From contig NZ_JAQVEJ010000001.1 of NCBI RefSeq assembly GCF_028698005.1, positions 1 through 60,236 on the forward strand: 60,236 bases of DNA, in the 5' to 3' direction. The notes under the pieces are model-generated. The model saw nothing but the letters and a program-made list of their open reading frames with translations, had not been told where the DNA came from and did not search any database. Source of the stretch: Hydrogenophaga sp. Lineage in GTDB: Bacteria; Pseudomonadota; Gammaproteobacteria; Burkholderiales; Burkholderiaceae_C. Below are positions 1 to 60,236 of this stretch, in pieces. Position 1 is the stretch's first letter, and each line of letters starts with the position of its first letter. The translations under genes were made by a program, and so were the position numbers.

Positions 1-509
1 CGCATGAAGGTGAAGCGCGAGCCCGCGAGCTTGACGCCGGTGTCGAAATCGAGCCCGAGCTTTTCACCGATGTCCACATGGTCGCGCACCTCGAAATCGA
101 AGCTGCGCGGTGTGCCCCACTCGCGCACGACCACGTTGCCGTGCTCGTCGGCGCCGACCGGTACGCTCTCGTGCGGCAGATTGGGCACGGCCAGCAGCAG
201 GGACTGCAGCTCGGCCTGGATCACCTCGAGCCGGGCCGCCGAGCTGTCCAGCTCGGTCTTGATCTCGCCCACCTGGACCATCACCGCCTCGGCCTCGGCG
301 TGCTGGCCCTTGCCCTTGAGCATGCCGATCTGCTTGGACAGGCTGTTGCGCTGCGCCTGCAACGATTCGGTGCGTGTCTGCAAGGTCTTGCGTTCGTGCT
401 CGAGCGACTGGAACGCGGCCACATCCAGATAGGGCTGCGGCTGTTTGCGGGTTTCCAGGCGCGCGACGACGGCGTCCAGGTCTTTGCGGAGTTGGAAGAT
501 GTCTAGCAT
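1..509 (-). CDS. serS: Seryl-tRNA synthetase (N-terminal part; truncated by window edge)
   Basis: Read manually from ATG at 509: [44 protein letters not shown]...[28 protein letters not shown]...[27 protein letters not shown], a typical SerRS coiled-coil arm. Confidence 0.95.
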
Positions 510-573
510 GGCAGGGATTGTAGGTTCGGGGCGGGCCGCCGGGGTCCGCGACAGCGGCACGCCGGCCCGCTGC

Positions 574-1530
574 TCAGCGCAGGTGGTCGACGGTGTCGTT
601 GCCGTCCATCTTCAGCCCCTTGGGCAGCGGGAACTTGACCGTCTCGGCCAGGCCGTCCATGCGTCTCACGGCGACGGCACCCAGCTCGCGCAGCCGCTCG
701 ATCACCTGCTGCACCAGGATATCGGGTGCGGAGGCGCCCGCCGTCAGGCCAACGCGGGACTTGCCCTCGAACCACTCGGGCCGCAGCTCGCCCGCGTTGT
801 CCACCATGTGGCCCGGCGTACCGAGCTTGGTAGCCAGCTCGCGCAGGCGGTTGCTGTTGGAGCTCGTGGGGCTGCCGACCACGATGACCACGTCCACCTG
901 CGGGGCGAGGATCTTCACGGCATCCTGGCGGTTCTGCGTGGCGTAGCAGATGTCCTGCTGCTTGGGCTCGCGCACGTTCGGAAAGCGTGCGCGGATGGCC
1001 TGCTGGATGCCGGCGGCATCATCCACACTCAGCGTGGTCTGCGTGACGACGGCGAGCTTTTCCGTCTGGCGCGGCTGCACCCCGGCCACGTCGGCCTCGT
1101 CCTCGACCAGGTGGATGCCCTCGCTGAGCTGGCCCATGGTGCCCTCGACCTCGGGGTGCCCCTTGTGACCGATCATCAGGAATTCGTAGCCCTCCTTCGC
1201 GAGCTTGGCCACCTCGACATGCACCTTGGTCACCAGCGGGCAGGTCGCATCGAAGATGCGGAATCCGCGGCGTTCGGCCTCTTCCTGAACCGCCTTGCTC
1301 ACGCCATGGGCCGAGAACACGAGCGTGGCGCCGGGGGGCACCTCGTCCAGTTCCTCGATGAAGATCGCGCCCTTGTTCCTGAGGTCATTGACCACGTAGG
1401 TGTTGTGCACGATCTCGTGGCGCACATAGATCGGACGGCCGAACTTGGCCAGCGCACGCTCAACGATCTCGATGGCGCGGTCCACGCCGGCACAGAACCC
1501 GCGCGGCTCGGCCAGAACGATCTCGTCCAT
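574..1530 (-). CDS. ispH: 4-hydroxy-3-methylbut-2-enyl diphosphate reductase
   Basis: [34 protein letters not shown] and SSNS motifs; start overlaps the upstream stop (TGATG). Confidence 0.97.
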
Positions 1531-1976
1531 CACAGCACCCCGATCAGTTGCACCTCGAAGCGCACCGGCTGGCCAGCCAGCGGGTGGTTGAAGTCGAACA
1601 ACACCGCACCGTCGGCGCGCACCTCGCGCACGGCACCGGCGTAGCTGCCCAGACCGTCGGGCGTCGGGAACTGCACCACGTCGCCCAGGGCGTACTGCTC
1701 GTGCGGATCACCCAGCTCATTGAGCAGCTTGCGCGCCACCCACTGCACCATATCGGGCTGGCGCTCGCCAAAGGCCTCGCCCGGCGCCAGGTCGATGGTG
1801 GCATGGTCCCCCTCCTCCAGGCCGATCAGACGCTGCTCGATCGCGGGCGAGAGCTCGCCGCCGCCGATGCTCAGGGTGGCGGGCTGCCCCTCGAAGGTGT
1901 CGATCACCACCTGGCCGTCGGGGCCGGACAGACGGTAGTGCAGGGTCAGAAAGGAGCCTTCTTGGACGGTGGACAT
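1530..1976 (-). CDS. fkpB: FKBP-type peptidyl-prolyl cis-trans isomerase (SlpA/FkpB-like)
   Basis: TLHYRL...DFNHPLAG motif; canonical position upstream of ispH; start chosen at MSTVQEG. Confidence 0.9.
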
Positions 1977-2107
1977 GGTGGTTTTCGCCTCCGGGGCGGG
2001 GATGGCGCCTGCCACACCGGGCAACGCGTCATCAAGCTGGGGGATGTGGCGCGGCGCCACGGCAGGCATCTATTGTAAAAACTAGGTCAACAGGGAGGAA
2101 ACGCCAC

Positions 2108-2800
2108 ATGGATGCACCCGTGCGCACCGGGGTCATGGGTCTGCCGGCCGACGCTCGCCCGCGCGAGAAACTGCTGAGCCGGGGCGCCGGCAGCCTCAGC
2201 GACACGGAGCTGGTGGCCTTGCTGTTGCGCACGGGCATCCGGGGCAAGGGCGTCATGCAGCTGGCGGCCGACGTGCTGGACCAGTTGGGCGGCGTGGCAG
2301 GGCTGCTGCACGCTCCGCCCCGGGCGCTCGGCCAGGTCAAGGGCCTGGGGCCTGCCAAGCGCGCCGAGCTGTCGGCGGTGCTCGAACTCTCGCGCCGCGC
2401 CCTTGCGCAGCAACTGTGCCAGCAGCCCCTGTTCGACAGCCCGGCCGCCGTGCGCCAGTACCTGCAACTGCAACTGGGCGGCCGCGAGCACGAGGTGTTC
2501 TGCGTGCTGTTCCTTGACAGCCAGAACCGGCTCATCCTGCTGGAGGAGCTGTTTCGGGGCACCCTGACCCAGACCAGCGTCTATCCGCGCGAGGTGGTGC
2601 TGCGTGCCCTGCATCACCACGCTGCTGCCGTGGTGCTGGCCCACAACCACCCCAGCGGCCAGGCCCGCCCCTCGCGCGCCGACGAGGCGCTGACCCAGTC
2701 GCTCAAGGCCGCGCTGTCCCTGGTGGATGTGCGCGTGCTCGACCACTTCATTGTCACCCGCGAGCAGGCGGCCTCGATGGCCGAGATGGGCCTGGTCTGA
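2108..2800 (+). CDS. radC: RadC (UPF0758) JAB/MPN-domain protein
   Basis: RPREKLL...[11 protein letters not shown], HhH GLGPAK, VYPREV, HNHPSG..PS.AD JAMM motif. Confidence 0.95.
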
Positions 2801-2848
2801 GAACGCCGCGGCCCCTGGGGATTTGCCCCGTGGGCCACAATCCGGGCC

Positions 2849-3523
2849 ATGAAGTGGAATTCATTGGCCGACTTGCGCACGCTGCGGGACACGCTGCAGG
2901 CGCGCGCCCGTGCGGCCGAGCTGGCCCGCGCCGCCGAGCAGGCGCGACGCGAGCGGGCCGAGCGCGAGCAGCGCCTGTTCGCGCTCAGCGTCGGACCGGT
3001 GCGCCCGCTGCGGGCGCCAGCGCGTGCCGAGCACGCCCCGCCGCGGCCGCAGCCCGTTCCCGTACAGCGCCAGCTCGACGAGGCGGCGGTGATGCGTGAG
3101 GCACTGTCGGACGAGTTCGACGTCGAGACCCTGCTGCACACCGACGAGCAACTGAGCTTCCGCCGCCCCGGCATCGGCCCCGACGTGAGCGCCCGGCTGC
3201 GCGCCGGACAGTGGAGCATTCAGCGCCAGATCGACCTGCACGGTCTGCGCACCGACGATGCGCGCGAGGCGCTGGGGCGCTTCATCACCGAATCGCATCG
3301 CGCCGGCCTGCGCTGCGTGCGCGTGGTACACGGCAAGGGCCTGGGCTCGCCGGGCCGCATGCCGGTGCTCAAGGGGCGCGTGCTGCGCTGGCTGGTGCAG
3401 AAAAAGGAGGTGCTGGCCTTTGTCCAGGCACGGCCGGCCGAAGGCGGGGCCGGCGCCCTCGTGGTGCTGCTGGGCCCGGCATCGCCAGCACCTCGGACCG
3501 GCAACGAGCCGGGCAAGGCCTGA
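2849..3523 (+). CDS. Smr/MutS2 C-terminal domain protein
   Basis: IDLHG, VVHGKGLGS and GGAGALVVLL motifs of the Smr domain. Confidence 0.92.
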   Translation: MKWNSLADLRTLRDTLQARARAAELARAAEQARRERAEREQRLFALSVGPVRPLRAPARAEHAPPRPQPVPVQRQLDEAAVMREALSDEFDVETLLHTDEQLSFRRPGIGPDVSARLRAGQWSIQRQIDLHGLRTDDAREALGRFITESHRAGLRCVRVVHGKGLGSPGRMPVLKGRVLRWLVQKKEVLAFVQARPAEGGAGALVVLLGPASPAPRTGNEPGKA

Positions 3524-3748
3524 TCAGGCGATCTGCTCGCGCCGCGCCTGCGCGGCCTGCGCCACCAGGGGATGCAGGCCTTCGGTGCCGTGCGCATCGA
3601 CATGCGCCAGCAGGGCATGGCGCATGCGGGGCTCCCAGAATTTGCGGATGTGCGTGGCCACACCCTCCACGGCTTCGGCGCGGTCGGGCATGGCCTCGAA
3701 GAACTGGCCGATGCGGTTGGCCATGCGGATGAGATTGGCGGTGTCCAT
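3524..3748 (-). CDS. fdsD: NAD-dependent formate dehydrogenase delta subunit
   Basis: MDTANLIRMANRIGQFF...VATHIRKFWEPRMR; last gene of the fds operon (C-terminal part of the 3524..4489 ORF). Confidence 0.92.
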   Translation of the reverse strand: MDTANLIRMANRIGQFFEAMPDRAEAVEGVATHIRKFWEPRMRHALLAHVDAHGTEGLHPLVAQAAQARREQIA

Positions 3749-3762
3749 CGTGTCGTCGTCCG

Positions 3763-4590
3763 TCAGGTCAGACGCTCGGGGTAGGTGTAGGTGACCAGCG
3801 AATTGCCGCGCACGAAGCCCATCAGCAGCACGCCACTGTCGCGCGCCACATCGACGGCCAGCGCGGTGGGTGCCGAGACGGCGGCCAGGGTGGCGATGCC
3901 GGCCACGGCACACTTTTGCACCATCTCGAAGCTGGCCCGGCTGGTGATGCAGACAAAACCCTGCGAGCCGTCGGTGCCCTGCGCCAGCAACGCACCGATC
4001 AGCTTGTCCAGCGCGTTGTGGCGCCCCACGTCCTCGCGCACCAGGCGCACCGCGCCATCCACGAGGTCGCACCAGGCAGCGGCGTGGGTCGCGCCGGTGC
4101 GCTGCTGCAGTGGCTGCCACGCGGGCATCGCGCGGTGCGCGTTCAGTACGGCGGGCGTGGGCACGGGAGCGCCACTCAGGCGCTGCAACGGCCGGTGCAC
4201 CTGATCCAGGCTGTCGGTGCCGCACAAACCGCAGCCGGTGCGGCCGGCCAGCGTGCGGCGCCGCTCGCGCAGGCGCCACTCGGTTTGCGCCGACACCTGC
4301 ACGCGCAATTCGACCCCCTGGACCACCGGCAGCACATCGACGCCGTACACGTCCGAGGGCGCATCGACCAGCCCTTCGGTGAAGACGAAGCCGCGCGCGA
4401 AATCCTCCAGGTCGCAGGGGCTGCAGAGCATGACGGCGTGCGAGATGCCGTTGATCACGAGCGCCACCGGCACTTCCTCGGCCAGGCAATCGGCACGCTC
4501 CTGCCCGGAAACATCGTGCACCCGGACCTCGCGCCAGGTCGGCGCGGCGTCGGCAGGCGCGTCAGGACGCATGTCGGTGGTTGCCGTCAT
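3763..4590 (-). CDS. fdhD: Formate dehydrogenase accessory sulfurtransferase FdhD/FdsC
   Basis: AEEVPVAL, GCGLCG, TGATHAA, REDVGRHNALDKLIG, TSRASFEMVQK; start overlaps the fdsA stop. Confidence 0.95.
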   Translation of the reverse strand: MTATTDMRPDAPADAAPTWREVRVHDVSGQERADCLAEEVPVALVINGISHAVMLCSPCDLEDFARGFVFTEGLVDAPSDVYGVDVLPVVQGVELRVQVSAQTEWRLRERRRTLAGRTGCGLCGTDSLDQVHRPLQRLSGAPVPTPAVLNAHRAMPAWQPLQQRTGATHAAAWCDLVDGAVRLVREDVGRHNALDKLIGALLAQGTDGSQGFVCITSRASFEMVQKCAVAGIATLAAVSAPTALAVDVARDSGVLLMGFVRGNSLVTYTYPERLT

Positions 4591-7472
4591 TTGCCGACCA
4601 CCTCGGCCTGGCGTGCCCGCGCCAGCAGGTCCCGCTGTTCGCGGTCGAACGCGGCGAAGCGTTGCTGCCAGCCCGAGGGCTGCATGACCTTGGCCACCTG
4701 CACCGCCGTCACCTTGTACTCGGGGCAGTTGGTCGCCCAGTCGGAGCTGTCGGTGGTGATGACGTTGGCACCGGACTCGGGGAAATGGAAGGTGGTCCAG
4801 ACCACGCCCGGCTGCATGCTGTCGGTCACGCGCGCACGCAGCACCGTCTGGCCGGCGCGGCTTTCCACGCCCACCCAGTCGCCGTCGGCAATGCCGCGCT
4901 CTGCCGCGTCGTGCGGGTGGATGTCGAGCCGGTCCTCGTCGAACCACAGGCTGTTGGGGGTGCGGCGCGTTTGCGCGCCCACGTTGTACTGGGTGAGCGT
5001 GCGCCCGGTCGTCAGCAGCAACGGGAAACGCGGCGTGACCTTTTCGTCGCTGGGCACGTAGGCGGTATTGAAGAAGCGCCCCTTGCCGCGCACGAAACCG
5101 CCGACGTGCATGATGGCTGTGCCGGCTTCGTCGGTGGCCTCGTTGCAGGGCCACTGCACACTGCCCAGGCGTTCGATCTTCTCGTAGCTCACACCGGCGA
5201 AGCTGGGCGTCAGCGCGGCGATCTCCTGCATGATCTGCTCGGGGTGCTCATAGTGCATAGGATAGCCCAGCGCATTGGCCAGCTTCACCGTCACCTCCCA
5301 GTCGGCCAGACCGGCCAGTGGCGGCATCACCTGCCGCACGCGGCTGATGCGCCGCTCGGCGTTGGTGAAGGTGCCGTCCTTTTCCAGGAAGGAACTGCCC
5401 GGCAGCAGCACGTGCGCGTACTTGGCCGTTTCGTTCAGGAAGATGTCCTGCACCACGACGCACTCCATCGCCCCCAGCGCCGCGGCCACGTGCTGCGTGT
5501 CGGGGTCGCTCTGCACGATGTCCTCGCCCTGGCAGTACAGGCCCTTGAAGCTGCCGGCCAGCGCGGCGTCGAACATGTTCGGGATGCGCAAACCGGGCTC
5601 GGGACTGATCGCCACGCCCCAGGCGGCCTCGAACTGGCTGCGCACCGTCGTGTCGGCGACGTGGCGGTAGCCCGGCAGCTCGTGCGGGAAGCTGCCCATG
5701 TCGCAACTGCCCTGCACGTTGTTCTGGCCGCGCAGCGGGTTCACGCCCACGCCTTCGCGGCCGACCATGCCGCAGGCCATGGCCAGGTTGGCGATGCCGA
5801 TGACCATGGTCGAACCCTGTGCGTGCTCGGTCACGCCGAGCCCGTAGTAGATGGCGGAGTTCGGCCCCTGCGCATACAGGCGCGCCGCAGCGCGCACCTC
5901 GGCGGCCGGCACGCCGGTCACGGCCTCGAAGGCCTCGGGCGCGTGTTCGGGCCGCGCCACGAAGTCGCGCCATTCGTCGAAGCTCTTGCGGTCGCAGCGC
6001 TCGGCCACATAGGCCTCGTTGACCAGGCCTTCGGTCACGACCACGTGCGCCATCGCGGTAATCAGCGCCACGTTGGTGCCGGGCCGCAGCGCCAGGTGGT
6101 GGGTGGCGCGCACGTGCGGCGCATCCACCAGCTCGGTGCGGCGCGGATCGACGACGATCAGCTTCGCGCCCTGCCGGATGCGCCGCTTCAGGCGCGAGGC
6201 GAACACCGGATGCGCGTCGCTGGGGTTGGCGCCGATCACCAGGATCACGTCGGCGTGGCGCACGCTGGCGAAGGTCTGCGTACCGGCGGAGGTCCCGAAG
6301 GTCTGGCCCAGGCCGTAGCCGGTGGGCGAGTGGCACACGCGCGCGCAGGTATCGACGTTGTTGGTGCCGAAGGCCGCGCGCACGAGCTTTTGCACCAGGT
6401 AGGTTTCCTCGTTGGTGCAGCGGCTGGAAGTGATGCCGCCGACCGCGTCCTTGCCGTACCGGGCCTGGATGCGCTTGAACTCGCCGGCCGCGTAGCGAAG
6501 AGCCTCGTCCCAGCCGACCTCGCGCCAGGGGTCGTGGATGCTGGCACGGATCATGGGGCGGGTGATGCGGTCCGGGTGCGTCGCGTAGCCCCAGGCAAAG
6601 CGGCCCTTGATGCAGCTGTGCCCTTCGTTGGCCTTGCCGTCCTTCCACGGCACCATGCGCACCACGGTGCTGCCCTTCATCTCGGCCTTGAACGCGCAAC
6701 CGACACCGCAATAGGCGCAGGTGGTGATGACGCTGTGCTCGGGCTGGCCCAGTTCGATGACGGTCTTTTCCTCCAGCGTGGCTGTCGGGCAGGCCTGGAC
6801 GCAGGCGCCGCAGCTCACGCAGTCGCTGTCCATGAAGACCTGGTCCTGGCCCGGCGAGACGCGGCTGTCGAAACCCCGGCCCGAGATGGCGAGGGCAAAG
6901 GTCCCCTGCACCTCCTCGCAGGCGCGCACGCAGCGGTTGCAGACGATGCACTTGGCCGGGTCGTAGGTGAAATAGGGGTTGGACTCGTCCTTGGCCGACT
7001 GCGTGTGGTGGGCACCGCAGACGCCATCCACCTCGGTGGCGCCCACGCCATAGCGCACCTCGCGCAGGCCGACCACGCCGGCCTGCGTCTGCAGCTCGCA
7101 GTTGCCGTTGGCGCTGCACGTGAGGCAATCGAGAGGATGGTCGCTGATGTACAGCTCCATCACGCCCTTGCGCAGTTGCTGCAGCTTGGGCGTCTGGGTG
7201 TGCACCACCATGCCGTCCTCGGCCGGCGTCGTGCAGCTCGCCGGGTAGCCGCGACGGCCCTCGATCTCGACCAGGCACAGGCGGCAGGAGCCGAAGGGCT
7301 CCAGCATGTCGGTCGCGCACAGCTTGGGCACCTGGATGCCGGCTTCCACCGCCGCCCGCATGAGCGAGGTCCCCCGGGGCACCTGCACGCGCTGGCCGTC
7401 GATGGACAGCGCCACGGTTTCCGTGGATTCGCTGGCCGGCGTGCCGTGGTCGATGTCGTGTTGCATCGTCAT
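4587..7472 (-). CDS. fdsA: NAD-dependent formate dehydrogenase alpha (molybdopterin) subunit
   Basis: N-terminal 2Fe-2S (CRLCLVE), HxxxCxxC, two 4Fe-4S motifs, CAYCGVGC, active-site DTCARVCH, LRGQNNVQG. Confidence 0.96.
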   Translation of the reverse strand: MTMQHDIDHGTPASESTETVALSIDGQRVQVPRGTSLMRAAVEAGIQVPKLCATDMLEPFGSCRLCLVEIEGRRGYPASCTTPAEDGMVVHTQTPKLQQLRKGVMELYISDHPLDCLTCSANGNCELQTQAGVVGLREVRYGVGATEVDGVCGAHHTQSAKDESNPYFTYDPAKCIVCNRCVRACEEVQGTFALAISGRGFDSRVSPGQDQVFMDSDCVSCGACVQACPTATLEEKTVIELGQPEHSVITTCAYCGVGCAFKAEMKGSTVVRMVPWKDGKANEGHSCIKGRFAWGYATHPDRITRPMIRASIHDPWREVGWDEALRYAAGEFKRIQARYGKDAVGGITSSRCTNEETYLVQKLVRAAFGTNNVDTCARVCHSPTGYGLGQTFGTSAGTQTFASVRHADVILVIGANPSDAHPVFASRLKRRIRQGAKLIVVDPRRTELVDAPHVRATHHLALRPGTNVALITAMAHVVVTEGLVNEAYVAERCDRKSFDEWRDFVARPEHAPEAFEAVTGVPAAEVRAAARLYAQGPNSAIYYGLGVTEHAQGSTMVIGIANLAMACGMVGREGVGVNPLRGQNNVQGSCDMGSFPHELPGYRHVADTTVRSQFEAAWGVAISPEPGLRIPNMFDAALAGSFKGLYCQGEDIVQSDPDTQHVAAALGAMECVVVQDIFLNETAKYAHVLLPGSSFLEKDGTFTNAERRISRVRQVMPPLAGLADWEVTVKLANALGYPMHYEHPEQIMQEIAALTPSFAGVSYEKIERLGSVQWPCNEATDEAGTAIMHVGGFVRGKGRFFNTAYVPSDEKVTPRFPLLLTTGRTLTQYNVGAQTRRTPNSLWFDEDRLDIHPHDAAERGIADGDWVGVESRAGQTVLRARVTDSMQPGVVWTTFHFPESGANVITTDSSDWATNCPEYKVTAVQVAKVMQPSGWQQRFAAFDREQRDLLARARQAEVVGK

Positions 7473-7486
7473 GATCGGTTCCTCCT

Positions 7487-9076
7487 TCAGGCGCGCTCGG
7501 CGGACGCCGGCTTGTCCTCAGCCACCGGGGCGAGGAAGTCCTGCGGGTAGTGGTCCAGCGCCGAAAGCACCGGGTAGGGGGTCATCCCCCCCATCGCGCA
7601 CAGGCTGCCGTGCAGCATCGTGTCGCACAGTTCGCGCAGCAGCGTCACCTGCTGCTCGCGCCGCGCCCCGTCCGTGCGCGCGATGCGGTCGATCACCTCG
7701 ACGCCGCGCGTGCTGCCGATGCGGCAGGGCGTGCACTTGCCGCAGCTCTCCAGCGCGCAAAACGCCATGGCATAGCGCGCCAGGCGGCGCATGTCGGCCC
7801 GGTCGTCGTGGACCACGATGCCACCGTGGCCAACCACGGCGCCCATGGCCGCGTAGGCCTCGTAGTCCAGCGGCACGTCCCACTGGTGCTCGGGCACGTA
7901 GGCCCCGAGCGGACCGCCCACCTGCACCGCCTTGATCGGGCGGCCGTTGCGCGTGCCGCCACCGAAGTCGGACAGCAGTTCGCGCAGCGTCAGGCCGAAG
8001 GCCTTTTCCACCAGGCCGCCGTGCCGCACATTGCCGGCGAGCTGGAACGGCAGTGTGCCGTGCGAGCGGCCAACGCCGAAATCACGGTAAAAGCCTGCCC
8101 CGCGTGCCAGCACCACCGGTACGGTAGCCAGGGTGATCACGTTGTTGATGACGGTGGGCTGCCCGAACAGGCCCGCCAGCGCCGGCAACGGTGGCTTGGC
8201 GCGCACCACGCCACGCCGCCCTTCAATACTTTCGAGCATCGCCGTTTCCTCGCCGCACACGTAGGCGCCGGCCGCCTTGCGCACCGTCAGGTGGAAGGCC
8301 TGCCCGGAGCCGGCCACGTCGCCACCCAGCCAGCCAGCGCGTGTGGCGCGGGCGATGGCCTCGTTCAACGTGCCGATGGCTTGCGGGTACTCGGCCCGCA
8401 CGTAGACGACGCCTTGCGTCGCCCCGACCGCGATGCCGGCGATGGCCATGCCCTCGATGAGCATGTAGGGATCGCCCTCCATGACCATGCGGTCGGAAAA
8501 CGTGCCGGAGTCGCCTTCGTCGGCGTTGCAGACCACGTACTTCTGCGCCGCCGTGGCCTGGCGCACCGTCTTCCACTTGATGCCCGCGGGAAAGGCCGCC
8601 CCGCCGCGCCCGCGCAGGCCCGATTCGGTGACCTCGGCCAGCACCGCCTCGCCGCCCAGCTGCAGGGCACGACGCAGGCCCTGCCAGCCGTCATGGGCCT
8701 CGTAGTCCTCCAGGCTGAGCGGATCGGTGATGCCCATGCGCCGGAAGGTCAGGCGCTCCTGCTTCGCCAGATACGGGATCTCCTCCGTCAGGCCATGGCC
8801 CAGCGGATGCGTGGCGCCGTCGAGAAAACCCGCATCGAACAGCGACGGTACATCGTCCACGCCAACCGGTCCGTAGGCCACACGTCCCTGCGCGGTCTGC
8901 ACTTCCACCAGCGGCTCCAGCCAGAACAGGCCGCGCGAGCCGTTGCGCACCACGCGCACCGGCAGGCCGCGCGCCTGCGCGCAGGCCGCGATGGCGGCCG
9001 CCACCTCGTCCGCGCCCACCGCCCGCGCCGCCGAGTCGCACGGGACATACACCGTCGTCAGGCGATCCGCGCTCAT
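7487..9076 (-). CDS. fdsB: Formate dehydrogenase beta (NuoF-like FMN/NADH) subunit
   Basis: SGLRGRGGAAFP, CNADEGDSGTF, YVCGEET, ESCGKCTPCR; start at MSADRL. Confidence 0.95.
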   Translation of the reverse strand: MSADRLTTVYVPCDSAARAVGADEVAAAIAACAQARGLPVRVVRNGSRGLFWLEPLVEVQTAQGRVAYGPVGVDDVPSLFDAGFLDGATHPLGHGLTEEIPYLAKQERLTFRRMGITDPLSLEDYEAHDGWQGLRRALQLGGEAVLAEVTESGLRGRGGAAFPAGIKWKTVRQATAAQKYVVCNADEGDSGTFSDRMVMEGDPYMLIEGMAIAGIAVGATQGVVYVRAEYPQAIGTLNEAIARATRAGWLGGDVAGSGQAFHLTVRKAAGAYVCGEETAMLESIEGRRGVVRAKPPLPALAGLFGQPTVINNVITLATVPVVLARGAGFYRDFGVGRSHGTLPFQLAGNVRHGGLVEKAFGLTLRELLSDFGGGTRNGRPIKAVQVGGPLGAYVPEHQWDVPLDYEAYAAMGAVVGHGGIVVHDDRADMRRLARYAMAFCALESCGKCTPCRIGSTRGVEVIDRIARTDGARREQQVTLLRELCDTMLHGSLCAMGGMTPYPVLSALDHYPQDFLAPVAEDKPASAERA

Positions 9077-9552
9077 GGCCGCACCCCCAGCGACTGCATC
9101 AGCGCGCCCAGCCGCGACGGGCCGACCCGTCCATGGACACGGCCGTCGATCATGACCGCCGGCGAGGTGGCGCACAGGCCCAGGCAGTAGACCGGCTCCA
9201 GCGTGACACACTCGCGGCCTGATTCACTGTCGGCCAGCGCCCGCGCCGCCGCCATCAGCTCGCCCGCGCCACAGGCCTGGCAGGCCTCGGCCTGGCACAC
9301 CTGCACCACATGGGGCTTGGGCGGTGTGGAGCGGAAGAAATGGTAGAAGGTGATCACCCCATGCACCTCGGCCCGCGACAGCCCCAATGCACGTGCGATC
9401 GGCTCCACCGCCTCACCAGGCACGTGACCCAGCGCTTCCTGCACGTCGTGCAGCAGCGGCAGCAGCGCACCGGGCGTGTTCCGGTGACGCCCGATCAGGG
9501 AGGACAGCAGGGCGGCATGGTCCTGCGACAGGGTCTGTGGATTCGTGGGCAT
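9073..9552 (-). CDS. fdsG: Formate dehydrogenase gamma (NuoE-like 2Fe-2S) subunit
   Basis: LSRAEVHGVITFYH, VCQAEACQ and CLGLCA motifs. Confidence 0.93.
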   Translation of the reverse strand: MPTNPQTLSQDHAALLSSLIGRHRNTPGALLPLLHDVQEALGHVPGEAVEPIARALGLSRAEVHGVITFYHFFRSTPPKPHVVQVCQAEACQACGAGELMAAARALADSESGRECVTLEPVYCLGLCATSPAVMIDGRVHGRVGPSRLGALMQSLGVRP

Positions 9553-9663
9553 GGTCTTGTCGAAAGCTGCCGGCCGCGATCGCCAATAATCCATCGCCAC
9601 GGCAGGCCTTTGCCCAATGGTCCTGCATCACGGCCGATGGCGCAATATGAGCGTCCGCGCCAC

Positions 9664-9683
9664 TGAACCGGAAGTCCGGTTCA
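9664..9683. promoter_or_regulatory. Perfect 9-bp inverted repeat in the fdsG-fdsR divergent promoter (candidate operator)
   Basis: TGAACCGGA-AG-TCCGGTTCA, ending 15 nt before the fdsR ATG. Confidence 0.5.
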
Positions 9684-9698
9684 TAAGGGTCAACCCCC

Positions 9699-10766
9699 AT
9701 GAAACAGATTTCGATTCGCCCCACTTGGACCATCCAGGACCCGGACGGCCCACCCCTGTCGCCGAGGCTCATCGAGCTGCTGGTGCAGGTGCACGCCTCG
9801 GGCAGCCTGACCACGGCAGCGCGCAAGCTGGACCTGTCGTACCGCCATGCCTGGGATCTGGTGCGACAGGGCGAAGCGCATTTCAAGGCCCCCCTGCTGC
9901 ACATGGCCCGGGGCAAGGGCTCGACCCTGACCGCGCTCGGCGAAAAGATCGTCTGGGCCGACCACCGCATCCTCGCGCGGCTCAAGCCCGCTCTCGACTC
10001 GCTGGCCTCCGAGCTGGCCGCGGAGTTGCACCGCACACTCTCGGACCAGGCACCACTGCTGCGCGTGCACGCGAGCCACGGCTTTGCCATCGAGCGCTTG
10101 ATCGAGCATCTGGGCGCCCATGGCCAGCGGCCCGAGCTGACCTACGCCAGCACCTCGGCCGCCATGGCCGCGCTGCACGATGGCGACGCCGACCTGGCGG
10201 GCCTGCACCTGCCCGTCGGACCGCTGCACGACGAACTGCTGGCGCACTACACGCGCTGGCTGCCCGACGAGCCGCTGACCGTGATCGACATCGCGCGCCG
10301 GCGCCTGGGCCTGATGGTGCGCGCCGGCAATCCGCAGGAGGTCTTCCGCCTGCGCGACCTGGCGCGCAGCGACGTGCGCTTCATCAACCGGCAAAGCGGA
10401 TCGGGCACGCGACTGCTGCTGGAGGTGCTGCTGCGCCAGGAGGGGGTGGACCCGGCCGGCATCGCCGGCTTCGAGCAGGGCGAATTCACCCATGCCGCCG
10501 TCGCCGCCTACGTGGCCAGCGGCATGGCCGACGTCGGTTTCGGGCTGGAGCCGCCCGCGCGCCAGTTCCGGCTCGATTTCATCCCGGTGATCACCGAGCG
10601 CTATTTCCTGCTCTGCCGCACGGCGGCCATCGATACGCCGGTCATCCGGCGGGTGATCGAGGCCTTGCGCGACCCGGCCATGCAGACCCAGCTCGCCGCC
10701 CTGCCCGGGTACGACCCGGCCGACAGCGGCAAGCTCAGCGACTGGCGGAGCATCGCCCCGCGCTGA
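9699..10766 (+). CDS. fdsR: FdsR-type regulator (ModE/LysR-like HTH plus PBP-like domain)
   Basis: GSLTTAARKLDLSYRHAW HTH; FINRQSGSGTR and THAAVAAYVASGMADVGFG; divergent from the fds operon. Confidence 0.85.
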   Translation: MKQISIRPTWTIQDPDGPPLSPRLIELLVQVHASGSLTTAARKLDLSYRHAWDLVRQGEAHFKAPLLHMARGKGSTLTALGEKIVWADHRILARLKPALDSLASELAAELHRTLSDQAPLLRVHASHGFAIERLIEHLGAHGQRPELTYASTSAAMAALHDGDADLAGLHLPVGPLHDELLAHYTRWLPDEPLTVIDIARRRLGLMVRAGNPQEVFRLRDLARSDVRFINRQSGSGTRLLLEVLLRQEGVDPAGIAGFEQGEFTHAAVAAYVASGMADVGFGLEPPARQFRLDFIPVITERYFLLCRTAAIDTPVIRRVIEALRDPAMQTQLAALPGYDPADSGKLSDWRSIAPR

Positions 10767-10775
10767 CGCGCCCGC

Positions 10776-11180
10776 TCAGGCTGGTGTGTTGCGCATCCAG
10801 TCGGCAGTTTTGAAGAAGCTCTCGCGCAGCCGCACGCGCAGGTCTTCGGGCACGCCCGTTTCGCCCATGGCCTGGTCCATGCAGGCCAGCCACTGGTCGC
10901 GTTCACGGATGCCGATCGCAAAAGGCATGTGCCGCATGCGCAGGCGCGGGTGGCCAAAACGGTCTTCGTAGTAGGAGGGGCCACCCAGCCAGCCGCAAAG
11001 GAACCAGAACAGCTTCTGGCGTGCCGTGTCGAGCGTGTTGCCATGCGTGGCGCGCAACTCGGCATAGGCCGGCTCGATGTCCATGAGGTCGTAAAAGCGC
11101 TCGACCAGCGCGCGCACACGCTCCTCGCCCCCGATCCACTCGAAGGGGGTGCTGTGCCGGGGTTTCTCTTCGATCTGCAT
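10776..11180 (-). CDS. Group II truncated haemoglobin (trHbO)
   Basis: IGGEERVRALVERFYD, FLCGWLGGP, GHPRLRMRHMPF, ERDQWLACM. Confidence 0.93.
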   Translation of the reverse strand: MQIEEKPRHSTPFEWIGGEERVRALVERFYDLMDIEPAYAELRATHGNTLDTARQKLFWFLCGWLGGPSYYEDRFGHPRLRMRHMPFAIGIRERDQWLACMDQAMGETGVPEDLRVRLRESFFKTADWMRNTPA

Positions 11181-11211
11181 GCTGCTCCGTCAAGACGGCG
11201 CAGCCAGATGT

Positions 11212-11592
11212 TCAGCGCGCCGCCGCTGCCGATTCTGCCTTGGACTGGCAATTGATGCAGCGCAGCGCGGCCGGAAAGGCCTGCAGGCGCTGCAGGCCAA
11301 TATCGGCGCCACAGTCGATGCACGCGCCGTAGCTGCCCTCGTCCAGGCGCTGCAGCGCGGCACGCACGGCCACCAGCTCATCGTGGTCGCGGCGTGCCTC
11401 GGCGTCGCGCACGGCTTCCTGTGCCACCTCGTTGGCCTCGGTCGCAAAGGCGTTCTGCGGCGAGTTGTCGGCGTTGGAGACACGCTCGGCATGGCCCTGC
11501 CGCACTTCGTCGAGTTCGCTCAGCAGTTGTTCCCTGCGTGCCTCCAGCACGGCACGCAGCGCCTGTCGTTGGGTATCGTTCATCGTCGTCAT
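11212..11592 (-). CDS. TraR/DksA family C4 zinc-finger protein
   Basis: Coiled coil followed by ALQRLDEGSYGACIDCG...RLQAFPAALRCINCQ; start uncertain (11583, 11592 or 11604). Confidence 0.88.
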   Translation of the reverse strand: MTTMNDTQRQALRAVLEARREQLLSELDEVRQGHAERVSNADNSPQNAFATEANEVAQEAVRDAEARRDHDELVAVRAALQRLDEGSYGACIDCGADIGLQRLQAFPAALRCINCQSKAESAAAAR

Positions 11593-11668
11593 GTGATCAA
11601 GCATGCCATGAATTTCGGCAACCGGCCAGTGCCTGGGCGCAAGCCCACGGCACATACCCGCAGCGGCC

Positions 11669-14203
11669 TCAGGCCGCCTCGCGCAGGGTCTGCATCACCG
11701 GCGTCTGCAAAATGCCACGCAGGCCCCACCAGCCTGCCACCAGCGCCAGCACGCCGCCGGTCAGGCTGCCCGCCACCGGTACCAGCAGCGGTGGCTGCCA
11801 GGCGAACTGGAACGCATAACGGGCCAGCGCCCAGCCCACGGCCATGGCCACGAGCGAGGCCAGGAAACCCGCCAGCGCGCCCACGCCCAGCAGTTCGATC
11901 CGCTGGACCTGGCGCAGCAAGGCCGAACGGGCACCCAGTGCACGCAGCACCGCGAACTCGTGCTCGCGCTCGCCGCGGGTGGCGGTGATGGTGGCCAGCA
12001 GCACGACCAGCCCCGCGACCAGCGCGAAACCGAACAGGAACTCCACCGCCCGAATGACCTGCCCCAGCACACGCTGCACCTGGGCGATGGTCTGACTCAG
12101 ATCGACATGGGTGATGTTCGGAAACGCGCGCACCAGGGCGTTGTCGAAGCCGGTATCACCGGCCGGCGCGCGGAAAGCCGTGATGTAGGTCACGGGCGCC
12201 TCCGGCAGGGCCGAGACCGGGAAAATGACGAAGAAGTTGACGCGCATCGATCCCCAGTCGACCTTGCGCAGACTGGTGATGCGGCGCTCGAACAACTGCC
12301 CCGAGATGTCGAAACCCAGCCGGTCACCGAGCTGGAGCCCCAACTCCTTGGCCAGTCCCTCCTCCACGCTCAGTCCGTCGGCCTCCTGGGGTGTCCACTG
12401 CCCGCCCGTGATCTGGTTGTGCGAGGGCATGTCGACGGCATGCGAGAGGTTGAACTCGCGCTCGACCAGACGCTGCGCGCGGTCGGTGGTGAAGCGCTCG
12501 GGTTGCGTCGCCTGGCCGTTGATGGCAACCAGTCGGCCACGGATCATCGGATACCAGTCGTAGCGGGTGACACCCGCATCCTGCAGGGTCTGCTGGAACG
12601 GCGCCGCCTGGTCGGGCTGGATGTTGATGACGATGCGGTCCGGCGCGTCGGGCGGGGTGGCACTGCGCCAGCTGGCAATCAGGTCGGTGCGCAGCAGCAC
12701 CAGCAGCACCAGCGCCAGCAGGCCGACGGCGAGCGCACTGATCTGTACCACGGCGAACACCGGCCGGGCCGAAAATTGGCGCGTCGCCAGCACCAGGGCG
12801 CGCGGGGCCGTGGCTTCATTGACGCTGGCGCGCAGCACCCGGACCACCACCCAGCCGGCCAGGGCGAACAGCGCCACGGCGACCGCGAACCCCCCCACGG
12901 CAATACCGCCCAGCACCAGGTCGCGACTGGCCACGATCAGCAGCACGGCAAAGCCGGCGACGCCCAGGCCGAGCACCGCCAGCGTCGCCGGCCTGAGCTG
13001 CCCCACCTCGCGCCGGATCACCCGCAGCGGCGGGACACGCGCCAGTTGCAGCACCGGCGGCAAACCGAACGCCACCATCAACGTCAGCCCCATGCCCATG
13101 CCCAGCAGCACCGGCCAGACCGATGGCGCGGGCAGGGCCGTCTCGACCAGGCCGGCCAGCAGCCAGACGAACACGTGGTGCACCGCATAGCCGATCGCCA
13201 CCCCCAGCACACTGGCCGCCACACCGACCAGCAGGAACTCGATCGCATAGGCGCGCGCCATCACCGGCTGCGACACGCCCAGCACGCGCAGCATGGCGCA
13301 GTCGTCCAGGTGCCGCTGCGCGAAGCCGCGCGCGGCGATGGCCACGGCCACCGCCGACAGCAGCGCGGCCAGCAGCGCCACCAGATTCAGGAATTTCTCG
13401 GCACGTGTCAGGGTCTGCTGCATCTGCGGACTGCCGCCCTCGAGCGACTCCAGGCGCATGCCACGCACGTCGGGCCGCGCCACCTCGGTGTCGGCCCAGT
13501 CGGCAAAGGCACGGACCGTCTGGTCGTCATCACCGGCCACCGCGAAGCGCCAGGTGATGCGGCTGGCGGGCTGCACCAGCCCGGTGGCCGCCAGGTCGTC
13601 GGCATGGATCATCACCCGGGGTGCGAAACTCATGAAGCCAGCACCACGATCCGGTTCCAGCGCGATCACCTGCGAGATGCGAAAGCGGCTGTCGCCCAGC
13701 CACAGGTCCTGCCCGACCCGCAGCTCCAGCGCCGCCAGCAGCGCGGCATCGACCCAGGTCGTGCCCGGTGCCGGCACGGCGTCGGTCGGCGCATCGGGCA
13801 CGCCGGGCGACGGTGCCACGCGCAGGCTGCCCCGCAGCGGGTAGCCGGGCGCCACCACCTTGAGCGCCACCAGGCGCGCCGCGCCGCCCTGCTCGTCGGG
13901 TGCGCGCCCCATGGTCGGGAACACCAGCGTCTGCACGCTGCGCAGGCCCAGCGCCTGCGCCCGTTCGGCAAACCGTGCAGGCACCTCGTGATCGCTGGCC
14001 ACGACCACGTCACCACCGATCAAAGCCCGTGCGTCACGGTGCAGGCCGTTTTGCAGCCGGTCGGCAAAGAACCCCACCGCCGTCAGCGCGGCCACCGCCA
14101 GCGTCACCGCCACCAGCAGCAGCCGCAACTCGCCCGCGCGCCAGTCGCGCCACAAGGTGCGCCAGCCCAGGGACCAGGACGTGACGGAAAGAGCAGAAGC
14201 CAT
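11669..14203 (-). CDS. YbbP-like ABC transporter permease (FtsX/MacB-like, duplicated)
   Basis: RDWRAGELRLL, two permease repeats, INIQPDQ, REFNLS, RKVDW..MRVNFF. Confidence 0.88.
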   Translation of the reverse strand: MASALSVTSWSLGWRTLWRDWRAGELRLLLVAVTLAVAALTAVGFFADRLQNGLHRDARALIGGDVVVASDHEVPARFAERAQALGLRSVQTLVFPTMGRAPDEQGGAARLVALKVVAPGYPLRGSLRVAPSPGVPDAPTDAVPAPGTTWVDAALLAALELRVGQDLWLGDSRFRISQVIALEPDRGAGFMSFAPRVMIHADDLAATGLVQPASRITWRFAVAGDDDQTVRAFADWADTEVARPDVRGMRLESLEGGSPQMQQTLTRAEKFLNLVALLAALLSAVAVAIAARGFAQRHLDDCAMLRVLGVSQPVMARAYAIEFLLVGVAASVLGVAIGYAVHHVFVWLLAGLVETALPAPSVWPVLLGMGMGLTLMVAFGLPPVLQLARVPPLRVIRREVGQLRPATLAVLGLGVAGFAVLLIVASRDLVLGGIAVGGFAVAVALFALAGWVVVRVLRASVNEATAPRALVLATRQFSARPVFAVVQISALAVGLLALVLLVLLRTDLIASWRSATPPDAPDRIVINIQPDQAAPFQQTLQDAGVTRYDWYPMIRGRLVAINGQATQPERFTTDRAQRLVEREFNLSHAVDMPSHNQITGGQWTPQEADGLSVEEGLAKELGLQLGDRLGFDISGQLFERRITSLRKVDWGSMRVNFFVIFPVSALPEAPVTYITAFRAPAGDTGFDNALVRAFPNITHVDLSQTIAQVQRVLGQVIRAVEFLFGFALVAGLVVLLATITATRGEREHEFAVLRALGARSALLRQVQRIELLGVGALAGFLASLVAMAVGWALARYAFQFAWQPPLLVPVAGSLTGGVLALVAGWWGLRGILQTPVMQTLREAA

Positions 14204-14275
14204 ACGAGAACCATACCGCATCAGGCCGATCTCCGCCGGTCCAGGGGCGCCGCGTCAGCGGCGCGGGGGAGTCCC

Positions 14276-14908
14276 TTACTTCGTGCCGAAGATGCGGTCG
14301 CCGGCGTCGCCCAGACCGGGCACGATGTAGCCATGGTCGTTCAGGCCACGGTCGATGGCCGGGGTGTAGATCGGCACATCCGGGTGGGCGTCGTGGAAGG
14401 TCTTGATGCCTTGCGGGCAGGTCACCAGGCAGACGAAGCGGATGGAACGCGGATTCGTCTGCTTGAGGCGGTCCACCGCCGCCACCGCCGAATTGCCCGT
14501 GGCCAGCATCGGATCGAGCACGATGACGTCGCGCTCCTCCATGCCCTGGGGCATCTTGAAGTAGTACTCCACCGCTTGCAGTGTCTCGGGGTCGCGATAC
14601 AGACCGATATGGCCCACGCGTGCGCCGGGAATGATCTGCAGCATGCCGTCGAGAAAACCGTTGCCGGCGCGCAGGATGGAGGCCAGCACGATCTTCTTGC
14701 CGTCGATGACGCGCGAGGTCATTTGCTCCAGCGGCGTCTCGATTTCGATTTCCTGCATCGGCATGTCACGCGTGATCTCGTAGGCCAGCAGGGCGGACAC
14801 CTCGTGCACCAGTTCGCGAAAGCTCTTGGTGCTGGTGTCCTTCTTGCGCATCAGCGTAAGTTTGTGCTGGACCAGGGGGTGATCGATGACATGGACGTCG
14901 CGACTCAT
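14276..14908 (-). CDS. upp: Uracil phosphoribosyltransferase
   Basis: [39 protein letters not shown]. Confidence 0.97.
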
Positions 14909-15043
14909 CGGGCGTTCTTTCGGTGTGTTTGGACAGGCAGAAACCGGCGGAACGCCAAGTGTATAACCCGCGGCCCTGCCTCCTTGTCTCACCCAGAGGG
15001 AGCGGGAGCACAACCCGCCACGAAAGCAGTGCCCCAGCGCCAG

Positions 15044-15106
15044 GCACCCACGGAACCGGCCTGGCCGGACCGTCGGGTGCGTCCCCCTCGAAGCGCCGCA
15101 GGGGGA
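15044..15106. repeat. GC-rich double hairpin (REP-like element or terminator) downstream of boxA
   Basis: GCACCC..CCGGC-CTG-GCCGG..GGGTGC followed by TCCCCCT..AGGGGGA. Confidence 0.45.
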
Positions 15107-15107
15107 G

Positions 15108-16418
15108 TCAGTAAGTCTCCAGGTGCAGGCGCCCCTCGCGCTTGAGGGCGGCCCCGACTTCTTCCCAGTTCATGCCGGCGTCGGTGGCGACGTCGCGCAG
15201 CGCCAGCACCACGCCCTCCTCCATGGACTTGAGCCCGCAGACGTAGAAGCAGGTGTTCGGATCCTTGAGCAGCAGCGCCAGGTCGGCCGCGCGCTCGCGC
15301 ATGGCGTCCTGCACGTAGCGCTTGGGCTGGCCGGGCGTGCGGCTGAAGGCGAAGTTGATGTCGATGAAATCCTTGGGCAGGTTCTGCAACGGCCCGAAGT
15401 ACGGCAGTTCCTCCTGGGTGCGGGCACCGAAGAACAGCATCAGCTTGCCACTCTCGAACTTGCCTGTCTTGCGCAGGCGGCGTCGCCACTCGGTCATCGC
15501 ACGCATCGGCGCGCTGCCGGTGCCGGTGCAGATCATCACGATGTGGCTCTTCGGGTGGTTGGGCATCAGGAAGCTGGCGCCGAAGGGCCCGATCACTTCC
15601 ACCTTGTCGCCCACCTGGAGGTCGCACATGTAGTTGCTGGCCACACCGCGCACCGGCTTGCCGTCGTGGTCCTCGAGCACGCGCTTGATCGTCAGCGACA
15701 GGTTGTTGTAACCCGGGCGTTCGCCATTGCGCGGGCTGGCAATGCTGTACTGGCGGGCATGGTGCGGCCTGCCCTTGTCATCGGTACCCGGTGCAATGAT
15801 GCCGATGCTCTGGCCTTCGAGCACGGGGAAAGGCATCTGGCCGAAGTCCAGCACGATGTGGTGGGTGTCGTAGTCCTTGCCGACCGCCGTCACGCGGACG
15901 TTGCCGGTGACCGTGGCCGTGACGGTGGTTTGCGCAGCGCGCGGGCCGTACAGGTTGGTGTAGGCGTGGGCTGCGCTCCAGGGCGGGATGGTGGCGCCGT
16001 ACTGGGCCGAGTTGAAGGCCTCCTGGCCGGTCGGGTCGGGCCGGGCGTCCGGCTCCTGCCCGGCGGCGGGTGCATCCTCGGCCTGTTCAGCCGGGGCGTC
16101 CACACCGGCCACGTCGGCCGACATGTCGTTCAGCTCGGCATTCGACAGTTCGGGCGGCAGCTCGTCCCAGCCCAGTTGCTCGTCGAGCGTGTAGGCGCGC
16201 CCGCGCACCACACGGCGGTAGTTGTCGATCGAGCCGGTGGGGCATGGCGAGATGCAATCGTTGCACCAGTTGCACTTGTCCACGTCGACCACGTAGTTGC
16301 GGGAGTCGTGCGTGATGGCCCCCACCGGGCAGATGGATTCGCAGGTATTGCACCGGATGCAGATCTCCGGATCGATCAGGTGCTGTTTGATGATGAGGGC
16401 TTCGGCGGGGGCATTCAT
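15108..16418 (-). CDS. boxA: Benzoyl-CoA 2,3-epoxidase reductase subunit
   Basis: [18 protein letters not shown], two 4Fe-4S motifs, FNR domain [22 protein letters not shown]-terminal ETY. Confidence 0.96.
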
Positions 16419-16551
16419 CGGGGTCTCCGGTTTTCTCGTCTCTGGCGCGATTGTCCGACGGGCTGCGCTGCCATGGGGCATCCCCCTGGCAGCCCTTCCG
16501 GCGCACGTGGCGCCCTTGGAAGGGAACTGCGCGCAACCGCGCGGAAGGCCG

Positions 16552-17979
16552 TCAGTTGAAGCGGACGTACTCGAAGTTCACCGGCTGACGGTTGATGCCG
16601 ATCACCGGCGGCGCGATCCAGTTGGCAAACTTGCCCGGCTCGACCACACGGCCCATCAGGCTCGCGACGTAGGCGCGGTCCTGGTCGGTCGGCAGCCATT
16701 CGGCGACCTTGGCATTCCATTCGCTGTCGGACACCACGCGACCATCCGGGCTGACCTTGGCGCCGGCCAGGGAGCCGATATTGCGGTGGAAGGCCTTGTG
16801 CGGCACCGTCAGGCGGAAGTCGATGCCGGCCTTTTCGATGATGCGGTTCCAGCGCTCCACGCCGCCGACCGAGTCCTTGATGTAGTCGTCGCGCAGCACT
16901 TCGTTGAGGGCGTTGAGCATCGGCACCTCCTTCTCCGTGAGTTGCCCGTCGACCACGTCCAGGATCTTGTAGGACTGGCCCTTGAGGATGTGGTCGTCGT
17001 TGCGCTTGCCTTCCTCGTAGCGGCCCTTGAGGCCCGAGCTGTAGAAGGTGGCGGCGTTGGACGACTGGTCGGCGCCAAACAGGTCGATGGTCACCGAGAA
17101 GTGGAAGTTCAGGTAGCGCTGGATCGTGGGCAGGTCGATCACGCCGGCGGCGCGCAGCTTGCCCACGTCGTCCGTCTTGAGCTGGTTCATCATCTCGCAG
17201 GTGCGGCTGATGACACGGCCCACGCCCGACTCGCCCACGAACATGTGGTGCGCTTCCTCGGTCAGCATGAACTTGGTCGTGCGGGCCAGCGGGTCGAACG
17301 CCGACTCGGCCAGCGCGCACAGCTGGAACTTGCCGTCACGGTCGGTGAAGTAGGTGAACATGAAGAAGCTCAGCCAATCGGGCGTCTTCTCGTTGAAGGC
17401 CTGCAGGATGCGCGGGTTGTCGGCGTTGCCGCTGTTGCGCTCGAGCAGGGCCTCGGCCTCTTCGCGGCCGTCCTTGCCGAAGAACTTGTGCAGCAGGTAG
17501 ACCATCGCCCACAGATGGCGGCCTTCCTCCACGTTCACCTGGAACAGGTTGCGCAGGTCGTACTGGCTGGGCGCGGTCAGGCCCAGGTGGCGCTGCTGTT
17601 CGACCGAGGCGGGCTCGGTATCGCCCTGGGTGACGATGATGCGGCGCAGGTTGGCGCGGTGCTCCCCCGGCACATCCTGCCAGGCGGCTTCACCCAGGTG
17701 GTCGCCGAAATGGATCTTGCGGTCCTGCTCGGCGGGGTTGAGAAAGATGCCCCAGCGGTAGTCGGGCATCTTCACATGGCCGAACTGCGCCCAGCCCTGC
17801 GGGTCCACGCTGACGGCGGTGCGCAGGTAGACATCGAAGTTCTGCGAACCTTCGGGGCCCATGTCCTGCCACCACTGCAGGTAGTTCGGCTGCCAGTGCT
17901 CCAGCGCGCGCTGCAGCGTGCGGTCCTCGCTGAGGTTGACGTTGTTGGGGATCTTCTCGCTGTAGTTGATGCTGGACAT
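16552..17979 (-). CDS. boxB: Benzoyl-CoA 2,3-epoxidase diiron subunit
   Basis: [30 protein letters not shown] and EEAHH diiron motifs. Confidence 0.97.
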
Positions 17980-18062
17980 GACGGTCTCCTGAAGAGGAAA
18001 GGAAAGAATGCTGGAGTGAAGAGGGTCCGCAGGTCAGCCGCACCCGCGGCACACGGAAGCGG

Positions 18063-19730
18063 TCACACCCGGTTCCAGTCAAAGGCTGCTTTTTCACCCT
18101 TGCCGTAGACCTTCAAGGCCCCTTTCTCGCCCACGGCGTTGGGTCGCTGGAAGATCCAGTTCTGCCAGGCGGTCAGACGACCGAAGATGCGGGTGAGCAT
18201 GTTCTCCTTCTGGGCAAAGCGCAAGTTGGCTTCCAGGCCGGTGAGCGCGTCGGGCGACATGGCGGCACGCTCTTCCAGCACCAGGCGGATCTCGTCGGCC
18301 CAGTCGATATCGTCGGGGGCGGCCGTGACCAGGCCCAGCTTGACAGCGGCATCGCCGTCCAGCGCCTGGCCGATGGCGCTGCGCGCCGCGTCCATCGGGC
18401 CGGCCTCTTCATAGAAGCGGCGCGCCAGACGCGACTGGCCGTTGACCATGGGGAAAAAGCCGAAATTCATCTCCGACAGCGTCAGCGTGGGCTGCTTCTC
18501 GGGCTCGTCGGGCAGCACGAGCTGGTAGCTGCGGTCGGCGCAGAAGGCCAGCTCGGCCAGCGTGCCGGCGAAGCACGAGCCGGGCTCGATCAGGGCGAAC
18601 AGGCTGCGCGAGGACACGTCCAGGCGCGCCAGCGTGCGGCGCAGCATGCCGATGGTTTCGTTGACGAACCAGTGGTCCTTGTGCGCCAGCAAGGTGGCGT
18701 CCATGGCCAGCACCGCGGCCGCATCGCCCTCGGTCTTGAGGACCCAGGTGCCGATGTCGAGCTCGTTGGTGCGCATGTGCAGGATGGCGTCGTCCAGTTC
18801 GCGGATCATCGCCAGCGGGTACCAGGCGGCAGCGGCGGCCTCGATGCCGGCGATGTCGGCCGGCTGTGCGCCCTGGGGGGCCTTGACGGTGAACGTGGCA
18901 ACACGCTTGGCGCGGTCGATCTCGACCACCACATTCGCGTACACCACGCGATCGGCCTCGAACGTGCGCTGCAGCGGCGTCAGTTCAACACCCTTGGCAT
19001 CCGCCGGACGGCTGCTGCCTGCCGCCAGCTTCTCGGCACGCTCGCGCACCACCTGCTGGAACTGCGCCGGCTTGGCGATGGCATCGACCAGGCGCCAGTC
19101 CACCGCCTTCTGGCCGCGCACGCCCTCGGCGCTGGTGCAGAAGATGTCGGCCAGATCGTGACGCACATGGCGCTTGTCGGTCACGCGGGTCAGACCGCCG
19201 GTGCCGGGCAGCACGCCCAGCAAGGGCACTTCGGGCAGGCTCACGGCGCTGGAGCGGTCGTCCACCAGCACGATGTCGTCGCAGGCCAGCGCCAGTTCAT
19301 AGCCGCCACCGGCGCAGGCACCGTTGAGCGCGGCCACGAATTTCAGGCCGGAATGCTGCGAGGCGTCCTCGATGCCGTTGCGGGTTTCGTTGGTGAACTT
19401 GCAGAAGTTGACCTTCCAGCCATGGCTCGACAGGCCCAGCATGAAGATGTTGGCACCCGAGCAGAACACGCGATCCTTCAGGCTGGTGACGACCACCGTA
19501 CGCACCTCCGGATGCTCGAAGCGAATGCGCTGCAGCGCATCGTGCAGCTCGATGTCCACGCCCAGGTCGTAGCTGTTGAGCTTGAGTTTGTAACCGGGGC
19601 GCAGGCCGGCGTCTTCGTTGATGGCCAGCGACAACGTGGCGATCGGGCCATCGAAGCTCAGTTGCACATGCTGGTAACGCGAAGGATGGGTCTGGTAATC
19701 GACGCGGGGGGCGGCGGCGGTGGCGGTCAT
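18063..19730 (-). CDS. boxC: 2,3-epoxybenzoyl-CoA dihydrolase
   Basis: LKLNSYDLGVDIEL, crotonase AGGGYELALACD, LTAWQNWIFQRPNA. Confidence 0.96.
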   Translation of the reverse strand: MTATAAAPRVDYQTHPSRYQHVQLSFDGPIATLSLAINEDAGLRPGYKLKLNSYDLGVDIELHDALQRIRFEHPEVRTVVVTSLKDRVFCSGANIFMLGLSSHGWKVNFCKFTNETRNGIEDASQHSGLKFVAALNGACAGGGYELALACDDIVLVDDRSSAVSLPEVPLLGVLPGTGGLTRVTDKRHVRHDLADIFCTSAEGVRGQKAVDWRLVDAIAKPAQFQQVVRERAEKLAAGSSRPADAKGVELTPLQRTFEADRVVYANVVVEIDRAKRVATFTVKAPQGAQPADIAGIEAAAAAWYPLAMIRELDDAILHMRTNELDIGTWVLKTEGDAAAVLAMDATLLAHKDHWFVNETIGMLRRTLARLDVSSRSLFALIEPGSCFAGTLAELAFCADRSYQLVLPDEPEKQPTLTLSEMNFGFFPMVNGQSRLARRFYEEAGPMDAARSAIGQALDGDAAVKLGLVTAAPDDIDWADEIRLVLEERAAMSPDALTGLEANLRFAQKENMLTRIFGRLTAWQNWIFQRPNAVGEKGALKVYGKGEKAAFDWNRV

Positions 19731-19799
19731 GCGGGTCTCCTCGGATCGGAACGGCGGTTGCAGTGGGGTTCAGAAAGCGGGCTGCGGCGCAGCGTGATG

Positions 19800-19848
19800 T
19801 GAATAATAATTCATATTCCTGAGCCAAGTCAAATGCAATTTACTGCAT
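19800..19848. promoter_or_regulatory. Candidate BoxR operators in the boxC promoter
   Basis: TGCA-ATTTAC-TGCA (19834-19847) and variant TGAA-TAATAA-TTCA (19800-19813) in an AT-rich patch; BzdR/BoxR family binds TGCA boxes. Confidence 0.7.
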
Positions 19849-19967
19849 AACATCAGGAAAAACCCTGGCTTCACCTCCAACGCCAGGGCAGCGCCCAGCC
19901 GGCCCGGCCGGCCACGGGCGTCAGCCCTGCAGGTGCCCGCGATGCCGCCGAAGCAGCCAGGCCACCG

Positions 19968-20900
19968 TCACACCGGCAGCCGGAGCAACTGGCGCACCTC
20001 GGACCGCAGCCGCAGAAAACTCTCTTCCAGCGGCTGCGCACTGGTATTGAAGCTCAGATCGGCCTTGGAGTAGAAGGCCGACCGTCCCTCCAGAATCCGC
20101 TTGAGGTCTTCCATGGCCTCCCGGCTGGCCGCCATCGGCCGCAAGTCGCCCTGCGCCGCCACGCGCGCCATGTGATCGGCCGGATCGGCCTGCAGCCACA
20201 CCGTGGTGCAATGCTGCAGCAACAGGTTGAAGTTGGCCGAGTCGGCCACCAGCCCGCCGGGCGTCGCGATCACCACCTCGGGGTAGATCTGGATCGCTTC
20301 TTCCAGCGCACGTCGCTCGTAGCGGCGGTAGGCGTTGGCGCCATACAGGTTGTGGATCTCGCTGATGCTGCAACCGGCGAACTGCTCGATCTCGCGGCTC
20401 AGCTCGATGAACGGATAACCCAGGTCATCGGCCAGACGCTGACCCAGCGTCGATTTGCCGGCCCCGCGCAAGCCGATCAGGGCCACGCGCGCCAGCCGGC
20501 CCTGCGCGTCCACGCCGCCGCTGGCACCCAGCAGCTCGGCCAGTTGCATCCGCGCGCGGCGCAAATCGGCCTCGTCGCGCCCCTGCAGCAACTCGCGGAT
20601 CAGCAGCCACTCGGGTGAAGAGGTGGTGACGTCGCCGATCAGCTCGGCGAGCGAGCACTGCAGGGCCTGCGCCACCTGCAGCAACACCAGAATGGACGCA
20701 TTGCCGGTGCCATATTCCAGGTTGGCCAGATGACGCTCGGACACATCGGCCGCCAGGGCCACGGCCTTGCGCGTCATGCCCTTGCGCGAACGCAGGGTGC
20801 GCACACGCTCACCCAATGCCACCAGAAAGGGGTGGCGCTCTTCTTCGCTGGTGCCGGCATGGGCGGCCGGGTGATGAATCACGGTGTCGCTGGCGGTCAT
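19968..20900 (-). CDS. boxR: BoxR/BzdR-family regulator (XRE HTH plus shikimate-kinase-like domain)
   Basis: VSERHLANLEYGTGNAS HTH; IGLRGAGKSTLG P-loop; located inside the box cluster. Confidence 0.93.
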   Translation of the reverse strand: MTASDTVIHHPAAHAGTSEEERHPFLVALGERVRTLRSRKGMTRKAVALAADVSERHLANLEYGTGNASILVLLQVAQALQCSLAELIGDVTTSSPEWLLIRELLQGRDEADLRRARMQLAELLGASGGVDAQGRLARVALIGLRGAGKSTLGQRLADDLGYPFIELSREIEQFAGCSISEIHNLYGANAYRRYERRALEEAIQIYPEVVIATPGGLVADSANFNLLLQHCTTVWLQADPADHMARVAAQGDLRPMAASREAMEDLKRILEGRSAFYSKADLSFNTSAQPLEESFLRLRSEVRQLLRLPV

Positions 20901-20972
20901 GGCGCAGGCGCCTTTCGTCTGTTGTTGAGCCGACTCAGGGAAAACCCCCGGTCACAATGGCCCCCACGAATA

Positions 20973-21012
20973 TGCACTTTAATGCATACTTGCAGAGAAG
21001 CAAGATAGTGCA
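20973..21012. promoter_or_regulatory. Candidate BoxR operators in the boxR/boxD divergent promoter
   Basis: TGCA-CTTTAA-TGCA (20973-20986) plus TGCA at 20991 and 21009. Confidence 0.72.
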
Positions 21013-21074
21013 TTTATACCGTCATTCCGTGATCCCGGCCACGGTTGCCACGAAAACCACTGCATCCACCGACC

Positions 21075-22664
21075 ATGAGCACCCACGCCACCTCCCTCAC
21101 CCTGCTCCCCAATTTTTTCGCTGGCCGCTGGCAGAGTGGCACCGGCACCGGATCGACCCTGGTGGACCCGGTGCTGGGCACCGAGCTGGTGCGCGTGGGC
21201 AACGAAGGACTCGATCTGGCCGAGGGCTTCGCCTTCGCCCGCGACCAGGGCGGCCAGGCGCTGCGTGCCATGAGCTACGGCCAGCGCGCTGCCATGCTCG
21301 GTGCCATCGTCAAGGTGCTGCAGGCCAACCGTGACGCGTACTACGACATCGCCACCCGCAATGCCGGCACCACCACCAAAGACTCGGCGGTCGACATCGA
21401 CGGCGGCATCTTCACCCTGGGCTACTACGCCAGGCAGGGCGAGGCCCTGGGCGAGGCACACCTGCTGCTCGACGGCGAGCGCATCCGCATGGGCAAGGAC
21501 CCGGCATTCCAGACCCAGCACGTGCTCACGCCCACACGGGGCGTGGCGCTGTTCATCAATGCCTTCAACTTCCCGGCCTGGGGCCTGTGGGAAAAGGCCG
21601 CACCGGCCCTGCTCTCGGGTGTGCCGGTCATCGTCAAGCCGGCCACGGCCACGGCCTGGCTGACCCAGCGCATGGTGGCCGATGTGGTCGAGGCCGGCGT
21701 GGTCCCGGCCGGCGCGCTGTCGGTGATCTGCGGGTCCTCGGCCGGCCTGATGGACCAGCTCCAGCCCTTCGACGTGGTCAGCTTCACCGGGTCGGCCGAC
21801 ACCGCGCGCATCATCCGCAGTCATCCGGCGGTGGCCCAGCGCTCGGTACGTTGCAACATCGAGGCCGACAGCCTCAACAGCGCCCTGCTCGACCCGAGCG
21901 CCACCGAGGGCAGCGAGGCCTTCCATCTGCTGGTCAGCGAGGTGGTGCGCGAGATGACGGTCAAGAGCGGCCAGAAATGCACCGCCATCCGCCGCGTGTT
22001 CGTCCCGCGAGCGCTGTACCAGGCCGCCGCACAGGCGATCGGCGCCAAACTGGCCAACACCACCGTGGGCAACCCGCGCAACGAGGCCGTGCGCATGGGC
22101 GCGCTGGTCAGCCGTGCGCAGTACGAGGGCGTGCTGGCCGGACTGGCGCAGCTCAAGACCGAGGCCGAAGTGCTGTTCGACGGCAGCCGCGTACCGCTGG
22201 TGGATGCCGACCCTGCCGTCGCCGCCTGCGTGGCCCCCACCCTGCTGGGCACACCCAAGCCCGTGGACGCCCGCGTGCTGCACGAGGTCGAGGTGTTCGG
22301 CCCCGTCGCCACGCTCATGCCCTACGACAGCGAGGCGCAGGCCTACGAATTGATCCGTCGCGGCGAGGGATCGCTGGTCGTCTCGGTCTACAGCGCCGAT
22401 CCGGCCTTCATCGCGCGCGCCGCCGCCGAACTGGGCGACAGCCATGGCCGCGTCCATGCCATCAGCCCCGACGTGGCGGCCAGCCAGACCGGCCATGGCA
22501 ATGTCATGCCCATGAGCCTGCACGGCGGGCCGGGCCGGGCCGGCGGCGGCGAGGAGCTGGGCGGCCTGCGCGCGCTGGCGTTTTACCATCGGCGCAGCGC
22601 GGTGCAGGCCAGTGCCGCCGCCCTGGACGCACTGGCCGCAGGCGGGGCGCCCTGCGCCTGGTAA
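21075..22664 (+). CDS. boxD: 3,4-dehydroadipyl-CoA semialdehyde dehydrogenase
   Basis: ALDH fold with INAFNFP, SFTGS, EADSLN, GQKCTAIRR, HGGPGRAGGGEELGG (PaaZ/BoxD type). Confidence 0.92.
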   Translation: MSTHATSLTLLPNFFAGRWQSGTGTGSTLVDPVLGTELVRVGNEGLDLAEGFAFARDQGGQALRAMSYGQRAAMLGAIVKVLQANRDAYYDIATRNAGTTTKDSAVDIDGGIFTLGYYARQGEALGEAHLLLDGERIRMGKDPAFQTQHVLTPTRGVALFINAFNFPAWGLWEKAAPALLSGVPVIVKPATATAWLTQRMVADVVEAGVVPAGALSVICGSSAGLMDQLQPFDVVSFTGSADTARIIRSHPAVAQRSVRCNIEADSLNSALLDPSATEGSEAFHLLVSEVVREMTVKSGQKCTAIRRVFVPRALYQAAAQAIGAKLANTTVGNPRNEAVRMGALVSRAQYEGVLAGLAQLKTEAEVLFDGSRVPLVDADPAVAACVAPTLLGTPKPVDARVLHEVEVFGPVATLMPYDSEAQAYELIRRGEGSLVVSVYSADPAFIARAAAELGDSHGRVHAISPDVAASQTGHGNVMPMSLHGGPGRAGGGEELGGLRALAFYHRRSAVQASAAALDALAAGGAPCAW

Positions 22665-22708
22665 TTCCCCCAACGTGGCATCACATACCGGAGAGGAGAC
22701 AAAGACCC

Positions 22709-24286
<1,578 letters not shown>

Positions 24287-24404
24287 CCGTCACCTGAGCC
24301 GGCCTGTCCACGCGGGGAAAACCCTGACGAGTCATATCTTGTATCGGTTACATAATATAACCACACTCGTCAAATGGTCAAAAACGAATCCAGGGAGGAG
24401 ACTC

Positions 24405-25541
24405 ATGAGGTTCTGGCAAGGCATGCTGACACTGGCCATGGGGGTCGGTGCAGCTTTGGCGCATGCCGGTGACGCGGGCGTGACGGCCACCGAGATCCGT
24501 CTGGGCACCTCTGCCGTGCTGACAGGCCCGCTCGGTCCGCAGACCATCCAGTACGGAGAGGGCGCCCGGCTGCTGTTCGACAGCATCAACGCCAAGGGCG
24601 GCATCCATGGCCGCAAGATCACGCTGACCTCGCTGGACGACGCCTTCGACGTCAAACGCGCCGCCGACAACACCCGCCGGCTGGTCGAAGATGACAAGGT
24701 CTTCCTGCTGTTCAACAACACCGGGACGGCGCACACGGGCGCCGTCCTGCCCTACCTGGACGAGCAAAAGACCATCCTGTTCGGCCCGGTGACGGGCGCG
24801 TCGCAGTTCCGCGACCGTTACATCCGCCACCTGTTCCACGTACGCGCCAGCTATGCCAATGAGGCGGACAAGATCGTGACGCAGTTGCGCCAGATCGGCG
24901 TCACCCGCGTGGCGGCTTTCTACCAGGATGATGCCTTCGGCAAGGCGCTGCTGGATGAGGTCCGGCGTTCGTCCCAGAAGGAAGGCCAGCCCCTGGTGGC
25001 CGAGATTGCGCTCGACCCGGCCAAGCCCGACTTCGCCGCCGCAGCGGCCGCCACCGCCAAGGCCTCCCCCCAGGCGGTCATCATCTGCTCGGCAGGCACC
25101 ACCTTCCCGCAGTACGTCGCCGCCGTCCAAGCCACTTCGGCACGCCCGACGTTCTACGGTTTTTCCGTGGCCACGCTCGACAGCATCACCGGCGCCCTGA
25201 AAGACAAGGCCCGCGGCATCGTGCTGGCGCAGATCATGCCCTCACTGCGCAACAAGACGATCCCGGTCGTGCGCGAATACCTCCAGGCACTCCAGGCCAA
25301 GGATCCGAACGCCATCCCCTCAACCGCCCAGTTCGAAGGTTTCGTGCACGCCCGTGTCCTGGCCGAAGGGCTGCGTCGCACGGGGCGCGACCTGAGCACC
25401 GAATCCTTCATCCGGACCATGGAAACGTCCGGCGAGATCTCGTTCGGTCGCTTCACGGCGCGCTATACGCCGCAGTTGCACCATGGCTCCGACTATGTCG
25501 AGCTGGCCATCATCGACGCCAGCGGCCAGCTCCGGTACTGA
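24405..25541 (+). CDS. ABC transporter substrate-binding protein (LivJ-like, branched-chain/aromatic acid family)
   Basis: Signal peptide; LTGP, INAKGGIHGRKI..LDD, VRASY, QDDAFG; SD GGAGG. Confidence 0.85.
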   Translation: MRFWQGMLTLAMGVGAALAHAGDAGVTATEIRLGTSAVLTGPLGPQTIQYGEGARLLFDSINAKGGIHGRKITLTSLDDAFDVKRAADNTRRLVEDDKVFLLFNNTGTAHTGAVLPYLDEQKTILFGPVTGASQFRDRYIRHLFHVRASYANEADKIVTQLRQIGVTRVAAFYQDDAFGKALLDEVRRSSQKEGQPLVAEIALDPAKPDFAAAAAATAKASPQAVIICSAGTTFPQYVAAVQATSARPTFYGFSVATLDSITGALKDKARGIVLAQIMPSLRNKTIPVVREYLQALQAKDPNAIPSTAQFEGFVHARVLAEGLRRTGRDLSTESFIRTMETSGEISFGRFTARYTPQLHHGSDYVELAIIDASGQLRY

Positions 25542-25544
25542 TGC

Positions 25545-26639
25545 TCAGGTGTCCTTCGAGATCTTGATGCTCGGGAACTTGCTCGAATAGTCCTTCGATT
25601 TGGCGGCGATGGTCACCGCCACCTTGCGCGCCACGGTGCGGTAGATCGCGGCGATCTCGCCATCGGGCTCGGCAGCCACGGTGGGCACTCCGCTGTCGGC
25701 CTGCACGCGGATCGACATGTTCAGTGGCAGCGACCCCAGAAAGTCCACCCCCAGTTCCTGCGCCATCTGCCGGCCGCCGTCGGCGCCGAAGATGTGCTCG
25801 ATGTGACCGCAGTTCGGGCAGCAGTACACCGCCATGTTCTCGACAATGCCCAGGATCGGCACGCCCACCTTGTCGAACATGCGGATGCCCTTGCGCGCAT
25901 CGAGCAGCGCGATGTCCTGCGGCGTGGTGACGATGACCGCGCCGGTCACCGGCACGCGCTGGCTGAGCGTGAGCTGGATGTCACCGGTGCCGGGCGGCAT
26001 GTCCACCAGCAGGTAGTCCAGGTCTTTCCAGTGGGTCTGGCGCAGCAGTTGCTCGAGTGCCTGCGTGGCCATCGGCCCGCGCCAGATCATGGCCTCGTTG
26101 CGGTCCACCAGGAAGCCGATCGAGTTGACCTGCACGCCATGGTTCTGCAAAGGCTCCATGCTCTTGCCATCGAGGCTTTCGGGCCGGCCCTCGATGCCCA
26201 TCATCATCGGCTGGCTCGGACCGTAGATGTCGGCATCCAGGATGCCCACCCGCGCGCCCTCGGCCGCCAGCGCCAGCGCCAGGTTGGCCGTGGTCGTGCT
26301 CTTGCCGACCCCGCCCTTGCCCGAGGCCACGGCGATGATGTTCTTGACACCAGGCAGCAACTGCACACCGCGCTGCACCGCGTGGGCAATGATGCGGCTG
26401 TCGATCTGCACCGACACGTTGTCCACGCCCGGCACGCTGCGCGCCGCCTCGATCAGCCCCCGGCGCAACGCGGCCACCTGGCTCCTGGCGGGGTAGCCCA
26501 GCTCCACCTCGAAAGACACGTCCCCGCCCTGCACCTGCAGGTTCTTCAAGGCCTTGGTGGACACGAAATCCTGACCCGTGTTGGGGTCGATCACGGTCTG
26601 CAGGGCATCGAGCAGGGCTTGTGGGTCGGCAGCGGCCAT
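25545..26639 (-). CDS. apbC: Fe-S cluster carrier ATPase ApbC/Mrp
   Basis: VASGKGGVGKST, DADIYGPS, WRGPM, DMPPGTGD, CPNC. Confidence 0.95.
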   Translation of the reverse strand: MAAADPQALLDALQTVIDPNTGQDFVSTKALKNLQVQGGDVSFEVELGYPARSQVAALRRGLIEAARSVPGVDNVSVQIDSRIIAHAVQRGVQLLPGVKNIIAVASGKGGVGKSTTTANLALALAAEGARVGILDADIYGPSQPMMMGIEGRPESLDGKSMEPLQNHGVQVNSIGFLVDRNEAMIWRGPMATQALEQLLRQTHWKDLDYLLVDMPPGTGDIQLTLSQRVPVTGAVIVTTPQDIALLDARKGIRMFDKVGVPILGIVENMAVYCCPNCGHIEHIFGADGGRQMAQELGVDFLGSLPLNMSIRVQADSGVPTVAAEPDGEIAAIYRTVARKVAVTIAAKSKDYSSKFPSIKISKDT

Positions 26640-26819
26640 GAAGGGGACTCTCCTGTGAGGGGTGGGGTACCGGGAAGACGCGGGCAAATAGCCGCGCGGG
26701 CCTGAAAGTCTACCCCCGGGCCATCCGGGGGCGCGATTCACCCACCCACCATGGGGGCTTGCCCGCCCTAGAATAGAGGGTTGCCCAGCGATCACGACCA
26801 GACCAGAAAGAAAGCTGCC

Positions 26820-28889
26820 ATGCGCCAGCGCCGCATTTTCGTCACCACCGCCCTGCCCTACGCCAACGGCACCTTCCATATCGGCCACATCATGGAGTAC
26901 ATCCAGGCCGACACCTGGGTGCGTTTCCAGCGCATGCAGGGCCACCGGGTGGACTTCATGGGCGCGGATGACGCCCACGGCGCGCCGATCATGATTGCCG
27001 CCGAGAAGGCCGGCAAGACGCCCGAGCAGTTCGTGGCCGACATCGCCGCCGGCCGCAAGCAGTACCTGGAAGGCTTCCACATCAGCCATGATCACTGGTA
27101 CTCGACCCACAGCCCGGAGAACACCGAACTGGCGCAGGCGATCTACAAGGACCTGAAGGCCGCCGGCCTGATCGAGTCCCGCACCATCGAGCAGTTCTTC
27201 GACCCGGACAAGGGCATGTTCCTGCCCGACCGCTTCATCAAGGGCGAGTGCCCGCGCTGCCACGCCAAGGACCAGTACGGCGACAACTGCGAGGTCTGCG
27301 GCGCCGTTTACGCCCCCACCGAGCTGATCGAGCCGTACTCGGCCCTCTCGGGTGCCAAACCAGTCATCAGGCAGTCCGAGCACTTCTTCTTCAAGCTGTC
27401 CGACCCGCGCTGCGTCGAATTCCTGCAGGCGTGGACGCAGGACGGCATCCACGTGCAGCCCGAGGTGGCCAACAAGGTCAAGGAATGGTTCTCCGTGCGC
27501 GAGAACCCCGACGGCAGCCAGAGCGAAGGTTTGGGCGACTGGGACATCAGCCGCGATGCACCCTACTTCGGCATCGAAATCCCCGACGCGCCGGGCAAGT
27601 ACTTCTACGTCTGGCTGGACGCGCCCATCGGCTATCTGGCCGCGCTCAAGAACCACCTGAGCCGCCGCGGCGAGGACTACGCGGCCTACATGGCCGACCC
27701 GAACCTGGAGCAGGTGCACTTCATCGGCAAGGACATCGTCACCTTCCACACCCTGTTCTGGCCCGCGATGCTCAAGTTCAGTGGCCGCAAGACACCCGAC
27801 CGCATCTGCGTGCACGGCTTCCTGACCGTCAACAACGGCGAGAAGATGAGCAAGAGCCGCGGCACCGGCCTGGACCCGCTCAAGTACCTGAGCCTGGGCA
27901 TGAATGCCGAATGGCTGCGCTACTACATCGCTGCCAAGCTCAACGGCCGCAACGAGGACATCGACTTCAACCCCGAGGACTTCATGGCACGCGTGAACGC
28001 CGACCTCGTGGGCAAGTTCATCAACATCGCCTCACGCGCGGCCGGCTTCCTCAGCAAGCGCTTCAGCGGCCGGCTGGGCGCACCCGACACCGAAGGCCAG
28101 GCGCTGCTGGCCGCCATGCAGGCGCAGGCCGGGCCTCTGGCCGAGGCCTATGAAAAGCGTGACACCGCACGCGCCGTGCGCGAGATCATGCTGCTGGCCG
28201 ACCGGGTCAACGAATACGTCAACGAGCACAAGCCCTGGGAACTGGCCAGGAAGGAAGGTGCCGAGGCGCAGTTGCAGGCCGTGTGCACCACCTGCATCCA
28301 GGCCTTCCGCCTGCTCTCGCTGTACCTCAAGCCCGTGCTGCCCGCGCTGGCCGTGCAGGTCGAGACCTTCCTCAAGGTCGGTCCCCTGGACTGGGCCGAC
28401 GCCGCCAGCCTGCTGCCGGCCGGCCACGTCATCGGCACCTACCAGCACCTGATGCAGCGCGTGACACCCGAACAGCTCGACGCCCTGTTCGAGCCCCCGG
28501 CCGCGCCCGAGCCGGAGAAGATCGCCCCGGGTGGCGAGGAACTGGCACCCACCATCACCATCGACGACTTCGCCAGGGTCGACTTGCGCATTGCGCAGAT
28601 CGTCAACTGCGAGGCGGTCGAGGGCTCGACCAAGCTGCTGCGCCTGACGCTGGACGTGGGCGAGGGACGTCATCGCAACGTGTTCAGTGGCATCGCCAGC
28701 GCCTACAAGCCCGAAGACCTGATCGGCAAGCTCACGGTCATGGTCGCCAATCTGGCCCCGCGCAAGATGAAGTTCGGCGTCAGCGAGGGCATGGTGCTGG
28801 CGGCCAGCCACGGCGACGAAAAGGCCCACCCGGGCATCTTCGTGCTGCAGCCCTGGCCCGGCGCCACCCCGGGCATGCGGGTGCGCTGA
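26820..28889 (+). CDS. metG: Methionyl-tRNA synthetase with C-terminal tRNA-binding domain
   Basis: ALPYANG.FHIGH, zinc knuckle CPRC..CEVC, KMSKS, C-terminal [15 protein letters not shown]. Confidence 0.98.
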
Positions 28890-28907
28890 GCACACCGGCG
28901 CAGCCGC

Positions 28908-29648
28908 ATGTTCGCCCCCATCCGCGGCTTCACCAGCGTGCAGCGCACGCCGGAGGCGGATCTGCGGCTGGGCACGGTGCTGGCCTTCGTGGCCGGCGCC
29001 GCCAACGCCGGCGGCTTTCTGGCCGTGGGGCAATACACCTCGCACATGACGGGCATCGTCTCTTCGGTGGCCGACAACCTGGTGCTGGGCCAGATGGCGC
29101 TGGTGCTGGCCGGCCTGGGGGCCTTCCTGGCTTTCCTGCTCGGCGCGATGACCACCGCCTGGACGGTCAACTGGGGCATGCGGCGCCATCTGCGCAGCGC
29201 CTATGGCCTGCCGCTGATGATCGAATCCCTCCTGCTGCTGGTCTTCGGGCTTTTCGGCGCCGCCATCAGCCAGCAGGTCGCCATCCTGCTGCCGGCCACC
29301 GTCATCCTGCTGTGTTTCATCATGGGCCTGCAGAACGCCGTCATCACCAAGATCTCCAGGGCCACCATCCGCACCACCCACGTCACCGGCCTGGTCACCG
29401 ACCTGGGCATCGAACTGGGCAAGCTGCTGTATGTGAACCAACGGGCCGGTGCCGCACCGGTGCTGGCCGACCGGCGCCGGCTGCACGTGCACATCCGCCT
29501 GATCATCGCCTTCTTTGGCGGTGGCGTCGCCGGTGCCCTGGGCTTCAAGGCCTTCGGCTACATCAGCACCGTGCCGCTGGCCATCGCCCTGCTGCTGCTG
29601 GTGCTGCGCCCCGCACTGGACGATTGGCGGCGCCTGCACGCCAACTGA
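28908..29648 (+). CDS. YoaK/DUF1275 family membrane protein
   Basis: Hydrophobic; FVAGAANA..TSHMTG and FIMGLQNA..TTHVTG..TDLG motifs. Confidence 0.85.
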   Translation: MFAPIRGFTSVQRTPEADLRLGTVLAFVAGAANAGGFLAVGQYTSHMTGIVSSVADNLVLGQMALVLAGLGAFLAFLLGAMTTAWTVNWGMRRHLRSAYGLPLMIESLLLLVFGLFGAAISQQVAILLPATVILLCFIMGLQNAVITKISRATIRTTHVTGLVTDLGIELGKLLYVNQRAGAAPVLADRRRLHVHIRLIIAFFGGGVAGALGFKAFGYISTVPLAIALLLLVLRPALDDWRRLHAN

Positions 29649-29737
29649 TCCCCCGCGCCGAAGGTGGCGGCAGGCAGATCATGCCGCGGCGCTTACCACG
29701 TTTCGCCCTTGGCCGTTGCAGGCGGTAACATTGACCC

Positions 29738-31381
29738 ATGTCGATGAATCTCCCGCCCCTGGCTTCCTTCAGACCACGACTGCTGGCCGACCTGCGCGGC
29801 TACACCAGGGAGCGTCTCGGCAAGGACATCGGCGCGGGCGCCACCGTCGGTATCGTGGCCCTGCCCCTGGCCATGGCCTTTGCCATTGCATCAGGCCTCA
29901 AGCCCGAAGCCGGGTTGTGGACGGCCATCATTGCCGGCTTTCTCATTGCCGTCCTGGGCGGCACCTCGGTGCAGATCGGCGGGCCGGCCGGCGCCTTCAT
30001 CGTCATTGTCTACGGCATCGTCGAGCGGTACGGCGTCGCCAATCTGCTCATCGCCACCGCCAGTGCCGGCGTGCTGCTGTTCCTCATGGGCCTGTTCCGA
30101 CTCGGTTCCCTGGTGCGCTACGTGCCGGTGAGCGTGGTCATCGGCTTCACCAACGGCATTGCCGTGCTGATCGGCCTGTCGCAACTGCGCGACCTGCTGG
30201 GCCTGCAGATCGAGAAGATGCCGGCCGATTTCTTCAACCAGATCGGCACCGTGGCCCGACACATCCAGGACCTCAACCCCTGGGCCTTCGCACTGGGTGC
30301 CCTGTGTGTCATCGGGCTGTTCATCTGGCCGCGCCTGTGGTCGGTCGACTCGCAGTTCCGCCGCCAGCTCGACCAGCTCGAAGTGGTCTCGGCGCTGCGC
30401 GCCACCTCGCGCCTGCCGGCGCCGGTGGTGGCGCTGGTCACACTCACCCTCGCCGCCTGGCTGCTGGAGCTGCCGGTGGAGACCATCGGCACCCGCTTCG
30501 GTGGCATTCCGCAGTCGCCGCCGGCCTTCACGCTGCCCGATTTCTCCTGGGAAACGGTGCGCCTGCTGGTCACGCCCACACTCACGCTGGCCATCCTCGG
30601 CGCCATCGAGTCGCTGCTGTGCGCGCGCGTCGCCGACCAGCTCAGCAACACCCCCAAGCACGACCCCAACCAGGAGCTCATGGCGCAGGGCGTGGCCAAT
30701 GCCGTCGTGCCCTTCTTCGGCGGCATGCCGGCCACCGGCACCATTGCGCGCACCGTCACCAACATCCGTGCCGGTGCCACCTCGCCGATCGCCGGCGTCG
30801 TGCATGCGCTGACGCTGGCCGTCGTGGTGCTGGCGGCGGCACCACTGGCGCAGCACATTCCGCTGGCCGTGCTGGCCGGCGTGCTGCTGTTCGTGGCCTG
30901 GAACATGGGCGAATGGAAAGAATTCGCCCGCCTGCGCCACTTCAGCAACCACTACCGTCTGATGATGGTGTCCACCTTCCTGGTCACCATCGTGTTCGAC
31001 CTGACCGTGGCGGTGGAGCTCGGCCTGGTGCTGGCCTTCGTACTGTTCGTGCGGCGCCAGAGCAACATCTTCCGCGTGGACCCGGTCTCCCGGGACGGCC
31101 GGCAGGTGGTCTACCGGCTGTACGGATCCCTCTTCTTCGGCGCCGTGGCCAAGATCGACCCGCTCACGGCCGAGATGGAGTGGGCCCCCCCGGGCACGCA
31201 TCTGGTGCTCGACGCCAGCCACCTCATCTCGCTGGACACCACCGGACTGGACGCGCTCGAGCAGTTGCAGCAGACGCTGGAAAAGCGCGACGGCAAGCTC
31301 AGCATGACCGGGCTCAACGAGCAGCCGCTGTCGCTGATACGGCGCTCCGGCTTCGCACAGAAGCTCCACCCCGGCCTCTGA
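29738..31381 (+). CDS. SulP/SLC26 inorganic anion transporter with STAS domain
   Basis: VALPLAMAFAIASG, QIGGPAGA, ESLL, NQELMAQGVAN, PATGTIART, C-terminal YGSLFFGA..LDTTG. Confidence 0.93.
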   Translation: MSMNLPPLASFRPRLLADLRGYTRERLGKDIGAGATVGIVALPLAMAFAIASGLKPEAGLWTAIIAGFLIAVLGGTSVQIGGPAGAFIVIVYGIVERYGVANLLIATASAGVLLFLMGLFRLGSLVRYVPVSVVIGFTNGIAVLIGLSQLRDLLGLQIEKMPADFFNQIGTVARHIQDLNPWAFALGALCVIGLFIWPRLWSVDSQFRRQLDQLEVVSALRATSRLPAPVVALVTLTLAAWLLELPVETIGTRFGGIPQSPPAFTLPDFSWETVRLLVTPTLTLAILGAIESLLCARVADQLSNTPKHDPNQELMAQGVANAVVPFFGGMPATGTIARTVTNIRAGATSPIAGVVHALTLAVVVLAAAPLAQHIPLAVLAGVLLFVAWNMGEWKEFARLRHFSNHYRLMMVSTFLVTIVFDLTVAVELGLVLAFVLFVRRQSNIFRVDPVSRDGRQVVYRLYGSLFFGAVAKIDPLTAEMEWAPPGTHLVLDASHLISLDTTGLDALEQLQQTLEKRDGKLSMTGLNEQPLSLIRRSGFAQKLHPGL

Positions 31382-31403
31382 ACGGGACCGGTGGGGAGAT
31401 GAC

Positions 31404-32486
31404 ATGCCGACCACGGTCCATCACCGCCCCATCCAGGAACGCATCGACTGGCTGTTCGACCTGGCGCACCGCCACGCGGGCGAATACGCCAGCCCCGAGG
31501 CCTGGCTCGCGCGCCAGCGCTACCTGGCCAACCACCCCACGGCCATCCTGGTGCTCAAGTGCATGGACGGCCGCATCAACATCCCCGTGGCCACATCCAC
31601 ACCCAAGGGGATCATCCTGCCGTTCCGCAACCTCGGCGGCATCTTCCACCTCGGCTGGCCACACCTGGGCGAAACGCTGACCGCCGCGGTCGGCAAGGTG
31701 GTCGGCAGCGGCCGCCAGGCCCTGCTCATGATCACCTACCACTATTCCCGAGGGGACGAGCGCCGCGGCTGTGCCGGTTTCCATTACCGTACCGCCGACG
31801 CCCGGGCCCACACCTTCGGCATCCGCGCCGAGGTCTCCTCCCTGTTCGGTGCCGATCACGGCACCGTCTACCCACTGGTCTGCGGCTTCGAGACCGACGA
31901 GGAAGCCCTGGTGCTGCATGGCCACAACGGCCAGGTCCTGTCCATGGCGAACGTGGGCGCAGCAGACCTGCCAGGCCTGCCGGCACGCCTGCAACAACTC
32001 CTGCCCGACATGCCCGCCCGCATGCGGTCCGACCTGCTGCCCCTGCTCGACGGCAACCTGGCGCACATCCTGGCCCTGCGGCAGACCGAGCGTGCGCTGG
32101 ACATCGAGCACCGCGAATGGATGATCTGCGTCGGCCGCGGCTTCGACTGGCTGCACCTGCCCAACGTCGCCCTGATCATCGGTCCGTACAGCCCCGACCT
32201 GGCCGATCCGATCCGCCAGGCGGCAGCCATCATCGAGGGCAACATGGCTTCCGGCCGCATCCCCTCCGACGGCTTCCTCATCCTGTCCTCCGTGCCCTAC
32301 GAGGACATCGGCGTCGACCGGGCCCGTGCCGAGCTCAAGTCCCGCTTCATGGCCCGGTTCGCTGCCGACGTGATCCGGCGCGATTTCCCCTCGCTGGCGC
32401 CCGGAATGACCGTACGCGAGACCGTGCTCAACTGGGACAGCCGCTCGGTCGAACCCCTGCCCCGCACGTGCGCGCCGGACCGGTAA
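31404..32486 (+). CDS. CsoSCA-like (divergent beta-class) carbonic anhydrase, putative
   Basis: C53-x-D55-x-R57 (KCMDGR) and H113-x9-C123 (YHYSRGDERRGCAG); C-terminal HREWMICVGRGF..LHLPN resembles CsoSCA as recalled. Confidence 0.7.
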   Translation: MPTTVHHRPIQERIDWLFDLAHRHAGEYASPEAWLARQRYLANHPTAILVLKCMDGRINIPVATSTPKGIILPFRNLGGIFHLGWPHLGETLTAAVGKVVGSGRQALLMITYHYSRGDERRGCAGFHYRTADARAHTFGIRAEVSSLFGADHGTVYPLVCGFETDEEALVLHGHNGQVLSMANVGAADLPGLPARLQQLLPDMPARMRSDLLPLLDGNLAHILALRQTERALDIEHREWMICVGRGFDWLHLPNVALIIGPYSPDLADPIRQAAAIIEGNMASGRIPSDGFLILSSVPYEDIGVDRARAELKSRFMARFAADVIRRDFPSLAPGMTVRETVLNWDSRSVEPLPRTCAPDR

Positions 32487-32535
32487 AATCCCTGGTTCCC
32501 CCTCTGTTGGTCCCCAACTCCCTAGAGAGACGCGC

Positions 32536-32748
32536 ATGTCCATTTTCGGTCGCCCGCACTACACCTCCGATGTCACCCAGTTCATCGAGCAGCTCAAGTC
32601 CAGCCGCCCGCACCTGGAGCAAGAGCAGCATCAGGGCCGCGCCCTGCTCTGGGACAAGCAGATCGACCGCGATTTCCAGCAGCAGGCGGAGCGGGCCCGC
32701 GTACCCCAGAAGCCCTACGTCTACCAGACGGAGCCCGGCCCCTACTGA
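32536..32748 (+). CDS. DUF3460 family protein
   Basis: YTSDVTQFIEQLK..P.LE..Q..GRALLWDK...VPQKPYVYQ. Confidence 0.85.
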   Translation: MSIFGRPHYTSDVTQFIEQLKSSRPHLEQEQHQGRALLWDKQIDRDFQQQAERARVPQKPYVYQTEPGPY

Positions 32749-32791
32749 GCGAGTGGCGCCTGTCTGTCGATAACGCCGGGCGCACGAAGGC

Positions 32792-33649
32792 ATGAAGCCG
32801 CAGGACAATCCGGTCCTCGTCGATCCACCCGATGGGCTGGACGCCGTCCTGCCCGCCGTGGTGGACCATGTGGCCGTGGCACGCCTGTATGGCGAGCCGC
32901 TGTTCGACCTGCCACGCGACCTGTACATCCCGCCCGATGCGCTGCAGGTCTTCCTGGAGGCCTTCGAGGGTCCGCTCGATCTGCTGCTGTACCTGATCCG
33001 CAAGCAGAACTTCAACATCCTCGACATCCCGATGGCGGCGGTCACCCGCCAGTACCTGAGCTACGTCGAGGAGATCCGCGCGTCCAACCTCGAACTGGCG
33101 GCCGAGTACCTGCTCATGGCGGCCATGCTCATCGAGATCAAGTCGCGCATGCTGCTGCCACCGAAGAAAAGCGACGATGGCGAGGACGAGGTCGACCCGC
33201 GTGCCGAACTGGTGCGCCGCCTGCTCGAATACGAGCAGATGAAAATCGCCGCCCAGCGCCTGTCCGACCTGCCCCAGTACGGGCGCGACTTCCTCCGTGC
33301 CCAGGTGTATGTCGAGCAATCGCTGGCACCGCGCTTCCCCGACGTGACCCCCGCCGACCTGCAGGCAGCCTGGCGTGACATCCTCAAGCGTGCGCGCCTC
33401 GTGCAACACCACCGCATCAGCCGCGAGGAGCTGTCGGTGCGTGAGCACATGAGCATCGTGCTGCGCCGGCTGCAAGGCCGGCGTTTTGTCGAATTCGGCG
33501 AGCTGTTCGACCCGAGCCTGGGTGCGCCGGTGCTGGTGGTCACCTTCATCGCCATGCTGGAGCTGGCCAAGGAAACGCTGATCGAGCTGACCCAGGCCGA
33601 AGCCTTCGCCCCCATCTACGTGCGCCTGGCCTACACCCCGAATGCCTGA
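32792..33649 (+). CDS. scpA: Segregation and condensation protein A
   Basis: FEGPLDLLLYLI, AAEYLLMAAMLIEIKSRMLLP, TFIAMLEL. Confidence 0.95.
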   Translation: MKPQDNPVLVDPPDGLDAVLPAVVDHVAVARLYGEPLFDLPRDLYIPPDALQVFLEAFEGPLDLLLYLIRKQNFNILDIPMAAVTRQYLSYVEEIRASNLELAAEYLLMAAMLIEIKSRMLLPPKKSDDGEDEVDPRAELVRRLLEYEQMKIAAQRLSDLPQYGRDFLRAQVYVEQSLAPRFPDVTPADLQAAWRDILKRARLVQHHRISREELSVREHMSIVLRRLQGRRFVEFGELFDPSLGAPVLVVTFIAMLELAKETLIELTQAEAFAPIYVRLAYTPNA

Positions 33650-33679
33650 AGCCCCACGCGCCGCCTCCGTACCATCACC

Positions 33680-35284
33680 ATGACCTCCACCCATCAGTTC
33701 GACGTCCTCATCATCGGCAGCGGCCTGGCCGGCCTGACCGCAGCACTGCACCTGGCACCCCAGTACCGGGTCGCGGTGATCACCAAACGCGGTATCTCCG
33801 ACGGCTCCAGCAACTGGGCCCAGGGCGGCATCGCCGCGGTGCTGGCGGAGGGCGACAGCTACGCCGCCCATGTGGACGACACCCTGGTCGCCGGCGCCGG
33901 CCTGTGCGACCTGGAGGCCACGCGCTTCACTGTCGAGCACGCTCCCTCCGCGATCGCCTGGCTGCGCGAAATGGGTGTGCCCTTCTCGACCGAGAACGGT
34001 GAGCTGCACCTGACACGCGAGGGCGGCCACAGCCACCGGCGTATCGTGCACGTGACCGACGCCACCGGCGCGGCCGTGCAGGCCACGCTGAGCGAGCGCG
34101 CACGCGCCACGCCTGGCATCACCTTCTTCGAGAACCACATGCTGGTCGACCTCATCGTCGACAGCAAGCTGCCCGGCATGCCGGCGGATGGCAGCCAGCC
34201 CCGCTGCCACGGCGCCTACGTGCTCGATGTGGAACGCGACACGGTCGATACGTTCAGTGCCACCCACACCCTGCTGTGCACCGGGGGCGCCGGCAAGGTC
34301 TACCTCTACACCACCAACCCGGATACCGCCACCGGCGACGGCATCGCTGCCGCCTGGCGTGCCGGCTGCCGCGTCGGCAACATGGAGTTCATCCAGTTCC
34401 ACCCGACCTGCCTCTACCACCCGCACGTCAAGAATTTCCTGATCTCGGAGGCCGTGCGCGGCGAAGGCGGCCAGTTGCGGCTGCCCGCGCACCTGGGCGA
34501 ACACCGCTTCATGCCCGACCACGACCCGCGCGCCGAGCTGGCGCCGCGCGACATCGTGGCCCGCGCCATCGACGCGGAGATGAAAAAGCACGGGCTGGAT
34601 TGCGTGTACCTGGACATCTCCCACCAGCCGGCCGCGTTCATCCGCGAACACTTCCCGAACATCCTGGCGCGCTGTGCCGAACTGGGTATCGACATCACGC
34701 GCGAGCCCATTCCCGTCGTGCCGGCCGCCCACTACACCTGCGGCGGCATCGTCACCGACCTGGAGGGCCACACCGATCTGGCCGGCCTGTATGCCATCGG
34801 CGAGGCCACCTGCACCGGTCTGCACGGCGCCAACCGGCTGGCCAGCAATTCACTGGTGGAGTGCATGGTGTTCGCGCGCGCGGCCGTCGCCAACATCCGC
34901 CGCCAGACACCGACCGCCACACCGGCGCTGCCCCTGTGGGACGACAGCCAGGTGACCGATGCCGACGAGCAGGTCGTCATCTCGCACAACTGGGACGAAT
35001 TGCGCCGCTTCATGTGGGACTACGTGGGCATCGTGCGCACCAACAAACGCCTGGAGCGCGCCGCCCACCGCATCGCGCTGCTGCAAAGCGAAATCCAGGA
35101 GTTCTATTCGCAGTTCCACGTCACGCGCGACCTGCTGGAGTTGCGCAACCTGGTGCAGGTGGCCGATCTGATCGTGCGCTCGGCCATGCAACGGAAAGAA
35201 AGCCGCGGACTGCATTTCAGCCGCGACTACCCGGACAAGCTGCCCGAGGCCAGGCCCACGATCCTGGTACCACCCCAGCGGTGA
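33680..35284 (+). CDS. nadB: L-aspartate oxidase
   Basis: [56 protein letters not shown]. Confidence 0.96.
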
Positions 35285-35362
35285 GGCGCGCCTGCACGGC
35301 CCCGGGGTCGGAAAACACACGCAGCGGCACGAAGGTGTTTCATTTCAGGCTAAAGTAGGGAC

Positions 35363-37621
35363 ATGTCCAGCTTTGCCGAGCCCGCCACCCACGCCGGAGC
35401 CGACGCCGCGCAGGCGGCATCGGCCAGCGCATCCGCGGCCAGCTTTGCTGTGCTGCTGGGCAAGCTCGACTACCTCAATGCGGCGGAAGTCGAGCAGGTG
35501 CGCCAGGCCTACCGCCTGGCCGACCAGGCGCATCTCGGCCAGATGCGCAAGAACGGCGATCCCTACATCACCCACCCGATCGCCGTGGCCGCCCAGTGCG
35601 CCGAATGGAAGCTCGACGCCCAGGCGCTCATGGCCGCGCTCATGCACGATGTCATCGAGGACTGCGGCGTCACCAAGGCCGACCTGACCGAGCGCTTCGG
35701 CATCACCGTGGCCGACCTGGTCGATGGCCTCACCAAGCTGGAAAAGCTCGAGTTCGACAGCCGGGAACAGAATCAGGCCGAAAGCTTCCGCAAGATGCTG
35801 CTGGCCATGGCCAAGGACGTTCGCGTCATCCTGGTCAAGCTGGCCGACCGCACCCACAACATGCGCACCATGTCCGACATGCCGCGCAGCAAATGGAAGC
35901 GCATCAGCAGCGAGACGCTGGAAATTTACGCCCCCATTGCCCACCGCCTCGGTCTGAACTTCACCTACCGCGAACTGCAGGACCTGTCCTTCCGCTTTCT
36001 CCACCCCTGGCGCTACGAGGTGCTGTCCAAGGCCCTGAGCAAGTCCCGTACGCGGCGCAAAGACCTCATCGCCCGCGTCCAGGGCGAGGTCGAGGCGGTG
36101 TTCCGGCAGCACGGCATGCAGGTCCGCATCATGGGGCGCGAGAAGACCCTGTACTCGGTCTACCGCAAGATGGACAGCAAGCATCTGTCGTTTTCGCAGG
36201 TCACGGACATCTACGGCTTCCGCATCATCGTGCCCGAGTTGCTCGACAGCTACACCGGCCTGGGCATCCTGCACCAGTTGTACAAACCGGTACCGGGCAA
36301 GTTCCGCGACTACGTGGCCATCCCCAAGCTCAACGGTTACCAGTCGCTGCACACCACCCTGATCGGCCCGTTCGGCACCAACATCGAGTTCCAGTTGCGC
36401 ACGCACGCCATGGATGTGGTGGCCGAATCGGGTGTCGCCGCCCACTGGCTCTACAAGGCCAACGAGCCAGGCAGCGAAACCTCCGAACGCCTGGGCACCC
36501 AGTGGCTGCAGTCGCTGCTGGACATCCAGCAGGAGACCCGCGATGCGGCCGAGTTCTGGGACCACGTCAAGATCGACCTGTTCCCTGACGCCGTCTACGT
36601 CTTCACACCCAAGAGCAAGATCCTGTCGCTGCCGCGCGGCGCCACCGCGCTGGACTTTGCCTACGCCATCCACAGCGACGTGGGCAACAGCGCCGTCGGT
36701 GCGGTGGTCAACGGCGAACAACGCCCGCTGCGCACCGAGCTCAACAACGGTGACGTCGTCGAGATCGTCACGGGCGACCACGCCGAGCCCAACCCGGCGT
36801 GGCTGTCCTTCGCCAAGACGGGGCGCGCGCGCTCCAAGCTGCGCCACCACCTCAAGACCGTGGCGCAGGAAAAGGCTGTCGAGCTGGGCGAACGCATGCT
36901 GCTGCAGGCCTTGCGCTCCGAGGGCTTCGCCCAATTGCCGGCCGAGGCCGGAGAATACCGCGCCACCTGGGACAAACTGCTGCGCTTTGCCGGGAGCAAG
37001 TCACGCGCCGAACTGCTGTCCGACATCGGCATGGGCAAGCGCATCGCCAGCATGATCGGCAAGAAGCTGGCCGTGCTGCTGACCGAAACCGGCGTCAAGC
37101 CCGACACCCTGCTCATCAGCCGCGAACGCTTCGGCGGTGACCATGAGGACCAGTTGGCTCAGGGCAGCGTGAGCCTGGATGGCTCCGAAGGGGCCTCGGT
37201 GCAGTACGCCAGTTGTTGCCGGCCCATCCCCGGAGACCGCATCATCGGCTATCTCGGCCAGGGTGAAGGCCTGGTGGTGCACGTGGAGGATTGCCCCAAT
37301 GGCAAGCGCCTGCTGGCACGCGACAGGGAGCGATTCCTGCCGGTCGAATGGGCCGAGGAGGCTGTCCGCACGTTCGACAGCGACGTGATGGTGACGGTCA
37401 CCAACGGCAAGGGCGTGCTGGCCCGCGTGGCCTCGGCGATTGCCCAGGCAGAGGCCGACATCCTGCACGTGCACATGGGCGACGACCCGGCCCAGGCCAC
37501 CATCGACATCCGCTTCACGCTCTCGGTGCGCGACCGCCAGCACCTGGCCGCCGTGCTGCGCAACCTGCGCCGCACGGCCTCGGTGGTCAGGGCCCAGCGT
37601 TACAAGCCCGGCGCCGGCTGA
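35363..37621 (+). CDS. spoT: Bifunctional (p)ppGpp synthetase/hydrolase
   Basis: PYITHP, intact HD (LMHDVIED), VKLADR.HNMRT, NGYQSLHT, TGS (DFAYAIHS), C-terminal ACT domain. Confidence 0.95.
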   Translation: MSSFAEPATHAGADAAQAASASASAASFAVLLGKLDYLNAAEVEQVRQAYRLADQAHLGQMRKNGDPYITHPIAVAAQCAEWKLDAQALMAALMHDVIEDCGVTKADLTERFGITVADLVDGLTKLEKLEFDSREQNQAESFRKMLLAMAKDVRVILVKLADRTHNMRTMSDMPRSKWKRISSETLEIYAPIAHRLGLNFTYRELQDLSFRFLHPWRYEVLSKALSKSRTRRKDLIARVQGEVEAVFRQHGMQVRIMGREKTLYSVYRKMDSKHLSFSQVTDIYGFRIIVPELLDSYTGLGILHQLYKPVPGKFRDYVAIPKLNGYQSLHTTLIGPFGTNIEFQLRTHAMDVVAESGVAAHWLYKANEPGSETSERLGTQWLQSLLDIQQETRDAAEFWDHVKIDLFPDAVYVFTPKSKILSLPRGATALDFAYAIHSDVGNSAVGAVVNGEQRPLRTELNNGDVVEIVTGDHAEPNPAWLSFAKTGRARSKLRHHLKTVAQEKAVELGERMLLQALRSEGFAQLPAEAGEYRATWDKLLRFAGSKSRAELLSDIGMGKRIASMIGKKLAVLLTETGVKPDTLLISRERFGGDHEDQLAQGSVSLDGSEGASVQYASCCRPIPGDRIIGYLGQGEGLVVHVEDCPNGKRLLARDRERFLPVEWAEEAVRTFDSDVMVTVTNGKGVLARVASAIAQAEADILHVHMGDDPAQATIDIRFTLSVRDRQHLAAVLRNLRRTASVVRAQRYKPGAG

Positions 37622-37652
37622 CGCCCGGCCCCCGAGGGATACGAACGTCCCT

Positions 37653-38210
37653 TCAGGCGCCCGGTGCCGGGTAGCTCACCTCCAGCACCTCCAGCTCCTG
37701 CAGGCCACCGGGCAGCATCAGCCGCACGACGTCACCCACCCGCGCCTTGAGCAGCGCACGTGCCACGGGCGAGATCCAGCTGATCTGGCCTTGCGCACTG
37801 TCGGCCTCGTCGACGCCGAGAATGGTGACCTGCGTTTCCGTGCCGTCCGCATCGGCATAGGTCACGGTGGCACCAAAGAACACCTGGTCGCCGCCATGAT
37901 GCAGCGACGGATCGACCACCTCGGCGATCTCCAGCCGGCGTGTCAGGAAGCGGATGCGGCGGTCGATCTCGCGCAGGCGCTTCTTGCCATAGAGGTAATC
38001 GCCGTTTTCCGAGCGGTCACCGTTGCTGGCCGCCCAGTGCACCACCTCGACGACCCGGGGGCGCTCCTCGTCGATGAGCTGCATCAGCTCGGCACGCAGG
38101 CGGTCGTAGCCGGCGCGGGTGATGTAGTTTTTGCCACCCGGCAGCGGCGCCGCTGCCGGGAGGTCTTCCTCGGTGTCCTGGTCGGTTTCCTTGGTGAATG
38201 CCTTGCTCAT
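37653..38210 (-). CDS. greB: Transcription elongation factor GreB
   Basis: WAASNGDRSENGDYLYGKKRLREIDRRIRFL, ISWISPVARAL. Confidence 0.95.
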   Translation of the reverse strand: MSKAFTKETDQDTEEDLPAAAPLPGGKNYITRAGYDRLRAELMQLIDEERPRVVEVVHWAASNGDRSENGDYLYGKKRLREIDRRIRFLTRRLEIAEVVDPSLHHGGDQVFFGATVTYADADGTETQVTILGVDEADSAQGQISWISPVARALLKARVGDVVRLMLPGGLQELEVLEVSYPAPGA

Positions 38211-38261
38211 GCCGCGACTTTACCGCGACACCGCCCGGCCATGACCAGGACCCCCGACCGT

Positions 38262-39296
38262 TCACTTCGCGTGGGCAGCCACCGTTTTCTCGGCCAGGTC
38301 CACCAGGTCGGTGCCGATCTGGCCCTTCCACTTGCTGACCACGCCACGGGTGGCCTTGACGAACTCGGCCCGTTCGGCCGGGCTCAGCTCGGTCACCGTG
38401 ACGCCGTGCGAGGCCAGCTCCTTGTGCAGCGGCTTGTCGGCCTCGATCACACCCTTGCGCGCGATCGCGATCTGCTCCTTGCCGGCCTCGATGGCGGCCT
38501 GCCTGACGATCTCGCGGTCGGCCGGCGTCCAGCTGTTCCACACGTCCTTGTTGACCACGAAGATCAGCGGGTCGTTCATGTAACCCCACATCGTCACGTG
38601 CTTCTGCGCCACGGTGTAGAGCTTGGCCGCCATGTAGACCGACAGCGGGTTTTCCTGGCCATCGACGGCACCGCTGGCCATGGCCGGTTGCGCATCGGCC
38701 CAGCTCATCTGCGTGGGGTTGGCGCCCAGGGCCGTGAAGGTGTCCAGGAACAGGGGCGAGCCGACCACGCGGATCTTCATGCCCTTGAGGTCGGCCGGCG
38801 ACTTGATCGCCTTCTTCGAGTTGGAGATCTCGCGGTAGCCGTTCTCGCCCCAGGCCAGCGGCACCACACCGGCCTTTTCCAGCCGCTGGAACAGGCGCTT
38901 GCCCACCTCGCCCTGGGTCAGCGCATCCACCGCCGCGTAGTTGGGCATCAGGAAGGGCAGCGAGAACAGGTTCAGCTCCTTGACCTGCGGCGACCAGTTG
39001 ATGGTCGAGCCGATCGCCATGTCGATCACGCCCTGGCGCAGTGCCGGGAATTCGCGCGTCTGGTCACCCTGGATCAGCGACACGCCGGGGTACAGCTTGA
39101 TGTTGATGCGCCCCTGGGTGCGCTCGCGCACCTTGTCGGCCCAGATCTCGCCACCCTTGCCCCAGGGGAATGCCGTGCCCAGCACCAGCGACATGCGGTA
39201 CTCGGAGCGGTAGTTGCTCTGGGCCATGGCCTGGGAGCCGAAGGTCAGCGCGGCAGCGGCGCACACGGCGGTGGTCAGGAAGGTACGCAGTTTCAT
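38262..39296 (-). CDS. dctP: TRAP transporter substrate-binding protein DctP
   Basis: Signal peptide; ENGYR, DLKGMKIRV, GAVDGQENP. Confidence 0.92.
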   Translation of the reverse strand: MKLRTFLTTAVCAAAALTFGSQAMAQSNYRSEYRMSLVLGTAFPWGKGGEIWADKVRERTQGRINIKLYPGVSLIQGDQTREFPALRQGVIDMAIGSTINWSPQVKELNLFSLPFLMPNYAAVDALTQGEVGKRLFQRLEKAGVVPLAWGENGYREISNSKKAIKSPADLKGMKIRVVGSPLFLDTFTALGANPTQMSWADAQPAMASGAVDGQENPLSVYMAAKLYTVAQKHVTMWGYMNDPLIFVVNKDVWNSWTPADREIVRQAAIEAGKEQIAIARKGVIEADKPLHKELASHGVTVTELSPAERAEFVKATRGVVSKWKGQIGTDLVDLAEKTVAAHAK

Positions 39297-39340
39297 GAGG
39301 CAGGTCTCCTTGGGTGAAAAAACGATTCTGGCAAAAGCGG

Positions 39341-40639
39341 TCAGTAACCCAGCCTGGCTGGCAGCCACAACGCCAGTGGCGGGAAGGCGATCACCAGCAG
39401 CATCACCGCGCCCATGGCCAGCAGCATCGGCCAGACCCAGCGCACGGTCGACTCCATGCGCACCCCGGCAATGCGGCACGATACCATCAGGTTCACCGCC
39501 AGCGGCGGCGTGAACTGGCCCAGCGCCACCTTCAGGGTCAGGATCACGCCGAACCAGACCGGGTCCCACCGGTAGTGCTCCATGATGGGCATGAGCAGCG
39601 GCACGAAGATCAGGAAGATCGAGATGCCGTCCAGGAACATGCCCACCGTGATCAGCAGCAGGATCAGCAGCAGCAGCACGCCATACTCGCCCAGGCCCGA
39701 GTTCACGATGGCGGAGGCCACCGGATCGATCACGCCCAGCGTGGACAGCGAGAACGCGAAAATGCCGGCCAGCGACACCACCAGCAGGATCACCGCCGAC
39801 AGCTCGCCGGCCTCGCGCAGGATGTCGAACAGGTCGCGCCAGTGGATCGTCCGGTAAATGACCATGCCCACGAACAGGCCGTAGAACACCGCCACCACGG
39901 CCGCCTCGGTGGGCGTGAACCAGCCGGCCCGCATGCCGCCGAGGATCAGCACCGGCGCGGCCAGACCCCATGAGGCCTCGCGCAGGCTTTTCCACAGCGG
40001 TGGGCGCGGCATGTCGGCCTCCAGGGCGCCCATGCGGTGGCGCCGCGCCATCCACACCGCCGGTACGATCAGCGCCAGACCGGCCAGCACGCCCGGTACC
40101 ATGCCGGCCGCGAACAGCGCCGGCACCGAGGCGCCCGGCACCAGCACCGAATAGATGATGAAGGCCACCGAGGGCGGGATCAGGATGTCGGTGGCCGCGG
40201 CGGCCCCCACCACGCTGGCCGAAAAGCTGGGCGGGTAGCCGGCACGGCGCATCGCCGCGATCATCACCCCGCCCACGGCCGCCGCATTGGCCGGGCCCGA
40301 GCCCGAGATGCCGCCCAGGAACATGGCCACGGCAATCGCCACCAGCGGCAACATGCCCGGGCCGCGCCCGACGATGGCCACCGCGAAATTGACCAGCCGC
40401 GCCGCCACGCCCGAGCGGTCGAAGATCGAGCCGACCAGCACGAACATGGGCACCGCCAGCAAGGTGTACTTGCCCAGGCCGGCAAAGAAATTCTGCGGCA
40501 CGGCCAGCAGCCCCATCCAGGTGATGTCGGCGTTGGCGATGGCGATGGCCACCGTGCCAGCCAGCCCCAGCGCCGCGCCGATGGGCACGCCGATGACCAT
40601 GGCCACGATGAACAGCGCGAACAGCAGCGTGGCGGTCAT
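39341..40639 (-). CDS. dctM: TRAP transporter large permease DctM
   Basis: LLAVPMFVLVG, GGISGS, ILIPPS, FTPTEAA, GQFTPP. Confidence 0.93.
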   Translation of the reverse strand: MTATLLFALFIVAMVIGVPIGAALGLAGTVAIAIANADITWMGLLAVPQNFFAGLGKYTLLAVPMFVLVGSIFDRSGVAARLVNFAVAIVGRGPGMLPLVAIAVAMFLGGISGSGPANAAAVGGVMIAAMRRAGYPPSFSASVVGAAAATDILIPPSVAFIIYSVLVPGASVPALFAAGMVPGVLAGLALIVPAVWMARRHRMGALEADMPRPPLWKSLREASWGLAAPVLILGGMRAGWFTPTEAAVVAVFYGLFVGMVIYRTIHWRDLFDILREAGELSAVILLVVSLAGIFAFSLSTLGVIDPVASAIVNSGLGEYGVLLLLILLLITVGMFLDGISIFLIFVPLLMPIMEHYRWDPVWFGVILTLKVALGQFTPPLAVNLMVSCRIAGVRMESTVRWVWPMLLAMGAVMLLVIAFPPLALWLPARLGY

Positions 40640-41193
40640 CGGGCGGTCTCCGTGCGGTCGTCGTCGCGGCGCAGCTTGCGCGCAAACACCTGCAGCGCCC
40701 GCCCGGCAATCAGCGCGCTGAACACCGGCAACCAGATCGAGTACCACCATTGCGGCACACCGATGCCCGGTGAGGTCTCCTCGTACTGGTACTGGTCCCA
40801 GACCACGGGCAGGCTGAGCACGCCAATGGTGATGAACAACAGCGCCACCAGCAACGCACCGATCTGTGCCAGCCGCCGCCGGCGCCCACTGCTGCCCGCA
40901 TCGGCAAAGAACTCGATGCGGATGTGCGCCTCGCGCACCACCGCCGATGCGCCGCCCACCAGCGCCAGCACGATCATGAGAAACGTGGAGATTTCTTCCG
41001 TCCAGGCAAACGACACATCGGTGAAGTAGCGCACCAGCACATTGGCGAAGGTGATGAGGGCCAGGGCCGCCATCACGCCCACGGTCAGCCAGTCCTCGAA
41101 CAGCCGCTTTTGCCCCGGGGGGGTGTCGTGGGCGGCCTCGGGCCGGGCATGGGCCGCCATGTCCTGTGGTGGATGTTTGTCGTCGATAGCCAT
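40636..41193 (-). CDS. dctQ: TRAP transporter small permease DctQ
   Basis: NVLVRY...WTEE, HIRIEFF, four TM segments; stop overlaps the dctM start. Confidence 0.9.
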   Translation of the reverse strand: MAIDDKHPPQDMAAHARPEAAHDTPPGQKRLFEDWLTVGVMAALALITFANVLVRYFTDVSFAWTEEISTFLMIVLALVGGASAVVREAHIRIEFFADAGSSGRRRRLAQIGALLVALLFITIGVLSLPVVWDQYQYEETSPGIGVPQWWYSIWLPVFSALIAGRALQVFARKLRRDDDRTETAR

Positions 41194-41371
41194 GATGCGC
41201 CCGGACATTGTCCGGTCAGAATGCGGGCCGGCACCAGCGGGAAAACGCCATCGGCCCCGCAGGCACAGGGCCGCGCGGTGTTGCCGCATCTCACGCCGGA
41301 CCCGACCCGGGTCACGTCCGCTGCACGAGCCGCGGCGCGGATATCGCAGTGCGCAGGCGGTGCACAAGGCA

Positions 41372-41404
41372 AAACGGGCCAGTCCTTGTGAGACTGACCC
41401 GTTT
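41372..41404 (-). terminator. Intrinsic terminator after tRNA-Arg
   Basis: AAACGGG.CAGTC...GACTG.CCCGTTT hairpin; U-run on the minus strand. Confidence 0.6.
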
Positions 41405-41416
41405 GTACCTTCTGTA

Positions 41417-41493
41417 TGGCGCGGCTGGCAGGATTCGAACCCACGACCCCTTGGTTCGTAGCCAAGTACTCTATCCAACTGAGCTACAGCCGC
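41417..41493 (-). tRNA. tRNA-Arg(ACG)
   Basis: GCGGCTGTAGCTCAGTTGGATAGAGTACTTGGCTACGAACCAAGGGGTCGTGGGTTCGAATCCTGCCAGCCGCGCCA; cloverleaf with encoded CCA. Confidence 0.97.
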
Positions 41494-41694
41494 TGAAGCA
41501 TGCAGTATAGCACGGTTTTTTGGGCGCCTCTTTGCAGGTCTGAACAAAAAAATCACCAACGCGCCACACGATCGCGCTTGGCAACGGCCAAGTCCCCACC
41601 CATGCGAAGCGACAACCCGCCCGGACGAGCCGGGTGTTCCGCGGTATCCTTCCATTTTTCCCGCGCAACCCGGCCCCTGAGACCGCACAACGAC

Positions 41695-42177
41695 ATGAAC
41701 CCGAATACCGCCGAGCCCGATGTCCAGTCCTTTGGCTGGAGCAATGACCTATTGCTGGGCTACCCCCCCATGGACCGCACCCACCAGGCATTCACCGAGG
41801 TGGTGTGCGCCCTGCGGGACGCACCCGACGAGGACCTCGCCGTGCGCCTGCAAGCGGTCATCACCCACCTGGAAGAGCATTTCGGTGAAGAAGATCGCTG
41901 GATGGACGACACCGAATTTCCGGCCCGTGAATGCCATCGCGACGAGCACGCTGCCGTGTTGACGTCGGCACGGCAGGTCCAGGAGCGGCTGGCCACGGGC
42001 GACGCCGCACTGTGCCGCCGGTTCACCCAGGAGCTGATCCGCTGGTTCCCTGGTCACGCCGACTACCTGGATGCGGCCCTGTCGCACTGGATGGTCAAGC
42101 GATCGGCGGGCGGCAAGCCCGTGGTATTCAAGAAGGACCTGCGCTTCCCCACCGCCAGCCCGATCGAAAAAGCATGA
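41695..42177 (+). CDS. Single-domain bacteriohemerythrin
   Basis: FGW..DLLLG..PMD.TH, HFGEE, HRDEH, WFPGHADYLD: complete diiron ligand set. Confidence 0.9.
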   Translation: MNPNTAEPDVQSFGWSNDLLLGYPPMDRTHQAFTEVVCALRDAPDEDLAVRLQAVITHLEEHFGEEDRWMDDTEFPARECHRDEHAAVLTSARQVQERLATGDAALCRRFTQELIRWFPGHADYLDAALSHWMVKRSAGGKPVVFKKDLRFPTASPIEKA

Positions 42178-43070
42178 GCGAGACACACGCACCCGGACCC
42201 CTCGACGCGCCACCGCCGGAGCAGGTTCTGCGCGACGTGGAGCGCGCACTGCAGGAAGATGTCGGCACCGGCGACGTCACCGCCGCGCTGATCCCGGCCG
42301 AGAACATGGCCGTGGCCCGCATCACCTGCCGCGAGTCCGCCGTGATCTGCGGTCGCCCCTGGGTGGACGAGGTGCTGCGCCAGGTTTCGCCCGCCAGCAC
42401 CGTGCGTTGGCTGGTCGACGACGGTGGCCGCTGCGAACCGGGCCAGGTCGTGGTCGAGATCACCGGACCGGCACGTGAGCTGCTGACCGCCGAGCGCACC
42501 TGCCTGAACTTCCTGCAGACGCTCAGCGGCGTTGCCACCAAGACGGCCCGCTACGTCGAGGCGGTGGCAGGCACCCGCGCGGCCATCCTCGACACACGCA
42601 AGACCATCCCGGGCCTGCGCGTCGCCCAGAAGTACGCCGTGCGCTGCGGTGGCGGCCGCAACCACCGCATGGGCCTGTACGACGCCATCCTCATCAAGGA
42701 AAACCACATCGCCGCCGCCGGTGGCCTCACGCAGGCTTTCCGCGCCGCCCAGGCGATCGGCCAGCACGTGGCCTTCATCCAGGTGGAGGTGGAGACCCTG
42801 ACCCAGTTGCAGGAAGCACTGGACGCCGGCGTCACCATGGTGTTGCTCGACAACATGGACGTGCCCACCATCCGGCAAGCCGTCGACATGGCCCAGGGCC
42901 GCTGCAGCCTGGAAGTCTCCGGCGGCGTCACGCTGGACACCGTGCCCGCGCTGGCCGCCACCGGCGTGGACCGCATCTCGGTGGGCGCCCTCATCAAGGA
43001 CGTCAAGGCCGTCGATTTCTCGATGCGCTTCAACCCCAGGCCGGTGGAAGCCGCACGCACGGCCGCCTGA
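42174..43070 (+). CDS. nadC: Nicotinate-nucleotide pyrophosphorylase (quinolinate PRTase)
   Basis: AL.ED...GDVT, LTAER..LNFLQ.LSG, DTRKT.PGLR, NHRMGL.D, KENH, LLDN, EVSGG. Confidence 0.96.
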   Translation: MSETHAPGPLDAPPPEQVLRDVERALQEDVGTGDVTAALIPAENMAVARITCRESAVICGRPWVDEVLRQVSPASTVRWLVDDGGRCEPGQVVVEITGPARELLTAERTCLNFLQTLSGVATKTARYVEAVAGTRAAILDTRKTIPGLRVAQKYAVRCGGGRNHRMGLYDAILIKENHIAAAGGLTQAFRAAQAIGQHVAFIQVEVETLTQLQEALDAGVTMVLLDNMDVPTIRQAVDMAQGRCSLEVSGGVTLDTVPALAATGVDRISVGALIKDVKAVDFSMRFNPRPVEAARTAA

Positions 43071-43086
43071 AGGCCATCCCGCCACG

Positions 43087-43123
43087 AAAAAAGGGGTTGC
43101 CAGCTTGCGCGGCAACCCCTTTT
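43087..43123. terminator. Bidirectional intrinsic terminator between nadC and tRNA-Ile2
   Basis: AAAAAAGGGGTTGCC...GGCAACCCCTTTT. Confidence 0.85.
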
Positions 43124-43131
43124 GCATGCAT

Positions 43132-43208
43132 TGGTAGGCCGTGCTGGGCTCGAACCAGCGACCAAGGGATTATGAGTCCCCTGCTCTGACCAACTGAGCT
43201 AACGGCCC
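43132..43208 (-). tRNA. tRNA with CAT anticodon, probably tRNA-Ile2 (lysidine)
   Basis: GGGCCGTTAGCTCAGTTGGTCAGAGCAGGGGACTCATAATCCCTTGGTCGCTGGTTCGAGCCCAGCACGGCCTACCA; body resembles ileX-type tRNAs rather than fMet/Met. Confidence 0.9.
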
Positions 43209-43243
43209 ACCGAACCGGCTATTGTAGATGGCCGGCGGCCCGC

Positions 43244-44260
43244 TCACTTGCCGTGGCTCAGTGCATTGCTCACCAGCTTGGCCGTCACGTCGACAATCTG
43301 GATCATCCGGTCGTAAGGCATGCGCTGCGGGCCGATCACGCCCAGCGTGCCGACCACCTGGCCATCGACTTCGTAAGGCGCGGTGACCACCGACAGGTCC
43401 TCATACGGCACGACCTGGCTCTCGCCGCCGATGTAGATGCGCACGCCATCGGCCTGGGCCGAGACGTCCAGCAGGCGCGCCAGCTGGGTCTTCTGCTCGA
43501 ACAGGTCGAACAACCGGCGCAGGTTGCCCATGTCGCTGGAGAACTCGCTGACCGACAGCAGGTTGCGCTCGCCGGCGACGACGACCTGGTCCTGCTCACG
43601 TGCGGCGTCCACATCGACCGCAGCCTTCATCAGCTCGGCGATTTCGCCGCGCAGGGCCTCCAGCTCGGTCTTGAGCCGCTCGCGCACGGCGTCCATGGTC
43701 AGACCCGCGTAGTGCGTATTGAAGAAGTTGGCGGCCTCCTGCAACTGCGATTGCGTGAACACCGCCTGGGTGTGGATGATGCGGTTCTGCACCTCACCAT
43801 CGGGTGACACCAGGATGACCAGCACCCGGTGCTCGGACAGATTCAGGAATTCGATATGCCGGAACACGGTGGCCATGCGTGGCGCCATCACCACGCCCAC
43901 AAACTGCGACAGACTCGACAGCATCTGCGCCGCATGGCTGATGACGCGCTGCGGCTGCGCCCCCTCCAGGGCCTGCTGGCGACCCAGCCCGCCCATGCCC
44001 GGCAGCTCATCACGCCGCACCGTCAGCATGGTGTCCACAAACAGGCGGTAGCCGCGCGCCGTCGGGATGCGGCCGGCCGAGGTGTGGGGGCTGGCGATCA
44101 GGCCCAGCTCCTCCAGATCGCTCATCACGTTGCGGATGGTGGCCGGCGACAGCTCCAGACCCGTGGCCTTGGCCAGCGTGCGCGAACCCACCGGCTGCCC
44201 GTCGGCAATGTAGCGCTCGACCAGCGCCTTGAGCAGCAACTTGGAACGTTCATCCAGCAT
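43244..44260 (-). CDS. hrcA: Heat-inducible transcription repressor
   Basis: [43 protein letters not shown]. Confidence 0.97.
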
Positions 44261-44358
44261 GATGCGGCCATTGTACGGACGAAGGGCGCCACGTGCCGGC
44301 GCCGCCGTCAAGGGTTTGCCAGGGGAAAGGCAAGGACCCGCTATGCTGTAATCCACGC

Positions 44359-45276
44359 ATGATCCCGACTCCCGTCCAGCGGATGGATACCCCGAAAACA
44401 AAGCGTCCCCTGCACTTCACCCATGTGGCCATCATCGGCAAATACCAGATGCCGGGATCGCGCCATGCCGTTGAGGAGCTCGCGCACTTCCTGCATGACC
44501 AGGGCTGCGATGTCTCGCTTGAAACCGACACCGCCCACAACACCGGGCTGACCCAGTACACCACACTGGATGTGCCTGCCATCGGGCGCGACTGCGATCT
44601 GGCGCTGGTCATCGGCGGCGACGGCACCATGCTGGGCATCGGCCGGCAACTGGCCAGCTATGGCGTACCGCTGATCGGCATCAACCAGGGCCGCCTGGGC
44701 TTCATCACCGACATCCCGTTCGACGACTTTCGCGCACGGCTGCACGCCATGCTGCACGGTGCCTTCGAGGAAGAGGCACGAACCCTGATCGCGGCCAGCG
44801 TGTGGCGCGACGGGCGCTGCGTGTTCGAGGCCACCGCCCTCAACGACGTGGTGGTCAACCGCGGCGGTGCCGCCAGCATGATCGAGCTGCGTGTCGAGGT
44901 CGATGGCCATTTCGTGGCCAACCAGCGTGCCGACGGCCTGATCATCGCCACCCCCACGGGCTCGACCGCCTACGCCCTGTCGGCCGGCGGCCCCATGCTG
45001 CACCCGGCGATCGATGGCTGGGTGATGGTGCCGATCGCGCCACACACGCTGTCCAACCGGCCGGTGGTGCTGTCCTCGCGCAGCGAGATCGCGGTCGAGA
45101 TCGTCTCCGGCAAGGATGCCAACGCCAACTTCGACATGCAGTCGCTGACCAGCCTGTTGCATGGCGACCGCGTCGTGGTACGGCGCTCGCCCCATGCGCT
45201 GCGTCTGCTGCACCCGGTGGGCTGGAGCTATTTCGACACCCTGCGCATGAAACTGCACTGGAACGAAGGGGCCTGA
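44359..45276 (+). CDS. nadK: NAD kinase
   Basis: [33 protein letters not shown]; start could instead be 44383. Confidence 0.95.
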
Positions 45277-45333
45277 ATTCCGGGCCACAATACGCGGCAT
45301 CTGCATTGCTTTGCCGAGACACGCCGCACCGCC

Positions 45334-46977
45334 ATGAGCCTTCGCCGCATCGCCCTGCGCGACTTCGTGATCGTTCCCGAGCTGGAGCTCGACATCGAGC
45401 CGGGTTTCAGCGTGCTCACCGGTGAAACCGGTGCCGGCAAGTCGATCCTGATCGACGCCCTGCAGCTCGTGCTGGGCGCGCGTGCCGACACCGGCGTGGT
45501 GCGCGAGGGCGCCGGCCGCTGCGAGATCAGCGCCGAGTTCGACACGCCCGCCGGCCTGCGAGCGTGGCTCGATGAACAGGGTTTCGAGGCGGACGACGCG
45601 CTGCTGCTGCGCCGCACGGTGGACGCCGAGGGCCGCAGCCGCGGCTGGATCAACGGCAGTGCCGCCACCATGGCGCAGCTCAAGGCCGCCGCCGACCATC
45701 TGGTGGACATCCACGGCCAGCACGCCTGGCAGAGCCTCACCCGCCCCGAGGCGGTGCGGCAGTTGCTCGACGCCTACGCCGGCGTGGACACTTCCCGGGC
45801 CACGCAACTGTGGTCGGCCTGGCGCCAGCAGCGCCGCAGGCTGGAAGAGGCCCGCGAACGCCAGGACAGCCTGCAGCAGGAAAGCGAACGTCTGGCCTGG
45901 CAGATCGGCGAGCTCGACAAGCTGGCCCCCGGTGCGGACGAGTGGGAGGAACTGAACACCCGGCACAGCCGCCTGGCCCATGCGCAGGCGCTGCAGGACG
46001 CCGCGCAGCAGGCCATCGCCCTGCTCGACGAGGCAGACGACAACGCCGCCGGCCTGATCCACCGGGCCCTGCAGGGCCTGCAGGCGCAGGCCGCCATCGA
46101 GCCCGCCTTTGCCGCCCCCATCGAGGCGCTGGAAGGCGCGCTGGCACAGGTGCAGGACACGGTGCACAGCCTGCACCAGTACGGCCGCCGCGGCGACCTC
46201 GACCCGTCCGACCTCGCCGCACTGGACGAGCGGCTGTCACTGTGGCTGTCGCTGGCCCGGCGCTTCCGTCGCGCGCCGGAAGAGTTGCCAGGCTTGCTGG
46301 AGCAATGGAAGACCGAACTCGCCCGGCTTGACCAGGCACTCGACATCGACAGCCTGCAGGCCGCCGAGCGGCAGGCCTGGAAACAGTTCGATGCCGAATC
46401 CAGGCGCCTGGGCAAACAGCGCGCCGAGGCCGCCCCGCGCCTGGCCAGGGCCGTCACCGGGGCCATGCAGGAGTTGGGCATGCAGGGTGGCCGCTTCGAA
46501 ATTGCGCTGCAGCGGCTCGACGAACCCCAGGCCCATGGCTGGGAACAGGTGGAATTTCTCGTCGCCGGCCATGCCGGCGTCACCCCGCGTCCGGTTGGCA
46601 AGGTGGCCTCGGGTGGCGAGCTCTCGCGCATCGCGCTGGCCCTGTCCGTGGTCACGAGCGAGCTGGGCCAGGCCCCGACGCTGATCTTCGACGAGGTCGA
46701 CTCCGGCATCGGCGGCGCCGTGGCCCATACCGTGGGCCGGCTGCTGCAGCGCCTGGGGCGCGATCGCCAGGTGCTGGCGGTCACCCACCTGGCGCAAGTG
46801 GCTGCCTGTGCCAACCACCACCTGCTGGTCAGCAAGCGCCAGCAGGGCCAGCAGACCGAAAGCGGCGTGCGCCGCATCGACGACGAGCACCGTGTGAAGG
46901 AACTCGCCCGCATGCTGGGCGGCAGCGAGCAGTCGGCCGCATCGCTGGCGCATGCGCGCGAGTTGCTGGGAGCCTGA
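45334..46977 (+). CDS. recN: DNA repair protein RecN
   Basis: [39 protein letters not shown]. Confidence 0.97.
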
Positions 46978-46978
46978 A

Positions 46979-47941
46979 ATGCCGAACGACAGAGACACCC
47001 TGCCAGCCATCGAGCTGGTTCTCATCACCGGCATGTCCGGCTCGGGCAAGTCGGTGGCGATCACGGCGCTGGAGGACCTGGGCTACTACTGCGTGGACAA
47101 CCTGCCGCCCGAGTTGCTGGACAGCTTCATCTCGCTGGAGCAAAGCCACCGCGCCGAGAGGGTCGCCATCGCCATGGACGTGCGCAGTGCACCATCCCTG
47201 CCCGGACTGCCCGCCAGACTCGCGGCGCTGCAGCAGCACCCGACGCGGCGTGTGCACCTGACCACACTGTTCCTCGACGCGTCCACCGACACCCTGGTGC
47301 GGCGTTTTTCGGAAACCCGCCGGCGCCACCCGCTGTCGCTCAAATCGTCCGACGATCAGCGACGCGCCCTGACCGACGCCATCGAGCATGAGCGCGAGTT
47401 GCTGGCCGAGCTGCGCGACCACGCCCTGGTGCTCGACACCAGCCTGATCCGCCCGGCGCAACTGCGCCGCCAGCTCAAGGAAATGCTGGGCGACACGCAG
47501 TCGCCGCTGACCCTGGTGTTCGAGTCCTTCGCATTCAAGCGCGGCATCCCGACCGACGCCGATTTCGTCTTCGATGTGCGCATGCTGCCCAATCCGCACT
47601 ACGACCCGCAATTGCGCCCGCTGACCGGGCGCGACGCACCGGTGGCCGAGTTCCTCGCCACCCAGCCGGAGGTCGGCCAGATGATCGGACACATCGACGC
47701 CTTCCTGCGCCACTGGCTGCCCCTGATGCTCGAGGACCACCGCAGCTACGCCACCGTGGCCATCGGCTGCACGGGTGGACAACACCGCTCCGTCTACATC
47801 GCCGAGGAATTGGCCAAGGCATTCGCCACTGACTGGAAGGCCCGCATCCGCCACCGCGAGGCCGACGGCTGGCCCACGCCGCCCGCGCGCCCGGTGGCAT
47901 CGGACGGTCAGGACCGGGCCGGACCGGAAGGCACGCCCTGA
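46979..47941 (+). CDS. rapZ: RNase adapter RapZ
   Basis: [45 protein letters not shown]. Confidence 0.95.
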
Positions 47942-47990
47942 GGCACAGGCGCCGGGGCCCCTGGAACCACCGCCAGGCCCGCCCCGGGCG

Positions 47991-49079
47991 TCAACGCAGC
48001 GCGGCCAGCAACTGGCGCACCGGGGCCGGCAGGCCCATGTCGCCCATGCCGGACAACGCATGCCAGGCACCGTCGGCAGCCGGCGCGGCGCCGGTCATGG
48101 GCAACTCCACCAGCAGGGGATGCAAACGCAACTCCCGGTGCGTCAGCGCGTGCGCAATGGCTGGCATCTCGCGCACGGCGGTACCACCGCCCGGCACGAC
48201 GGCCCGGGCCGCCGCCTCGCTGGCCGCCACCGGCACGCACTGCAGGCCGGCCCAGATGCCCGGCGCCGGCCGTCGCTGCAGCCACACCTGCCGTTGCGAG
48301 CCAACGCCGCGCAGCATCACGGCCAGCCACCAGCTTTCATGGCGGCGCACCAGGCGCCGGCTTTTGACGGGGTAGCGCAGCGGGTCCCCGTCGGCACGCG
48401 CCCGACACACCTGGCCGACCGGACAAGGTTCGCAGGCCGGCCGGCTGCGCGTGCAGACCGTTGCCCCCAGGTCCATCAATCCCTGGGTATAGGCCTGCAT
48501 GTCGGAGTGGGACGGCGCCACGGGCAGCAGGGCCTGAGCCAGTGCCCACAGGCGCTTCTGCGGTCCGGTCTGGGCCAGGTCCTCGTCGAAGGCGAGCAGG
48601 CGCGAGAGCACCCGCCGCACGTTGCCATCGACGATCGACACCCGCTGGCCATGGCAGAAAGCGGCGATCGCAGCCGCCGTCGAGGCACCGATACCGGGCA
48701 GCGTCGCCAGATCGTCGGCACGATCGGGAAAGCGTCCGCCATGCTCGCGCACCACCACCTGCGCGCAGCGGTGCATGTTGCGGGCACGGCTGTAGTAGCC
48801 CAGCCCGCTCCACAGCGCCATCACCTCGTCCTCACCCGCCCCGGCCAGCGCACGCACGTCCGGGAAGCGCTCCAGGAAGCGCGGGTAGTAGGCCAGCACC
48901 GTCGCCACCTGGGTCTGCTGCAACATGATTTCGGACAGCCAGACCCGATAGGGATCGCGCGTGGCCTGCCAGGGCAGACCGTGCCGGCCACTGTGCCGCT
49001 GCCAGGCGATCAGGGCTGGCGCAAAGCTCTGGCGAATGGCATCGGGAATCGCCGCGCCATCGTCTGCCGGCGGCTTCAT
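47991..49079 (-). CDS. mutY: A/G-specific adenine glycosylase
   Basis: WLSEIMLQQTQV, GLGYYSRARN, LPGIG, DGNVRR, Cx6Cx2Cx5C cluster motif. Confidence 0.96.
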   Translation of the reverse strand: MKPPADDGAAIPDAIRQSFAPALIAWQRHSGRHGLPWQATRDPYRVWLSEIMLQQTQVATVLAYYPRFLERFPDVRALAGAGEDEVMALWSGLGYYSRARNMHRCAQVVVREHGGRFPDRADDLATLPGIGASTAAAIAAFCHGQRVSIVDGNVRRVLSRLLAFDEDLAQTGPQKRLWALAQALLPVAPSHSDMQAYTQGLMDLGATVCTRSRPACEPCPVGQVCRARADGDPLRYPVKSRRLVRRHESWWLAVMLRGVGSQRQVWLQRRPAPGIWAGLQCVPVAASEAAARAVVPGGGTAVREMPAIAHALTHRELRLHPLLVELPMTGAAPAADGAWHALSGMGDMGLPAPVRQLLAALR

Positions 49080-51019
49080 GCCACCCGCGCCACGGGCGCG
49101 GCACCGTCCTGCGCGGCCATCAGCACCGCGGTCAGCTCGTCAAGCTTGCTGTCCAGCACCTGCAGTTGCGCCTGCTGCGCCTGCAGCTCGCGAATGCGCT
49201 CGTCCAGGCCGCCCGCGGCCTGCTGGATACGGGACACCGCCTCGATGCGCCGCGAGAAATTGCGCCGCCGCTCGCGCAACTGGGCATCCAGTTGCGAGGC
49301 CGCCGATTTGTTCCACAGTTCCACGTCGTTGACGGCCGCATCGTAGATCACCCGCAGGCGGCTCATCAGCGCGCGCGACAGGCGTTCACCAAACTCGGGT
49401 TGCGCCAGACGCAGCGCGTTGCCCAGGCTGAGGTACTGCAGGTGGCTTTTCTCGACCTGCTGCAGGTCCGTCATGTAGCGCTCGAGCTGGGGCGCCGCCG
49501 GCGCCTGCAACGAAAAGCCGTATTCCGCGTTGAGGCCACGAAAACTGCCCTCGAGCATCGACTGGATCTCGCCGATCAGCTGGCGCGCGCTGTCCAGATC
49601 GGCGCGCAGGCGCCCGAAGGTGTCATCGTAGACGCGCCGCACACCCAGCTTGATGCCCGGCTGCCTGAGCGCCTTGGCCATCGCCGAGGCTTCCTTTTTC
49701 AGGTGCGAACTGCTCAGCAGCGCGAACAACTCGCGCAGCAGGCGCAGGTGCACCGACCGTACCGCCTGGATGCGGGCGCCGCTGGCATCGAAGTCGGCCT
49801 GTTCCTGCTCGATGCGCAGACGCATCTGTTTGATCGTGCTGCTGTTCTTGCCACGCAGGCCTTCGAGTTCCTGGATCTGTTCGAGGATGTCGCGATGGCG
49901 GGTATGCACCAGACGGCGGCTGTCCGCCCGCAGGGCCTCGATACCGTTGGCCACCGCAGCCTGCAGAATGCTGCGGCGCTGCCCCAGCAGGCCGGCCCCC
50001 AGGGCGGCCTCCAGCTCGGGCAGGCGGCTGGCCTGCAGCAGCGCCTCATCCCGGTTGACCTTGGCCAGCAGGCCTTTTTGCGCCGACACCGCCAGCACCT
50101 GCGACGGCGGGATGCCCAGCACCTCGGCCGAGTCGGTGCGCTGGGCCGCGATCTGCAGCTGCACCTGCTCGGGCGAGCTGAGTTCGTCCCACATCGTGTC
50201 AATCTTGTTGAGCACCACCAGGCGCGATTCGGGCGCATGGCCCAGGGCGTTCAGATGCTGGCGCCAGATCGTCAGGTCGGACTTGGTCACGCCGGTGTCG
50301 GCGGCCAGGATGAACACCACGGCATGCGCCTGCGGCAGCAGACTGACCGTCAGCTCGGGCTCGGCACCGATGGCGTTGAGCCCCGGCGTGTCCAGGATCA
50401 CCAGGCCCTGCTTGAGCAGCGGATGGGCCATGTTGATCAGCGCATGACGCCACTTGGGCACCTCCACCAGGCCATCGGCCCCGGGAATCGGGTTGTCGTC
50501 GGGCAGCTCGTCGCTCCAGAAGCCCAGCGCCCGCGCCTCGTCCTGACTGACGCGCCGGACCTCGGACACTTTCTGGATCGCCCTGGCCAGTTGCCTGGGA
50601 TCGTTGACGTCCAGATCGACACGCTCCCACTTGTCCGGTGCGTTGCGCCACTCCAGCAGCGACTGCGGCTGCAGGCGGGTTTCGATCGGCAGCAGGCGGA
50701 TGCATGGCGGCACCTCGGCGTCGTAGCCCAGTTCGGTCGGGCACATGGTGGTCCGCCCGGCGCTGGCCGGCATGATGCGCCGGCCGTAGCCGGCGAAGAA
50801 CATCGCGTTGATCAGCTCGGATTTGCCACGCGAAAACTCGGCCACGAAGGCCACCATGATCCTGTCTTCCTTGACCTGCGCATGCAACTGGTCCAGGCGC
50901 TCGCGGATGCCGGGTCCCATCAGGTCGTGGTCGCTGAGCCATTCGCCCAGCAGCTTGAGCCGCAAGGCGAACTGCCTGCGCCAGGCGCCGTGTTCATCCA
51001 GTTCCTGATTGAATGTCAT
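49076..51019 (-). CDS. Bacterial dynamin-like GTPase
   Basis: G1 AEFSRGKS, G2 GRTT, G3 DTPG, G4 NKID; long helical/coiled-coil C-terminus. Confidence 0.8.
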   Translation of the reverse strand: MTFNQELDEHGAWRRQFALRLKLLGEWLSDHDLMGPGIRERLDQLHAQVKEDRIMVAFVAEFSRGKSELINAMFFAGYGRRIMPASAGRTTMCPTELGYDAEVPPCIRLLPIETRLQPQSLLEWRNAPDKWERVDLDVNDPRQLARAIQKVSEVRRVSQDEARALGFWSDELPDDNPIPGADGLVEVPKWRHALINMAHPLLKQGLVILDTPGLNAIGAEPELTVSLLPQAHAVVFILAADTGVTKSDLTIWRQHLNALGHAPESRLVVLNKIDTMWDELSSPEQVQLQIAAQRTDSAEVLGIPPSQVLAVSAQKGLLAKVNRDEALLQASRLPELEAALGAGLLGQRRSILQAAVANGIEALRADSRRLVHTRHRDILEQIQELEGLRGKNSSTIKQMRLRIEQEQADFDASGARIQAVRSVHLRLLRELFALLSSSHLKKEASAMAKALRQPGIKLGVRRVYDDTFGRLRADLDSARQLIGEIQSMLEGSFRGLNAEYGFSLQAPAAPQLERYMTDLQQVEKSHLQYLSLGNALRLAQPEFGERLSRALMSRLRVIYDAAVNDVELWNKSAASQLDAQLRERRRNFSRRIEAVSRIQQAAGGLDERIRELQAQQAQLQVLDSKLDELTAVLMAAQDGAAPVARVA

Positions 51020-51096
51020 GGGTACTTTCCTGTTCAAGCCAATATAGCATCGCGGGCCGTCCGTTCTGCCTCTGCCGGCCTCCGCCGGCGCCTGGA

Positions 51097-51912
51097 TCAG
51101 GGCTTCTGGCACACCGGGCACCAGAAGGTGGAGCGTTGCCCCTGGCGCAGCATGCGCACCGGCGTTGCGCACACCCGGCAGGGCTGGCCGGCGCGGCCGT
51201 ACACCATGGCATCAAGCTGGAAGTAGCCGTTCTGCCCCTGTGCGCTGCTGAAATCGCGCAGCGTGCTGCCGCCCAGAGCCAGCGCCCGGCCGAGCACCGT
51301 CACGATGGCCTGGTGCAGGCGGCGCGCACGCGGGCGGCTGATGCGGTCGGCACGGGTCGTGGGCCGGATGCCGGCGGCAAACAGCGCCTCGCTGGCGTAG
51401 ATGTTGCCCACCCCGACCACCACATCGCCCGCCAGCAGCACCTGTTTGATCGGCGCGCGGCGCTTTTGCAGTGCGCCATGGAAGGCCAGCGGATCGAAGC
51501 CTGGCCCGAACGGCTCGACGCCCAGGCCGCCGAGCAGCTTGCGCGCCGCGGGATCGTCCTCGCTGTCGGCGTAGACCAGCGCCCCAAAGCGCCGCGGATC
51601 GTGCAGGCGCAGGATGCCGCGACTGGTCTTCATGTCCACATGATCATGCACCCCGGCCGGCGGCAGCTCTGGCGCGAAACGGATACTGCCCGACATGCCC
51701 AGGTGCAGCAACAGCAGTCCCTCGTCGAGCCGCAGCAGCAGGTACTTGCCACGCCGGTCCACCGACCGCACCGTGCGTCCCACCAGGTCGGCCGGCTCGC
51801 ACCCCAGCGGCCAGCGCAGGGGCTTGCCCAGGCGCACGGCATCGATGCGACCGCCCGCGATGCGGTCGGCAAAACTCAGACGTGTGACCTCGACCTCGGG
51901 CAACTCGGGCAT
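51097..51912 (-). CDS. mutM: Formamidopyrimidine-DNA glycosylase
   Basis: [30 protein letters not shown]-terminal zinc finger. Confidence 0.97.
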
Positions 51913-52006
51913 GGGATACGACAGGATGATGGGAACGTCCGGGCGTGACGGGCATCAGAACCTTGAGCCGCCGGTCACCCGGCCAGGTGGCTATAGTAGC
52001 AACGCT

Positions 52007-53800
52007 ATGGACCTCACCACCCCACACCTGCCCGGCCGCACCCGCCCGGCACGCCGCCTGGCAGGCCTGATCACCGCCCCTTTGCTGCTGACGGCCTCGC
52101 TGGCCCTGGCCCAGCCGGACAGCCGTGGCGGCGCGGGCCCGGCCGCCGGGGAGCCCGTGCGCAACTCCCGGCTCACGGCCCCCCTGTTCTACCAGTTGCT
52201 GCTGGGTGAGCTGAGCCTGGGCGCCGGCGACGCAGGTGCGGGCTACGCCATGTTCCTGGAGGCCGCCCAGCGCGAGCATGACCCCATGCTGTACCAGCGT
52301 GCGATCGAGATCGCCCTGCAGGGGCGCGCGGGCGATTCGGCCCTGATCGCGGCCAGGGCCTGGGCCCGGGACATGCCCGAGTCCGTCGAGGCCGCCCGAT
52401 TCGTGCTGCAGATCCAGTTGCTGCTCGACCGTCCGGGCGACTCCGCGGCCGTGCTGCGCACCATCGTCACCCGCACCCCCGACAGCGAGCGGGTCGACAT
52501 GATCAACGCGATTCCCCAGGCCTATGCCCGCGTCAGCAACAAGGCCCTGGCGCTGCAGGAGGTCCGCAAAGCCCTGGCGGACGAACTCACGCGCAGCGAC
52601 ACCGGCCCAGCCGCCTGGACCTCCATCGGTCGGCTGGAACTGGCGGGCAACCGTATCCCCTCCGCACTCGAGGCGGCGAACCGGGGCATGCAACTCGACC
52701 CGGCATCGCCCTACCCGGCTCTGCTGGCCGTGGAACTGATGGAACACGGCCAGACCCAGGCCGAGACCCTCGTGCACCGTCACCTGGCGGCGCTGGAGCC
52801 AGCGGCCCGCTCGCCGGTACGCCTGGCCTATGCACGTCTGCTGCTGGACCTGCAACGCCATGGCGAGGCGCGCGCGCTGCTCCACCAGATCATGGCCCTG
52901 GACCCGTCGCTGGCCGAGCCCTGGCTGCTGCTGGGTTCACTGCAACTGCAGGACAACGCCGATGCCGAGGCCGGGCGCTCGCTGGAGCGCTACCTGCAAC
53001 TGGCCCGGCCGGCACCCCGCGGCGCGAACGACACCGGCCTCACGCAGGCGTATCTCATGATGGCCCAGCTCGCCGAACGGCGCGCCGACTACCCGTCGGC
53101 CCATGCCTGGCTCGACCGCATCGAGAACAGCACCGACATCATGGCCGTCCAGATGCGCCGTGCCTCCATGCTGGCGCGCCAGGGTCGCATGGATGACGCA
53201 CGTGCCCTGCTGCGCGCCTTCCCGGAAAGCCGCCCCGAGATCGGCCGGCTCAAGCTGGTGGCCGAGGCGCGGCTGCTGCGCGATTTCAAGGCCTGGGAGC
53301 AGGCCTACGAGGTCTTCGGGCAGGCCGTCGAGCGCTTCCCCGACGACACCGACCTGCTCTACGACCAGGCCATGATGGCCGAGAAGGCCGACCGTTTCGA
53401 TGCAATGGAACGTCTGCTGCGCCAGCTCATCGAGCTCGACCCCGAGCACCACCACGCCTACAACGCGCTGGGCTACGCCCTGGCCGACCGCAACATCCGT
53501 CTGGCCGAAGCGCGCCAGCTCATCGAGAAGGCCGTGTCCCTGGCACCGCAGGACGCCTACATCCAGGACAGCCTGGCCTGGGTCGAGTTCCGTCAGGGCA
53601 ACGTGCCGCGGGCGCTCGACATCCTGCAGGCCGCCTACGCCCGGCAGCCGGACCCCGAGATCGCGGCCCACCTGGGTGAGATCCTCTGGGTATCGGGCAG
53701 ACGCGACGACGCCATCCGCATCTGGAAGGAAGGCCTGACCCTGGCCAGCGACAACGAGACGCTGCAGGCAACCCTGCGCCGCCTCAAGGTACAGCCATGA
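52007..53800 (+). CDS. TPR-repeat periplasmic protein
   Basis: Signal-like N-terminus; HAYNALGYALAD, AYIQDSLAWV, EIAAHLGE; conserved position upstream of lolB. Confidence 0.88.
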   Translation: MDLTTPHLPGRTRPARRLAGLITAPLLLTASLALAQPDSRGGAGPAAGEPVRNSRLTAPLFYQLLLGELSLGAGDAGAGYAMFLEAAQREHDPMLYQRAIEIALQGRAGDSALIAARAWARDMPESVEAARFVLQIQLLLDRPGDSAAVLRTIVTRTPDSERVDMINAIPQAYARVSNKALALQEVRKALADELTRSDTGPAAWTSIGRLELAGNRIPSALEAANRGMQLDPASPYPALLAVELMEHGQTQAETLVHRHLAALEPAARSPVRLAYARLLLDLQRHGEARALLHQIMALDPSLAEPWLLLGSLQLQDNADAEAGRSLERYLQLARPAPRGANDTGLTQAYLMMAQLAERRADYPSAHAWLDRIENSTDIMAVQMRRASMLARQGRMDDARALLRAFPESRPEIGRLKLVAEARLLRDFKAWEQAYEVFGQAVERFPDDTDLLYDQAMMAEKADRFDAMERLLRQLIELDPEHHHAYNALGYALADRNIRLAEARQLIEKAVSLAPQDAYIQDSLAWVEFRQGNVPRALDILQAAYARQPDPEIAAHLGEILWVSGRRDDAIRIWKEGLTLASDNETLQATLRRLKVQP

Positions 53801-54321
53801 TGCCCCGCCTTCAACGCCCGCGCCGACCCGCCCGGCGCGCCTGGCTGTGCGGCACCGGTGTGGTGGCGATGCTGGTGCTGGCCGGCTGCGCCACACCGGC
53901 CGCGCCGCTGCACATGGGTGCCGAGCGCACCGAATGGAACGGCCGTCTGGGCCTGACGGTGGACAGCGAACCACCCCAGGCCTTCCAGGCCGCTTTCGAG
54001 CTGCGCGGCAACCCGACCCGGGGCGAACTGGTGCTGAGCACGCCACTGGGTACCCGGCTGGCCAGCGTGCGCTGGCAGCCCGAAGGCGCCGAACTCCGGC
54101 AGGGCAACGACCTCAGCCGGCACGAGAGCGTGGAGGCGCTGACCGCGCAAATCAGCGGCGCTCCGCTGCCGGTGACGGCGCTGTTCGACTGGCTGCAGGG
54201 CCGCCAGGCCGACGTGGCAGGCTGGCAGGCCGATCTCGCCCGCCAGCCCGAAGGGCGCATCAGCGCGCAACGCACACACCCGGCCCCCGAGGCGACCCTG
54301 CGCATCGTGCTCGATCCATGA
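53797..54321 (+). CDS. lolB: Outer-membrane lipoprotein insertion protein LolB
   Basis: Lipobox LAGC; GRLGL, LSTPLG, LPV..LFDWL.G; upstream of ispE. Confidence 0.85.
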   Translation: MMPRLQRPRRPARRAWLCGTGVVAMLVLAGCATPAAPLHMGAERTEWNGRLGLTVDSEPPQAFQAAFELRGNPTRGELVLSTPLGTRLASVRWQPEGAELRQGNDLSRHESVEALTAQISGAPLPVTALFDWLQGRQADVAGWQADLARQPEGRISAQRTHPAPEATLRIVLDP

Positions 54322-55220
54322 CACCACCCGACCATCCCGTGCGCGAGCTGACCGGCCTGCCGGCGCCCGCCAAGCTCAACCTGTTCCTGCACATCACCGG
54401 TCGCCGCGCCGACGGCTACCACCTGCTGCAGTCCGTCTTCATGCTGGTGGACTGGCAGGACACCATCGACCTCGTGCTGCGCGAGGATGGTCAGCTTTCG
54501 CGCGAAGACAGCGGCACCCGCCTGGCACTGCCCGACAACGACCTGTGCGTGCGGGCCGCCGATGCGCTGCGGCAGGCCACGGGCTGCACGCTCGGCGCCC
54601 ACATCCGGCTGCACAAGCAGATCCCGGCGGAAGCGGGCATGGGCGGCGGCTCGTCCGATGCCGCCACCTGCCTGATCGGCCTGAACCGCCTCTGGCACCT
54701 GGGCCTGGCGCGCGCCGAGCTTGCGCGCATCGGGCTGGCGCTGGGCGCCGATGTGCCTTTCTTCATCGGCGGACACAACGCCTGGGTCGAGGGTGTGGGC
54801 GAGCAACTCACGCCCGTGCACCTGCCACGCCGCCGTTTCGTGGTGGTCAAACCCCCCACCGGCGCATCGACGCCGAAAATTTTTGCATCGCCTGCTTTGA
54901 AACGCGACACAAAAACTGCTACAATGCAAGGCTTCGCTGCTGACGAAAACGCTGAGGCGATGCTGGATATGGAAAAGCTTTTTGCCCATACCCGCAACGA
55001 TCTTCAGCCGGTGGCACAGGGCCTTTGCCCGGACATTGAGCGCTGCATCCTGTGGCTTTTCAGCCAGGGTCTGCAGGGCCGGATGACCGGATCAGGAAGC
55101 GCGGTGTTTGCACCGCTGCCAGACGCATTCGATGCACTGGCGCCGCTTCCCGAAGGCTGGGTGGCACGTATCTGCAGCAGCTTGGATGCTCATCCGCTGA
55201 CCGACTGGATCTCAGGTTAA
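54318..55220 (+). CDS. ispE: 4-diphosphocytidyl-2-C-methyl-D-erythritol kinase
   Basis: PAPAKLNLFLH, GYHLLQS, GMGGGSSDAA, GADVPFF, MTGSGS. Confidence 0.96.
   Translation: MTPPDHPVRELTGLPAPAKLNLFLHITGRRADGYHLLQSVFMLVDWQDTIDLVLREDGQLSREDSGTRLALPDNDLCVRAADALRQATGCTLGAHIRLHKQIPAEAGMGGGSSDAATCLIGLNRLWHLGLARAELARIGLALGADVPFFIGGHNAWVEGVGEQLTPVHLPRRRFVVVKPPTGASTPKIFASPALKRDTKTATMQGFAADENAEAMLDMEKLFAHTRNDLQPVAQGLCPDIERCILWLFSQGLQGRMTGSGSAVFAPLPDAFDALAPLPEGWVARICSSLDAHPLTDWISG
54897..54925 (+). promoter_or_regulatory. Sigma70 promoter internal to ispE (probably for tRNA-Gln/prs)
   Basis: TTGAAA-17 nt-TACAAT in an AT-rich patch. Confidence 0.7.
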
Positions 55221-55304
55221 AATATGAGGCTCAGTTGGGATTCGATGGAATCCAGCGACAGTTTCGGTCGGTTGTCTGGCGCAAGCCGCACAATCGACCT
55301 GCGT

Positions 55305-55381
55305 AGGGGAGTCGCCAAGTTGGTCAAGGCACCGGATTTTGATTCCGGCATGCGAGGGTTCGAGTCCTTCCTCCCCTGCCA
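55305..55381 (+). tRNA. tRNA-Gln(TTG)
   Basis: AGGGGAGTCGCCAAGTTGGTCAAGGCACCGGATTTTGATTCCGGCATGCGAGGGTTCGAGTCCTTCCTCCCCTGCCA. Confidence 0.96.
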
Positions 55382-55405
55382 AACCCATTGAAAAAAGCCA
55401 GAGAG

Positions 55406-55441
55406 AGGCCGCGAGACGGAACGTTGAGCGGCCTATTTTTT
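55406..55441 (+). terminator. Terminator/attenuator between tRNA-Gln and prs
   Basis: AGGCCGC...GCGGCCT followed by ATTTTTT. Confidence 0.6.
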
Positions 55442-55475
55442 ATTGTTCGTTGAAGAAGCCGCCGGGGACCACGCC

Positions 55476-56468
55476 ATGCCAGCCGGAAACACCACCAACG
55501 CCCAAACGCCGGATTTCATGATCTTCACCGGCAACGCCAACCCGGTGCTGGCCTCCGAGATCGCCCAGCACCTGAACATCCAGTTGGGTTCGGCGAATGT
55601 CGGCCGCTTCTCCGACGGCGAGGTCACCGTCGAGATCACCCAGAACGTGCGCACCCGCCACGTGTTCGTGATCCAGTCGACCTGTGCCCCCACGAACGAC
55701 AACCTGATGGAGCTGCTCATCATGGTCGACGCGCTCAAGCGCGCCTCGGCCGAGCGCATCTCCGCCGTGATCCCCTACTACGGCTACGCCCGCCAGGACC
55801 GCCGTCCGCGTTCCAGCCGCGTGCCGATCTCGGCCAAGGTCGTGGCCAACATGCTGCAGACCGTGGGCGTGGACCGCGTGCTCACCATGGACCTGCACGC
55901 CGACCAGATCCAGGGCTTCTTCGACATCCCGGTCGACAACATCTACGCCTCGCCCGTGCTGCTGGGCGATCTGCGCCAGAAGAACTACCCCGACCTGCTG
56001 GTGGTCTCGCCCGACGTCGGTGGCGTGGTGCGCGCCCGTGCGCTGGCCAAGCAGCTCGGCTGCGACATGGCCATCATCGACAAGCGCCGTCCGAAGCCGA
56101 ACGTCTCCGAGGTCATGCACGTCATCGGTGACATCGAGGGCCGCAACTGCGTGGTCATGGACGACATGATCGACACCGCCGGCACGCTGGTGAAGGCGGC
56201 CGAGGTCCTGAAGGAACGCGGCGCCAAGAGCGTGCACGCCTATTGCACGCACCCGATCTTCTCGGGCCCCGCCATCGACCGCATCGCCAAGGGCGACGCC
56301 CTGGACGAAGTGGTCGTGACCAACACCATTCCCCTGTCGCAGGCGGCCCAGGCCTGCGGCAAGATCCGCCAGCTCTCGGTGGCGCCGCTGATCGCCGAAA
56401 CGATCGCGCGCATCGCCTCCGGCGAGTCGGTCATGAGTTTGTTTGCCGACCAGAACACCCTGTTCTGA
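55476..56468 (+). CDS. prs: Ribose-phosphate pyrophosphokinase
   Basis: [41 protein letters not shown]. Confidence 0.97.
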
Positions 56469-56558
56469 CGGCTGCAAGAGCCGGCCGCGTCATTCCCGAC
56501 ACGGCCTTTTTTGAAACCGAGGCGTTCTGGTCGCGGAACCCCTCAACAGGAGTCAGTC

Positions 56559-57185
56559 ATGCAATTCGTCGCTTTTGAGCGCGCCAAGCAGGGTACGGGT
56601 GCGAGCCGCCGCCTGCGCAACACCGGCCGTGCGCCCGGCATCGTCTTCGGTGGCAACGCCGCCCCCACCACGATCGAACTCGATCACAACGCCCTGTGGC
56701 ACGCCCTGAAGAAGGAAGCCTTCCACGCCTCCATCCTCGACATGGAGCTGGGCGGCAAGGTCGAGAAGGTCCTGCTGCGCGATGTGCAGTACCACCCGTT
56801 CAAGCCCCTGGTCCTGCACGTGGACTTCCAGCGCGTGGACGAAAAGACCCGCCTGCGCAAGAAGGTGCCGCTGCACTTCGTGGGCGCCGAAGAGTCGCCG
56901 GCCGTCAAGAACGACAAGTGCCTGGTCAACCACGTGCTGACCGAGATCGAAATCGAGTGCCTGGCCACGCAACTGCCCGAGCACATCGAGGTCGACCTGT
57001 CCAAGGTGGAAAAGGGTGCCACGATCCACACCAGCGACCTCAAGCTGCCCAATAGCGTGAAGATCGTGACCCATGGCCGCAAGGACATCACGATCGCCAC
57101 CGTGGTCGAGCCGGTCGAGGAAGTGATCGTCACCCAGACGGCCGCCCCTGCCGACGACAAGAAGGGCAAGAAGGGCAAGAAGTAA
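56559..57185 (+). CDS. rplY: 50S ribosomal protein L25 / general stress protein Ctc
   Basis: [21 protein letters not shown]; SD AGGAG; leader contains TGGTCGC. Confidence 0.96.
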
Positions 57186-57204
57186 TTCGGCCCCTTCATG
57201 CGCC

Positions 57205-57230
57205 AAAGGCCCGCAGTCGCGGGCCTTTTT
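57205..57230 (+). terminator. Intrinsic terminator after rplY
   Basis: AAAGGCCCGC-AGTC-GCGGGCCTTTTT. Confidence 0.85.
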
Positions 57231-57258
57231 CGTTTCGGCCACAGCGATAATCCTGCAG

Positions 57259-57906
57259 ATGATCAGACTGATAGCGGGCCTGGGCAACCCCGGCCCCGAG
57301 TACGAGCAGACCCGGCACAATGCCGGCTTCTGGTGGGTCGACGAGGCGGCACGCCAGTTGGGCGTGTCCCTGCAAATGGAACGTGGCCACTTTGGTCTGC
57401 TGGGCCGCACGAACGTGCGCGGCCAGAACCTGTGGCTGCTCGAGCCGCAGACCTACATGAACCGTTCGGGTCAGGCCGTGGCCTCGGTGGCGCGATTTTT
57501 CAAGATCGCCCCGGAGGAGATCCTGGTCGTGCACGACGAGCTCGACCTGCCACCCGGCGAAGCCAAGCTCAAGAAGGGAGGCGGGCACGCCGGTCACAAT
57601 GGTCTGCGCGACATCCACGCGCAGCTGGGCAGCCCCGACTACTGGCGCCTGCGCATCGGCATCGGCCATCCGGGCAACCGCAACGAAGTGGCCAACTGGG
57701 TGCTCAGGAAGCCCTCGCCCGACGACCGCATCGCCATCACCCAGGCCATGGACCGCTGCCTCAAGGCGCTGCCCGACCTGATCGCGGGCGAGATGAACAA
57801 GGCCACGGCACTCATCCACACGAGCAAGCCGCCGCGCCCCAAGCCACCGAAGAAGCCGGCCACTCCTGCGGTGGATGCGCCTCAGGTGCCTGACACCGGC
57901 GCCTGA
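57259..57906 (+). CDS. pth: Peptidyl-tRNA hydrolase
   Basis: GLGNPG, TRHNAGF, PQTYMN.SG, HDELD, GHNGLR, RLRIGIG. Confidence 0.97.
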
Positions 57907-58154
57907 CCGGAGCGCTGCAGACGCAGGTACTTTTCCATCAGCGTCTCGCGGCTCTCGACACGATCCGGGTTCACGGGAATGCACTCGACCGGGCAGACCT
58001 GCACGCACTGCGGCTCATCGAAGTGGCCGACGCACTCGGTGCAGCGGTCCGGATCGATCCGGTAGTGGTCCTCGCCCATCGAGATGGCCTCGTTGGGGCA
58101 CTCGGGTTCGCAGACGTCGCAGTTGATGCATTCGTCGGTGATCATCAGGGCCAT
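57882..58154 (-). CDS. YfhL-family 2x[4Fe-4S] ferredoxin
   Basis: [21 protein letters not shown]...[17 protein letters not shown]. Confidence 0.93.
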
Positions 58155-58171
58155 GGCGCTCCCCTCTCCCC

Positions 58172-58690
58172 TCAGGCCTGCACCGGCGCGCGCTGCAGGC
58201 GCGCCACCACCGCCGGGCTGACCATCTGCGAGACATCGCCGCCGAGTGCGGCGATCTCGCGCACCAGGGTGCTGGAGATGCACTGCCGGTCGGCCTGCGG
58301 CAGCAGAAAGACAGTTTCGACCTGCGGATTGAGCTTGCGGTTCATCGCCGCCATCTGGGCTTCGTAGTCGAAATCCGTCATGTTGCGGATACCGCGCACG
58401 ACCGCGCTGGCGCCATGCTCGCGGCAGAAGTCCATGATCAGGCCCTCGAACGGCAGGACCCGGACCCGGCCACCGACGTCGGCCAGCGCCTCCTGTGCCA
58501 TGTCGATGCGCTCGGATAGCGTGAAACGTGTCTTCTTGTGGTGTGCAATGGCCACCGCGATGATCAGTTCGTCGAACAGACCCGCCGCGCGGCGCACCAC
58601 ATCCTCATGACCGAGGGTGATGGGATCGAAAGTGCCGCTGTACACGGCCACACGGGGCCCCTGCGGGGAGCGAAGAGGTTCGGCACTCAT
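58172..58690 (-). CDS. coaD: Phosphopantetheine adenylyltransferase
   Basis: YSGTFDPITLGH, VRGIR..DFDYE, ISSTLVREIA. Confidence 0.96.
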   Translation of the reverse strand: MSAEPLRSPQGPRVAVYSGTFDPITLGHEDVVRRAAGLFDELIIAVAIAHHKKTRFTLSERIDMAQEALADVGGRVRVLPFEGLIMDFCREHGASAVVRGIRNMTDFDYEAQMAAMNRKLNPQVETVFLLPQADRQCISSTLVREIAALGGDVSQMVSPAVVARLQRAPVQA

Positions 58691-58723
58691 GCCCCGATTA
58701 TGCGCGAGGCCTCCACCGCGGAC

Positions 58724-59374
58724 TCAGTCGGGCGGCAATAGCCGCAACAGGTGAAAGGCGACCTGCCCCGCCCTGCCCCGGCGGTGCGCCTGCAGGCCCA
58801 GCTGCGCCAGTTCGTCGTCGCTCCAGGGATGCGGCGCCTCCAGATAGACCAGCCCGTCGGCATGGACGGCCTGGCGAGCAGCCTGCAGCGCCTGCCGGAA
58901 CAGCGCCTCGTTGGCATCGCCCTCACCGAACGGCGGGTCCAGAAAGACGATGTCCAGACCCGCACCCTGGCGCTGGCGCAGCGCCGAGACGGCATCGCCC
59001 CGCTGCACCGTGACCACGTCCCCGCCCTGGAGACGCTCCACCATGGCCGCGAGGCCTCGGGCCAGGGTCGGGTCCTGCTCGACCAGCAGCACCGCCGAGG
59101 CGCCGCGCGAGGCCGCCTCCAGCCCCAGGGCACCGGTACCGGCAAAGGCGTCCACGCAGCGCCAGCCCGACAGGTCCTGACCCAGCCAGTTGAACAGCGT
59201 CTCGCGCACCCGCGCCGGTGTGGGCCGCAGGCCCGGCAGGTCCTTGACCACCAGCGGCGTGCGTTTCCAGCGGCCGCCAATGATGCGCACCTCCTGCGGC
59301 GCCGCCGCATGACGGGTGGGACGGATGGCATCCCGGCGAGGAGATTTCACAGCTTTCTGGCTGGCCACGGGCAT
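58724..59374 (-). CDS. rsmD: 16S rRNA m2G966 methyltransferase
   Basis: VRIIGG.W, LRPT..RVRETLFNWL, FAGTGALG.EA.SRGA, FLDPPF. Confidence 0.95.
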   Translation of the reverse strand: MPVASQKAVKSPRRDAIRPTRHAAAPQEVRIIGGRWKRTPLVVKDLPGLRPTPARVRETLFNWLGQDLSGWRCVDAFAGTGALGLEAASRGASAVLLVEQDPTLARGLAAMVERLQGGDVVTVQRGDAVSALRQRQGAGLDIVFLDPPFGEGDANEALFRQALQAARQAVHADGLVYLEAPHPWSDDELAQLGLQAHRRGRAGQVAFHLLRLLPPD

Positions 59375-59376
59375 CC

Positions 59377-60236
59377 TCAGCGCACCTGCATGCGCACCGC
59401 GCTGCCCGTGTCGGCTGCCGCCAGCTCGCCAATCTCGGCCGCGGCCTCGAAGCCGTGACGACGGAACACCGCCAGCACCTCGTCCACGGCCTCGGGTGCG
59501 CAGGACACCAGCAGGCCGCCGCTGGTCTGGGGATCGGTCAGCAGCGCCCGGTCCACCGGGTCCAGGTGCCCGGCCAGCTCGACCTCGTGGCCGTAGGCGG
59601 TCCAGTTGCGACCGCTCGCGCCCGTCACCAGGCCCTGCGCGGCCAGGTCGCGCGTGCCGTCGATGAGCGGCACGCGCGCCATCTCGATGCGCGCCGTCAG
59701 GCCACTGCCGCGCGCCATTTCCAGGCCATGACCCGCCAGGCCGAAACCGGTGACGTCGGTCATCGCGTGCACGCCGGCCAGCGCCGCCAGCTCGGGGCCG
59801 GGGGTGTTCAGGCGCGTGGTGTGGCCGATCATCTGCGCGTAGCCGTCCGCATCGAGCTTGTCCTTCTTGAGGGCGGCCGAGAGCACGCCCACGCCCAGCG
59901 GCTTGCCGAGCACCAGGCGGTCGCCCGGCTTCGCATCGGCATTGCGCTTGACACGGTCCGGATGCACCAGGCCCAACGCCACCAGGCCATAGATGGCCTC
60001 GACCGAATCGATGGTGTGGCCACCGGCCACCGGGATACCGGCCGCACGGCACACGCTCTGGCCGCCTTCCAGAATGCGGCCGATGGTGCTGTGGCTGAGC
60101 ACGTTGATGGGCATGCCAACGAGGGCCAGCGCCATGATGGGGGTGCCGCCCATGGCGTAGACGTCGCTGATGGCGTTGGTGGCGGCGATGCGGCCAAAGT
60201 CGAACGGGTCGTCGACGATGGGCATGAAGAAATCGG
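59377..60236 (-). CDS. selD: Selenide, water dikinase (N-terminus outside the window)
   Basis: DFFMPIVDDPFDFGRIAATNAISDVYAMGG, GGHTI, TDVTGFGL.GH, DPQTSGGLL. Confidence 0.95.
   Translation of the reverse strand, partial: DFFMPIVDDPFDFGRIAATNAISDVYAMGGTPIMALALVGMPINVLSHSTIGRILEGGQSVCRAAGIPVAGGHTIDSVEAIYGLVALGLVHPDRVKRNADAKPGDRLVLGKPLGVGVLSAALKKDKLDADGYAQMIGHTTRLNTPGPELAALAGVHAMTDVTGFGLAGHGLEMARGSGLTARIEMARVPLIDGTRDLAAQGLVTGASGRNWTAYGHEVELAGHLDPVDRALLTDPQTSGGLLVSCAPEAVDEVLAVFRRHGFEAAAEIGELAAADTGSAVRMQVR

What the first reader, a model, noticed from the sequence alone, without database searches (positions are those of the whole stretch)
28908..32486. YoaK/DUF1275 + SulP + CsoSCA-like carbonic anhydrase: candidate stand-alone inorganic-carbon/anion module
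Seen: three co-oriented genes between metG and DUF3460-scpA, namely an uncharacterised membrane protein, a SulP/STAS transporter and, 22 nt later, a soluble protein with beta-CA-like zinc ligands. Known: SulP transporters (e.g. BicA) often pair or fuse with beta-CAs to move HCO3-, and DUF1275 has no assigned function. Inference: the trio forms a CO2/HCO3- (or related anion) uptake or pH module with DUF1275 as a second channel or accessory, inserted in an otherwise housekeeping locus. Caveat: DUF1275 lies 18 nt after metG and sulP seems to have its own -10 (TAACAT, 29726-29731), so co-transcription of all three is not established.
Basis: partly seen in the sequence, partly recalled or inferred. 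Interest (0 to 1): 0.8.

Follow-up and report, generated by a model that had tools for sequence, protein, structure and literature searches.

The report
Transporter with optional carbonic anhydrase add-on
The three genes are real but are not one module: an old anion-transporter gene carries an optional, often-lost neighbour that is predicted to be a carbonic anhydrase of a named but untested family (CsoSCA2), so the pair likely handles bicarbonate, while the first gene sits there only because an intervening gene was likely deleted.

Summary
All three ORFs, both spacings and the TAACAT box are confirmed. The trio is not a module. It is contiguous in only 2 of 91 assessable loci of the genus (Hydrogenophaga, inferred). 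An opposite-strand lipoprotein gene lies directly upstream of sulP in 83 of 91. DUF1275 and the CA do not covary on the tree. No DUF1275 was found beside 167 CsoSCA2 loci outside the genus.

sulP is a long-standing resident (100 of 112 genomes), DauA-like rather than BicA-like, with its own conserved -10 box. The 360-aa protein is a compact CsoSCA2 (PMC9164163): all seven catalytic residues, CsoSCA fold, purifying selection, no carboxysome. It is complete in 20 of 112 genomes, directly behind sulP in all 18 assessable. Five more genomes hold remnants there, and 81 sulP genomes lack it.

Other SulP lineages also neighbour CsoSCA2 (10 of 80 metagenome loci), which favours a bicarbonate link. Best reading: a sulP-csoSCA2 transcript coupling H+/anion transport to CO2/HCO3- equilibration. 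Substrate and activity are untested. This scan noted CsoSCA2, once with SulP, on other DNA before. Modest interest.

The parts
28908..29648 (+). DUF1275/YoaK half-MFS membrane protein (246 aa, 6 hydrophobic segments); passenger at the 3' end of metG, not part of the sulP-CA unit
   Evidence: PF06912 E 2.7e-38; hydropathy; synteny
29649..29725 (.). Short spacer where relatives carry an opposite-strand BamE-domain lipoprotein gene (about 170-180 aa). Not present here; no orthologue found in G000, only a ~30% paralogue on C138
   Evidence: present in 83 of 91 assessable genus loci; nearest relative L001 has it
29726..29731 (+). TAACAT -10-like box 6 nt before the sulP ATG; predicted promoter of a leaderless sulP transcript
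   Evidence: TAACAT-N5-9-ATG in 88 of 97 genus loci, the other 9 with near variants; not reported by the consensus scan
29738..31381 (+). SulP/SLC26 transporter with C-terminal STAS (residues 454-543), DauA/YchM-like; E291, C295, I336 and R338 as in E. coli DauA
31393..31398 (+). Shine-Dalgarno-like GGGGAG in the 22-nt sulP-CA gap; no promoter-like or terminator-like site there
   Evidence: sequence; scan
31404..32486 (+). CsoSCA2, compact non-carboxysomal CsoSCA-type beta-carbonic anhydrase (360 aa, no hydrophobic or signal segment); C53, D55, R57, H113, C123, H236, E238
32484..32489 (+). TAAAAT -10-like box overlapping the CA stop codon; predicted promoter of DUF3460-scpA, which bounds the unit on the right
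   Evidence: a TA(A/G)AAT-type hexamer (one of 8 allowed) within 90 nt upstream of DUF3460 in 95 of 95 genus loci, with or without the CA; chance rate not computed

Best explanation
The functional unit is likely a two-gene transcript, sulP-csoSCA2, in which a genus-core DauA-like transporter likely moves an anion with protons and an optional cytoplasmic CsoSCA2 is predicted to equilibrate CO2 and HCO3-, while DUF1275 is a metG passenger likely made adjacent by loss of a lipoprotein gene.

History (inferred): csoSCA2 was probably placed once, early in the genus, between the sulP stop and the DUF3460 promoter, and has since been lost many times.

Mechanism (inferred): SulP imports HCO3- with H+ (it may also carry C4-dicarboxylates), and the Zn enzyme converts it to CO2 for the form I and form II RuBisCO of this carboxysome-less genome. 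Run backwards, it hydrates respiratory CO2 to HCO3- and H+ for export and pH control. A freely reversible cytoplasmic CA would equilibrate inorganic carbon, not concentrate it, so this is a supply or pH aid and not a CCM.

Shown: genes, residues, predicted fold, synteny, loss pattern. Inferred: co-transcription, CA activity, transporter substrate and direction. Confidence in the architecture is about 0.85; in the bicarbonate link about 0.5.
For: CA identity: all seven H. neapolitanus catalytic residues listed in PMC9164163 have counterparts. The model (pLDDT 95.9) has CsoSCA structures as its five best Foldseek hits (TMq 0.70-0.73, E 1e-15 to 4e-14). dN/dS is 0.03-0.17 in 5 of 5 pairs.

Pairing: the full gene is in 20 of 112 genus genomes, 26-56 nt behind the sulP match in 18 of 18 assessable; 2 are cut by contig ends. 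Five more genomes have remnants at the same site. At least 11 state changes on the tree.

Own promoter box in 88 of 97 loci.

DUF1275 independence: contiguous trio in 2 of 91; DUF1275 without a CA in 35 of 91. In 9 independent pairs differing in CA, DUF1275 did not differ in about 8 (sign test p about 1).

Recurrent SulP pairing: SulP-family genes lie near CsoSCA2 in 10 of 80 metagenome loci (about 1.3% expected), 4 of 56 other GTDB loci and 1 of 22 order-wide loci. They are only 23-32% identical to the window SulP and fall in several other branches. SbtA, alpha-CA and Chr also occur as neighbours.

Host: form I and form II RuBisCO, no BMC, no DabA. DauA/YchM is cited as carrying bicarbonate as well as dicarboxylates (PMC5703999, PMC6458275; passages).
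Against: 81 of 100 sulP-bearing genomes lack a full CA, so sulP does not need it. None of 29 sulP loci from other genera has it within 1.5 kb. The SulP lacks the BicA Na+ site (D258/T262/T302 become E/C/I) and is closest to the dicarboxylate carrier DauA (38%, SH-aLRT 96). CA presence does not track RuBisCO (17 of 20 against 70 of 92, p 0.56). It does not replace canonical beta-CA (PF00484 in 105 of 112 genomes, two in G000). Most CsoSCA2 genes outside the genus have no SulP neighbour (0 of 9 phylum-wide loci, 21 of 22 order-wide loci). The 10 metagenome cases are partly related to each other (5 are one SulP type), so the enrichment is overstated. No terminator was found between DUF1275 and sulP, so read-through from metG in this strain is not excluded. 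The uncorrected DUF1275-CA association is significant (16 of 20 against 35 of 92, Fisher p 0.0009), and the tree test has little power.
Confidence: 0.55

Rival explanations
1. Positional hitch-hiking. SulP is a DauA-type C4-dicarboxylate/H+ symporter, and csoSCA2 is a stand-alone supplementary carbonic anhydrase that landed behind sulP and uses its promoter, with no shared substrate.
For: DauA-like motifs and tree position. sulP kept without the CA in 81 genomes. CsoSCA2 elsewhere sits behind many unrelated genes, such as cysN, Fe-ADH, rlmB and nadE. One insertion plus losses explains the whole genus pattern.
Against: CsoSCA2 recurs beside several other SulP lineages, SbtA, alpha-CA and Chr more often than chance suggests. 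No relocated copy was found in the genus.
Confidence: 0.3
2. Sulfur link. CsoSCA2 acts as a COS (carbonyl sulfide) hydrolase, or supplies H+/HCO3- for sulfate uptake, with SulP as a sulfate carrier.
For: CsoSCA2 follows cysN in 12 Accumulibacter-type loci, lies next to sbp and/or cysK in 10 Dechloromonas-type loci and near FCSD in 5 loci. COS and CS2 hydrolases share the beta-CA fold and appear weakly in the profile search (E 0.004 and 0.019).
Against: These are few lineages. Only 1 of 22 order-wide and 0 of 9 phylum-wide loci have cys/sbp neighbours. The window SulP is in the DauA branch, which PMC5840216 separates from sulfate carriers (passages). The COS-hydrolase hits are no better than those to ordinary beta-CAs.
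Confidence: 0.07
3. One reading: DUF1275, SulP and the CA form one inorganic-carbon or anion module, with DUF1275 as second channel or accessory.
For: 16 of 18 assessable CA-positive loci also have DUF1275 in or near the locus. DUF1275 lies next to sulP in 5 of 29 loci from other genera, 2 of them divergent. No terminator between DUF1275 and sulP.
Against: An opposite-strand gene separates DUF1275 from sulP in 47 of 51 DUF1275-positive loci. The trio is contiguous in 2 of 91, and there is no covariation on the tree. DUF1275 was not found in 167 outside CsoSCA2 loci. In two genomes 9-10 kb of other DNA lies between DUF1275 and sulP.
Confidence: 0.06

Closest known systems
CsoSCA2, compact second variant (PMC9164163); the 'non-cso' orphan clade of PMC11086599
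   Same: Same catalytic residues, CsoSCA fold, short two-helix N-terminus and about 350 aa, outside a carboxysome locus. PMC11086599 already notes neighbours such as hydrogenases and permeases.
   Different: Nothing at protein level. The fixed position behind a DauA-like sulP in one genus, with repeated decay, is not mentioned in the passages read. Fig. S15 of PMC11086599 was not seen.
Carboxysomal CsoSCA (PDB 2FGY, 8THM)
   Same: Fold and active site.
   Different: About 18-19% identity, no long N-terminal domain, no shell genes in the genome.
SulP-beta-CA operons and fusions (Rv3273 type; clade C in PMC6458275, citing Felce and Saier 2004, not read)
   Same: An anion transporter gene directly beside a cytoplasmic beta-class CA gene.
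   Different: Here the SulP keeps a STAS domain and is in the DauA/YchM branch, which that paper describes as not CA-associated. The CA is CsoSCA2, not a PF00484 Can-type enzyme, and the pairing is optional.
E. coli DauA (YchM)
   Same: 38% identity, best NCBIfam model, shared TM8 AIESLLC and TM10 IAR motifs, STAS domain.
   Different: Below the equivalog cut-off (448 against 614); different genomic context; substrate untested.
BicA (PDB 6KI1)
   Same: SulP/SLC26 family with STAS.
   Different: 224 against a cut-off of 880 bits; Na+-site residues not conserved.

Membership tests
CsoSCA2 (compact variant) | Active-site residues C173, D175, R177, H242, C253, H397, E399 (H. neapolitanus numbering) | tested here: met
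   C53, D55, R57, H113, C123, H236, E238
CsoSCA2 (compact variant) | CsoSCA fold with one active and one defunct domain | tested here: met
   Five best Foldseek hits are CsoSCA; a single CxDxR motif in the sequence; no second invariant Cys/His set
CsoSCA2 (compact variant) | N-terminal domain of only about 40 aa, two helices | tested here: met
   Model: helices 10-29 and 31-43, first strand at 47
CsoSCA2 (compact variant) | Encoded outside a carboxysome locus | tested here: met
   Neighbours are sulP and DUF3460; no BMC in G000, 99% complete, with controls ringing
CsoSCA2 (compact variant) | Carbonic anhydrase activity (not yet shown for the family in the papers found) | not testable with these tools
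   PMC9164163 calls them unstudied; PMC11086599 calls them uncharacterized
Carboxysomal CsoSCA | TIGR02701 cut-off, long N-terminal domain, cso operon | tested here: not met
   22.6 against 241 bits; 360 aa; no BMC. The PF08936 search was inconclusive because no control rang.
BicA | NCBIfam NF050096 cut-off | tested here: not met
   224 against 880
BicA | Na+ site Asp258/Thr262/Thr302 | tested here: not met
   Aligned residues are E291, C295, I336 (residues named in 10.1101/2022.06.08.495363; chain numbering offset by one)
DauA/YchM | NCBIfam NF008660 equivalog cut-off | tested here: not met
   448 against 614; E. coli DauA control scores 1009
DauA/YchM | Groups with E. coli DauA and shares TM8/TM10 site motifs | tested here: met
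   Sister group at SH-aLRT 96 in a 23-row quick tree with long-branch warnings and no BicA row; motifs shared
DauA/YchM | H+/C4-dicarboxylate transport | not testable with these tools
   needs a transport assay
SulP-beta-CA fusion/operon clade (Rv3273 type) | SulP adjacent or fused to a Can-type (PF00484) beta-CA in place of a STAS domain | tested here: not met
   Window SulP has STAS and the CA has no PF00484 hit; definition from PMC6458275
DUF1275 (TC 9.B.143) | PF06912 above cut-off; about 6 TM segments | tested here: met
   132 against 25.4 bits; 6 hydrophobic windows
Three-gene DUF1275-SulP-CA module | Conserved contiguity and co-occurrence of all three genes | tested here: not met
   2 of 91 contiguous; no tree-corrected covariation; 0 of 167 outside loci with DUF1275

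The most novel reading that the evidence does not exclude
CsoSCA2 is a plug-in carbonic anhydrase that has been recruited again and again to unrelated anion transporters (at least five SulP branches, SbtA, Chr). In Hydrogenophaga it turns a DauA-type carrier into a carboxysome-free bicarbonate-to-CO2 feed for RuBisCO, useful where dissolved CO2 is scarce, and is shed elsewhere.
Probability: 0.2. Interest if true: 0.6.

Novelty: new variant of a known kind. Interest (0 to 1): 0.3.

Why it matters
CsoSCA2 is widespread, named in 2022 and still without an activity assay in the papers found. This locus offers a natural test set: close relatives with intact, decayed and absent copies behind the same sulP, including named species records (L002 H. 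bisanensis, L017 H. palleronii). If the pair handles bicarbonate, it would settle a substrate for a DauA-like SulP that is common in Burkholderiaceae (76 of 150 sampled genomes, about one per genus) and give a first function to CsoSCA2.

Tried and rejected
Single-sequence searches of the CA against Pfam and PDB sequences found nothing; only the profile, the Atlas and the fold placed it.

Complex prediction of the STAS domain with the CA: no answer (score 0.00), not evidence either way.

RNA runs: only assembled contigs of 4 of 24 listed runs were laid. They cover the stretch in pieces, may contain DNA, and say nothing on transcripts, strand or level.

The sigma-70 scan did not report either -10 box; support comes from conservation only.

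CA as a replacement for canonical beta-CA: rejected. CA tracking RuBisCO: not seen. Recent horizontal insertion of three genes: rejected.

SulP columns linked to CA presence: no diagnostic column, not tree-corrected, not used. CA-SulP pairwise identity correlation (rho 0.57; with ScpA 0.28; 16 loci) fits co-inheritance, but the pairs are not independent.

Literature: the search with YoaK was swamped by unrelated words. DUF1275 alone gave 12 papers, and none of the four read in passages links it to inorganic carbon. CsoSCA2 gave 3 papers, 2 relevant. Hydrogenophaga + carbonic anhydrase + bicarbonate transporter gave 4 listings, none about this locus by title or abstract start. Supplements were not read.
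Full report
OBSERVATION. Pfam gives DUF1275, Sulfate_transp + STAS, nothing for the third protein, then DUF3460 and ScpA. GC is level across the region. The nearest named relatives of the third gene are mostly Hydrogenophaga records (76-89% identity), so the window is taken to be of that genus (inference).

THE THIRD GENE. It has at least 2215 homologues among the 7995 candidates scored and 529 clusters at 50% identity. In 99 of them C53, D55, R57, H113, C123 and H236 are invariant and E238 nearly so. The profile finds CsoSCA structures first (2FGY, E 6e-17) and aligns these residues with the catalytic set, which PMC9164163 lists as C173, D175, R177, H242, C253, H397, E399 (section 4 read). 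The AlphaFold model (pLDDT 95.9) matches CsoSCA best (TMq 0.70-0.73) and has only two N-terminal helices. This is the compact CsoSCA2 of PMC9164163 (passages), also the 'non-cso' clade of PMC11086599, whose neighbours are given as hydrogenases or permeases (passages). Both papers call it unstudied, and PMC12646314 uses it only as an outgroup (passages). PMC4796919 reports a CsoSCA-like gene highly expressed in Accumulibacter after acetate contact (passages). dN/dS is 0.03-0.17 in five pairs. The genome has form I and form II RuBisCO and two canonical beta-CAs. No shell protein or DabA was found.

THE TRANSPORTER. The best NCBIfam model is DauA (448 against a cut-off of 614), then sulP (325/380) and BicA (224/880). 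It is 38% identical to E. coli DauA, shares its TM8 and TM10 motifs and is its sister in a quick 23-row tree (long-branch warnings, no BicA row). The BicA Na+ ligands are replaced. Published views differ: DauA is a C4-dicarboxylate carrier (PMC5703999, passages) and is also listed as a bicarbonate carrier (PMC6458275, passages). PMC5840216 groups the DauA clade apart from sulfate carriers (passages). The orthologue is in 100 of 112 genus genomes and in 76 of 150 family genomes, about one per genus, often still beside metG or DUF3460-scpA (29 non-genus loci read). It is a resident, not an insert.

SYNTENY IN THE GENUS. Of 112 genomes (at least 80% complete), 20 have the full CA and 51 the DUF1275 orthologue. 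I read 100 sulP loci; 9 were dropped because a contig end or the fetched flank hid a state. Among the 91 left, DUF1275/lipoprotein/CA patterns are: lipoprotein only 36; DUF1275 + lipoprotein 33; all three 14; none 2; CA only 2; DUF1275 only 2; DUF1275 + CA without lipoprotein 2. The last class is the window and L002. Two of the 14 have DUF1275 9-10 kb away. The intervening gene is a BamE-domain lipoprotein on the opposite strand. The window's sister L001 still has it, and G000 has no orthologue (281 contigs). So the contiguous trio is a by-product of a deletion. TAACAT-N5-9-ATG precedes sulP in 88 of 97 loci, and a TAAAAT-type box precedes DUF3460 in 95 of 95, so sulP and the CA lie between two conserved promoter-like boxes. 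Where assessable the CA is always directly behind sulP (18 of 18). Five genomes keep fragments there, and the state changes at least 11 times on a four-gene FastTree. One gain and many losses is the simplest reading; the counts alone cannot tell gain from loss, but the remnants show loss. The raw DUF1275-CA association is significant (p 0.0009) but vanishes in independent pairs (p about 1 and 0.6), a test with little power.

OUTSIDE THE GENUS. I examined 56 further GTDB loci, 22 order-wide loci (from 24 hits in 400 genomes; two weak hits not fetched), 9 phylum-wide loci and 80 metagenome loci (median 5.9 kb). That is 167 loci, a few of them the same genome twice. A tblastn with the window's DUF1275 found none; divergent members could be missed. 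SulP-family genes were found in 4, 1, 0 and 10 loci. They are 23-32% identical to the window SulP and fall in about five other branches. About 1.3% would be expected by chance, but several cases are kin. Other neighbours are SbtA, alpha-CA, Chr, Na+/H+ exchangers, PF00361 and hydrogenase-4-like operons, cys genes and many unrelated genes. The family leans toward inorganic-carbon and pH machinery without a fixed partner.

MECHANISM. Most likely sulP and csoSCA2 share a leaderless transcript. The transporter moves HCO3- (perhaps also dicarboxylates) with H+, and the cytoplasmic CA equilibrates CO2 and HCO3- behind it, feeding RuBisCO or aiding pH control. It would not concentrate carbon; PMC10880623 describes cytoplasmic CA as a leak risk (passages). 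The main rival is hitch-hiking behind a dicarboxylate carrier. A sulfur role and the trio are unlikely. Activity, substrate and co-transcription are untested; the RNA contigs and the complex prediction gave nothing usable.

DUF1275. It is a half-MFS family of unknown function (PMC7778945, PMC8154325, PMC12316277; passages), found elsewhere beside oxalate-catabolism genes (PMC3720670). It neighbours sulP in 5 of 29 other-genus loci, so a link to SulP alone is not excluded, but nothing ties it to the CA.

VERDICT. Observation confirmed; the three-gene module is not supported; the two-gene pair is real but optional. It is a variant of known SulP-CA pairings with different partners. I did not find this pairing in print in searches, though subscription papers and supplements (notably fig. 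S15 of PMC11086599) were not seen. Interest 0.3.

Noticed in passing
L035, L040, L042, L044, L053, L058, L060, L063, L066, L068, L069, L070; L033, L047, L049, L052, L059, L061, L062, L075, L077, L123: CsoSCA2 directly follows cysN of the tauE-cysI-DUF934-cysH-cysD-cysN operon in Accumulibacter-type loci, and lies next to sbp and/or cysK (mostly divergent) in Dechloromonas-type loci.
   Followed up: partly
L110, L112, L118, L122, L129, L038, L326, L327; L116, L119, L124, L256-L300 (many): CsoSCA2 at the end of hydrogenase-4-like operons or of operons with two or three PF00361 membrane subunits; matches the remark in PMC11086599 and earlier scan notes.
   Followed up: partly
L026, L027, L028, L030: Cluster of Usp, CsoSCA2, alpha-CA (in two), a SulP-STAS-Usp protein of about 810-860 aa, Chr and FCSD in Thiobacillus/Gallionellaceae-type loci.
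   Followed up: partly
L001:3728-4249 (-) and 82 other genus loci: Conserved lipoprotein-like protein of about 175 aa with a BamE domain, divergent from sulP; a conserved AGTGTAAACCC in the shared spacer reads as a TACACT -10 box on the minus strand.
   Followed up: partly
L255, L295: Tandem pairs of CsoSCA2 genes.
   Followed up: no
L111:8519-9502: SbtA gene convergent with CsoSCA2, with a LysR gene upstream of the CA.
   Followed up: no
L129, L130, L131, L276; L132-L136: Frameshifted, truncated or internally deleted CsoSCA2 genes in several lineages.
   Followed up: partly
P0123: A 704-aa protein whose first 354 residues match CsoSCA2; possible fusion.
   Followed up: no
L017, L019: Type I restriction-modification (HsdM) genes inserted between DUF1275 and the lipoprotein gene, moving DUF1275 9-10 kb from sulP.
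   Followed up: no
L236, L242: More distant DUF1275 genes (53-55% identity) divergent from the sulP orthologue in two other genera.
   Followed up: no
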